Of a DNA stretch of 64,000 bases, positions 1 to 64,000 are shown piece by piece. Both the position numbers and the translations under genes were made by a program. The notes below the pieces were generated by a model. It worked only from the letters and a program-made list of their open reading frames with translations. It ran no database searches and was not told where the DNA came from. Position 1 is the stretch's first letter; every line of letters begins with the position of its first letter. The DNA comes from Chiloscyllium plagiosum (taxonomy: Eukaryota), in assembly GCF_004010195.1 (NCBI RefSeq), contig NC_057719.1:34027981-34091980 (forward strand). The letters run 5' to 3'.

Positions 1-39
1 TCTAGGAGATGAGGGACATTAACCTCACTGCAGATACCC

Positions 40-1380
40 CTGGAGACAGGTGGTGCCAATTGGCATGTAGCTAGAAAAGGAGCCACATACAGGAGCTCCA
101 AAATTCTTCCCTCAGGTCATTCCTCATCTTCCTCCTGAGAAGAATGACGCCATTCTTCCAGCTCTTCAGCTCATATTATATCCCTTCATGTCCTGCTCCA
201 ATTATGCCAAGGATTAGACAGTGCAGACTGTCTGGATTCTGCTGTAGGCCTTCTCTGACCAGTTCAAAGAACAAAGAACCTCATCTTCACAAGGTCTATC
301 ATCTGATTTTCATTGGCCCAGTTGGAAGATTGGGCATTATTTTATTTAACTTCAGACTCAGTCAGGGAGATGTGTAATGGAGTCATCAGCCATGTTTGCA
401 GAGGGTAGCCCTTTTCTCCTCGTAACCATCCTTGTCTGGCACAAAGACAAAGTGCTAGAGAGCTTCAATAGCATCTGTAGACAGAAAGCATAATCAATGT
501 TTTAGGCCATGTTATCCTTCTTTAGAACTGGCACCCATTCTGGAGAAGGGTCACTGGCCCTGAAACGTTAACTCTGCTTTCTCTCAACAGATGCTCCCAG
601 ACCTGTTGAGGTTCTCTAGCAATTTCTGTTTCTGTTTCAGGTTTCCAGCATCCACAATTCTTTGTCTATTAATCTTCACAGGGGATCATCCTTTGAAGTA
701 AAGCAGGAGCATAAGAATTGTTAAGGATTAAGGCAGTCTGACAGCTTTCAAGGTACCTGGCACAGACTTCTCAGGTAACTTGGACATTAACAAAATGAAA
801 CTCTTTCCCTCAACGAAATCAACTGCATTATGATATGACGCTCTCAAAGCTGTTTGTGTACAGCCTATAGTGCCCTGCACCTGGGGAAAGACAGCCACGT
901 TGTTAAAGCCTAATCCCTAGGCTGCAGTACAGTCTGCATCATGGAGAAATAAGACAAAGCAGTGCGCATCCTCAAAATGCATTGGCTGCAGCCTTGACCT
1001 ATTTATGTGCAAAGAATTGAGAAGTCTCACACGCAGGTCTCCAGAGGATCCTTGCAAGTGATAGTTATATAAAGCTGAGTTGCTGCTGTCACCTTGATGG
1101 CCACCAGGACAGGATGACCATTACCCCTTCAAATCACAAGTCCTGTTCCAATAGATGACACAATTCTGTGATGATATCTTCACCTATTGGTAATGTGTAT
1201 CACTCAACTAGAGGGAATGACATCTCAGGAGCTAGTCTATGGGCTTCTTGTACTTTCTGTCCATCCTGAAAGGAACTTTCTGCATCAATGTCTTCGTGTG
1301 GGCTCTGTTGAACAGCGCTGGAGGTTGTTACTGATCCTGGCCTTTGTTCTTGCTTGATTTCTCTGTGCCTTCATTCTGCA
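40..1380 (-). mobile_element. Decayed PIF/Harbinger (HARBI1-like) DDE transposase
   Basis: Minus-strand translation near 200-420 gives GYPLQTWLMTPL...LVKMRF...WHN, matching the Harbinger GDKGYPL..WLMTP...LKMRF...LHN motifs; TELCHLLEQDL near 1140-1175. Has stops and frameshifts and is interrupted by a PLE insert. Confidence 0.8.
445..665. mobile_element. Short inverted (fold-back) PLE terminal-repeat insertion with degenerate type-C hammerhead
   Basis: ctggagaagggtcactggccctgaaacgtta at about 540-570 followed by the PLE tail; a degenerate reverse copy lies at 445-530. Confidence 0.6.
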
Positions 1381-1387
1381 GCAGAAC

Positions 1388-1478
1388 AGGACTGGATGAA
1401 GGAGCATTGCTCCAAAAGCTTCTTACTTTAAATAAACCTGTTGGACTATAACCTGATGTCTTGTGACTTCTGACTTTG
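1388..1478 (+). mobile_element. PLE 3' end, type-D hammerhead family (degenerate)
   Basis: ggatgaaggagcattgctccaaaagct...aataaacctgttggactataacctg matches 52446-52530. Confidence 0.65.
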
Positions 1479-1479
1479 G

Positions 1480-1612
1480 AAATACATTGCCATTCCATCA
1501 GTGTCACTGAGTCAAAATTCTGGAGCTCACTCCCTTACAGCATTGTGGGTATACCTACACCAAATGGATTGTAGAGTCAAGAAGACAGCTCATCACCACC
1601 TTCTCAAGAGCA
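1480..1612 (+). mobile_element. 3' fragment of an old LINE family (tail ...gcagctcaccaccaccttctcaagggca)
   Basis: Same tail occurs at 24690-24870 (+) and 12336-12490 (-). Confidence 0.55.
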
Positions 1613-1844
1613 TTGCATTACAATGAACATCACAATTTTAATAACTTCATGGATTGAAAGGATCAGTGATAAGTCTTTCTGGAATAAGCTAGTTCTTAAG
1701 ATGAAAGGGGCAAGGAGACACAGTTATAAATGAATTAATCTGTCTTGGATGAGTTAAGAGAATTTTTGGACCCAATTTAACTCAATTCCTGAGCATCATT
1801 AAATCTATTTTCTAATTAGATAAAGCACTCAGTAGACTAAATTA

Positions 1845-2332
1845 GAGAGGTTTCAGAAAAGATTTATTAGCATGTTGCCAGGACTAGACGGTTTGAATTA
1901 TAAGGAGAGACTGGAGAGGCTGGAACCTTTTTCACTGGAGCATAGGACGTTGAGGGGTGACCTTTTAGAGGTTTATAAAATTATGAGGGGCATCGGAAAG
2001 GTGAATAGCAAATGTCTTTTCCCTAGAGTTCAGGAGTTCAAAACGAGAGGGCATATTTTTAAGGTGAGAAAAGAAAGTTTTAAAAGTGACCTGAAGGGCA
2101 ACATTTTCACAGAGAGGGTGGCTTGAATGTGGGATGAACTGCCAAAGGAAGTGGTAGATGCCGGTACAGTTACAACATTTAAAAGACATTTGGACAGGTA
2201 CATAAATAGAAACGGCTTAGAGGTATATGGGCCAAATGCAGGAAAGTGGGACTAATTTTAATTTGGGAAACTTGGTGAGATGAGTTGTACTGAAGGGTCT
2301 GTTTCTGTTCTGTATGGCTACAAGACTCTATA
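1845..2332 (+). mobile_element. CR1 LINE 3' fragment
   Basis: ORF 1872-2126 (YKERLERL..FSLE.R.LRGDL.EVYKIMRG...TRGH.FKVR) is the CR1 ORF2 C-terminus; tail gactctat. Confidence 0.9.
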
Positions 2333-2574
2333 AAAACAATATGCAGATTAACCATCCCTGGGAAGGACCAACATAAACAAGATGTTTCCTGGGAAAGAGA
2401 AGATAACAACAGCTTAATAATGTACTGCTTCATGACAAATGGGTAATTAAGTCTGCCTGCAGTAGGAATATTCTGAATTAAAGGGTTTAATTGCAGGAAA
2501 AGCTGTTTTAAACAGAAGATTAACCAAGAACGTAAGAGGAACAGGGGAGCTACTTCTGATAAGCTATACACAGA

Positions 2575-2775
2575 GACTGGTGAGTACATGGAATGCACTG
2601 CCAGCAGTGGTAGTAGAGTCAGATACATTAGGGACATTTAAGTGACTCTTGGATAGGCAAATGGATGATAGTAAATGAAGGGTATGTAGGTTAGTTTCAT
2701 CTTTAGAGTAGGATAAAATGTCGGCACAAGATCAAGGGCTGAAGGGCATGTAATGTTCTATTTTTTTTTCTATAG
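2575..2775 (+). mobile_element. CR1 LINE 3' tail (second subfamily)
   Basis: tggaatgcactgccagca...gggctgaagggc..taatgttcta, similar to 49510-49697. Confidence 0.7.
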
Positions 2776-4211
2776 TTTTGAGGTCTCCAAAAGAGTAATC
2801 AATGATGGGGATGAAAGAATCTATTCAATCATCAATAATGTCAGACCGCAAACATGAAAGAGCGAAAAACTGTATAAGAATCCAACGCCAGAACAAATCA
2901 GGAGCAGAACTTCGAAGAACAACACTGCACAAGGATCAAACTCTGGACACTTTCAGGGACAGACACTACCGGTGAAATCCTGGTCAGATTCCATCATTAA
3001 TTGGGTAACAGCCAAGTGAGGCTTAACTTGTTACGTGAGGGGTCTTATTTTAGTTTCTATATGCAATAAAATTTAAATCATTGTGTCAGTACTTGATAAT
3101 CTGTGAGATTTCTTAATAAATAGTCAAATTAAAGGTAGCTGGTAGTGATTTACCCGCAACAATATCTTGGGATAGGCAATAGCTGTTGGCCAGCCAACAC
3201 CACCCACATCACTTGAATTAATAAAGAAAAATCCATCAAGCTCCAAAACTGCACTAAATTCTTTGTTCTCCCCAACTCCTAATCAATCTGGATTTCTCAG
3301 TCATTAAAAAGCACAGGTTATTCGATCATTCGTTTGTTTTTTAATCAACTGTGCTTTATGAAAAAAAGTGATTATTCTATAATATAATCCACTGCCTGGA
3401 AGACTAATTGAGATTTTTTATAAAACAAAAATTGAAGTCACATTACAGTGACGTTAGTTGGAGTCAATGATTCACTCAATGTACCTTCTGCATCTGCAGA
3501 GCATTGAAATGGAGACAACCTGACTGAAAAGCAGAAACAACAGACTTGATAAGAATTGATGGGGCAATTCCATTAGCAGCATTCAGAAAAATTAACTGGC
3601 AAGATTCAACTGGATTGAGGCTAACTGTTAGATGTGATCACTTGGACAGTTAGACCCTGGCTGACAGAGCATTCCCAGCTATAATCTAATTGTCACAACT
3701 CACTGTCGAGCAGCCATGTTAATCCTGAGATTGTCACAAATGTTAAAGTTTTTAAAAGAAATATACAAAATCCCCAATCCATCTGCTTTTCAGACCCAGG
3801 ATGATAGAAAGCATGAGCAATCTTTCTATACGTAACAAGAATCATTATTTATTTCAAGGTAATCAGATTTAAGCTACAAGTAAACAATTACATTAAATAG
3901 AGTAAATGCTACAAATTAAACTCTAAACCCCTTATAAATGCCCTCTTACACAAACAGACAACATAAAAAAGGGAAAAAAAAACAAATGGGTGAAGGGAAA
4001 ACCGGAGAAGCATACTTAAAGTGACTTATTACAAAGGAAGAGAGAGAGGTTTTGGCTACTACCGATCTGCTGTTTCTCTTGCAGTCTGACAGTCTCACTC
4101 CCTTGCTCACAGTCTAAGATGTTCTGCCACCTGACAACAAATCACATTGATTTGTGGATTAGAAACCAATCATCAATGACAATGATTCTCTGCCTCATAA
4201 AAGCAATCAGT

Positions 4212-6050
4212 GTCATAAGACCTTAAGGCATCGAAGCAGAAGTAGTCCATTTAGCCCATCGAGTCTGCTTTGCCATTCAATGAGACCATGGCTGATCTGA
4301 TATTCGTCAATCATACTCTCTTGCCTTTTTCCCTTACTGATTAAAAATCTGACCATTTTAGTCTTGAAGAAACTTAATGATTCAGCTTCTAAAGCCCTTT
4401 GCAGTAAAGGATTAAACAGATCCGCTTCTCTCAGAGGTAAGAAATTCCTTCTTAACTCCGTGAAAAATGAGTAACTCCTTACCCTGAGTTCATGTTCTTT
4501 GGTTGTAGACTCCCTCACAAAGCGAAACAGCATCTCTGCATCTCTCCTGCTAAGTTCTGTAGGAATTTTGTATGTTGCATTATGGTCTTATGAACATGTG
4601 AAACAATAAGAGTAGACCATCAGAATCTTCAAACCTGCTCCACTGTTCAATAAGATCATGACCATTCTAAGTTTAACCTCAACTCTACATTCCTGCATAT
4701 CCCCAATGAGCTTTCGTCTCCTTGGTAATGAAGAAACTATCTACCTCGGCCTTAAAAATATTGAAAGACTATGCACCTAGTGCCCTTTGAGGAAGACTCA
4801 CAACCCTCTGAAAGAAAACAAAATGTTTCCTCATCTCTGTCTTAAATGGGTAATTAAATGACCCCACAAGTTGAAACATCCTTCCAATATCCACCCAGTC
4901 AAACCCCCTCAGGATCTTATACATTTCAATAAGTTACCTCTGACTCTTCTAAACTCAGCGTACAGTCCTAGGCTGACTAGCATTTCCTCATAAGCCATTC
5001 TGCGCTTTCTAGGTATTAATCTAGTAAACCTTTTCTGAGCTACCACCAACACATAAACATCCTTTCGTAATTATGGTGACTAATACCATATATAGTACTC
5101 TAGATGCAGTCTCACTAATGTCCTGTATAACTGAAGAATAACCTTGTACTCTTGCATTCACTTCCCCACACAAAAAAAACCATAACATTCTATCAGCTTT
5201 CCGGATTATTTGCTGTGCCTGCAGACTAACATTCTGTGATTTCTGCCTGAGGGCACCCAGATCTGTTACTATCTCAGAGCTCTGCAGTCTTTTACCACTT
5301 GGGTTTTTAAAAATTCTTTCTGCAAAATTGAACCAATTTCCACATTGTATTCCATTTGCCAGATTTTTGTTGACTCACTTACCCTCCCTATATCCCTTTG
5401 TAAGCTCCTTTTGCTCTCTTCACAACTCACCTACACCAAGAGCTTTTATTTGCCACAATAATCATGGAAAAATAGTAACATAGAAGATAGGAGCAGATGT
5501 CAGCCACTTGACTCCCCGACCCATCTCTACCATTCAATATGGTCATGGCTGATCATCAAGCTCAATACCTTGATTTCCAGCCCCGCACTCCCCATATCCC
5601 TCAGTCCCTTGCACCAGGGAGGAATAAACAATTTTTGTAACTCACCCATTCATTCTTTGAATGTTTGCCATTGTCTATCCACTGTCATTCCTTTCAATTA
5701 CATTTCTTACGCCATCATAGCTAAACTACACCTCATACCATTGTAGTTTCCTTTACTAAGATTCAGGATCCTTCTCTCAGAATCAAGGACCTCATTCTCC
5801 ATCTTGATGAATAATCCCATGATATCATCCCCAGGGGGTTTCTCACACTTACCAATTACTCCTTCCCATTGCATAATACCCGGCCTAAGGAGACCTGTTT
5901 TCCAGTTGGTTTATCAAAGTATTGGCCCAGAAAACCCTCCCATATATACTCTAGGAATTGCTCCTATGTGGTATGATGACTACTTTGATTTGCCCAATCT
6001 ATATGCACGTTAAAATCACCATAATTACAGATGATCCTTTACCATGTGGT
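4212..6050 (-). mobile_element. Cluster of decayed CR1 fragments
   Basis: ORF 4213-4533 (ELRVRSYSFFTELRRNF) is a CR1 C-terminus; further tails start near 4590 and 5480, and an endonuclease-region piece lies at 5650-6050. Confidence 0.75.
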
Positions 6051-6307
6051 ACCTTATAAGTGCCTTCTCAAAATCCAAGTACAATCCATCCACTGGTTTC
6101 CCTTTATCCACTGTTTCTGCAGCTCGTCTTCACTTGTAAACAACTCCTTGCTTCTAGTTTGTCTGGACGTTACTTGAACCCCCAGCTACACAAACAGTAT
6201 TCACAACAGGTTGCAAATTCATTGTTGTCAGAACTTACAGTCATCCCTAAGTCTCGGAAAAGCATAAATAAAAAATGACATGGCTTTTAAATAATTGTGG
6301 TGTCATT

Positions 6308-6564
6308 GGGTGGAGTGGTGGCTCAGTGGTTAGAACTGCTGCCTCACGGTCCCAGGTTTGATTCCCGCCTCGGGTGACTGTCTGTGTGGAGTTTGCACAT
6401 TCTTCCCATGTCTGTGTGGGTTTCCTCCTGCAAGCCAGGTGAATTGGCCATGCTAAATTGCCCATGGTGTTAGGTGCATTAGTCAGAGGGTCTGGGTGGG
6501 TTACTCTTCAGAGGGTCGTTGTAGACCTTTTGGGCCTGTTTCCACATTGTAGGGGGATCTAATC
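6308..6564 (+). mobile_element. tRNA-derived HE1/V-SINE
   Basis: A-box gtggctcagtggtta, B-box-like gtttgattccc, central tgtgtggagtttgcacattc..tgtgtgggtttcctcc and ttggccatgctaaattgccc. Confidence 0.85.
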
Positions 6565-8534
6565 ATTGGAATACACTACCCAGGACTTTACTTGGATCAC
6601 TTAACTAAGCGCTTCAGAGGTTTAAAGATATACAACACAATGCTGTTGTTTGCAGAAGAGCAGATTAATTATCCGTCTATAATTTTAAACCACTTCAATG
6701 CCAAATGCAGCAGGCTACCAAATACAGCCTTGGAAAAAAAATTGCAAATCGCCTATTCTCAAGATTTTTATACTGTCTAAATTTACTGAACTCTAAAATA
6801 CTTAATTGATCCACCCCACTCTGTAATTTATGTTGTTTGTGTGGGTGCATGCAAGTCAGAGCGTTTTTTTAAAAATTCCATCTGTTCAGCAACTCAAAAC
6901 AGAACTGCCTGATTGTGCCTTTTATAGTCACAGCATGTGGATATTTGCACCAAACAAAAACACTTGATGCTCCACATTAACATGTCATAACTATAGCTGC
7001 ATCATACCTTTGAAATTTTCTATTTTGATCTTTTTCAACATTGTTTTGAGAAAACTGCATCTAATCACCAATTGAAGATTTCTGTTATGTCTCGCCACGC
7101 TCATAAAAGTTGACAATTATTACCAAAGTTCAATCAACATACATTACTTGATTTATTTCAATTCTATGCCAAGTGATCTTTAAGAAGCCGTATTCTTTAT
7201 GGCTGCCGTCAATTGACAAAAGACTCAGTAGTAAGATGAGCAATCTTTTTTCTTTACAGAACAAGTTGTTGTGATCCAAAAAGTGCTGCCTAAAGGAGCG
7301 GTGGTAACAGATACAATAATCACTTTCAAAAGGCAATTGGCGATATATTCAAAGGAGAAAAAAAATACAGGGATAAAAAGGAGGGGAGAGGAATTAACTG
7401 GTAAATTCTATCAAAGGTCAGTTGGAGGCACAATGGGGTGAAAGGCTCTTTCTGAGCTCTCAGATTTCATTCTGTACAAGAAGCAGAAATATTGTTCATA
7501 TATTCTCAGCCTGTCATGTGATTAAACAAGTTTTGTTGCTGTCCAGTACATTTATTGTTGTCTCTTTCCAGTATCTCTCTCTCATTCTCTGCATAAGCCA
7601 CATTTTTATTTACAGATCATGCATTCCTTTTTGATAGCTGCTTGTTGATTTTACTAACAAATAAAACAGCCAACTAATATACAGAAGGTTCCTATGGACA
7701 GCAGTGAGATAGACACCCATCTTGACCTCTTTGAAGGGTTATGGTGAGCATAGGCTGCAAGAGAACTCTTTGCACACAGGGTTGAGAGACCACATGATAA
7801 GTAGAAAAGGATAGAATTCTCACAGACACTCTTTAATTATTTCCTATAATTTTGCTGTAACGATCCAAATGCAGTGAAACACAAAATCACTTTTGACACA
7901 GAAAGGTCCCATGCAGTATTGAGATAAAGGAAAGCTACTCTATTTTGGCTTGAATTCAAAGCAATATTACTTTGTTTTAGTTAAAGTTATTGGGGACAAA
8001 AGTGGCAGAGATCCTTAACAGGAAATACATTTTTGAGAAAGAAAAGGGACAGATTAGCAAGATGGCTGTAAGACCTGAAATTGGAGCTATTGGCATTAGA
8101 TGGGAGAAGAGTGATGTGCTTCCGAAGAAATAATGAGAGCTATTATATGAGTCCAATGGGAATGCTGGGAAATCATAGTTCATCATGCCTTATTAGGGGT
8201 AAATAGACTATTACATGATGAGTAAATTGAAAATTGCTTTGTTATGCCCATGGTAATATCAGCTCCTGCAATGCTACTCCAGGCAACTTCACACAATGGA
8301 TGCATATGAAATGCAGTGATCAATGTGAGGTGATACAGTTTGTAAAGCTGGTGATTGTCTCCCAAAAACTGGTGGAATGAGGATATATCCCATTTTGACA
8401 GCTGTGCCCACGAACAATCATTCAGGTTCCAAATGATATGCAGGTGAATCCCTGAGGGTCCACTTCGGAGTTAACTCTTTGGACGTACTTCCGTTTTCCT
8501 TCATAAGCAGCTATTCATTTTTCTATGCTGATGG

Positions 8535-8775
8535 TTATCCATTCCTTTGTCTATCCAACTGTTCTTCTTTTCTCTTTGGGCTCTATCTCCACCTATTGTT
8601 CTCTCCTTACCCCCTCCTCCCTCCCCTATCTTCTGCATAAGAACCAACGTTTTCTGAGCTGCCATCAGTTCTGAAATGGAGTCACTGGACCCAAAATATT
8701 AACTCTGATTTCTGTCCACAGCTGCTGCCAAACCAACTCAATGTTTCCAGCAATTTTTGTTTTTGTCTCTGATTG
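8535..8775 (+). mobile_element. PLE 3' end with degenerate type-C hammerhead
   Basis: Pyrimidine-rich stretch, then ctgaaatggagtcactggacccaaaatattaactctg and the PLE tail. Confidence 0.6.
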
Positions 8776-9234
8776 CTTGGCCACCCTGCTAAACCTAGAA
8801 TGGCAATCTCTTTGTGTCTAGGATGCAAGTCTGTACCATTCCTTCCTCCTTCATGATACTTGATAGGTCATTCTACAGAACTTTTGCCATTGCTGTGGTA
8901 ATTTTTACATTAGAACATTAATCCCAATCAAAGCTATCCAATCCTGCTCAGATCCCATTTTGTGCCAAATTGAGCTGTTCTGGCTGTGCTCAGTGCTAAA
9001 TTCATTTGTATTTAAGGGTAGAAGTGGATTGGGTGTGTAGTGTTTTACAATATATTTTAACCATTCCACATGATGAATGCCCATGGATCAACAGGGATTC
9101 AAAATTCAGATGAAGATATAATGATGATCAGGAAGAAAAGTGAAATTTGTAAACAAAAAGGATAAGAATAAATGCTTCAAAGTTGTATCAGGAGATAATA
9201 GATGTGCTATAGTTAAATTGAACTTTCCTTTTCA

Positions 9235-9885
9235 AAGGGTAGGACTTATACAAATAATGGTAGGGTCTTGGTTAGTGGTTCATTCCTGATGAAGGGCTTT
9301 TGCCCGAGACGTCGATTTTCCTCTCCTCGGATGCTGCCTGACCTGCTGTGCTTTTCCAGCACCACTCTAATTATACTCTGATCTCTAGCATCTGCAGTCC
9401 TCACTTTTGCTGTCTTGGTTAGTGTTGTAGAACTGAGAGACCTAGGTGTTTAGGTACATAATTTTTTGAAGTTTGCATCACAGGCAGGGTGGTTAAAAAG
9501 ATATTTGGCACGCTTGGCTTCATTGCTCAATCTTTTGATTAAAGGAGTTGGGAAATCATGTTGAAGTTGTAAAGGACATTGGTGAGGCCTCTTCAGGAAT
9601 ACAGTGTCCAGCTCTAGTCGCCCAGTTAGAGGAAGTTTATTATCAAGATGGAGAGAGTCCAGCAGAGATTTACCAGGATGTTGCTCGGTATAGAAGATTT
9701 GAGTTATAAAGAGAGGCTGGATAGGCTGGGACTTTTTTCACTGGAGCGTAGGAGGTTGAGAGGCTACTTTATAGACGTTTATAAAATTATGAAGGGTACA
9801 AAGAGAGTTAAAGGTTATTGCCTTTTCCTCAGGCTGTGGGATTTCAAATTCGGAGATACATTTTTAAGGCGAGAAGATTTTTTTT
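9235..9885 (+). mobile_element. CR1 LINE 3' fragment interrupted by a PLE insert
   Basis: ORF 9648-9887 MERVQQRFTRML...LGLFSLERRRLRG. Confidence 0.9.
9278..9411 (+). mobile_element. Short PLE terminal-repeat insertion with type-A hammerhead (GAAA mutated to GAGA), 13-bp TSD
   Basis: gtcttggttagtg at 9265-9277 and 9412-9424; ctgatgaagggcttttgcccgagacgtc starts at 9286. Confidence 0.85.
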
Positions 9886-10370
9886 AACATTTGGTCCTAT
9901 ACCTTCATTGATTTATTTTTTCATTGTATTTATTTTATTTACGCAGTTGTAGTCTAAATCAGGCAGGTTTCCTTTTGCTTTGGTTCTATTTCATCAATAC
10001 ATGCTTTGGCTTCTTTCCTATAAAGTTTTGAACATGTACTGAGGGCCATGTACACATCCTAATAGGCCTTGCTGGCTTTATGAAACTAATCTAACAAATA
10101 TGCCCATAGTTATAACAAACTTGACTTCCACATTTTCTCCTGCAGAATGCTGGCTTCTCTCCTCATTTCACTTTTTACACTGTCAGTATGAAGATGAACA
10201 ATCGTATCAAGTATCGAACCAAAACTCTCATGTGTGCCTGAGGTAGCCTCCGCGTGTGCTTCCTATTTAAGTCTCACAGATGATTTGGTTTGGTTGAATC
10301 AGGAGCCAAAAATGATTGAACACCGTCCAGCAGTTTGTTGAGACCTGGAAGAATGTGTACAATTTGTCAC

Positions 10371-11119
10371 TGTTATGACACGGCGGTGAACCCTTCTGTT
10401 AATTAAACCAAACACTCAGAAAAGTAATCTGTTAAAGTATGAGTGACAGAGAACTCCCAAATGCCAGTATTTAAAGAAAAAACATCAACTTATTCTTTAA
10501 CTCTAAAAGTGAACATTAAACAACAATTATTTACAATGCTCAGCCCCCTTTCTTTTAACTGTTTATTATCTGCCTCCAACTCTATAACAATATACTGTTC
10601 CCATAAAAACCGTATTAAAATTACAGCAACTTAAATTCAACATCACACAGTGGCTGTCATCGTCAGTGTCTGTCTCCCTCTGACTGAAGATTTCCCTGGG
10701 TTGTCTTCTGTCTTTTACAGCAAAGATGTTTTATATGAAAAAGGTATCTTTGATAGAGAGTATTTTGCTGGCAGTTACTTTGTGAATGGCAGTTGGTCTC
10801 TCTGTCTAACTGTCAAAATGTCGGCTTCTTTATACCCCAAACATCGGATCATCTCATTGGTTTGAGGTTGGCAAAAGCAGTAAATTCAAAATCGATTGGG
10901 CTTTAGTATCTTGGGCATAATTTATACTGATTGGTTTGATTCAAATTGTTGTCAAAACAACTCAGGTATCTAGGTCACAGCCAAATGTTACATATTTTCA
11001 ATTTTCCAGTACACTTTGAGACTGCTAGCTAGTTATATGCCAGATGCCTGCAAGCTCTCAGTGCAAAACAGCATTCACTCTCTCTTAAAGGTACAGTGCA
11101 CGCCTTCAACTTCATAACA
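10371..11119. mobile_element. Solo LTR (749 bp)
   Basis: Termini tgttatga...tcataaca form an 8-bp inverted repeat (TG..CA), flanked by gtcac (10366-10370) and gtcgc (11120-11124); no internal coding region. Confidence 0.75.
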
Positions 11120-11194
11120 GTCGCACAACAGCAAAAATACTATTGCATCCAAACAGCAATTAACTGTAGTACCAGCAACAAGATTCATTAAATG

Positions 11195-11960
11195 GTGGAA
11201 TATATATTGTAAACAGAAGAACCTTGGGAAAAGTTGATGAGCAGAGAGATCTGGGCGTTCAGGTCCATTGTACCCTTAAGGTGACTGCGCAGGTGGATAG
11301 AGTGGTCAAGAAGGCATATGGTATGCTTGCCTTCATCGGACGGGGTATTGAGTATAAGAGCTGGCAGGTCATGTTAAAATTGTACAAGATTTTGGTTCAG
11401 CTGCATTCAGAATACTGTGTTACAGTTCTGGTTGCCACATTATCAAAAGGATGTGGACACTTTGGAGAGGATGCAGAGAATTTTTACTAGGATGTTGCCT
11501 GGTATGGAAGGTGCTAGCTATGAAGAGAGGTTGAGTAGGTTAGGATTGTTTACATTAGAAAAAAGGAAATTGAGGGGGGACCTGACTGAGGTTGACAAAA
11601 TCATGAAGGGTATAAACAGGGTAGATAGAAATAAATTTTCTCGCAGGGTGAGGGATTCAATAACGAGAGATCATGTGTTCAAGGTGAGAGGTGAAAAGTT
11701 TAAGGGGGATATACCCAGCAAGTACTTTACACAGAGGGTGTTAGGTGCCTGGAATGCGTTGCCAGCAAAGGTAGTAGAAGCAGTCATGGTTGATTCATTT
11801 AAGGTGCGTCTAGACAGATGCATGAGTAGGTGGGGAGCAGAGGGATACAGGTGCTTAGGAATTGGGCGATAGGTTTAGACAGTGGATTTGGATTGGCTCA
11901 GGCTTGGAGGGCTGAAGGGCCTGTTCCTGGGCTGTAAATTTTCTTTGTTCTTTGTTCTTC
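11195..11960 (+). mobile_element. CR1 LINE 3' fragment
   Basis: ORFs 11224-11490 and 11417-11872 are frameshifted CR1 ORF2 C-terminus (QRDLGVQVH...VVKKAYGMLAFI...LRGDL); tail (ttctttg)n. Confidence 0.92.
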
Positions 11961-12335
11961 TTTATATATTGAATATGTATTTGTTGCTTAATGTTTCTGA
12001 TACATGCTATTTTATCTTCCTGCCAAGTTACCTGCATTATTATATGAATGTCTTCCGAACACAATGAAGTCAACATTGCAGTCATTGCCAAGGTAATCTA
12101 GCAGCACGTTGGCCCGTTCATCAGCATACATTGCTATTTTGAGCAAATGTAGAAAGCATTCAATGGGAAAACCATCATGAATTAACACATACCTTTTAGA
12201 AATAAATGATCAAAATGTTAAAGACATAGTGTAGATCAACATATTGAAGAAGCTTGCATTTTTGAAATCATCTAAAGCTGACTTTAAAATTGCTTTATTA
12301 ACTATAGGGATATGAGCATTTCAGGCTGGGTCAGC

Positions 12336-12490
12336 TGTTATTCCCCATCCTTGCTGTCCTTGAGAAGATGGTGGTGAGCTGTTTTCTTGAACCACTGCAG
12401 TCTGTTTGGTATCGATACATCTACAATGTTATTAGAGAGGATTTTGACCCAGTAACACTGAAGGAGAGCAATGTATTTCCAAGTTAGGGT
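12336..12490 (-). mobile_element. Old LINE 3' tail
   Basis: Reverse complement of the tail at 24690-24870. Confidence 0.6.
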
Positions 12491-12524
12491 GGGGGGAGAA
12501 AACCAGATGAAATGAGATTCTCCC

Positions 12525-12762
12525 AGGGTGATGTTTCCCCATTCCTTTATCTGCACTTCTATCTCTGGGTTCCATCTCCACCTCATGTTTAATCTTCTCC
12601 CCTACCCCTTACCCCATTTTCAGCATATATATCAAACTGTTTCTAGCTACAATGAATTCTGCAGAAGGATCACTGAATCCAAAATGTTAACCCTGCTATC
12701 TCTCCACAGATACTGAAGACATGCTGATTTTTCCAACAATTTCTGTTCTTGTTTTTGTCCCA
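12525..12762 (+). mobile_element. PLE 3' end with degenerate type-C hammerhead
   Basis: ctgcagaaggatcactgaatccaaaatgttaa followed by a tail like those at 570-660 and 8700-8775. Confidence 0.6.
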
Positions 12763-12954
12763 GATGATTTCACTTATCTTGATTTTTATGGGAACTGCAC
12801 CCATTGAGGTAAGTGGGAAATATTCTGCCACATTGCTAACTTGCACCTTGAAGGTGGCGGACAGTCTCTGAGGAATCAAGAGATTGGTTGCAGGCTGCAG
12901 GATTCCTTGCCTCTGACTTTTATCTTACCCTTTCAGCCTTTAGGTAGGAGAGTT

Positions 12955-13305
12955 CATCATACTTTGGACAAGTATGATGGCTTCCCAGATCTGCTGTTTT
13001 GGCAATGTTTTAGGTAGTTGGTAAGAAATAGATCAAATTTAGCATTCGGTTCTATCAAACCAAGAAATTTCCCATCCTGTGACAAGACAAACTTCTCATT
13101 GTTTCCCATAAAAACTAATCCATTTTCTGCTTATGTGAACAAAACTGTAATAAACATGTACACAAAGTTATACCTTCAGTACTCTCACTCCTGTTTCATC
13201 TGTTCCTCCAGGTGTGAATCTAAAGTTAGTCTATGTTTGGCTGATCAGATCTGTAAGCACAGACCTTCTGTGATCTTCAGAGTTCTCAGGATTTTGAATT
13301 CCTAC
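12955..13305 (-). mobile_element. hAT (ZMYM1-like/Tip100-type) transposase fragment
   Basis: Minus-strand ENGLVFMGNNEKF..QDGKFLGLIE..AKFD.FL......SGKPSYLSK resembles the hAT GLAFRG..E....GNFLGL.EL.AKFD.......SYLS segment. Confidence 0.7.
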
Positions 13306-15039
13306 AGTGTTTTGGTTCCACAGGTCGGCGCAACATCGAGGGCTGAAGGGCCTTTACTCGGCTGTAATGTTCTATGTTCCATGTTCGCCAATCATTAAAC
13401 CCATCATTAGCCAGTACAGTTGATGATGTTGAGAAGAGTTTTCAGACACAACTGATTGTTGAAGAGTATAGTCACTACTTCTGACTGTATTTTTTCACCA
13501 TAAACTTCTGTTGAAGCAAATAGACCCTTTGTAAATATTTGACGTGGTGTTTGAAAAACCACTTTGAATTCTCTAAGAGGTCTTTCAACGTTAATAATTT
13601 GAAGGTCCTTGGTTCTTCCAGAATGAAATATCACCCTCAAGCAAGTCAGCCACAGAGACCACATGGACCTAAAAACAAAGTTTTCTCCAAAGGACCCAAA
13701 TAGATCTTGATAAATCTGAACAGACCTAAGTGGTACATGTAGCAACAAATTGGAGACAAGAAATGATAAACTCAAGAGATAATGAAAAAAATGTTCACAG
13801 ATGCTATCATGTTTTTGGTAATGATAAGGTGAATCCACTCCCCAATGAGTTCAAGAGTTGAATGGATATTTTGCTATTGGTTGTGAGACAATTGATATAG
13901 GGCTATGGAATATATCCGAAAACTGAAAATATCTTCATTTGAAAAACAGTTGGTCCTAAGAATTTGGGACAAAGGTTTCCTAAAATGTGTATCAGAAGGT
14001 ATCTGGTAATTAAAGGTGGTTATGATCCAGAATAATTTATTCAGAGGACAAAGTGTCTTTGTTTCAACTTTTCTTGATGAGGAGGTTATAAGGAGATCTA
14101 GAAGGATGTCAATCCTCTATGCATCCAAAATGGTTGCTCTCATCTCAATCTGTGCTATGCTTATTTCATTCCAATTTTGCAAATTTTGTTTCTAGCCCAC
14201 CGAAAACAGACTATCATTGCATAATGTGAAATTGTATGACAGACAGAATTCAGAAAAATCATAATAACTCCTTTTATCAAAACAAAATCCAGTTTGTAGT
14301 AAATTGCTCCAGGCAAAATTTCAAATTTTCATAAAGTTCACTTTTGCTTCAAATTTAACAGTTTGATTGCTGGGTTAACTATCTGCTTTCCTTGACAAAA
14401 TAAGCAGAAAGCTTATAGTGATCGCGAAAACTGCCAAGGAGATGGAGAAGTGTAATTGCTGTTTTGAAACTATGTGCCCTGTGTTAAGATGATCAGTGTT
14501 GGTGTGGATTTAATTAGCTTTGATTAACCTGTTAAGTTCTGAAACTACAGCTTCAGTAGTGCCTATGATAACATTCCAATGATAATGTCACGATGCACGC
14601 ACCAAGTTCTAAGGCTTTAACGACTTGGTGGATAGGGTGTTGGAAGGGTAGAGAGCCAGGTAAGTAGGAAAGCAGGTGGGCCAGGTGCTCAGTGTATTTG
14701 GTCTACAGTATCAGGTGTAGGGTGCCACATGGTAGGATGTTGGGGCGTTGTAAGTCAGCTGCCAAGGTGAAAGGTCATAAGGTGACCAGGAGAGTACTGC
14801 AGTGTTTGGGGCATTTCAGGATGGGTGGGATAGATCAGGTTTGGTTGCGGGATGGCGACAATGGTGTCGGATTCAAGGCTAAGGTGGAGGTTGTTGGATC
14901 TCAGGGTAGGGTAGGGTGGGGTGGGGATTGGCTCCTGAAATGAGGATAGGGATTTCGTTCCAGTGCAGGATGGGGCTGTAGGGGTTGGCCTCACCACAGG
15001 TAAGGAAGAATCAGGTCTGGCAGACAGTTGAGTGGGGAA

Positions 15040-15790
15040 GGGTTAGATTCTATTTTTTCCTCTTGTTTACTTTTTTCCCCTTTATCCCTACACTAGTGCT
15101 TATTTCTCCCTCGCAGCACCTGTTCTGTGTGTGTAAGTGCAGGGACTCAGTGAAGACACCACGTGTAAAAGACTTTACTCAATACTTCCATCACCAGGAA
15201 AACACCCATGTTGCGAGGGAACCAGTAACAAGCAAAGCCCGATAAGGGCAATGCTTTCATGAAAAATAAAGTGAAGGGAGAGTGAATGGATTACATCAAA
15301 ATAGAATTTCTCCCTAAAGGCATCAAGAGCATGTTCCCTCTCCAGTCAGATCCGGGTTCGAACATAACTACGGAAGAGGGGCAGGCAATTGGCAGAAATG
15401 ATGCCTTCCATGACCCGCTGCCTGAACCTGTTTAGTGCCAGCCTGGCCAGGTCCAGGAGCAGACCCAGGAGGAAATCCTCTGACCTGCCCGCATCCCTCC
15501 ACACCAACAGCGTTGGGCTTAACTGTAACCAAAATCAGCCCAAAAGGTTCTTCAGGTAATTGAAAAAGGAATGCAAACACCCGCGTCCAATGTACACATG
15601 ATCCACAGAACCCACAATGCCACAGAATAAATGGATGGGCTGGGAGTCTGTGAACCGCCGCAATTTGCAGAGGGGACTGCTGCATGCAAACCCTCCACCC
15701 GGATCCCCGAGGGAAAGAGGGCGGATTCCAGCATAGATCATCCGCTAATGGGGATCCCCACCACCGGGGGTAAATAGGCTTGCCAAGATG
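15040..15790 (-). mobile_element. Tx1-clade (L1-like) retrotransposon, ORF2 C-terminus and 3' UTR
   Basis: PSWQAYLP...IYAGI.PLSLGD.GWRV...RRFTDSQP..LFCG.V.SVDHVYI..G.L.S.FNYLKNLL matches the Tx1 ORF2 C-terminal Cys/His region. Confidence 0.75.
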
Positions 15791-15884
15791 GAAAAACAAT
15801 GACTGCAGATGCTGGAAACCAGATTCTGGATCAGTGGTGCGGGAAGAGCACAGCAGTTCAGGCAGCATCCGAGGACAGGCAAAA

Positions 15885-15915
15885 TCGACGTTTCGGGCAA
15901 AAGCCCTTCATCAGG
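15885..15915 (-). ncRNA. Minimal type I hammerhead ribozyme (type A), intact core
   Basis: Minus strand CUGAUGA-A-GGGC-UUUU-GCCC-GAAA-CGUC; predicted cleavage after GUC, between 15887 and 15886. Confidence 0.8.
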
Positions 15916-16183
15916 AATAAAGGCAGAGAGCCTGAAGCATGGAGAGATAAGCTAGAGGAGGGTGAGGAAATGACCTGGGAGTTGCAATGAGAGAGAGACT
16001 CCCTGAGATTCTTGTAGAGAGAGGAGGAAAACTTCTTCAAGGCAGGCATCCTTGCAAGAGGATTCGCAGTAGGGTTAAAATCAACGAGGTAAAAACAATG
16101 ACTGCAGATGCTGGAAACCAGATTCTGGATCAGTGGTGCTGGAACAGCACAGCAGTTCAGGCACCATCCGAGGACGGGCAAAA

Positions 16184-16214
16184 TCGACGTTTCGGGCAAA
16201 AGCCCTCCATCAGG
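16184..16214 (-). ncRNA. Minimal hammerhead (type A) with CUGAUGG variant core
   Basis: Minus strand ctgatggagggcttttgcccgaaacgtc, one substitution relative to the 15885 copy. Confidence 0.65.
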
Positions 16215-16391
16215 AATAAAGGCAGAGAGCCTGAAGCATGGAGAGAGGAAATGACCTGGGAGTTGCAATGAGAGAGAGACTCCCTGAGATTCTTGTAGAG
16301 AGAGGAGGAAAACGTCTTCAAGGCAGGCATCCTTGCAAGAGGATTCGCAGTAGGGTTAAAATCAACGAGGTAAAAACAATGACTGCAGATG

Positions 16392-16690
16392 ATCCATCTA
16401 GGTTTCATTTGGACCTGGGCACTTGTTGGCTTTAATGCCTTCTAGAATACACAACACTGCTTCCCTCCTTGTGATGGCTCGAGTAATTAAAGATCTATCC
16501 CTAATCTTAACATCCATCTTGTCCCTCTCCTCAGTGAATACCAATGTAAAGTACTCGTTAAGAATCTCGCCCATTTTCTCTGACACCACTTTCCTCCTTT
16601 GTCCTTTCCCTCGTTACCCTCTTGCTTCTTATATTTGAACGAAAAGCTTTGCGATTTTCCTTTACCCTTTTTGCTAAAGTTATCTCATGA
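16392..16690 (-). mobile_element. CR1 ORF2 internal fragment
   Basis: ORF 16398-16589 EKMGEILNEYF..VFTEE....IKANKCPGP. Confidence 0.8.
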
Positions 16691-17084
16691 CAAGGAACGA
16701 CTATTCCATCTAACTCCTAATGTGTGCCAAGTGGCTGATATATGGACTTTAAGGTGTAAGGTAATGAGTTGCTTACAGCAGAACACTCAGCCCCTAACCT
16801 TCTCTTATAACCACATTTATATCATGGAGTTAGTTATGTTCCTGGTTCATGATAAGCCCTTGGATTTTGATTTGGAATATTAGTAATGATAAACTACCAT
16901 CCCAACCACAGCAATGTAGCTGACTAGGCAATTCAGCTTTCGAGCCCCACTAATTCAGCTTGCCAAGCCTTAATATTAACCATACAGTTTCAGTATCAGA
17001 GAACTGCGAATAAGACTGTACAATCTTCAAATGGACTGCCGCATTTCTGATCTTAAGCAGTGCATAATTGTTACAGCAGTATAA

Positions 17085-17995
17085 GAGGTAGATGGGATTT
17101 AATTTCAGTAAATGTGATGTGTTGCATTTTATTACGGCAAATCAGGACAGAACTTATGCACTGAGGAGCGTTGCCGAACAACGAGACCTGTGGGTACATG
17201 TTCATAGTTCTTTTCAAATTGAGTTACAGGTAGACAGGGTGATGAAGGAGGCATTTGATATGTTTGTCTTTGTTGGTCAGTGCTTTCAGTACAGGAGTTG
17301 TGGCTGTACAGGACATTGGTTAGGCCACTTTTCGTATACTACATTCAGTTCTGATCTCCCTGCTATAGGAAAGATGTTGTTAAACGTCATAGAATAGAAT
17401 CATAGAATCCCTATAACGTGGAAACAGGCCATTTGGCCCAACAAATCCACACCAACCTCCGAAGAGTGTCCCCCCCAGACCTATTCCCCCACCCATATTA
17501 CTCTACATTTCCCCTTACTAATGCTTGAAAGGGGCAGAAAAGATTTACAAGGATGTTTCCACTGTTGGAGGGTTAGAGCAACAGGGAGAGACTGAATAGG
17601 CTGGGGTTGTTTTCCCTGGAGTGTTGGAGGGTGAGGAGTGACCTTATAGAGATTTATAAAATCAGCAGGGGCATGGATAAGGTGAAAAGCCAAGGTCTGT
17701 TTTCCCAGGGTAGGAGAATCCAAAACTGGAGGGTATTGCCTTAAGACGAGAGGAGAAAGATCTAAAAGAGACTAAGGGGCAATTATTGCATGCAGAGAGT
17801 GGTGCATGAATGGAATGAGCTGTCAGAGGAAGTGGTGGAGGCTGGTACAATTACAACAGTTAAAAGGCGTTTGGTTGGGTATATGGATAGGAAAGATTTA
17901 GAGCGATATGGGCCAAATGCTGGCAAATGGAACTAGATTATTAGGATATCTAGTTGACATGACCAAGTTGTACTGAAGGGTCTATGACTCTATAA
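17085..17995 (+). mobile_element. CR1 3' fragment interrupted by a minus-strand SINE tail (17388-17524)
   Basis: FNFSKCDVLHF...QRDLWVHVHSS; the CR1 resumes near 17526 and runs to the ctatgactctat tail. Confidence 0.85.
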
Positions 17996-18496
17996 GATAG
18001 TCTGGTTTAGGAATAACATCTGGACAAACTCCTGCAGTGATACTTAGGTGATTGGTCTCCAACACTGCAACCATCCAGTTTTATGCTTGATGTGTGTCCA
18101 ACTGCTGGAACATGTTCCCCTCAATTCCCCCTTGCTTTCAGTTTTGTGAGGATTGCTTGATGCCATACTCAGTGAAATAAGTTATGTTGTCAAGGGCAGT
18201 CACTGTGTCTCAGCCCCTGAATTAATTCATTGTTTCATGTTTGGAGCAAAGCAGTGCCGAGGTCTGGAGGTGTCAAAGCTGTGCAACAGTTAGCCAGATC
18301 TTCTCAGCAATAATTTGCTGATAGAGGAGACTGATGCGATGATAACTTGGCAGAATGGATTTGTTCTGATTTGTTGACAGGGTAACACTGTATAATATTT
18401 AATATTTTCAGATGGATACTAATATTGTAGCTGTAATTGCACAGCCGGGTTAGGAGTGCACCTAATTCTGAAGGCAGTGAATGAGTGGTATTGGAA

Positions 18497-18860
18497 AGCT
18501 GGTGGCAAAGTGGTATTGTCACTGGGCTAGCAATCCAGAGATTTTGGTTAAATCCATGAATCAAATTCACATCCTGGCAAACGGTGAAATTTAAATTCAT
18601 TTATTAAATCATAAACTAAAAGGTTGGTCAAATATAACCAGGAAATCATGGTCAATGTTCACTTATGTCCTTCAGAGAAGCAAAATCTGTTACCGTTACT
18701 TGATCAGGTCACATGGCTCCATACCATAGTAATGTGGTTGATTCTTAGCTACCCTCTGAAATGGCTGAGCAAGCCATTCATTTCAAGGGCAATTAGGAAT
18801 GTGTTACAAATGCTGGCTGTTTGGTGCATGTCACATCCCATGAATGAACAAAGAAAATAA
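18497..18860 (+). mobile_element. tRNA-headed SINE with LINE-derived tail
   Basis: Head ggtggcaaagtggtattgtcactgggctag; tail agggcaattagg..aaatgctggc...cacatcccatgaatgaac shared with the old LINE family. Confidence 0.55.
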
Positions 18861-19424
18861 GTCTTCATTACGAAAGCCAGGACATTGTCAGGCTTATCAA
18901 CTTTACCAAGAGGCTTCGGCTGTTTCTTCATACGTAGAGTGAATCAAATTGGCTGAAGATTTCAATCTGTAATGCCTGAGACTTTGAGCAAGGTACTGAA
19001 ATGGCTTGTGCATCTGGTTGAAGATTGTTGCAAGTGGTTCAGTCTTGTATATTGCAATGCTTCACAGGCTACAATTTACCCATTATTCTGGAGATCTTTG
19101 CTGGTGTGTACTGAAGGACATGGGATGTTCGGACAATGTGTATCTATTTGTAAATATAGAGGAACAGTAAGTATTTTTAAATGATTAAATAATGCCCGGA
19201 GGCCCCAGTAAGTCAAACAGAAAGTTTTCCCGTGGAGTCTGCATAAGTCTGCCCAAAACATTGCTGCTCTTTCGAGAGGTCAAAGCAGGAAACAGATCTG
19301 TGTCCTTGGAACCTGTGACAAAAGTGTTGTTCCAACTGGGAGCCTCTTACATGGAACCATTTATGATGCCACAAAAGCACATTAACTAACAGCAGATTGT
19401 AAAGTGGTCTGCTATAAAACCTGC

Positions 19425-19620
19425 TGTGGCTGTAGTAGCGGGTTTGTTTCAGGACATGGTTGAAGAGCTTCAGGGATGAGGAAATGACCTGGGAGTTGCA
19501 GTGGGAGAGAGACTCCCTGAGATTCTTGTAGAGAGAGGAGGAAAACTTCTTCAAGGCAGGCATCCTTGCAAGAGGATTCGCAGTAAGGTTAAAATCAACG
19601 AGTAAAAACAATGACTGCAG
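19425..19620 (-). mobile_element. Penelope terminal-repeat end plus start of the PLE ORF
   Basis: Same sequence as the tandem unit but extends further: MPALKKFSSSLYKNLRESLSHCNSQVISSSLKLFNHVLKQTRYYSH. Confidence 0.75.
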
Positions 19621-20032
19621 GGCACTGGATAAAAGAGGAGAGGTGGATAGTGTGCAACAGCAGGCTGTACAGAAATCATCGTTTCGCCTCCCTAAAAGAA
19701 ACACAACATATATTTCGGAGGTGGCTCAGGTTGTGGGACACAGGCACCCTTGAGGAAGGTCTGGGATCCTGGGGCCTATGTGAAATTCTGTCCAAGAAGG
19801 AGTACGCAAAGACGGGATTCCACCGCACACCTGAGCGTCCTCCAACTGGTGCATGATGTCGGGTCTGAGCCCGCCGTTTTAAGGTGTCAGATGTTTAAAT
19901 AGTCACAAGCCGGGCATCTACCACCACTCTGTCTGCCAATTCATGTAGCAGCATCAAGCCCAGGCCACTGCCACCCAGCACCTCACTGATCCTGGTCACC
20001 CCTGCAGCCATGGCCCTCCCCTCCACCAATGA
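19621..20032 (-). mobile_element. Tx1 ORF2 fragment, apparently upstream-contiguous with 15040-15790
   Basis: Minus strand ..AAGVTRISEVL...FREAKR.FLYSLLLHTIHLSSFIQCP, the segment that precedes DTPW in Tx1 ORF2. Confidence 0.65.
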
Positions 20033-20034
20033 TT

Positions 20035-21345
20035 ACGTTTTTTGAGGAAGTAATCAAAAAGATTTATGAGGGCCGAGCATTGTTTACACGGACTTTAGTA
20101 AAGTCTTTGGCAAGGTACCGCATGGTAGACTAATTAGTAAAGTTAGATCACATGGGATTCAAGGTGAGCTTGCCAATCAGGTATAAATTTGGCTTAAAGG
20201 CAGGAGACAGAGGGTAATAGTGGATGGCTGTTTTTGGACTGGAGGCCTGTGACCAGCAGTGTTGCACAGGAATTAGTATTGGGTCCACTTTTGTTTGTCA
20301 TTTAAATAAGTGATTTGGATGAGAATATAGGAGACAATGTTAGTAAGTTTGCTGATTGCTAAAATTGGTGGTATAGTGGACAGTGAAGAAGGTTATCTAA
20401 GGTTACAAAGAAATCTTGATCAATTGAATCAATGGGCTAAGGAGTAGCAGAGTTTAATTTGGATAAATGTGAGGTATTGCATTTTGGTAAAACAAACAAG
20501 AGCAGGACTTATACAATTAATGGTAGGGCACTGGGTAGCATGGTAGAACAAAGAGACAGAGGAGTTTAGATTAAAATAAATATGTTTCTTTGAAATTCTT
20601 CAAACTTAGTGTCACAGGTATTCAAGTTGGTAAGCAGGTGGTTGGCATGCTTGCCTTCATTGCTCAGAGCTGAAAATGTGTTGCTGGAAAAGCGCAGCAG
20701 GTCAGGCAGCATCCAGGCAACAGGAGAATCGACGTTTCTTCATTGCTCAGACCTTTGTGTATAGCAGGTGGGACATCATGTTGAGGTTGAACAGGATATT
20801 GGTGAGGCCTATTCTAGAGTACTGTGTGTAGTTCTGGTTGCTCTGCTTTAGGAAGGATATTATTAAATTGGAGAGGGTTCAGAAAAGATTTACCAGGATG
20901 TTGCTGGGAATGGAGGGTTTGTGCTATAAAAATAGGCTAGGACTTTTTTGACTTAAGCGTAGGAGGTTAAGGGGTCACCTTATAAAGGTGTATAAAATCA
21001 TGAGAGGCATAGGCATGGTGAATAGCGTGGATCTTTTCCCTAGGGTTGGAGAGTTCAAAACTAGGGGCATTGTTAAGGTGAGAGGAGAAAGTTTTAAAGA
21101 GGACATGAGAGGCAATGTTTTTACAGAGATAGTGGTTTGTGTGTGGAATGAAATGCCAGAGGAAGTGTTAGATGCAGGTACAGTTACAACATTTAAAAGA
21201 CATTCAGATAAGTACATAAATAAGAAAGGTTTGGTGTGATATGGGCCAAACTCAGGCAGGTGGGACTAGTTTAACTTGTGAATATGGTCAGCTTGGAATG
21301 GTTAGACCGAAGGGTCTACTTGCATGCTGTATGACCCTATGACTC
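20035..21345 (+). mobile_element. CR1 LINE RT and 3' end, decayed
   Basis: DFSK.FGKVPHGRL, RRQRV.VDG, LGPLLFVI, SKFAD, through YKIMRG..TRG..VWNE.PEEV and the tail ctatgactct. Confidence 0.92.
20669..20737 (-). mobile_element. 69-bp PLE terminal fragment with 14-bp TSD
   Basis: cttcattgctcaga at 20655-20668 and 20738-20751; the insert starts within the HHR GAAACGTC. Confidence 0.85.
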
Positions 21346-22058
21346 TTTTTCAGAGGGTGGGTAAGCCTCAATTGCATAGCTGTGAGTCTGGGATTCACAT
21401 GTAGACCAGACTAGATAAGGATGGCAGACTTATCTCCCATTAAGGATGAGATTATAGAAAACAAGTTATGGTGAAGGCAACCATGAGTGTTGACTTAGAG
21501 TAAATTGTCATTTTATGATTGGAATAGCAGCTTGTTTATCAAAGGTATGGTTGGATTGTTGATGCAGAAACTAAATTCTGGAAGAATCTTATCTTGGTAA
21601 TCTTGGTAAGGTTATTAAATTCTTCCTGAATTGTAACAAGAAAATGGGCTGTTGTTATTAACCTGTTCAGTCTCTTCCCTTGACTGACTCTGCTTAGCTT
21701 TTGAGGGCATCCATTTTGTATTTTTTTAAAAAGACACCTCATTAACCCTTGGGTTAAACAAAAGGAATCTCAATGACAGTTTGTGAAATTGGAGGAAGCC
21801 TTGCCATAGACTTTCTGTTTGCGGCCACAGTCCAATTTCATTTACTCACCTTTACTACTAGATCTAGTACAATTTGACCAAACCTGCTTTAATGATCAAA
21901 TAATTTTATGCACAAATTATGGGGTTTTGCCACTATATTTTTGCTCAAGTTTGAAAAACATTATGTTGGTAACTAACCCCACCCACATAGCTAGGCATCT
22001 CTTTACATAAGTCATTATGAAAGTTGGTTGCTAGTGGTGTTCATCTGCATACCTTTAA

Positions 22059-22527
22059 AGCTGAAAATGTGTTGCTGGAAAAGCGCAGCAGGTCAGGCAG
22101 CATCCAAGGAGCAGGAGAATCGACGTTTCGGGCAGGAGCCCTTCTTCAGGAATGAGGAAAGTGTGCCCAGCAGGCTAAGATAAAAGGTAGGGAGGAGGGA
22201 CTTGGGGGAGGGGCGTTGGAAATGCGATAGCTGGAAGGAGGTTCTTCTTCCTGACCTCTCCACCCCCACCCCGACCCCGACTCCGGCCTATCACCCTCAT
22301 CTTAACCTCCTTCCAGCTATCGCATTTCCAACGCTCCTCCCCCGAGTCCCTCCTCCCTACCTTTTATCTTAGCCTGCTGGGCACACTTTCCTCATTCCTG
22401 AAGAAAGGCTCCTGCCCAAAACGTCGATTCTCCTGCTCCTTGGATGCTGCCTGACCTGCTGCCCTTTTCCAGCAACACATTTTCAGCTCTGATCTCCAGC
22501 ATCTGCAGTCCTCACTTTCTCCTCCTA
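22059..22527. mobile_element. Fold-back PLE insertion with 185-bp inverted arms, two type-B hammerheads and a 12-bp TSD
   Basis: Arms 22059-22243 and 22304-22488 are near-perfect reverse complements; TSD catacctttaaa at 22048-22059 and 22528-22539. Confidence 0.9.
22120..22150 (-). ncRNA. Minimal hammerhead (type B), intact core
   Basis: Minus strand CUGAAGA-A-GGGC-UCCU-GCCC-GAAA-CGUC. Confidence 0.78.
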
Positions 22528-24159
22528 CATACCTTTAAAACATATCTTAAAGTTAAGCTTTTTTGGGCTCAAGGGTGCTAAATATATCCTTTTAAAAACA
22601 ATAATTTCCTTTTATTTTATTTCACTCAGACTAGTTCTGTAAGTTTACTTTTTGAATTGTTTTTAGTTATTCGAAATCAAAAGTTTCAAAGGTTGTAGAC
22701 TGTGCTTTCCAATTATAATTGATTATAAAATGTTTTTCATGTAGTAAATCGATTTCCATCTGTATTGATAAACTACATCAAGTTGCCAGTTTAATATAAT
22801 ATGAAATATTTTAATCCATCATCTAATGATTTTTTGATTTGCTGTTTATAGAAACTTGTTCATCTGTTAGATGCTGCACTTTCTACCTTATCGTAAATAC
22901 TTGAGTAACAGTGGATCTTGTGGATGAGTGACTCCTAACTTTTAACTATAAAATCTAAGCTCTTTATACTTAACACCTGCTTGCACTGAAGTCAAACTCA
23001 CATTCATACAAACCCACACATTAATTGAATCATAGAATAGTATCTCTTTGGAGGCAACTTTTCAGTTTCATGCATCTAATCACATCAACATGTGGTGTGA
23101 GACTGACATTTTATTGGTGCACATTGCATTTCTGCCAATGCTGCCCTCTCATATGAAAAACCAGCATCAAGGCACCTACGCAGCCCAGCTCAAAGCTAAT
23201 TGTAAATAAAAACCTAATAAGAATTTTTTTTTTATGACACATTTTGTGCTACTTTTAGGGACTGGGTTGACTTAAACAGTTCAGCATAGCAACACTGCAA
23301 TACAAAGACAATCAGAGAGGGTGGATTTCTGACCCACAAAATTCATGTAAAGGTTGACCTTCTAAGTTTTGACTAAAAGTTTAGTCCTGGAACATCCACA
23401 ATTACACAAGTATATATTTATTTCATCTTTTTGTAAGGAGACATCTTGTGGTTGTTAAAGGTGATACAGAGCTCGGAAACAGACCCTTCAGTCCAATTTG
23501 TTGGTGCCGACCAGATATCCAAATCTGATCTAGAATCGACACAGATGGAAATTTGTATGTTTCAATTTAATGGCACATCTGCCCATGGCTTTTGACTTAC
23601 AGGGGTGTCAGGGACCAGAAACCATTGAAGAGCTACTGCCCATCCTTGCTGGGCCAGCATTCAGTATCTCAGAGATTCTTTATCTTGTTTATTGAAGTGG
23701 TGCAAGTCACTTTAAATAAAGTCTCAGAATTTGATGGTGCAAGTTCAGCAAGAAAACAGTCAATATCTGCCATGGTCATCCATTACAAAGTACTTTTTCC
23801 ACTGACCAAGAGCTATCTTGTCTGCTACATCCATCAGAATGGTGCTGACTATCTTTTAAAAGCTGTCTTTAAATGAAAGGTTTGCTGAGATTGATCATTT
23901 TCTCCACTCTCAAAGGCTTACTATTGAAGTCTACAGGACAAAGTGATTCAATGCTTCAGCACAACTCTGTGTTAACTTCCTCTTGACTCAGTAGAGGTCC
24001 AATTTCATCTCATAGAGTCTACTTTCCCATCCAGAAAAGAGGGTCAAACAAGATCATATCTAAGATGCAATATCCTGTGTCCAAGATGCTTGAAAAGATC
24101 CAACCCCAAATCAAGTTGGGCATTGACAGCTTCCTCCACCCCTTACCTATGTTAGAGAG

Positions 24160-24450
24160 TCAGACTCACTATTGCCTCTGAATCACAAAGTTCCAGCTTC
24201 AAATTCCACTCCACAGTGTGAGTACAAACTTCAGAGTGGGGAAATATTGCACTGAGTTGTAATCTTTTAGATGCAACGTTACTCTGAGTCCATTGTCTGC
24301 CTGACTGGTAGATGGAAAAGTTCCCATGGCACTATTTGAAGAAAAACAAAGGACTCCTGGTCAATGTTTATTCCTCAAGCAGCAATATGAAAAGCAGACT
24401 AATTGGTCTTTGTCACAGTTTTATTTATGGCAGTTCACTGTGCTATTATG
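24160..24450 (+). mobile_element. Deu-domain SINE (SacSINE1/AmnSINE-like), old
   Basis: tcttttagatg.aacgtta.......tctgc....tggaaaagttcccatggcactatttgaagaa...tcctggtcaatgtttattcctcaa resembles the Deu domain. Confidence 0.65.
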
Positions 24451-24504
24451 ATTTAGTGTGTTACCTATAGAACAATTCAACTTTAAACATCATACCTTGG
24501 ACAT

Positions 24505-24875
24505 AGAAAGATGTTTGTGGTTGTTGCAGGTCAGTCATCTCAGCTCCAGGACATCTCTGCAGGAGTTTCTCAGGGTGATGTGCTAGGTTCAACCATCTTC
24601 AGCTACTTCATCAATGATACTTCTTCCATCATAAGGTCAGAAGTGGGGATGGTTGCCAATGATTACACAATGTTCAGCACTGATATATCACCATTCTTTC
24701 ACTGTCGCTGGGTGAAAATCCTGGAATTCCCTCCCTAACAACACTGGGGTCAACCCCTACAGCACATGGACTGCAGTGATTCAAGATGGCAGCTCACCTC
24801 CATCTTTTCAAGGGCAACTAGGGACAAGCAATAAATGCTGACCAGCCAGCGGCACCCACATCCCAACAAAAACAA
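24505..24875 (+). mobile_element. Old LINE: RT fragment joined to its 3' tail
   Basis: ORF 24511-24738 SAGVSQGDVLGSTIFSYFIND....MVANDYTMF (GVPQGSVLGP and FADD-like motifs). Confidence 0.75.
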
Positions 24876-25149
24876 AGTACTTTATTGCTGTAAAGCTTCT
24901 GAGATATTCGGTATTCTCAAAAAGCATTATCGAAATGCAAATCTTTCCTTTATTTTAATCAGAATCCTAATAGTTGTTTGTGGATTGTCAGAGATGAGTA
25001 CAGCCTTGCTCAGTTCAGTGTTTCGATCCCGAATACTCACTGCTGCTGCTGAGGCCGACAGCTAAATGGCATGTTATTTCTTTTAATTTTCCATTTTGTG
25101 CGGCGGGAATAGTAGGAACACATTCCCTGGACTAGGCTCTGTCAGGTTT

Positions 25150-25430
25150 CTCCAGTTTAGGACTGAGTTGAGGAGGAAAGTCTTCACCCAAAGGGTTGTG
25201 AATATGTGGAATTTCCTGCCCAGTGAAACAGTTGAGACTACCTCATTAAATGTTTATAAGGCAAAGATTGATAGATTTTTTGAACAGTAAAGGAATTAAG
25301 GGTTATGGGGTGAGAAGGCAGGTAAGTGGAGCTGAGTCCATGAAAAAATCAGCCATGGTCATATCGAATGGTGGAGCATGCTCAGTGGGCCAGATGGCCT
25401 ACTCCTGCTCCTATTTCTTATGTTCTTATA
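25150..25430 (+). mobile_element. CR1 3' end
   Basis: FRTELRRKVFTQRVVNMWNFLP; tail ttcttatgttcttat. Confidence 0.8.
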
Positions 25431-27856
25431 TTCTCCCAGGGCGTCCCTCAGTGTCACTGCTGACAAAGCAACTGGCCCAGATTTGTCCCTGAGCAATCAG
25501 TGAGCTAACTCCAAATGTGCAAGTTATGAAGAGAAGGCCTGGAATCTAGCTTCAGAACATGGATTGGTTGGCTCCTGCTATGCAATGGGACATTGCTGTT
25601 ATTTTCGGGCCCTAAAACAACCAAGAACAGATTCTGTCTCGCTCATTGACATCCCTTTCATTTGATTTACCATTCATTTTCCAGACACATAATCACATGG
25701 CTCCAGGCAAAGTAGGATGGGCAATTCCAGGCTATGCAGCAGAGACAAAAGGTGAAATGTAAAACTGTTAGGGAGCTCATACTTCACCACACTGGTTAGG
25801 CCATCAATTTTACAAATACCTAGAGATTTACTGGAACACTGGAATGAATTTCACAATTCCAATTTTGCAATTCCTAAAACCCAAATCTTTCAAGCTTCCC
25901 ATGAGAACAGATGTTATTGAAGAATCAACTCTCATTACCTAAGTACATCATACCATGATTCTTGGAGTATATCTTTGGGAAGAACCATTGAATGTGGTAG
26001 AAAATGAGCTCTGCCAGTCAGACAGTCGGGTTAAAATTGGGACACATGTTTTATGAAGGGACATAATATATATCCCCATCAACATTTTTTGTTTGTTTCA
26101 TTTTGTTTACACTCAGAATTTTAACTTTTCAGCAGTGACAGAAGTTGTTCTGCTGAGAACCTTGAAGTGTCATCATGAGCAGTTTGCTGCAAAAACCCAT
26201 CTTTTCCTTTTGAGGGTGATCTGTAATTCTTCAAGGATGTTGACTTTCTGTCACAAGTGAAATTAATGGGATTTTCTTTCTACTGCTAGAAGCTTGCTCA
26301 AAACAGGAGAGTGAAATCTTGATTTTACAAATATAGCCTCTAAGATGCCTGCACAAATATACCTCTGTGAAGGCTAGTTGAACCCTACATTCACTATCTG
26401 AAGAAAGTCAATGCTAAAATCATAATTTAAGAGCAAGATAATGAGATAAAACCGACCTTTACTGGCTTCTTTTGTGTAGTATGATTCTATGATTTTATTT
26501 GATTTACAGTAGCAACAGTTGTACCTGCTTCATGTAATATCTTAATGGCTGCTACAAAGTAAACCACTCCAGTCAAGCTCGAGGTTACAAGACTAAGGCA
26601 ACCCAGCAAGTACATTATGTACAATTACATTTCCTCAATTTTACATTGACACCACTTAAAAGGAAATCTGTCTGCACAATTAGTTTTAGTTAAAAGTTAC
26701 CCTGGTTAACCAAAAATCATGGTTAACAAATAATATTATCACTCATTTTTAAAACTGTGTTAATTCTAATCAGCCCCACTTTCATCAGTCTCTGCACACG
26801 TATTTCATCCTCTCATGAAGAGAGTGAGTGGTTGGTTTCAGCTCATTTGATATTTACTCATTCTTTGCCTGGGATATATCTTTCAATGGGGATTTCTTGT
26901 TCAGAGCAAGACACTTAGCTTTCAGTTTCAATGGGTGCAAACTTCTCAGCCCCTTACTGACATAGGCTTGGCAAGAATGTTTGGAAAATCAGGTGGGATA
27001 TCCAGTCCCCTGAGCTACACAATGTCAAGAGCAATAAATTCAGTTTCCAACTAAATGTTGAAATGTGAAACAGACACTCATTAGTAAGTGGTGAGAGGCT
27101 TGTTTGGATGTATTAGCATGTATTAATATACCATTATTACTAAATCTCACCTCATTAATATTCAGTTCTCATTCATTTACCTGCCAAATGGAAACAACAC
27201 ATTAGGAATTCCTGACATGAAAGTTAATGTGGTTACCTGATGACTTTTTCACTGCCTGTTCCTCCATCTTTCCACCTTGGACACTCTGACAGTAGAAATT
27301 GCATGTAAACTATGTCCACAGACCTGGGCATCTGATACGTACCAGACTCACCACACCATTATTGGGTAGGGTAAGGGGGTGGGTCAGGGTTAGATGCTCT
27401 TTGAAGGTTCAATGTGGACCCAATGGGCTGGTTGGCCTGCTTCCACACTGTAGGGATTCTATGATTCTCTGATCTACCTACAATATTGTTCTGCATTTCA
27501 ATGCTGTACCTTAATGTTCAAACAACGCCTTTCATTGGAGAGCTCACAGGTTCCCAGCTGATTGACTGACTGGGTTGAAACTGGAAACAATTTACAAAGA
27601 CACAGGCAGAGAGAGAGAGAAAGACGTAGAAAGGTGTGCTGTTCTCGTTCCAGCTGAAGCTACCTGCTCTCTGCGGTAAAAGAAAATGCAGTTTAATCTT
27701 GAAGACAACTAGTTAGCTTTCCTGCAATATTTGGTGGTGAACTGTAATTTTTGAATTAATAAATCAGAAACATTTCCCCAAATGAATCAGTTACTCTATA
27801 CATCTTACAAACCAGTAGAAAATTTCAGAGAAAGACAACTGAGCATAAGGCCCTGG

Positions 27857-28170
27857 ATAGAATCCCTACAGTGTAGATGGAGGCCATTTGGGCCATCAAG
27901 TCTACACTGACTCTTCAAAGAGCATCCCACCCCATTCCCATAACCCCACATTTACTGTGGCTAATCTACATAGCTCACATATCCCTGGGCCCTACACAGT
28001 AAATTGGCATGACCAACCCAACTAACCTACACAGCTTTGGACTATGGGACAAAAGCAGAACACCTGGCAGAAACAGGGAGAATAAACAGACAGTCAAACA
28101 AGGCTGGAACTGAGCCAAGACCCCTGGCATTATGAGGCAGCACTGCTAACCACTGAGCCACTGTGCCATC
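27857..28170 (-). mobile_element. HE1/V-SINE
   Basis: Reverse-complement similarity to 6308-6564 (gaggcagcactgctaaccactgagccac). Confidence 0.8.
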
Positions 28171-29399
28171 TCAGTTGAAGATAGATCATCTCAACATTGG
28201 AACTGGGAAGCAAAGAGGACAGAACTGAGCTTCCAGCTTTTTCTCAGCCTTCCCCAATAATCTATTTTCCTTTTGTTTGCTTGTGTGTGCATATCTGTAA
28301 GGAGGAGTTTATAAGGAGATTAGAGTTTTAGTTAGTCATGTCATATACCAACGGTTTATATCTGCCTACCAGTAGCTAAAGTATAATCGCTTGTAATACA
28401 TGACAATTCTTGTTTAGTACAGTAACTTGATTCTGTTTTATATCAAAATGGTCTGAAACGTCTGTGAATTGGGATACTGTGCTCTGTTTTTAAAAAAATA
28501 ATATTTAGTGTGACACCAGGAATAGCAAGACTTGATTTTCAGATTATCCCAATGTTCTAACAGTGCATGTCATTGTGCAACATTAATCTCACATCCACAC
28601 CACCATGCATATGCCAAATACACTTCATTTATTTCAGCAAAAAGCCACATCTCAAAGTCTACAGGGAGCAGTTCTCAATCAACTCAAACGAAACATGAGA
28701 TACTGGCACAGAAACTCGAGGGCAGCCTACAATCTCAGTCCAGGGGCTTGAGCATGGTCAGTTGAATGCTTGGAGCAGTCACATTCAGAAAGACTGATTC
28801 ACACTCTAAAGTCCAGTCAGCCCTATAGATCCACAGTCAGTCCTGGAGTCCAGTAAAGCAATGGGGACATTATCAGCAGTCAGTGGTGTTGGAGGACATC
28901 TGTGAAACATAGCTGAGGGGATTTGAGGCAGCATGCTGTCATCTCGAGATGATTACAGCTGTGCAGGAAGTCAGTTCAGTACATAAGGTGGGAGACAAAA
29001 GAACATTGAAAGGTAAGTGGTAAGCGGGAGAGAGTGTCATTGACATTCATTAGAATTTTGGCTTCCCTGGGTGGCCTGTGCATGGCTTTCTTTGGCATAT
29101 TCACTTAACCACACTGCCTGGGGCATGAGGTCTAAAATGCAAGTTGAAGATTTAAATAGACAGGTTGAGTTGGGACTTGGAGAAGTTCAAAGTCTATCAG
29201 TTTTGGGGAGGGTGACTGAGAAGGGCCATGTGTATATCAGAGGTTTCACCAAGCATCAAAGGTTGAACCTGAGAGTCACTGTTTGATGAGTAACTGCTGT
29301 TTCCTTCCATTGTGTTATAAATACCAAGTGCACAGTGGAGCTGAAAATGACCACCACCACAACCAGAAGCATTCGTTCATGCAGCTAATGATGAAAAGG

Positions 29400-31150
29400 G
29401 AACATGTAGAAACAAATGTGAGAACATCCTCGCAATAACGTATCACCATACCACCTCTGTGCCTTCAAAAGGTCTTTTCCTGTCTTTTCCCCCAACCATA
29501 TCTCAGTGTAGTCCCAGTGTTGAGGGACCCTGTCCTATATTGGAAACTGTTGGCTTTGGAGTGTTAGTAGGGCAATCCTGGGGCCGTTTATGTTTACAGG
29601 ATTCAGATACATGGAGTCCATCTTGCGCAGAGGTATGTGTGCCCCACCTTGTCTTGACTTGTTATGGTTCTGAGGGTGGCAGGCAGGTTGAAGATGGAAG
29701 ACCTAGCCACCTCTGGAGACCCCCCCCGAGAGAAGAATTCTGGGACCTATTCATGGTTCTTCCTCTGGCAGGTTGCCTACTGCCACCACCCTGTCTCCAT
29801 GTGAGGAATGGCCATCTGGAGTAAGTCAGAAATCACACAAAACCAGGTTATAGTCCAACAGGTTTATTTGAAATCACAAACTTTCAGAACGCAGTTCCTT
29901 CGACAGGTGAAGTGACTGCACCTGGCGAGGGGGTTACACACTGTAAGTTTGAGATTCCAAATGAACTTGTTAACTATAACCTGTTGTCATGTGATTCCTG
30001 AATTTTTCCACTCCAGTCCAACACTGTCACCTACACATGTAGTGTAAGGTCAAGGTTCATTAGCTCCCTATGTCATTAGTTTTGGTGCTGAGCACCAATG
30101 GCCAGACCAATGTGTTGTGGGGTTGTGCATATATTATACAAACTCTGAGGCTGCTAGACCTGTCCGTGGAGTCAGCCTGGCACTTGCCGTGTGAGGCATC
30201 TGGGTCTCAATGACATTGCTGTAGTCCCGCACTTTGTGTCAGGTTATCTAGTGCCCCAGACAAACCTTCTAGCTGCTGCTGTGCCAGGTCATACATGTCA
30301 ATGAAGTGACAAAAAGCCAACCCAATAGGGTTCACTCCTGCTTCGGGTTGAGCAGTTCTGGTTTCTGGCAGTCCTCCAAGTGCCAACAACCAAAATGTCT
30401 CCTTCAGAAATAAATAATGCTTCTCACTTGGTTGCAGGGTCCGGTCTCAGGTCCTTTCTTCATAGAGGGTAAGGAGTTAAATGTCAAGTCCCAATGCTCC
30501 TCGTGTTATTTATACCCAGCTATTGGCCATTTTTCTCCTGGATTGAGACAAAAGGTGGGATTGCGTGAGATAAGAATGGATGATACAGCTGTTAGTGCTG
30601 GTGTATGTGGGGGTAAGGTGCTGCGGTGATCTGAGTGAGTGAATAGGCGGCATAGAGGCCATGTGGGGTTAGTTCTGTGGGAGGGTAGTGGGTAGCTGAA
30701 AGTGAGAGAGGGAAGACATTATTTGTAATAATGAAAGTGATAGAACATGAATCTTAGTTGATAGCAGAGATAGTGCAAATATTAGTCAGCAGAGAGAGAG
30801 GATGGTGCACTTGCCTGGATGGACCGAAAAAGGTCATTGACCTTCTTGTGGCATTGCTGGATACTTCTCTAGATAATTAAGACTACATTGACCCTGAGTG
30901 GTAGCCTTTGACTAGGCTGGCAGACTCTGCTGTCATGACCTTGTCTACTAGTCCTGGGAAAAGGAGACAGTCCTCTTCTGCACCTCAACAAGTCCATCAG
31001 GACCTTCAGGTCCTTGTCTGAAAAGTAGGGCAACTCTTTTCCCTTATTTGTCAGGTCTGGAGCAAGCTCAGACTGACAGAGCGTGATCGGGTGCATAACA
31101 GCCTATCAAATATGGTACGCTTCAAGCACAATAGACTCAGAGGATGTCTG
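29400..31150 (-). mobile_element. Harbinger-type Myb/SANT-like DNA-binding gene remnant
   Basis: Minus strand PYFSDKDLKVLMD....RR...FP (ORF 30869-31096) and IQQCHKKVNDL near 30830-30865 match Myb/SANT-like proteins of PIF/Harbinger elements; the lower boundary is uncertain. Confidence 0.6.
29822..30010. mobile_element. Fold-back PLE insertion, type-D family, decayed
   Basis: accaggttatagtccaacaggtttatttg (reverse of the type-D tail) followed by a forward copy ..aactataacctgttgtcatgtga. Confidence 0.6.
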
Positions 31151-31225
31151 CATTATCTACCTGGTTTTCTTGTACTGCCTGGTAGTCATCCATTCCCTCT
31201 CTGCCAGTCTGCTTCTAATCTGAGA

Positions 31226-31833
31226 TGTGACCACACACCCTCAAAATATTCAGAAGAGAGTCTAGACCCTAACATTTTCTTATTTTAAAGGTAAATGCAA
31301 GGTGTTACATTCCAGCTGCAATTCAATTGGATTTAAAGCAAAACACACTTTATCCATCCACTAAAGTTAAGATACAACAAAAAAAAGAAGGAATTGGAAT
31401 AACTTAAACTCTATTAGAAAACTTAACAGAGTAATAGATTATTTACCTATTACTAAGTAACTGTTCCAATATAGTAACATCCCATAAACACAATTTTGGC
31501 ATAAGGCAAATTCAGAAAACAGATTGTCTCACAACAGATTGTCTCACATGCGATTCCAATACCTTTGGCTTTCAAGAGAAGGAAAAAAATAGCTTGCACA
31601 TCTTTAAGATCCTAACAGCAACTGCTGATAACTTAAACTAAACATTTTGGTTCTGTGGGAGCTTAACAACACCTATTCAAACTGTTTCTATTGTTCCAAC
31701 TTTAAAAAAAAAACATGGCCTCAGCAGCTGTTTACTCTGATGGCTCTGGTAGATTGCTTATTGCCTCTGCCTTAAAACCTCTCTTCAGAAAAAAAGGACA
31801 AAATACACCTCAGAAAACCACGGTATCATCACA
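31226..31833. mobile_element. Possible solo LTR
   Basis: tgtga...tcaca termini and LTR-like composition; no TSD found. Confidence 0.3.
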
Positions 31834-34199
31834 CCACCTCCAAGTACAGCCCTCTGCCTCACAGATGCATAACAGTGGCTGCAGCCATTACCGAAGTCTC
31901 AACGCCCACAGCTAAGCTTGGGCAGCCAGTGACAATTCTTGCAGATGTGTCTGTTTTGATGGATGGTTTACCCAGGATGTCACAGATACTATAGGATGTA
32001 CACTTCATTTAGTACTTCTAACCTGCCATCCCATAACTCTAATAGCTATTTGTTACACTTAAAAAAAGTTTGAACTTACTATGAAAACTTAATAAACTAT
32101 TTTCAGAAAAAGTAAGTTAAAACAGGCTACAGACATCAATTCAAACTAAATATAACATTTGCTCTTCAAAAGTTAAATATGTTGCCCAAAACTATTCAGC
32201 AATCAGCTGCTTTCCCTTTGCTTGTGATATCATGTCATTACTTGGCTTGGTGCAGTTAATCTTATTAATCCACACTCTTGCTTCTTCTCCCTCTCACCTC
32301 TCACTCTGGAGAATATATTTCTTGCAGTGTATCTTAATTAAAGTAATGCTTACCTCCACTGCCCCAAATTTTTTACTTTAACCCAAATTTACAGTTACTC
32401 ATGCTACACATTAATGTATAATACAAACAATTGGAGGGCAAAGGCTTGGGGAAGGTGTATCTGAATGGGTTAGTATGGGGGAGTATTATAAGCAGCACCC
32501 ACCTTGATGATATCATATTCTTAAAACAGCTAAGGATCTCAGAGGCATGCTCATTATAACAATGTCCATCACATTAATTTAGTATTTTAAAGAGTTGTTA
32601 GCATGAAAGAAACTACTACTTATTCAATTCAAGAGCCTCTTATAGTTGGACGAATAAGAGTTTCCCCTTCCACATTACATCCCTGCACTTAAAGAGGAAT
32701 GGTTGCAGCAAACCTACCTCACGCTGTGGAGCAGACTCAGCTTAGCTGCAAATAGAACAGGCACAGCCAGCATAGGGTTTAAATCATCTCCCCAAGATTT
32801 TCAAGAGCTATTGAGAACTCTCCGGCCATCCCTGGAAATGGATGGTTTTGTTTTGTACACTGGCAGATATGGAAATATATATTTTACATCTATTCTATTG
32901 AATTCTATATAATTGTAAAGACCTCTATAAGGTTGCTCTCAATCTTCCTTTTCTTGGAGAAAACAGTTCTATAATTTTCTACCTGATGGCAGAAATAATG
33001 GCTGTGATAATTAGTTTCAGAAAGGGTTGAGCTGACTTACTTCATCCAATTGCCAACATGTATTTCCCCAACTCCCATCCTTCTAAGCCAGTACGGTTAC
33101 TCTCATTCCAAGAAGATCAGGATTGCACCTGTTTATATATGTACCTCACACTTTCTCCCAAGAGTGTTTGGTTTACCTTCCAGAAACACAAGGAAAAGAA
33201 TAAATGACCCCACTAAGCAGTATTATTTTTGGTCTCTTATTCAATGAGGTGGTGAATTGTTTCAGCTTATATCCATTTATAACAGATAGGAAGCAACACT
33301 GCATCCTGGACAAATTACAGAAGAGTAACCATCTTTAAAGAAGTTTAAGAAAAAAAATGCGACTTTACACTGAAAACCAAATCACTGCCCTCATAAACTA
33401 AACTGAACGATTTGTCGATGGATAAGAATTAAACCGTAACAAAAACCGAATATATTGGAAGTACTCAGCAGGTCAAACAGAATCTGTGTATCAGGCATAA
33501 ATTTAATATAAATAATGAGAGTCTCCCCTACTGGCTGGAGAATGAGCTGAAGCCCTGCATTACCTTGTTTTGTGAATGCTTACTGCTGTAAGTACCAAAG
33601 TATCCTGGTCATAAAAATCCCAACCTCTGAGAGCTGCCGCCCAATTTGGACCTTGCAGCTTCCCATTATTTATCAGGACCACTAGGGAGGGAGTGGATGC
33701 TACCAATAATACATCCACCCAAAACCAAGGGTCTCAGGGCCCAGGTGAGTGATATTAAGGGGGTGGGGGGGGTCACATAGGGTAGCATGGAAGTAGGTCA
33801 GCAGCAAGGGCCATGGTTCCTGGATCAGGCACTGAGTGTCTTTGAAGGACGGATCCAGCTTTTGGAGCTCACAATTAACACTGACAGGGTTTGTTTTTTT
33901 GGATTTCCCACACGTCGAGGCCCCCTTTCATTACTGGATTAGTGACAGCAAAAGTTTTCCCCCTTAAGGCCCTTAAGTTAGTATGAATGGCCTATGTAAG
34001 GGCATCAATTTGGCAGTGAGGCAGGAAGACCACCATGAGCCCTATCCACTACAAGCATCATTGGCGATGTAAAGGTGACAGAGCTCCACATGCTACTCTC
34101 TCAAACTGACTAAATGTCACCCCAACCTCAAACCCACCCCAGACTGCTACCCACCTGACGAGAAGCCAAGTTTGTCCAGTCAGGTCACCGATAGATGTC

Positions 34200-35262
34200 A
34201 TCACATAGAGTCATAGAGATGTACAGCATGGAAACAGACCCTTCGGTCCAACCCGTCCATGCCGAACAGATATCCCAACCCAATCTAGTCCCATCTGCCA
34301 ACACCCGGCCCATATCCCTCCAAACTCTTCTATTCCCATACCTATCCAAATGCCTTTTAAATATTGCAATTGTACCAGCCTCCACCACTTCTTTTGGCAA
34401 CTCATTCCATATACGTACTACCCTCTGCATGAAAAAGTTGCTCCTTAGGTCTCTTTTATATCTTTCTCCTCTCACCTTAAACCTATGCCCTCTAGTTCTG
34501 GACTCCCCCATCCCAAGGAAAAGACTAACTCTATTTATCCTATCCATGCCCTCATGATTTTATAAGGTCACCCCTCAGCCTCCGACACTCCAAGGAAAAC
34601 AGCCCTAGCCTATTCAACCTCTCCCTATAGCTCAAATCCTCCAACCCTGGCAATATCCTTGTAAATCTTTTCTGAACTCTTTCAAGTTTCACAACATTTT
34701 TCCGTTAGGAAGGAGAACAGATTTGCATGCAATATTCCAACAGTGGCCTAACCAATGTCCTGTACAGCCGCAACATGACCTTCTAACTCCTGTACTCAAT
34801 ACTCTGACCAATAAAGGAAAGCATACCAAACACCTTCTTCACTATCCTATCTACCTGTGACTCCACTTTCAAGGAGCTATGAACCTGCACTCCAAGGTCT
34901 CTTTGTTCAGCAACACTCCCCAGGACCTGACCATTAAATGTATAAGTCCTGTTCTGATTTGTCTTTCCAAATCGCAGCACCTCGCATTTATCTAAATTAA
35001 ACTCTATCTGCCACTCCTTAGCCCATTGGCTCATCTGATCAAGATCCTGTTGTAATCTGAGGGAACTTTCTTTGCTGTCCACTACACCTCCAATTTTGGC
35101 ATCATCTGCAAACTTACTAACTATACCTCTTATGCTCCCATCCAAATCATTTATATAAATGATGAAAAGTAATGGACCCAGCATCGATCCTTGTGGCACT
35201 CCACAGGTCGCAGGTCTCCAGTCTGAAAAACAACCTTCCACCACCACCCTCTGTCTTCTTCC
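34200..35262 (-). mobile_element. CR1 LINE RT and 3' end, well preserved
   Basis: ORF 34783-35274 RRQRVVVEG...GVPQGSMLGPLLF.IYINDLD...SKFADD; ORF 34185-34547 is the C-terminus; tail ctatgactctat. Confidence 0.95.
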
Positions 35263-35664
35263 AGGAGAACCCAATTTTTAAAGTTTTCCAAACTGTACTG
35301 GGCCACCCATCTCTCAATCCTGTCAGCACCCATTCCACTGCTATGTCTCTGCTGTAATAAGTAGGCAGATCTTACTCAGCAAATAAAATCACAAGATTTT
35401 ACATACAAAACACTTTGGATAAACAAAGTCAAAAGGTGTGGCGCTGGAATTTGTTTCTGTTCAATACAGTGTCTGCACGATGCCAAAGGTGGATAATATG
35501 TCAATCCTTTCAACACGGTTGGTTTCCTTGTTCAGGAGACTGAAGCATTGAATAAGGAGACATCGCTCAAGTCGATGCATACACCTGGCAAAACATTATA
35601 GTTATAAGCATGCTCACTTATAAGTTGCCATCTCAGAGTCAAGAGAATTTGTGGCTCAATGTGG

Positions 35665-36400
35665 GCCCAGCACGAAGGGATTTGGGAGTCCTTGCACATA
35701 AATCTCAAGAAGCAAGCATCCAGGTTCAGCAGGTAATAGGGAAGGCAGATGGAATGTTGGCCTTTATTTCAAAGTGAACGGAATATAAAAATAGGAAGTC
35801 TTGTTAAAACTATGCAAAGTACTAGTATTATTTCACAGCTGGAATACTGTGAATAGTTTTGTGCAAAGGAAGATATATTGGCACTGGATGCAGTCCAGAG
35901 GAGGTTCATTAGACTGATCCTGAGTGTGGAAGGACTGTCTTTTATGGAGACATTCAGTTAGTTGGGCCTGTATTCATTGGAGTTAAGAATGAGAGGCAAC
36001 CTTATTGAAATATATATAATCCTTAGGGGGCTTGGCAGGTTAGGTGTGGAATATATATGACCCTTAGGGGGCTAAGCAGGTTAGATGTAGAATGTGGAAT
36101 GGTTGTTTCTCCTTGTGGCAGAGTTTAGGACAATGGGATCTCCAATTAAGGGATCACCCTTTTTAAACAGTTATGGCAGTGAATTTCTTCTCTCAAGGTA
36201 GTCAATCTGTGGAATTCTTTACAACAGAGAGCTTACGAGACTGCATCATTCAGTACATTCAAGGCTGAGATAGGTTTTTAATCAGTCAGGGAATCAAGAG
36301 TTATGAAGAAAAGGTAGGAAATTGGAGTTGAGGATTGTTAGATCAGCCGTGATCTCATTGAATGGCAGAGCAGTCTCGATGGGCTGGCTTATGGTCCCAT
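35665..36400 (+). mobile_element. CR1 3' fragment, decayed
   Basis: RDLGVL...GMLAFI..LEYC...QRRF...LYSLE motifs with frameshifts; internal duplication of about 40 bp near 36010-36090. Confidence 0.8.
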
Positions 36401-37325
36401 CAGATTGTAAACTGGTGTAGTGTGTTAAATTCAACACAAATCACAGCTGGATGTTTTTCTTTTCTTGCTGATTTACTTAAATTTCTAGCAGTAGTTTACT
36501 TAACGTGAATGCTGCTGTAATTTGGACACTGACAACTTTTTTCAATAACTATCTTTCTAAGAGAATTAGTAATATTGCGCTGCTCAAGAATACACAGTAA
36601 ATAAAGGATGTCATAAAGTGCTGAAGAGGAAAGCATCTATAACAATAGCTTACAAGGTAAAAGAAAATAAAATGTATCATTATCTTTTTATTTTTGTCTT
36701 TGCCCTCACTCACTTTGAATTTAAACCTATAAAAGGTTTAACCCTCCCCTACATTTTTATAACATACATGGGCATAAAATTCACCAAAGTAATCAAAGTT
36801 AAATTCAGACTTTTTGATGAAGCGTAAGAAATACTCAATATCACATTAACTTGCAAACAAATAAAATATTTTATTAGACTGAAAGCTCCACAACTGAAAA
36901 TTACAAGGAGGGACTTTAACTATACAAAAGACAGTAAATTTTACATTTGTGCTGCAGCCAAGGAGAAGTTGGTACAGTAGATTGTTGGAAAGAGAGCGTA
37001 GAGGGAATTCGACTGATGAGAATCTACAATGAAAGGAAGTTGGCCACTTTGAGCCATTAATGTCTGGCACATCAGCCAGTTATGCTGCCAGATTGTGGTT
37101 CCACTAGAAATAGGACAATGTTGGCATTGACTACCAGAGAATCATACAGGGCAATTGTATTGCAGTTTAAAATATACAATCGTGCTCAAATAAACCAAAC
37201 CTGATCAAACATACAATCTTTGATGGAAGCATTAATTTATTCTCTTAAAATCTATGAGCCAAAATGATCTAAAAGTTTGGGTATAAGGCAGCTTCCAGGA
37301 GGAGCTCTCAGAGTTTCATGCCTAA

Positions 37326-37395
37326 GGACCTGATGAAGGATTTCGGCCCAAAATATTGACTTTCCTGCTCTTCAGATGCTGTCTGAATTGCTGTA
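37326..37395 (+). mobile_element. Tiny PLE terminal fragment with degenerate hammerhead
   Basis: cctgatgaaggatttcggcccaaaatattgactttcctgctc. Confidence 0.55.
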
Positions 37396-38725
37396 ATCTC
37401 AGAACCTGTGCAGATTACCAATGACATGATCCATTACATGTAAGCTGCAGCATATAAAACAAGAACCAACTTTGTGATCTTGAAGCAAGTGCAGCTGGGC
37501 TCACATCACATGGATGTCTCTGATGCCAATGGAGTGGGAAGTTGGACTCTTTGGATATCATAAGGACACTTATCCAGATACTTTAAATAAGCTCCATCAG
37601 GACATGGGAACAGATGCAGGAAAGGATGGCACACATTGAGGTGTATCAAACAGATGGTACTAAATTTCATGCCACAAATTTGTTTTTCAGTTATTCCTCA
37701 CCCATGCCAAGTCCCTTTGAAACTTCTTACAGCTCTGACACACATGTTCCTGTTTACCTAAACTCAACAGTGCAGACAACCAAAGTGAAATGTACAGAAA
37801 ATAAAAACTTTGCTGCATGTACATGTTCAGACATCAATGCATTAAACCACAGCTTTGTGTCAAACTACTTACAATGACTGACACAAGCTGCCCAACAGCT
37901 CAGGCACATGCCTGTTAATGTGGTTACAATCCCTTAGCTTATAATATATCAACTACCTTTTTACTTGCACAACATGTTGACATTAAAATTAATAGAATAT
38001 GTCCCAATTGGAGCTAGGCTTACAATCACAGGTAACTCCTAGAACCTAGAATCAAAAAAGGAGATCACAACAAATCTCTTTAAATGCTAGACCTGGTTCT
38101 GCCCCTGTCAGAAGTCATGACAAAACTTGAGAATCACTATCTGGTGAAGAAGCCTGTGATTTACTAGACAGGAGGGGAGTTCAGGAGCTCACTCAGATAC
38201 CAAACCTATGAATAGACTTGTTTCTAGGATAAATTATCGACGTAACATACAATTTTCCCATATAATCAAATGTTAGTTCAGTTGCGTAGCTTCCTTTTGT
38301 CAGAAAAGCTACATAACAGTTTACTTTACACAGCAACAAATGAATTTCAACTTATACATAATAAATCTATTCTCCTTCATCAGTGAAGAATGGTCCTTCT
38401 GATACAGCCAAGAGTTGTTAAGTTGTGGTTTAGATTCCATCTGCATACAGTTATGCTGTATATCATTTCACACAATACAGTCCTGACAATATACTGGAGT
38501 CATATTGGAATCAACACATTAGTTCTGTTTATGTTCCTACAGATGTTTCTAGACTTGCTGAATTTCTCCAGTACTTTCTTTTTTATTATTACAGTTCCCT
38601 AACTGAATTCACTCCAATTCCCCAAACTTAAGTTTTAGCAGTGTCTTTTTCCATTATGAATTCATCATTATGAGTATTAAAAAGCTACATTCTATAGTCT
38701 CAATGGCATTTCCATTCTACCACTA

Positions 38726-38883
38726 CAGAACAACCTTGATTATCCAAACAAAATACTCCCTGCCCGTCTTGTTCGGATAACTGAGAATTCGGATAACAGA
38801 TTGTTCGGATAATGGATAGCGTTTTTACAGGACTTTGAGATCTTGTTCGGATAATTGATGTTTGGATAACTGATGTTGTTCTG
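38726..38883. mobile_element. Tc1/mariner-pogo (Tigger-like) MITE
   Basis: TA on both sides; imperfect 25-bp TIRs cagaacaaccttgattatccaaaca and tgtttggataactgatgttgttctg; internal ttcggataa repeats. Confidence 0.8.
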
Positions 38884-39599
38884 TATTCAGAAATTACTCA
38901 TTAGTATAGTTAATCCGAAAACAGTTTCACATTCTGTCTAGGATCAGAGAATACATTTTCATAGCATGTGATTGATTTGAAAGTAATTTCCCTTTCTTTT
39001 GCATTTCTCCACTAAAGCTAATAGTTTATCTCTATTCATCTTCTCAAATTAGAATTTCCTTAAATAACTTGATTACAGTGTTGTATGGTTAACTAAAATT
39101 TTGCAATATGCTCAGCCCATCAGGAGATAAAGCCTTGTAAGGAGAGGAGATAGCCAGACTGGTAGTTGTTGATTTTTCTCTTGCTCCCAGAATGTTTCAG
39201 AAACAGTAATATGGATTTGCTCTTAAGCTGAGTTTTATGTCTCACAAGAGACTATATTGTATCACAGATGTAATGTCATTAATTATTATCTAGTGCGTAA
39301 TAAACATTTAGTGTTTATCAAGGTTTGGCAATGTAACTTTTTCAGCAAAACTCAAGGATAATTTTGTTTATCAATATCCAACAGAAGAAATAGGGATCGT
39401 CCACTCAAACTGGAAAAGCTCAACTTTTCCCAGAATCTGAAGTCATTGAGCTCATTGCCTTTCTGTCCACATCGATAATCCTAAACCCTATATGTCAAGA
39501 AATAGACTTTATCCTGAATGTTAATACAAAATGTGTAAAGTGTACAAAATGTAACAATGTTGCTTTTCCCCTTAAATTGGAATTCCTGCAAATGACCTT

Positions 39600-42200
39600 G
39601 ATAAGTTCAACATGAAAATCTTCAAAAAAACATACTTTTTCTCAACAACTTTAATGGGAAAGTCTTGAAACAGACAATAAATTTCTGGGATATGTTGTTT
39701 GAGCAATGTACATAATGGTATACCAACAGAAAATAAAACTACAAAAGATTTCTGTCCACTCAGTAATGTCATAGAACTGCAGAGACTCATAGGAATATTC
39801 ATCCAAGTAGATAAATTTCTAATGCACCCTACAGCAAATTAATGAACATTTGAGAGAACCTCTTATGATCTTGAAATGAGCATTGACAACAATCCTTTGA
39901 AAAATGTAATGAGATGCTAATACCTGCATTAAGCTAAGGTCATTATTACCCTGAATTACCAAACACAATGATGACTGATGAATCATCAACTACATAAGGA
40001 ACAATGCTGTTCCAGGTTCAAAAAGATAGTAAGAGGATAGCAGTTTATTATGCAGCAAGTTACTTAACGTTAACCAGATAGAAACACATAACTATATTTT
40101 TAAAAAATGAAACACTTTCAGTTTCTTAGGTATGCAATGCAATTCTATGTCTTAGGATGACTGTTCAAAACTGAAACATGTCAATGGTGAAAACTGAAAG
40201 AACTGTGGATGCTGTAAATCAGAAACAAAAACAGAAGTTTCTGGAAAAGCTCAGCAGGTTTGACAGCAACTGTGAAGAGAAATCAGAGTTAACATTTCAG
40301 GTCCAGTGACCCTTCCTTAGAATGAAATTATCGGACCCAAAACGTTAACTCTGCTTTCTCTTCACAAACTCTGCCAGGCCTGCTGAGCTTTTCCAGCAAC
40401 TTCTGTTTTTGTTTTTAAGTCAGTAGTGACCTTGCTAAATACAAATGGAATTGCAAAATTTCTACCAAAGATCCAATGATTTAGATTGAGACTAATCCAA
40501 AATTATGCCATTACTGAGTAAGTTCAGGGAAGTAAACAGCCATTGCAGATACCCTCTTGAGAATGTTCCACTGACTGTTCAGAGCAGGAAGACATGAACT
40601 GCATTAATGTAGGTAGAACCCCATGTGTGCCTCTAACAGCACAAAAACTGCAAGAAATCAGACACACACAGACACAAGATAAGCAATGCATGCAAATTTA
40701 TCCATACTGCCTTGACAGATTCTAGTCAGAACAGACATAGTACTCTAGAGATAGGGGAGCAGGCTGAAAGTCTCCCTTACTGTTCGCCTAATCAGATTAT
40801 CATTTAGCAAGCCCATTCTGAAACAATATTTTGAGCAATCCAGAAATCCTTAGCGTCATCGATGCCTTATTGATGTATAACAAGAGGCTGTTTGTCTCAA
40901 GAGACCTTTGTTTAAGATCAGGAACACTTAGACAGACCAAAGTATTGGCCAGAGCAAAGCACTCAAGACTGTGGTCAGACACCTTGGAATCTTTGGAAGA
41001 CATGAGCTCTGACTGTACCACCAATACCATAAACAGAGAAGAGAGGAAGGAGCCATGCTTGGCCTCCTAACTTTCATCAAACCATAGAAATGTCTTAGTA
41101 TTGATGCTTTGAGCTGAGAGGTAACCTCTTCCTCATGGTCTAGTGAATTAGTATTCCCAATGGATTGAGAAAAAGAGCTTGCATAGGGTCACCTCTGAAG
41201 CCACTATAGTCTTCCTGAAAAAAATTTTTCAAAACAAATGACATTTTAGACATGGCCATCTTGGAAAATGGGTCATAATTAGCAAGTGCTTTAAAGTGCT
41301 TTAAACACTTTGTTGAATAATAATTTCATTCCTATTTCAGCTTAGTAAGATGCCGGCTGGCCAATGTTAAGTCTGAGGTAGGGGTATGTATAGTCAAAGG
41401 CCTTTTGAGTAAAAACAGAATCTTTGACTTGACTCTGTTAAGTTACCACTCCATTCCTTTGTGAAATGCTGTAGCCCCGTGAGACTCAAGAATCTGAAGG
41501 TTATGGAATCAATCCCTTCCCTTACACACACATTGATGGTGTGCATTGCTGCAGGTCACTATAAATGAATAGAGTAACAGGCTAATCAGTATAGAGCAGG
41601 CCAAGCTCTCACCATTAAACAATGCCACAGAGGTTATAACTTTTTAGGTGGCACTAAAAGCAAAAAGATGGTGTGGACTTGGAACAACAAAAAACACTTT
41701 CAGGAAAGACATAGTAACCAAGCTGAAGCATTCATGTCAATAAATAGAAAGCCATTGGGAAGATGGGTTAACTATCCAAAGACAGAGCAGATAAACATAA
41801 TCAAACAACTAACCACCAAAGGACAAAGGAATGACTCTCAGTGCACAAGTATAAATTTTGAGAATATAGATCCTTAATAGCCTTCAAGACATACCGGACT
41901 GGGGAGATTGGTGAAACCATGATAAAAGCTGTACCTGTGAAAAAACAAATTATAGGAGAAAGTTGGAGAAGGATGTGTATATATTGTTCACAAAGATGTG
42001 GGGGAGATGTAAAGTAAAGGGTTACCTATTGAGCATATACCTAGGAAGCTATGTCAATAATGATGTCATGATCACATGGTGAAGAAGCAACATCTCAGAT
42101 TTTGTCCTTAGCTTGAGTGTATTTAGTAATAAAAAAAATTGAAAAGACCTCAGATTCTAGCCACAGCTCTGTAATGGAGTGGAGCACCCAAAACACTACA
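39600..42200 (+). mobile_element. Gypsy LTR retrotransposon remnant (RNase H, integrase, PPT, 3' LTR)
   Basis: AVYYAASYLT near 40040, LLN...PKIQ*FRLRL near 40430-40500, IADTL, and integrase-like WIE...TS..TI..LKKIF near 41160. Purine tract ggggaga at 42001-42007, then tgta...taca at 42008-42200. Confidence 0.7.
40190..40416. mobile_element. Fold-back PLE insertion (type C) inside the Gypsy remnant
   Basis: Inverted arms aaacaaaaacagaagtttctggaaaagctcagcagg and cctgctgagcttttccagcaacttctgtttttgttt around partial hammerheads; degenerate TSD gtcaatggtga/gtcagtagtga. Confidence 0.75.
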
Positions 42201-42410
42201 CCAAAACAACAAATTCCCAAACAGGACATAGTACTGTCAAGGCAGGGGAGCAGGTTGAAAGGCTCCCTCACTATTCCCCTGCTCAGATTATCAAAACTTC
42301 TGCCAGAAGGTGCATGGGAACATGAACATCTGGTCAGGAGGGAATGGTTTTTCACTGCCCATTACACGTGCAATATTCTTGAAAAGTGGCACAATTATTT
42401 CCATGTGCTG

Positions 42411-43915
42411 TTGAATTGAATTGAATTGAATTTATTGTCATGTGTACCAAGGCACAGTGAAAAGCTTTGTCTTGCGAGCAATACAGGCAGATCACAGAGT
42501 TAGGTAGCATAGATAAGTAAATAATAGGCAAAACAAAAACACAGGTACAGGCGAATGTTAAGAGTTTGTAAGTCCATTCAGTGTTTTCATAACTGTAGGG
42601 AAGAAACTGTTTCGAAACCGGCTGGTGCACGTGTTCAGGCTGCAGTACCTTCTCCCCGATGGTAGAGGTTGTAGAAAAATATTATCAAGGTTGGATAGAT
42701 CTTTGAGAATGCTGGCGGCCTTTCCTTGACAGCGGGCCTGGTAGATGGATTCTATAGATGAGAGGTTGGCCTTTGTGATTGTCCAGGCCGAGTTCACCAC
42801 TCTCTGTAACCGTCTCCAATCTCGAATGGTACAGTTGCCATACCAGGTAGTGATACATCCAGACAGAATGTTCTCGATGGTGCACCTATAAACGGTGGCA
42901 AGGGAATTAGACATCATGCCAAATTTCCTCAGCTACCTAAGGAAGAAGAGATGTTGTTGGGCCTTTGTAACCAGTGCACCCACATGAAGTGTCCAAGAAA
43001 GCTTGTTATGGATGACCACTCCCAGGAGCTTGACCCTCTCCACTCATTCCACCTCTGTGCTGTTAATGTGTAGAGGGGCATGAGTAACATCCCGCCGAAA
43101 GTAAATAATGAGTTCCTTGGTTTTGCTGGCATTGAGAGCTAGGTTGTTCTCAGTGCACCATTTTTCCAGGTCTTCCACTTCGCATCTGTATTTTGTTTCA
43201 TTGCCATCTGAGATTCAACCATCTATGGTGGTGTCATCAGCGAACTTGTAAATGGCATTAGTCTGGTATTTGGTGATGCAGTCATGGGTATACAGTGAGT
43301 ACAGTAGGGGCTGAGTTTGCACCCTTGGGGGGCTCTAGTGTAGAGTGTTAGTGAGGATGAAATATTATCCCCGACCTTCACAGATTGTGGGTCAGGAAAC
43401 TGAGGATCCAGTTGCAGAGAGTGGGGCTTAGTCCGAGATCAGTAAGTTTGGTAATGAGTCTCAGGGGATAATAGTGTTAAAGGATGAACTGTAGTCAATG
43501 AGTAGGATTCTTATGTAGCTGTTCTTGGTGTCAAGATGTTCTAGGGAGGAGTGAAGGGCAAGTGATACGGCATCTAACGTGGATTTGTAAGTCCGATAAG
43601 AAACTGGAATGGGTCAAGTTGATTAATGCCATGACCAGCCTTTCAAAGCACTTCCTGACCACCGATGTTAGGGCCACTGGGCGGTAGTCATTGAGACATG
43701 CTGCATGAGCCTTCTTAGGGACAGGGATGATGTTGGCCCTCTTGAAACAGGCAGGGACGGTGGCCTGCTGCAGGGAGAGGTTGAAGATGCCTGAGAAGAT
43801 CTCTGCCAGTTGACCTGCACATGCTCTGAGTGCACGGCCTGGTACTCTGTCTGATCCCATCGTTTTCCTTGGATTCACATGAAGGAAAGCTGATCTAACC
43901 TCTGACAGTTGGAAT
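42411..43915 (-). mobile_element. Rex1/Babar-clade LINE, RT and 3' end
   Basis: ORF 43531-43878 (FNLSLQQATVPACFK..IIPVPKK..AACLNDYRPVALTS...KCFERLV) and ORF 42558-42917 (IENILSGCITTWYGNC...LQRVV...LPSGRRY); tail (attca)n at 42411-42431. Confidence 0.88.
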
Positions 43916-43999
43916 AAGTTTGTCAGGACTTGTTGCCTAAAATAGAGCTAAAGGCACATTACCTAGTTTAAAAAATCCAAGCACTGTCCTGGTTATCAG

Positions 44000-44346
44000 T
44001 GAGATGGCCACTCCTGTTTGTGGAGCGAGTGTGGGTTCGGCACATTGGCAAGGTGGTGAAGAGATGACACCTAAAGAGTGGCGATTCCTAAGATGGTGAG
44101 ACCAGCACAGATGGCAGTGAGTTGGTGGAGGAGGGATGGTGGCATAGGTGTTGCTGATGAGCCAACTTAGGACTCATCATGGAGGCAGCAGAATGAAGAC
44201 AGACAATCTTTCAGTTATACCTTTTTACTCTTTTTATTCTTAAATGATTTAAAATGGCGCTAGATTGTGTCGACATTTGAAGCATTCCACTGTACTTTAC
44301 TGTACTATTTACTGTAAAATACAAGTGACAATAAATCATTCAAATT
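44000..44346 (+). mobile_element. Short non-coding element ending in a Rex1-like 3' tail
   Basis: ttccactgtac...aagtgacaataaatcattcaaat resembles the Rex tail ttcactgtac...tgtgactgcaataaatcaaatc at 62005-62052; the 5' boundary is uncertain. Confidence 0.45.
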
Positions 44347-44798
44347 TAAATCCTGTGTCTTTCTTCTCCACGCAGAATAAAATTGGGCCTGAATTCCACT
44401 ATCAGTGAAAAGTTGCATCTGCCAATTGGTAATAATAGCCTTCATCACCGTACTGACAACAGCAGGAATGTGATTTATTTTCATCTACATTTTGGTGTGC
44501 TGCAAGGTGATGACTGATATTCTGATATGATGGTTGGCATCTGGTAATAGAGAAGAGAGGTAATAAAGAGCAATAACTAGAGCTGCAAGACAATCTGGTT
44601 CAACTGCTTCTGTCAACTCTGAAATGTGAAAAATGTAACGAGTGATGGGATAGACAAAGTGAGAATAATCATGCGATTAAAGTGTTGAAAAGGGTCTGGA
44701 AAACAATAGCCCAGCAATTACTGTCACAATATGGCAGGTCTGGAAAATATATTAGCAAATACTATCAAGAGTGCCCATTTCTGTGCACTTCTTACCAG

Positions 44799-45176
44799 CC
44801 GAAAGTGAGTACTGCAGATGCTAGAGTTTAGTGTCGAAAGTGTGCTGCTGGAAAAGCACAGCAAGGTCAGGCAGCATCTGAGGAGTAGGAAAATCCACGT
44901 TTCAGACAAAGGCCCTTCAAAAGTCCCACATGTCCATCTTTCTTCCCACCTATCCTCTCCACCCTCCCCTCCAACCTATCACCTTTATCCCCACTTCCAT
45001 CCACCTATTACACTCTCAGCTATCTTGTCCCCCGCCCCACCCCCTCCCACTTAAGTCTCCACCCCCAAGGCTCCCAGCCTCACTCCTGATGAAGTGCTTT
45101 TGCCAGAAATATCGATTTTCCCACTCCTTGGTAGCTGCCTGACCTGCTGTGCTTTTCCAGCACCACACTCTCGATT
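44799..45176. mobile_element. Fold-back PLE insertion with 13-bp TSD
   Basis: cacttcttaccag at 44786-44798 and 45177-45189; reverse terminal repeat at 44799-44918 and forward copy with ctgatgaagtgcttttgccagaaatatc near 45086. Confidence 0.85.
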
Positions 45177-45189
45177 CACTTCTTACCAG

Positions 45190-45670
45190 TGTCTTCTGGA
45201 ATACTGTGTACAAATCTGGCTGCCCTGTTATAAAAAGGATACTATTTACCTGGCGAGGGTTCAGAAAAGATTTATCAGGACGTTGCTGGGAATGGAGGGT
45301 TTGAGATATAAAAATAGACTGGGAAGGCTGGCACTTTTTCCACTGGAGCTGAGGAGGTTGAGGGGTGACCTTATTGAGGTTTATAAAATCATGAGGTATG
45401 AATGACAAAGGTCTTTTCCCTCGGGTGGAGGAGTTCAATACTAGGGGGCATATTTTTAAGCTGAGAGGAGAAAGATTTAAAAAGGACATAAGGGGCAATG
45501 TTTTTGCACAGAGAGTGGTTCATGTGTGGAATGCACTGCCAGAGAAATTTGTGGATGCAGGTGCAGTTATAATATTTAAAAGATATTTGGATAAGTACAT
45601 GAATGGACTGGATGGACCGAAGAGTCTGTTTCCATGCTGTATAACTCGATGATTCAATGACTATGACTCT
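45190..45670 (+). mobile_element. CR1 3' fragment
   Basis: LEYCVQIWLP..RVQKRF..LRGDLIEVYKIM; TRGHIFKLRGERF; tail ctatgactct. Confidence 0.9.
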
Positions 45671-46829
45671 GTCTGGTGTTTGCAGTTTTAATTTGAGCAC
45701 TGATGGATTCTGGATATTTGGATTCTGGATATTTGGATTGCTAGCTAATGATCTTTCTTCATCAAGAGTTTCCCAAATTCCATTGCACATCTAAAGCATT
45801 GCTAATCCTCATGTACACTTTGCTGCAGAAAATTCAATCTTGTCAACATTTTATCGTGAGAATTGGTTGTATTTGATCATTAAATCTGTTGCGTATTTGA
45901 ATTGAACCCTTAAGTGATTGGACTCAATATTAACGGAGCATCACTAGCAACAACAAGAAGAAAATATGTATCATTTGTATCCAACTGACATAGAAATTAC
46001 ACTTATCTGTAATTTAGACATCAAGGTTCTTTTAAACTGGAACAGTACAAGACCGTCTCCAGTAGATTACAGTCATATTATTTAACAGGTAAATTGGAAT
46101 AAATTTGGTGGCTCCGAATTTGAGTATTATTGGAAGAAGACATGCTATTGAAATGTTTTTTCTTGCACTCATCAGGCCAATTTGCAAGAACACAAATTAA
46201 AGGCATAAACCAACATTTATACTGTAACAGAGGAGAGTACTGATTGACTAGCAAGTGGCCACTGATTGGTAGAGATTTTGCCATCGTGAATGCATCAATT
46301 CATGATGATTGAAGTTAATTGCCAGGCTGTTTTTAAATGTCAAGTTATGCAAGGTGACACTGATTGGTCGGGACATTGTTCTGAGAAGTGAGCAAATGAA
46401 TGGCTGTCATTTATTTTGTTTCTGAGTTTAAAAAGGTGCAGTGTTAGTATATGCTCTTCCTATCTGCAAAGAACACAGCCTGTGTAATAGTATATGAGCC
46501 TTCCAGTACATGCAAGTATACCATCCCCAAAATTGCTTGTCAGGATCATTTTTAACACAGCTGGAATTACCTAGAAAATATTGTCTAATTACAGAATCAC
46601 ATGTAATGTTGTATACTGTAGAGCACCTTTTGCAAGTGTAAGCTGGATGGGTACAGTGTGTGCCTTGCTTGTTGCAAACAGCTGAAGGGAAATAGTGTTT
46701 GATATAACCCACCAGTCTGTTGGACATGCAGCCCACATATCTGACCTCACAGCAACAGTGAAATTCATATGTCGCTTTACTTATTTCTGTGAAATCCAGA
46801 GCATGCTTTTCACTGATGGCAGCATCCTA

Positions 46830-47465
46830 TTAGTTACAAGGCATTACCATCACTGAATCTCCCACTATCAACATTTTGGGTTACCACTGAAACTGAACTG
46901 GACTAGCCATATAGATCATGTAGCTATAAGTATAGGTTAGAGGCTCGGAATTTTGTCGTGAGTAACTCACCTCCTATTTCCCCAGAGTCTGTCATGATCT
47001 GCAAAGCAAAAGTCAGGAATTTGTTGGAATAGTCTCCACTTTCTGAAATGAGTGTGATTCCAACATTTAAGAAGCTCAACATCATCTAGAATACATCAGA
47101 GTACTTGATTGGCGTCATATCCAACACTTTCAACATTCACTCATTCTACCAGAGATGCTCAGTGGCAGCAGTGTGGACCATCTACAAGATACATTGCAAT
47201 AATTCACACCGAGGCTGCTTAGACAGCAACTTTCATATGGACAACCTTTACCAACTAGAAACATGTAGGATCAAGGATTACAGGGAGAAGGCAGAACAAT
47301 GGGGTTGAGAAATATATCGACCATGATTGAATGACAGAGCAGACTCAATTGCCGAATGGCCTATCCTGCTTCTATGTCTTATGGTCTTGTGGCATCAGAT
47401 ATATTGTAACATCATCAACTGCAAGTTGCCCTCCAAGCCACATACTATCCTGACTTAGAACTACA
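46830..47465 (+). mobile_element. Old LINE 3' region with a nested CR1 tail (about 47265-47390)
   Basis: NILG.T...LNW..HI, KAKVR..LE.SPL, NIHSF.QRCSVAAVWTIYKIHC. Confidence 0.65.
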
Positions 47466-47529
47466 TTACATTACTGTTAAATATAGGTCAACAAACTGTG
47501 AACAAATTTTGTTTTAAAAGGCTCATATC

Positions 47530-47875
47530 GAGAACTTGAGCACATAACCCATCTTTACTCTTAAGACAGTGCTGCAGGTTAGTGGTATTGTAGAAAGTGC
47601 AGCCTCTTGAATGAAGGCTGTCTTATCTATTATTATAAGTGTAAATGATCCCATAATACTTTTGTAAAAGAAGCATAGAGTTCTTCTACTATCTTTGCTA
47701 TCATTAATTCCTCGCCTACCATCATGAAAGCAGGATAATTTTTATCTCATGTTTATTTTGGAAAATTGCTATGTGCAATTTGTCTTTCATGTTCGTCCCC
47801 AGACTACAATAGTTACACCCCCAAAGTAATCTATTGGTTGCAAAGCATTTTGAGATATCTCTAAAGATTTGATCA
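47530..47875 (+). mobile_element. Highly decayed Deu-domain SINE
   Basis: gtaaatgatcccataatactt..aagaagca and 3' end caaagtaat.tattggttg.aaagcattttgagat. Confidence 0.5.
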
Positions 47876-47896
47876 TGCAAGATACATTCAAGCTTT

Positions 47897-48218
47897 CATA
47901 GAATCCCTACAGTGTAGAAGAAGACCATTCAGTCCACACCAACCCTCTAAAGAGCATCCCATCGAGATCCACCCCATTCTTTTTACTCCACATTTACCAT
48001 GGCCAACCCACCTAACTGCACAATGGGACAATTTAGCATGGCCAATCCACTTAACCTGCACATCTCTGGACTGTGAGAGGAAACCAGAGCACCTGGAGGA
48101 AACCCACACAGACACAGGGAGAATGTGCAAACTCTACACAGAGAGTCGTCTGAGTGTGGAATCAAACCCAGATCCCTGGTGATGTGAGGCAGACAATGCT
48201 AACCATTGAGCCTATTGC
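47897..48218 (-). mobile_element. HE1/V-SINE
   Basis: ggaggaaacccacacagacacagggagaatgtgcaaactc and gcatggccaat (reverse strand). Confidence 0.85.
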
Positions 48219-48264
48219 TAACTATTGCTTTTTTTCTAACTCTCTGTTCACATTCCCTTTGCCT

Positions 48265-49697
48265 TGGATTGTAAATTGGTCAGTAGACAGAAAACAGAGT
48301 AGAAATAAATGGGTCTTTTTGGACTGAAAGGTACTGCAGGGTGGTGCAGGGATCAATATTTGGACCTCAGTTATTCACTATACTGTATATCAATTATTTG
48401 GATCAGGGAATCAACTGTAATAGTTCTAAGTTTGCTGGTGATACAAAGCTAGTTGAGATTGTGAGTGGTAAGGGGTTTGTAAAGAGTCTTCAGAACAATT
48501 TAGAATTGTTGACAGAGTAACCAAATGCATGACAAATGCAATATAATGTGGGTAAGTATGAGGTTGTCCACTTTGGTAGGAAAAGCAGGACAGCAAAGTG
48601 TTCTATAAATGGTGATATATTGGGAAATGTTGATGGAAAAAAGGGACCAGCGGTGTCCTTCTACATTAGTCAGTGAAAGTAAACATGGAGGTACAACGAG
48701 TATTTGTGAAGGTAAACAGTATGTTGACCCCCTTTATTGCAAGACGGTTTGAGTACAGGAACAAGTAATTAGACAGAAGGATATAGATAGTTTGCAGATT
48801 TGGGCAGAGAAATGGCAGATGGAGTTTAATCTGGAGAAATGCAGGGTGATCCAGTTTGGAAAGTCAAATTCAGGCGCAAATTATACAGTAAATGGTAGAA
48901 CCCTTAAGAGCATTGACATAGAGAGGGATCTGGGTGTACAGGTCCATTGATCACTGAAAGTGACAACACAGGTGGATAAGATGGTTAAGAACGCATTCAG
49001 TGCACTTGGCTTCATTGACAGGGCATCGAATATAAAAGTTGGTCAGTTATGTTACTATACAAAAGCTGCATAAAACTTAAGTTAGGCCACATTGGAATAT
49101 TGCATGTAATTCTGGTCACCAAACTACCAGAAGGATGCAGATGCTTTGGAGAAAGTACAGAAAAGGTTTACGAGAAAATTGCCTAGTCTGGAGGGCTTTA
49201 GTTATGAGAAGAGGTTGATAAAGTCAGATTATTTTCATTGGAAGGGTGGAGGCTCAGGGTGACTAGGGAGGGAAGGTCTTATGAAGAAAGGCTGAGGGAC
49301 TTTAAGCTGTTTTCGTTAGAGAGAAGAAGGTTGAGAGGTGACTTAATTGAGACATATAAGATAATCAGAGGGTTAGATAGGTTGGACAGTGAGAGCCTTT
49401 TTCCTCAGATGGCAATGGCTAGCATGAGGGGGCATAGCTTTATATTGAGAGGTGATAGATATAGGACAGATGTCAGAGGTAGTTTCTTTACTCAGAGAGT
49501 AGTAGGGCGTGGAATGCTCTGCCTGCAACAATAGTAGACTTGCCAACTTTAAGGGTATTTAAGTGATCATTGGATAGGCATATGGATGAGAATGGAATAG
49601 TGTAGGTTAGATGGGCTTCAGATTGGTTTCACACGTTGGTGCAAAATTGAGGGCTGAAGGGCCTGTACTGTGCTGTAATGTTCTATGTTCTATGTTC
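48265..49697 (+). mobile_element. Three abutting CR1 fragments from different subfamilies
   Basis: RT motifs restart near 48770 and 49262; tail ctgtaatgttctatgttctatgttc. Confidence 0.85.
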
Positions 49698-49972
49698 ATT
49701 CTGTTCAGTCTGATCAGAATTTTGTGTTTCAATGAGATCCCCTCTCATTCTTCTAAACTCCAGTGAATAAAGGCCATTCAACCCAATCTCTCCTCATACA
49801 ACAAACCTGTCAGCCCAGGGATCAGATCAGTGAACAAACACTGAGCTTCCTCTCTGGCAAGTCTAACCCTTTTAGGTAAGGAAACTAAAAGTGCACACAC
49901 GACTCCAAGTCTGGTATCACCAAGGCCCTGGAAAACAATACAGCATAAGAGGAGGTTCTTCAGCCCACCAAG

Positions 49973-50143
49973 GAGGAGACAGTGAGGTCTGCAGATGCTG
50001 GAGATCAGAACTGAGAGTGTGTTGCTGGAAAAGCACAGCAAGCAAAGGAATGCTTGATGAAGGGTTCTGGCCTGAAACCTCGATTTTCTTGCTCCTTGGA
50101 TGCTGTCTGACCTGCTGTACTTTTCCAGCAACACACTCTCAAC
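49973..50143. mobile_element. Fold-back PLE insertion with 16-bp TSD, inside a minus-strand CR1 piece
   Basis: tcttcagcccaccaag at 49957-49972 and 50144-50159; degenerate hammerhead ttgatgaagggttctggcctgaaacctc. Confidence 0.85.
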
Positions 50144-50230
50144 TCTTCAGCCCACCAAGCCTGCACCAATTCCTAGTCCTTATTGAGACCTGTGATTTAA
50201 CACCCGTAAGTGGTTTCTATCCCTCTATTC

Positions 50231-50300
50231 ACCTCATTTATTGTATCCGTTGTTCCCGATGCGGTCTCCTCTACATTGTGGAGACTGGACGCCTCCTAGC
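50231..50300 (+). mobile_element. Isolated GIY-YIG endonuclease core fragment from a PLE
   Basis: LIYCIRCSRCGLLYIVETGRLLA, similar to the minus-strand copy at about 51930-51995. Confidence 0.75.
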
Positions 50301-50532
50301 ACCCAGCCCAGCCATTACAACCTATCCTCATAAGGCCACTCACTCCGTTTCACTATTAATCTAGTAAACATCCTCTGAACCACCTCCAACACATTTATGC
50401 CCTTGCTTAAATCAGGAGACCAAAACTGCACTAGCTATTCATGATGTGGTCTTACTAATACCCTATATAACTGACACATAACGGCTTTACTTTTATGGTC
50501 AATTCCTCTCATAATAAAAGGATAGAATTCCT

Positions 50533-50661
50533 TTCCTGAAGAAGGGCTTATGCCCGAAACGTCGATTCTCCTGTTCCTTGGATGCTGCCTGACCTGCTGC
50601 GCTTTTCCAGCAACACATTTTCAGCTCTGATCTCCAGCATCTGCAGTCCTCACTTTCTCCT
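50533..50661 (+). mobile_element. Short PLE terminal-repeat insertion (type B)
   Basis: Near-identical to the right arm at 22395-22525. Confidence 0.85.
50536..50563 (+). ncRNA. Minimal hammerhead (type B), intact core
   Basis: CUGAAGA-A-GGGC-UUAU-GCCC-GAAA-CGUC. Confidence 0.8.
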
Positions 50662-51372
50662 TCCCTCCTTGCAGGCAACATCCTAGTAAATCTCCTCTAA
50701 GCCCTTTGAAAAGCTTTCATATCCTTCCTATAATGTGGTGACAAGGTCTGTACGCAATGCTCCAAATGTGGCCACACCAGAGTTTTGTACAGCTGCAGCA
50801 TGATCTCATGGTTCTGAAATTCAATCCCTCTACCAATAAAAGCTAACATACCATATGCCTTCTTAACAACCCTATCAATTTGGGTGGCAATTTTTAAGGA
50901 TCTATGTACCTGGACACCGAGATCTCTCTTCTCATCTGTACAACCATGAATTATATCATTAGCCCAGTACTCTACATTCCTGTTACTCCTTCCAAAGTAA
51001 ATCACCTCACACTTTTCTGCATTAACCTCCATTTGCCAAATCTCAGCCCTGCTCTCCAGCTTATTTACGTCTCTCTGTAGCCTACAACATCCTTTGTCAC
51101 TATCTACAACTCTACTGACCTTAGTGTCATCTGCAAATTTACTAACCCATCCTTCTATGCCCTCATCTAGGTAATTTATATAAATGACAAAAAACAGTGG
51201 CCCCAAAACAGATCATTGAGGAACACCACTTGTAACTGATCTCCAGGATAAATATTTCCCATCAGCCACCACCTTCTGTCTTCTTTCAGCTAGCCAATCT
51301 TTGATCCAACCCGCGAACACAACCTCAATCCAATGCTTGTGTATTTTGTGCAATAGCCTACATGAGGAACCT

Positions 51373-52129
51373 GATTCTGGATTAGTGGTGCTGGTAGAGC
51401 ACAGCAGTTCAGGCAGCATCCAAGGAGCAGTAAAATCGATGTTTCGGGCAAAAGCCCTTCATCAGGAATAAAGGCAGAGAGCCTGATGCATGGAGAGATA
51501 AGCTCGAGGAGGGTGGGGGTGGGGAGAAAGTAGCATAGAGTACAATAGGTGAGTGGGGGAGGGGATGAAGGTGATAGGTTAGGGAGGAGAGGATGGAGTG
51601 GATAGGTGGAAAAGGAGATAGGCAGGTAGGACAAGTCCGGACAAGTCATGGGGACAGTGCTGAGCTGGAAGTTTGGAACTAGGGTGAGGTGGGGGAAGGG
51701 GAAATGAGGAAACTGTTGAAGTCCACATTGATGTCCTGGGGTTGAAGTGTTCCGAGGCGGAAGATGAGGCGTTTTTTCCTCCAGGCTCTGGTGGTGAGGG
51801 AGCAGCGGTGAAGGAGGCCCAGGACCTCCATGTCCTCGCAGAGTGGGAGGGGGAATTGAAATGTTCGGCCACGGGGCGGTGTGGTTGATTGGTGCGGGTG
51901 TCCCGGAGATGTTCCCTAAAGCGGTCAGCTAGGAGGCGCTCAGTCTCCCCAATGTAAAGGAGACCGCATCGGGAGCAACGGATACAATAAATGATATTAG
52001 TGGATGTGCAGGTCAAACTTTGATGGATGTGGAAGACTCCTTTAGGGCCTTGGATGGAGGTGAGGGAGGAGGTGTGGGTGCAGGTTTTACAGTTCCTGCG
52101 GTGGCAGGGGGAGGTGCCAGGATGGTAGG
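51373..52129 (-). mobile_element. Penelope-like element 3' part: GIY-YIG endonuclease and terminal repeat with type-A hammerhead
   Basis: ORF 51579-52016 TCTSTNIIYCIRCSRCGLLYIGETERLLADRFREH...VAEHFN; hammerhead at 51436-51465; TSD atgaggaacct/atggggaacct. Confidence 0.9.
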
Positions 52130-52199
52130 ATGGGGAACCTTATCAAACATCTTACTGAAATCTATATGTACCACATCAACCACTTTACCCTCATCCACC

Positions 52200-52530
52200 C
52201 TCGCACCTTCAATGCATTATCTGGGCCGACATGGCACCTGTTGTTAAAGTTCATTTGAGAATGTAACTTTTAAAAAAGAAATTCTGGGATTTACATATGA
52301 AAGAACTGAAACCAACATGGTCATTCAAAAAGATGAGAGACTTAACAAACAATCCAGGTCTTTCTCAATATATAATTTCAGTTACATCACATTTTAAACT
52401 TTTACTATAAATTCTGTGTATTATGATCTTATACTCCACAACCAGCTGATGAAGGAGCGGCGCTCCGAAAGCTAATGCTTCCAAATAAACCTGTTGGACT
52501 ATAACCTGGTGTTGTGTGATTTTTAACTTT
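52200..52530 (+). mobile_element. PLE 3' end, type-D family
   Basis: Flanked by atccacc (52193-52199, 52531-52537); contains a hammerhead and the aataaacctgttggactataacctgg tail. Confidence 0.75.
52446..52474 (+). ncRNA. Minimal hammerhead (type D), intact core
   Basis: CUGAUGA-A-GGAGC-GGC-GCUCC-GAAA-GCUA. Confidence 0.75.
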
Positions 52531-52560
52531 ATCCACCTGTTTGGTCACCTTCTGAAAGAA

Positions 52561-53033
52561 GCTTAAAAACATGTTGCTGGAAAAGCGCAGCAGGTCAGGC
52601 AGCATCCAAGGAGAAGGAGAATCGATATTTCGGGCATAAGCCCTTCTTCAGGAATGAGGAAGGTATGGCCAGCAGGCTAAGATAAAAGGTAGGGAGGAGG
52701 GACTTGGGGGAGGGGCGTTGGGATAGGTGGAAGGAGGTTAAGGGGAGGGTGATAGGCCGGAGAGGGGGTGGGGGCGGAGAGGTCGGGAAGAAGATTGCAG
52801 GTGAAGAAGGCGGTGCTGAATCTGAGGGTTGGGACTGAGAAAAGGTGGGGGGAGGGGAAATGAGGAAGCTGGAGAAATCTGCATTCATCCCTTGTGGTTG
52901 GAGGGTTCCTAAGCGGAAGATGAGGCGCTCTTCCTCCAGGCGTCATGTTGCCATGGTCTGGCGATGGAGGAGTCCAAGGACCTGCATGTCCTTGGCTGTG
53001 TGGGAGGGGGAGTTAAAGTGATATTGAGTTATT
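52561..53033 (-). mobile_element. PLE 3' part (type B) with 16-bp TSD
   Basis: tcaccttctgaaagaa at 52545-52560 and 53034-53049; hammerhead ctgaagaagggcttatgcccgaaatatc at about 52622-52650 (-). Confidence 0.88.
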
Positions 53034-53744
53034 TCACCTTCTGAAAGAACTCAATAAGGTTTGTAAGGCATGACCTACTCTTCACAAAACCTTGTTGACT
53101 ACACCTAATCAACTTATTCCTCTCTTAATGATTATAAATCCTATCTCTTATAACCCTTTCCAACACTTTACCCACAACCAAAGTAAGGCTCACAGGCCTA
53201 TAATTACCAGGGTTAGCTCTACTCCCCTTCTTGAACAAGGGAACAACATTTGCTCTCCTCCAGTCTTCTGGCACTACTCCTGTAGACAATGACAACATAA
53301 AGACCAAAGCCAAAAGCTGGGCAATCTCCTCCCTGGTTTCCCAGAGATTCCTAGGATAAATCCCATCCGGTCCAGGGCTCTTATCTATTTTGACACATTC
53401 CAGAATTGCTAATAGCTCCTCCTTATGCAACTCAATCACAACTAGTCTAATGGTGTGTATCTCAGTATTGTCCTCAACCACATTGTCTTTTTCTAGTGTG
53501 AATACTGATGAAAGGTATTCATTTAGCACTTCTGCTATCTCCCCTGACTCCACAGACAACTTCCCACTACTATGCATGATTGGGCCGAATCTTACTCTCG
53601 TCATTTTTTTATTCCTGATGTATCTATAGAAAGCTTTAGGGTTTTCCTTGATCTATCCTTCAGTGGCTTCTCATGTCCCCTCCTGGCTCTTTGTAGCTCT
53701 CTCTTTAGGTCTTTCCTGGCTAACTTGTAACTCTCGTTGCAGAT

Positions 53745-54065
53745 GGATGCAGAGTTTTTTTCCCTCTGGTCAGAAGGGCCAGAACAAAGAGTTACAGTCA
53801 CATGATAAAGGGTCAGCTATTTTGGACTGAGATGATAAGAAATTTCTTCATTCAGAGGGTGGTGACTCTGGGGAATTCTCTATGACAGAAGACTGTGAAG
53901 GCCAGTTTACTGAATATGTTTAAGAAAGAAAAAAAGTTTATAAAGCTAAAGGTGTCAATGTGTATGGGGAGAGCACAGGACATTGGCATTGAGCTGGAGG
54001 ATAAATCATGTTCTTGTTGAATGGACCAAATCTGGTCCTTTCCCACTCCAATTTTCTATGTTTCT
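53745..54065 (+). mobile_element. CR1 3' end, decayed
   Basis: aatttcttcattcagagggtggtgactctggggaattctc; tail ttctatgtttct. Confidence 0.7.
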
Positions 54066-54574
54066 GTGAACAAATCGCCAAAGAATCAAGCGAAATTCAG
54101 GAAAATCTGGTGAGATGTTGAACAAGTTAACATCCAGAGCAAAGAGTGCATTTTTCAATGAAGTCCTGGATCTCAAGACAAGATTCCAGTTCATAAGCAG
54201 AAAGAGGCCTATCAGCTGGGGTTATCAGTGATTACCACCCTATTACTACCTAACCTTATGTCATTAGTATGCAGGCTTCCATTCTCTCAGCCATTAGCTA
54301 GAAATGAGACACTAAGAATTCCCAGTATGACAGTCCAGCACACTGCTTTCTCCTTCGACCTTTATCTTTGACCAGGCACCAACATTTCAGGGCATGTGCC
54401 ATGTCTATGGGCACACACACCCTACTTCTCCAGACATTGGCATCTGACATGTACCAGCCTCATGACATTATTATGGCACACCTCAATAATGTACTTTGGA
54501 ATGAACTGGCATCTGCCATTGTAATTCTGTTGCAAACATACTTTACATGGGCTGGTCATGGGTTAGTTTAAAGA

Positions 54575-57500
54575 GGATTTCTGGGCTGTTCAATCAGTCT
54601 ATAATTACCTGGAGTATCCCTGCTACCCTTCTTAAACAAGGGGACAACATTAGCAATTCTCCAGTCCTCCGGGACCTCAAGGATGCTGTAAAGATATCTG
54701 TTAAAGCCCCAGCTATTTCCTGTCTCACTTCCCTCAGTAACCTGGGATAGATCCCAACCGGACCTGGGGAATTGCCTACCTTAATGCTTTTTAGAACACC
54801 CAAAACTTCCTCCCTCCTTATGCCGACTTGACCTAGAGTACTCAAAGATCTATCCCTAACCTCAACATCGGTCATGTCCCTCTCCTCGGTGAATACTGAT
54901 GCAAAATACTGGTTCAGAATCTCACCCATTTTTTCTGACTCCATGCATAACTTTCCTCCTTTGTCCTGAGTGGGCCACCCCTTTCTCTAGTCACGCTCTT
55001 GTTCCTTTATATGAAAAAAAGGCTTTGGAATTTTCCTTAACCCTGTGTGCTAAAGAGATCTCATGGCCCCTTTTAGCCCTCTTAATTCCTCATTTCAGAT
55101 TGGTCCTACATTCCAGATATTCTTCCAAAGCTTTGCCTGTCTTCAGTAGCCTGGATCTTATGTATGTATCCTTTTTCCTCTTAGCTGGTCTCACAATTTC
55201 ACCTGCCATCCATGGTTCCCTAACCTTGCCATTTCGATCTCTCATTTTCACAGGAACATACCTCTCCTGCACTCTAATTAATCTCTCTTTAAAAGCCTCT
55301 CAAATATCAAATGTGGATTTACCTTCAAACAGCTGCTCCCAATCTACATTTGCCAGCTCCTGCTGAATTTCGATATAATTGGCCTTCCTCCAGTTAGCAC
55401 TCTTCCTTTAGGACCACTCTTGTCTTTATCCATGAGTATCCTAAAACCTACAGAATTGTGATCACTATTCCCAAAGTAGTCCCCTACTGAAACATCAACC
55501 ACCTGGGCAGGCTCATTTCCTAACACCAGGTCCACTACGGCCTCTTCTCAACGTGGAAAATTTACATATTGCTCGAGAAAACCCTCCTGGATGCTCCTTA
55601 CAAATTCTGCTCCATCTAGACCTCTAACATTAAGTGAATCCCAGTCAATATTGGAAATATCAAAATCTCCTACCACCATCACCCTGTTGCTCCTACATCT
55701 TTCCATGATCTGTTTACATATTTGTACTTCTATCTCACATTTGCTGTTGGGAGGCCTGTAGTACAGCCCCAACATTGTTACTGAGCTCTGAGGCCTGTAG
55801 TGCAGCCCCTATTTCTGAGCTCTGCCCATTTTGCCTCACTGCTCAAGTCTTCCATAGTGCCCTCCTTCAACACAGCTGTGATATTCTCTCTGACCAGTAA
55901 TGCAACTCCTCCACCCCTTTTACCTCCCACTCTATCCTGTCTGAAGCATCGAAGTCCTGGGACATTTAGTTGCCAATCATGCCCTTCCCTCAACCAAGTC
56001 TCAATAATAGCAAAAGCATCATGCTCCCAGATACTAATCCAAGCCCTAAGTTCATCCGCCTTACCTACTATACTTCTTGCATTAAAATAAATGCACCTCA
56101 GACCAGCAGTCCCTTTGCATTCATCATCTGCTCCCTGCCTACTCTTCCCCTTAGTCACGCTGACTTCATTATCTAGTTCCTTCCAGGCTTTAGTTACTGC
56201 TTCCTTACTTCCTCTAACCTCATTTGGCTCCCAACCCCCAAGCACATTAGTTTAAACCCTCCCCAACAATGTTAACAAAAGCGCCCCCAAGGACATTGGT
56301 TCATTTCCAGCCCAGGTAGAGATATCCAACTTGTTAAAGGCCCACCTCCCCCAGATCCGGTCCCAATGTGCCAAAAATCTCAAGCTACACATTCATCCTG
56401 AATATTCTGTCATTCCTACTCTGACTAGCGCGTGACACTGGTAGCAGCAATCCTGAGATTACTACCTCTGAGGTCCTACTTTTTAACTTGGCTCTTAACT
56501 CCCTAAATTCTGCTTCTAGGACCTCATCCCGTTTTTTTACCTACATCATTTGTGCCTATATGCACCATGACAACTGCTGTTCATCCTCTCCCTTGAGAAT
56601 ATTCTGCAGCTGATCTGCGACTTCCCTGATCCGTGTACCTGGGAGGCAATAAACTGCTCAGAAGTCTCATTTTTGTCCACAGAACCACCTATCTAATCCC
56701 CTTCCAGTTGAATTCCTTATGAATACAGCCCTTCCACTCTTTTTCCTGCCTTCTGTACAGCAGAGCCAGCCAAGGTGCCTGGCTACTGCTGCCTTCCCCT
56801 GGTGAGCCAACTCCCCCAACAGTATCCAAAACGGTACACCTGTTTTGGAGGGAGATGACCGCAGGGGGACACCTGCACTGCCTTCCTGCTCTTTCCCAGC
56901 CTTTTGGTCACCCATTCCCTTTCTCCCTCAGAAATCCTAATTTGTGGTGTGACCAATTCACTAAACGTGCTATCCGCAACCCCCTCAGCATCGTGTATGC
57001 TCCCAAGTGAGTCCATCCGCTGCTCCAGAGCCGTCATGCAGTCTAACAAGAGCTGCAGCTGGACACACTTCCTGCATGTGAAGGAGTCAGGAACATCAGT
57101 TGTGTCCCTGAGCCATCACATTGAGCAAGAGGAGCATAACACGGGTCTGAGATCTCCTGCCATTTTTAACCTTAAATTTAACTTAAGTCTTAGCTTAGGT
57201 AAATGAAAAAGGAAAGGTTTTACCAAAGCACCGATAAAACAATAAAAAAGGGAAATAGAAAAACGTTACCTGATTAACTCACCACAGAGTCCTTTTTCTT
57301 GGTTAGAGGAGGGCGGGTGGGAGACACTACACATGCAGTGTCTCAGGTTCAGCCGCTACCCAAATAAAATAGTTTCACTCACCTTCCCAGCAGCCCACTG
57401 GTTCTCGCTCCCACCTTTCGACAAATGGAGGGCCCGATGCCTGAGGTAAGTTATCTTAAATGGTTTCACTCACCTTCCCAACATCCCTTCAGTCCTCACT

Positions 57501-57612
57501 CTCACCTCCCGACAAATGAAGGCTCCGACGCCTGAGGTAAACTTTTTTAAACAGTTTCACTCACCTTCCCAGCAACCCTTTGGTCCTCACTCTTACCTCT
57601 CGTCAAATGGAG
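54575..57612 (-). mobile_element. CR1 5' half: 5' UTR, ORF1 remnant, APE endonuclease; ends near the NYRP motif
   Basis: ORF 55778-56245 RCIYFNARSI..KADELRAWI..W..D..AI.ETWL; GLYYRPPN, VVGDF, LDLVLGNE..SDHNSV; ORF1-like CRKCVQLQLLLD.MTALE near 57030-57075. Confidence 0.92.
57372..57610 (-). repeat. 91-bp tandem monomers (about 2.6 copies) at the CR1 5' end
   Basis: gtttcactcaccttccc at 57372, 57463 and 57554. Confidence 0.85.
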
Positions 57613-58424
57613 TTGGGCAAGTTTAGTAAGTTTAGACAATCCATATAAGCTATATTCATTTGGCAGAACATTTAAAAGATATCCAATTGTTACATGAATA
57701 GGAACAGTTTACAGGGATATGGACCAAATGCTGGAAAATGGGACCAGATTAATCTTGGATATCTGGGTGGCATGGACGAGTTGGACTGAATGTGCTATAC
57801 ATCTCTATGACTCTGTGACTCATTGTGTTTCTCTTATCTATCCACTTTGTTATTTCTTTGTTGAATTCTACCTAAATCAATCAAACCTGATGTACTCTTT
57901 AGAAGTCTATACTGACTGGCCCTGTTTAATTCATGTTTCTCCAAGCTCCTAGTAATTACATCAACATTATAGGCTTTAAAGGTAGACTTTTTCTTCCACT
58001 TTTACAATCGCCAGTCTGTGCTTTTCTGCTCAATAAAATGAATGGATAGAAAATCATTGGCTGGCAAGCAGTGAGAGACATAAATTCCCTAGACAATAAT
58101 TAACCAAAGTGAAGGAAAACTAATTTGTCTATAACTCTCATAATTATAAAAACTCCAAGAACTCGACTACTCACTTATGTGTTGTAAATGTAAGTAAATT
58201 TTAATTTTAAGCAACATTACTTGCACTTCTCTGTAAACAGACAAACCATCATACTACGGTTTGTCTAACTTTAGACATTTGGAAATGCTTGGCTTCAGAT
58301 GTGCTGAATTGTGAAACAGAATAGATTCATGCCTTAGTAATTTTCCTCCGCGTGCCAGTTACTAAATTATCTCCCGTATAATAGATTTCTGTACAGATAA
58401 GATTTCTGTACAGGTAAAACTGCA

Positions 58425-59015
58425 GACCTGGGTACAGCAGATAACTCAAATCCCAAGAGAAATATGACTAAAGATGCCTCTGCAAAATCCTACAAATCTA
58501 ATTGCAGGATAACCACCCCAATATCAACTTCCGATATCAGGCCAACATCCCCAGCATCAAGACATTAATTATCGTCAATCTGCTGTATTGGGCAGCCCAC
58601 ATTGTCCACATTCCTGACACAAGTCTTCAAAAACACCCCTTCCCCCAAGCTCCACCATGACAAGCAGTTGCCAGGAAGGCAGAGGAAATGCTTTAAAAAC
58701 ATCTTTAAAACCTCTCAAAAAAATTGCAATTTTCCCAGTGACCTGTCAATATCTTCTGCTCAAGATGACCCACACTAGCAAAGAGGCTTCCATGAAGTTT
58801 CCAAACATCTCAATAATCTCTGGCAGGAACCACGTGAAAACATTGCACAAACAGCAAAAGGAGCCGATGAAAACCTGAGCACCCCAACTGCCATCTCTTC
58901 AAATATACCTGTGACAGGGTGTGTGGATTCAGCATTGAACCGTTTAGTCATCTCAGAACCCACAAAGTCAGAGTGGTGAGACCCTCCTTCAGATTCCAGA
59001 CACTGCCTAAGAAGG
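58425..59015 (+). mobile_element. RTE-clade LINE 3' fragment
   Basis: LCKILQI..QD.....QANIPSI..LI...LLYWAAHIVHIPDT.L.K resembles RTE LR.IL.I.WQD...QLRWAGHV.RM.D.RLPK; tail actgcctaagaag. Confidence 0.75.
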
Positions 59016-59840
59016 AAAGTACTCTTCAGTACAGAGTATCAACCCAATTATAAAACAAGTATTTAAATGAAAGTAGGCATCAGTGCTTATTGCAGTGGGA
59101 TTTCTAGAAGACGGTGCAACAAAGCACATGGTAGATTGTGCATTTGGTAAATTCAATAACTGTAACAAATAATCAGCTGCTATCACTCTGAGCATCTGGG
59201 AAAGATCTCACTGGAAGATAATCACCTGGAATTTCTGTCTGCTGCAGTACCTTGGAAAAATGGAGAAAACTGCTTTTTGCACTAGTTTTCTTCTACTTGA
59301 ACGTTTGCTGAAAATAAGGCAGGGGAGAAAGTGAATCCCATGGAAATTCACCCTCAATAGAGTTCAGCTTAGATAAAGCCTGTAATGAGATCAGCAGTAG
59401 CACCAACGCAAATGAAAGCAGACATCAATGAGCAAGTTATTGTTTAGCAAGTGCAGCTTGTCAAATGACATCATCTGTTGAAGGAACTACAATGCAGAAC
59501 AAGGTTCAGAAGTCACGATGTGCTGACATTAGATCCTGCTATAGTTTGACTGTCAGTCTTTTGCTAATGTTTACACTTTCAAGCTCAATTATTTGAAATC
59601 CTTTCAAGAGCTGAACATAATCAAATGGTCGCTCTCAAAGAAAAGCCTATTGTCTTCCTTTAACTTGGAATGGTATAGGTGTGAACAGTCAAAAAATTGT
59701 ATCTTTTTTTGTATCATTTCTAAAACAATGGCCTTAAAGTTGTATGGCTGGTAGTTTCAGATTTGTGATTGCTATATCCAGTCACTGTGGACATGACCCA
59801 GCCATTCAGAAACTTGAGTTTTTCACATTGTAGTCAAATA

Positions 59841-60131
59841 TTAGATTCCCTACAGTATGGAAACACACTGACCCTATGAAGAGTAATCCACCCAGACCCT
59901 TACCTGTATTTACCTCTGACTAATGCACCTAACACTATGGGCAATTTAGCATGGCCAATTCACCTGACCTGCACATCTTTGGACTGTGGGAGGAAACCGG
60001 AGCACCCGGAGGAAACCCACACAGACACAGGGAGAAGGTGCAAACTCCACACAGACAGTAGCCCGAGGCTGGAATCAAACCAGGGTCCCTGGCACTGTAA
60101 GGCAGCAATTTAACCACTGAGCCACCGTGCC
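59841..60131 (-). mobile_element. HE1/V-SINE, well preserved
   Basis: Minus strand ggcacggtggctcagtggt...ggtttgattccagcctcggg...gtgggtttcctccgggtgctccggtttcctcccacagtccaaag. Confidence 0.9.
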
Positions 60132-60189
60132 AAAGCTAGCAGATTATTGCATCAATCAGTACGTAAGTGTTTTTACACCAAAGTGATTT

Positions 60190-60502
60190 TTATTTGTTTA
60201 TTCATTCATGGAATTAGGGCATTGCTGGCAAGGCAGCATTTATCGCCCATCCCTAATTGCTCAGTTAAGTCAACTGCATTGCTGTGAACCTGGAGTCACA
60301 TGTAGGTTAGACCCTAAAGTTTCTTCCCTAAAGTGCAATAGGAAGCAGATGACAATCGATTTGACTCTTAATTACAGATTTCTTTTTTGATTGATTTCAA
60401 ATCCAGCTATCGGCCATGGCAGGATTCAAACCCATGTCCCCAGAACATTATCGGAGCTTCAGGATTAACAGCCCAGCAATAATACCACTAGGCCATCACC
60501 TC
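60190..60502 (-). mobile_element. tRNA-headed SINE with the old-LINE tail
   Basis: Minus-strand head gatggcctagtggtatt...gggtttgaatcc; tail aattagggatgggcgataaatgctgcc...catgaatgaataa. Confidence 0.65.
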
Positions 60503-60616
60503 ACCTTTACCTTAACACTCTAGCTAATGGTATCTCTTAAGTTGATAATACTTTTATGATACAATGGACATAACCCTTACCAGCATCTTTCTAAGATATC
60601 ATCCAACTCGCAGGTC

Positions 60617-61220
60617 AAAGAGTCATAGAGATGCATAGCAGGGAATAGACCTTTCGGACCAACTCAACCATGCCGACCTATATCCTAAATTAATCCAGCC
60701 CGATTTGCCAGCACTTGGTCCATATCCCTCTAAACCCTTCCTATTCATATACCCATCTAGATGCCTCTTAAATGTTGTAATTTTACCAGCCTCCACCACT
60801 TCTTCTGGCAGCTCATTCCATTCATGCACCACCCTCTGTGTGAAAAAGTTGCTCCTTAGGTCTTTTTTATATTTTTCCCCTCTCATCCTAAACCTATGCC
60901 CTCTAGTTCTGGACTCCCCCAACCCAGGGAAAATACCTTGTCTATTTACCCTATCCATGCCCCTAAGATCATATAAACCTCTATAAGATTACCTCTCAGC
61001 CTCTGACTCTTCAGGGAAAATTGCTCCAGCCTATTCAGCCTCTCCCTATAGCACAAATCCTCCAACCCTGGCAACATCTTGTAAACCTTTTCTGAACCCT
61101 TTCAAGTTTCACAGCAGAATTGCACACAATATTCCCAAAAGTGGCTTAACCCATGTCCTGTACAGTCGCAGCATGCTCTCCCAATTCCCATACTCAGTGC
61201 TCTGACTGATAAAGGAAAGT
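60617..61220 (-). mobile_element. CR1 3' fragment
   Basis: ORF 60623-60958 SRTRGHRFRMRGE...FFTQRVV..WNELPEEVV. Confidence 0.9.
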
Positions 61221-61519
61221 TGATTGCTAATTATATTTAATTGGCTTGCGATGTGTTATTGGAAAAAGTAGGAGTTTGGAGGAGCTTGTTAAAGTTGATG
61301 AAGTCTGCAAGAGGAGGGTGCATGGATTCTAAGCAAGCACACTCCTCCAATCACAGGAGCAGTATTTAGCAACTGTAATTCACCACTGTACTCCCACTTG
61401 GAAGCACAACATCAGCCTCAGAGCCTGAGTGAGGGCAGTGCTGTCAATGCCTGATTGAGACTGTGACATGGATTGTACTTTTGAATAAATCTTTTCACAT
61501 TAAAAGAGGTAACAAAGTA

Positions 61520-62054
61520 AACATCTCACAGTTTTCACCATGGAAAGCATACTGCCCAAGATGCATTATGGCTTGGTATGACAACGGCTCTGCTTGGACT
61601 GTATAAAACTACAGAAAGTTGTGTACACAGCCCAGACCATCGCGGAATCAAACTTCCCATCCATGGACTCAGTTTACACTTCTCGTTGCCATGGAAAGAC
61701 TGCCAACATCATCAAGACTGCCCTGCTACCTTGATAATGCTCTCTTCCAATCTCTTCTATCAGGCAGAGGATACAAAAGCTTGAACTCACGCACCATCTG
61801 ATTCAAGGACAGCTTCTTCCCTGCTGTTATTAGATTGATGAATGGATGTCTCTAACTTCAAATAATGTTGATCCTGCTAATGTTGATCTTGCTTTGTGCT
61901 CCTCCTGTGCAGCCGTAGCCTTGCATAACTCACTCTGTCTGAGCACCCTCTGATCTGTATGTCCTTGTTTGCTAGATCTGCCTGAACTGTTCGCAAAACA
62001 AAGCTTTCACTGTACGTAGGTACATGTGACTGCAATAAATCAAATCAAATCAAA
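61520..62054 (+). mobile_element. Rex1/Babar LINE 3' fragment
   Basis: TMESIL..CIMAWY....KLQKVV.TAQ.I...LLSGRGYKSL; tail (aaatc)n. Confidence 0.8.
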
Positions 62055-62439
62055 AACATGTATCCAACCCTGGGATTTAACATATCAACACTAGTTCATT
62101 ATATTCTGGACAATAGGGTCAATTAGTGCTATCTTCTGCCTTACTTGATCGCTCTGTGAAACCCATACATCCCACCCTGTTCTTTGGCTGCTGTACCAGC
62201 ACAGGGTCAAATATTACAAATCACTGAGTGCAGCTTAAAGGCACCCTGAATCTCAAGTGCATATATATGACATATATATGCAACAGATTTCTGGAGTAGT
62301 TTGACAGTTATCTTTACACTCAATACTCCACGAGCCAATAGACTTATGTCACAATCATTGCTAATAGCCCAGAAAGTTTTCTTTTCCCTCACACCAATGC
62401 ACTGGTTCTGAGTCCCTGGTTGCAGCCACCTGAAATCTG

Positions 62440-63460
62440 CCCTGCCTAGGCCATACACGCCAGGAGATGGAGAAGAGGGAGTAACATTGCAGCCCTAATG
62501 AAGAGCCCCATCAATTGATGTGACCATGGAAACTACTAGATTAGAGACAGCTACTGCATGGGGGCAAGCTTAGAAATTGAATCAGCATATGATGAGTCAT
62601 CTGAGCATGAAGTGGTCTTCAACCAAGCCACAGGTAAGAGAGAGTTTCATTGCCCGCTCAGGGTGATTTGCTAGATTGCTCCACATTTGATATGGACAGG
62701 TCGAGGTGTGACAGAGGAGTTGGTGACCTATCCACATAAACCTGCCACATTTGTAAAGTCTTTAGATCTGTGACATGATGTGGAGATGGAGTAGAGGCTG
62801 CAGAGAGGTTAGGCTCTGTGCCATCTCTCTACCAACTTGAAGTCAGACTGGTGCTTGTGCTTTCCAAGTGACAAGAGACTGTTTAGTAGCCTTGTCATTT
62901 TGATCTGCATGATCATTCAGTACTCCTGATCAAGGTCCTGACTACTGGCACCAGAGCGAATATTCAGAATTCTATAATCCAAACTGGAACTGTGGCAGGA
63001 GGGACATATGTAACTATACAGCTTGAACAGGAGTTGAGATAACAAAACGGCTCAGTTCTACTTATCTTGAGTCCTTCTGTAATTGCAGCCAGCAACGTAG
63101 ATGGTGATATTCATTCACTGCGTAATTTGTGAGGTGAGGAGACAAGACTGATCTGACTGATCTGTTTTAGTAAGTGCTGACAGTCTAGAGGAGTATGGTA
63201 TGATCCTGTCGATCATCATCTCTGGCGAAGAGGACATTGGTGCACTTTATCATGTTTGAGTTGGTTACTAATGACCAATGAAGAACATTACCCACTACCT
63301 GACTGCCCACTCCTGGATGTCCTGAGCTTGTTCATTATTGAAGGTGTTGTGAATGGAGTCCAATATTGTGGACTTGCCACCAGACAAATGGATTTCTGAC
63401 CTTATCCCAACACAAAACTGCATTATGTATAATGAATAGAATTACCTGGTGAACAAGCTG
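62440..63460 (-). mobile_element. Decayed old LINE RT region
   Basis: Resembles the minus-strand version of 24505-24680 and 46830-47220 (..ggtgaggag, atgtcctgagct.., tccacataaacc). Confidence 0.45.
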
Positions 63461-64000
63461 TTTTATGCTTGAATAATGTGAGAAAGTGGGAAAAATCAGC
63501 TGATTCTCAGCAATTATGTGTTAGATTATGTGATGTTCCAGTGACCAGGCAATGAGACAAGAGCAATACTAAATAAATCAGTCACTGAAATATTTATTTC
63601 TTTTTCTGATAATTACAAAGTTTTCCTTCCTCAGTATATGCTTGTGGAATGATGCAAAGAAAATGTTTCAAAAACTTTTACCAAGTAAAGTTTGGAATCA
63701 GTTTTGACAATTAAAATAAAACACTGCAAATTCACAACTAAGAATCTAGCATTACCTTTCCATAGTTGCTGTTGTAAATTACATTGGTGACCCCTTCCGA
63801 TGATGCAGACTTTGCACAAACACATTGTAACTGCATTATATTCCTCAAATGCTCTCCTTCCTATTTGCAGTGCAAGTCAGTACTTCCTTAATTATTGACT
63901 ATCCACTGCATCCAACCCTTTGAAATCCCTGAGGTTGGGTTTCAGAGAGCACTTGTATTCCAGTTTTCAGATATGCTACAGGAGGCACTGAGTCCAGATG

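Follow-up and report, generated by a model that had tools for sequence, protein, structure and literature searches.

At positions 15792-16391 of the window (the 64,000-nucleotide stretch of Chiloscyllium plagiosum DNA analysed here) lies an array of 600 bases, with its sense on the minus strand, that consists of two head-to-tail units of a Penelope-like element (PLE) and 20 bp of a third. The periods are 299 bases (15792-16090) and 281 bases (16091-16371), followed by the 20 bp at 16372-16391, and in transcript order the segments run 16391-16247, 16246-16091, 16090-15964 and 15963-15792 (Table 1). Each unit is composed of the 3' part of the PLE terminal repeat, which carries a minimal hammerhead, the leader and the first 86 nt (28.7 codons) of the ORF. 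Aligned over 301 bases, the two units, designated U (upstream) and D (downstream), show 6 substitutions, and one 18-nt indel sets them apart. The coordinates and the alignment agree with the head-to-tail units of 299 and 281 bp described on the minus strand by the initial annotation. Its statement that every unit is a repeat with a hammerhead followed by an ORF start holds for the general anatomy, but no ORF piece follows the last repeat and the array contains only two hammerheads. The match of the repeat (E 2e-137) is not due to chance. Tandem Repeats Finder did not call the array, including with the parameters of a 2026 retrozyme preprint. The 18-nt difference is in frame, and minus-strand readthrough of the junction and hammerhead gives frames of 63 codons (15861-16049) and 57 codons (16160-16330). 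A homolog spanning the junction of the 63-aa peptide was found among none of three candidates of near length, and one of 120 longer ones matched, in the ORF half only. With no homolog across the junction, we rejected a new protein of 63 or 57 aa, and the fact that the peptide search gave no second locus of the array junction may be taken as weak evidence. An exact 28-nt junction pattern had 0 matches in metagenome contigs, a collection unsuited to this question.

Table 1. Coordinates of the array, its hammerheads and its relatives in the window
Feature	Position	Strand	Basis or remark
Last 20 nt of terminal repeat, 5' leader and PLE ORF codons 1-29 (ATG 16330); the array's 5'-most segment	16247..16391	-	96.5% identical to 19478-19620
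Terminal repeat (pLTR), 3' part, upstream copy U	16091..16246	-	90% identical to 51368-51498
5' leader and PLE ORF codons 1-29 (ATG 16049)	15964..16090	-	tblastn, P0001 residues 1-27 at 96%
Terminal repeat, 3' part, downstream copy D; ends at the family's usual insertion end	15792..15963	-	Loose contig ends
Junction from ORF to repeat in unit D, where 2 nt overlap exactly (15964-15963), plus the 18 nt missing in unit U	15946..15966	-	
Minimal hammerhead U, A9G variant; core 16213-16189 (CUGAUGG), GUC site 16186/16185	16186..16213	-	Consensus core as in PMC3088659
Minimal hammerhead D, consensus core 15914-15890 (CUGAUGA), GUC site 15887/15886	15887..15914	-	Features as in PMC4209133
Lone ORF-start fragment (46 codons) of this family, without terminal repeat	19426..19620	-	5' end at most 3 nt from the array's 5' end
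5'-truncated parent copy: CX4CxxC linker, GIY-YIG, terminal repeat with decayed hammerhead	51368..52139	-	

The source of these units can be traced inside the window. The array's ORF start recurs at 19474-19620 with 96.6% identity, and the 46-codon ORF start matches residues 1-46 of P0001, an uncharacterised protein of Chiloscyllium punctatum, at 91% identity, the next named relatives coming from other carpet sharks. P0001 matches the N-terminus of P0025 (E 1e-13, 29% over 137 aa), a protein of 882 aa with a C-terminal GIY-YIG at 782-823 that itself matches positions 51715-52118 of the window; RT motifs were seen by eye in P0025, for which Pfam gave no RT match. In the truncated parent copy, 51368-51518 is 91.4% identical to the array's terminal repeat, 51702-52139 encodes GIY-YIG (Pfam PF01541, E 2.7e-5), and a C-X4-C-XX-C linker is present in the frame 51579-52139, upstream of GIY-YIG; a CX2-5CxxC linker is described as a mark of Neptune and Nematis (PMC8557442). 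Based on the link between P0001 and P0025, on this linker and on the same repeat at 91%, the array consists wholly of parts of one EN+ Penelope-like family, of Neptune/Nematis type. The comparisons of ORF start, repeat and GIY-YIG thus bear out the PLE origin first proposed for the units, and the identities and the Pfam match do the same for the longer relatives placed in the window (an ORF start at about 19425-19620, and GIY-YIG with the repeat at about 51373-52129). The 3' end of the 19426-19620 fragment falls in an A/C-rich stretch at ORF +138, which recalls the internal start site of the Anolis element.

The hammerhead core pattern occurs 4 times in the window, whereas 200 base-shuffled windows contain it 0.025 times on average and never more than once. 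The two GUC sites of the array are 299 nt apart, as expected from the 299-nt monomer (15887-16185) originally delimited between them. The consensus minimal-hammerhead core (C3-A9, G12-A14, A15.1-U16.1, H17, extra base, G10.1-C11.1) is found in copy D alone, together with an extra A between 9 and 10.1, a 4-bp helix II and an ACGU palindrome, and copy U departs from it by a G at position 9. In the sections of PMC3088659 that we drew on, A9 belongs to the required core and no passage on A9G was found. The CUGAUGG variant that had been assigned to the second core is present, but it lies in the upstream core in transcript order, and the inactivity of this copy is not certain: under another numbering, an A stays beside helix II and the G counts as an insertion. 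Helix I has two adjacent Watson-Crick pairs, a mismatch and one further pair. In the ensemble fold of the dimer, the probability of helix II is 0.83-0.99, that of helix I at most 0.015 and that of an inter-hammerhead helix III 0.0, the last two values being a weak test, as such motifs cleave poorly in vitro; minimal PLE hammerheads are described as poor cleavers in vitro and as protein-assisted in Anolis (PMC4209133, PMC11167929). The array motifs share with the minimal PLE hammerheads described in PMC4209133 the core boxes, the extra base 9/10.1, the G10.1-C11.1 pair, the palindromic 15.2-16.2 and the lack of a helix III as monomer. The Schistosoma motifs in that description have 4-5 bp, whereas here helix II has 4 bp, helix I is weaker and the upstream copy is A9G. 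Rfam gave 0 matches at gathering in the window and, in 15700-16500, 4 chance-level matches, none of them a hammerhead; this says nothing against the motif, because minimal motifs fall outside the Rfam models. In the double-hammerhead geometry of a cis dimer, each core would cut the site of its partner. Hammerhead dimer cleavage is reportedly the subject of a 2017 paper by Lunse et al.

To place the array's ends, reads and contigs were mapped on 15200-16110 (the left flank and one unit). Of the 24 listed runs, 20 contain part of the stretch, none of these being recorded as RNA, and 4 were used: the raw RNA run X22, the RNA-like contig set X15, and two sets of DNA contigs, X1 from organism A and X9 from organism B, a related species. 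Among the 18 rows listed of 919, 204 (X1), 298 (X9) and 39 (X15) contigs run into unrelated flanks at 15792, with an agreement of about 0.4, and 203, 227 and 59 contigs, respectively, have loose ends at 15918. As contigs leave the element at these two places, 15792 is the usual 3' end of the family and 15918, four bases upstream of the hammerhead core, its usual 5' end. Five copies of sister families in the window also stop at the place equivalent to 15792, and the array's 3' end is ordinary for the family. Neither array end lies at a cleavage site, including the 5' end at 16391, which is not at a GUC site.

The flanks inform on the age of the insertion. Flank depth in X1 is single-copy, at 9-11, and one contig (15702-15817) reaches 26 letters into the element, the bridge threshold being 31. 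In X9 an orthologous contig of 583 nt matches the left flank over 15438-15787 (14 differences, 6 gaps) and its next 227 nt are unlike the element, so that the site in organism B is likely, although not proven, to be empty at the array position. The divergence between the units is 2%, versus 2.5-3.9% between the species in the flank, which would fit an insertion after the species split. The five alleles private to U each account for less than 4% of the family depth, and the D allele at 15841 is absent from 99.5% of the family depth in X1; the differences between the two units look private and later. The split of private substitutions (5 in U, 1 in D) is not significant (p 0.22). The same 5 nt stand at 15786-15790 and at 16387-16391, possibly a target-site duplication that overlaps the element's 5' end. 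If adjoined, the flanks 15786-15791 and 16392-16399 form a perfect 14-bp palindrome with 7-bp arms, which is matched by 0.3% of 20000 random positions of the window; this would be either a palindromic target or a 5' junction with an inverted copy of target DNA. On the right, an internal LINE fragment (16411-16689, 73% to 54760-55065), which we take to be CR1-like, ends 20 nt from the array's 5' junction. Its continuation was not found within the window, and the insertion may have been accompanied by a target deletion. A viral origin of the flanks was considered and rejected, as they hold no notable open frame.

The junctions carry most of the information on how the array was built. Those of D (15963/15964) and U (16246/16247) have the same ORF-side break and differ on the repeat side by 18 nt, so that the shared breakpoint with re-entry 18 nt apart, as first annotated, is confirmed by the junction alignment. 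The D junction shows a 2-nt exact overlap inside an imperfect 6-7-nt match, and the U junction an overlap of 2 nt. When all deletions of 10-30 nt possible in unit D are counted, 52 of 4546 (1.1%) have an end at the junction, as do 9 of 348 (2.6%) of those with at least 2 nt of microhomology; this flat count may understate chance, the junction lying in a pyrimidine-rich tract. The shared ORF-side break favours template switching over a later deletion, because a random deletion would match it in 1-3% of cases. Elsewhere in the family, all 15 head-to-tail joints listed of 153 connect the leader or ORF start to the terminal repeat, and they recur in both species. Their donor ends fall at -36 to -38 from the ATG (6 joints), at +29 to +43 (6), at +18 (1) and at +84 to +86 (2), and 8 of these 15 re-enter at 15917-15918. 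With short sides all below 30 letters, these joints are no more than suggestive. A third joint, seen in X1 between 15917 and 15966 (depth 111, one contig), leaves the ORF at most 2 nt from the array's break and corresponds to a unit of about 253 nt; its short side is 26 letters versus a caution limit of 30, and local similarity of the ORF break to the core-adjacent bases could drive the match. A joint at 15964 in X9 was discounted, because the ORF of the reference ends at this base and 11 letters resembling ORF sequence separate the two sides. The 18-nt skip of the 281-type junction is not among the 15 joints listed of 153, the weakest of which has a depth of about 48 versus the single-copy 9-11; this junction therefore probably has fewer than about 5 copies in X1, if it is listed as a joint at all. 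As to the 299-type junction, it runs collinear with the reference, so that the contig output yields no count for it. The donor clusters at -36 to -38 and at +29 to +43 may also be a map of the family's internal start sites.

Based on these results, there is about an even chance that the array is a single, now inert insertion of one Penelope-like family that involved two template switches. Reverse transcription would start at the family's usual 3' end and give a first cDNA of 15792 to 15963; the enzyme would then move to codon 29 of the ORF, about 86 nt from its start, and copy via the leader and repeat to 16246, and a second switch to the same ORF site would be followed by a stop at 16391. The hammerheads would be passengers of the terminal repeat. 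From the double-hammerhead model, the A9G core would have to cut the downstream site and so form the 3' end of the monomer, and a 299-nt RNA would be released poorly, except where an intact core is provided by a different transcript. The segment order, the usual 3' end, the shared ORF break, the short overlaps and the near-identical units support the two-switch reading, and among these the shared break and the usual 3' end also support the alternative already offered by the initial annotation, namely repeated RT template jumps to one ORF-side site. PLE copies are described as being, in the typical case, partial tandems whose tail reaches into the ORF (PMC8557442), and the purified PLE enzyme as initiating reverse transcription at an internal position of the RNA, 111-118 nt from the start of the ORF, without requiring ribozyme cleavage (PMC11167929). 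Template jumping is described for the R2 enzyme (PMC8857657) and is absent among the PLE enzyme results in the sections of PMC11167929 drawn on here. Two observations speak against +86 as a start site: the 19426-19620 fragment continues to +138, and 12 of the 15 joints listed of 153 have their donor ends in the -36 to -38 or the +29 to +43 cluster. It also counts against the two-switch reading that an 18-nt difference with 2-nt microhomology is as expected of a plain deletion, and that two units with only 20 nt more are explained naturally by a local duplication.

Such a duplication, in which an internally deleted PLE copy with a single junction and a 20-nt terminal redundancy was doubled in place via this direct repeat, 18 nt being lost afterwards from one of the units, is an unlikely origin that nonetheless deserves serious weight, since the array is exactly two units plus the 20-nt direct repeat, the D and U junctions have the short overlaps given above, PLE copies are described as often carrying microhomology-mediated deletions (PMC3846280), the two units have the same alleles at the listed family-polymorphic positions and the split of private substitutions fits an equal age. 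It would require the 18-nt deletion to start at the old junction, which the flat count puts at the 1-3% given above, and it is further weakened by the third joint elsewhere with nearly the same ORF-side break. We consider it highly improbable that the array was instead built stepwise, by tail-bearing copies that inserted one after another, in independent events, into the terminal repeat of the element itself. The PLE enzyme, assayed on its own ORF-pLTR junction DNA, is described as cutting there (PMC11167929), which would be in favour of self-insertion, but the same source gives it a preference for AT-rich sites and the array junctions lie in a C/T-rich tract; moreover, the flank lacks the part of the repeat that precedes each junction, and the units share all the listed family-polymorphic alleles.

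Another reading, which we regard as rather improbable, is that the array belongs to a dispersed non-autonomous mini-PLE (a non-LTR retrozyme) that the parent's enzyme mobilised in trans, with tandem or circular RNA as the template; that the array locus itself yields a self-cleaved 299-nt circle, a sub-case of this reading, seems very remote. Unit size and tandem hammerheads match the published description (PMC7229834), in which coral retrozyme variants are set apart by a 20-nt indel, and the unit keeps the usual start point and the ORF start, the region that the PLE enzyme is described as needing on its template (PMC11167929). Such repeats have also been reported in one chondrichthyan with a mean of 363 bp (10.64898/2026.07.22.740005). 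Against it stand the A9G of the upstream core, the weak helix I and the absent inter-hammerhead helix III, the array's 5' end away from a GUC site and the lack of an 18-nt skip among the 15 joints listed of 153. The circular monomer, predicted to be 52% paired, folds at -69.1 versus -63.2 +/- 4.4 kcal/mol for 150 dinucleotide shuffles (z -1.3), so that it is not the highly self-paired molecule that would favour a retrozyme. In X15 the ORF-start bin amounts to 0.7% of the hammerhead bin, versus 2.1-2.4% in the DNA runs (summed contig depth, a poor measure), a weak sign against an abundant monomer, as small circles may be lost in library making. The repeat family is covered by X15 contigs, whereas depth is absent from most bins of the unique flank; among the pieces listed, none crosses a junction of the array. 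In the raw RNA run X22, 0 of 8.3 million records were placed on 15200-16110, which is no test of expression. Overall, the retrozyme reading (a non-autonomous element with a 299-nt circle) is so far not supported, and the candidate shark retrozyme of the initial annotation gained no positive evidence, with one core A9G, a monomer that is not unusually self-paired, ends off the cleavage sites and 8 of 9 Xenopus elements uncleaved in the published test of such dimers.

The comparison with published systems places the array between two descriptions: it resembles a PLE partial-tandem insertion in its behaviour, with the outline of a non-LTR retrozyme. As in the partial-tandem copies with pLTR and extension into the ORF that are a feature of EN+ PLEs, and as described for PLE partial tandems (PMC8557442; PMC3846280; PMC11167929), it has head-to-tail 5'-truncated copies, a hammerhead in the terminal repeat, an extension into the ORF start and junction microhomology. 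Unlike them, its three segments are each below 300 nt and carry no RT or endonuclease sequence, it extends about 125 nt past the usual end rather than by the 30-40-nt tail described, and it has no inverted 5' copy. With the animal non-LTR retrozymes as described (PMC7229834; 10.64898/2026.07.22.740005), it shares a tandem arrangement of units near 300 nt, a single type I hammerhead motif per unit and an origin from the PLE terminal repeat, its units of 299 and 281 bp falling in the range of about 150-450 bp of these elements. It differs from them in a hammerhead that is minimal rather than canonical, in one mutated core, in having two units only and in a unit that carries ORF codons 1-29 with a visible junction and is known here from the sequence of one locus. 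The 2026 preprint defines an active element by a complete hammerhead in at least two consecutive units, which the A9G of U breaks here, although the preprint's own tolerance at position 9 may differ. It describes PLE-derived tandem hammerhead repeats in 20 of 31 vertebrates, with its one chondrichthyan included, and cleavage in 1 of 9 Xenopus dimers, the other 8 remaining uncleaved (10.64898/2026.07.22.740005); according to this source, PLE-derived tandem hammerhead repeats are already known from a cartilaginous fish. A literature search under retrozyme in shark, or Penelope in bamboo shark, gave no paper on the array.

If the array is a one-off scar, it would mean little beyond a clean example of PLE tandem formation, and its shared ORF-side break would be a testable pointer to a second internal RT start site in a Neptune-type element. 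A more ambitious reading, which we hold to be doubtful, is that of a young non-autonomous shark mini-Penelope that arose from template switches to a fixed ORF-start site, with several loci, forms of 299, 281 and about 253 nt sharing one ORF-side end, and copying from tandem or circular RNA; its unit would contain exactly the enzyme's start signal, the hammerhead and the first 86 nt of the ORF. If true, this would be a base-exact record of a retrozyme arising from a PLE. A multi-copy family with circles would give the step from PLE to retrozyme at base resolution, a step that the 2026 preprint, in the sections drawn on here, infers from phylogeny only. The window also holds about ten more stubs of sister repeats. 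A separate tandem of 91-bp units at 57367-57612 (2.7 copies, 80% alike) is devoid of the hammerhead core pattern, and at 22059-22523 two sister-family terminal repeats stand head to head (185 bp, 97% inverted) in a fold-back form.
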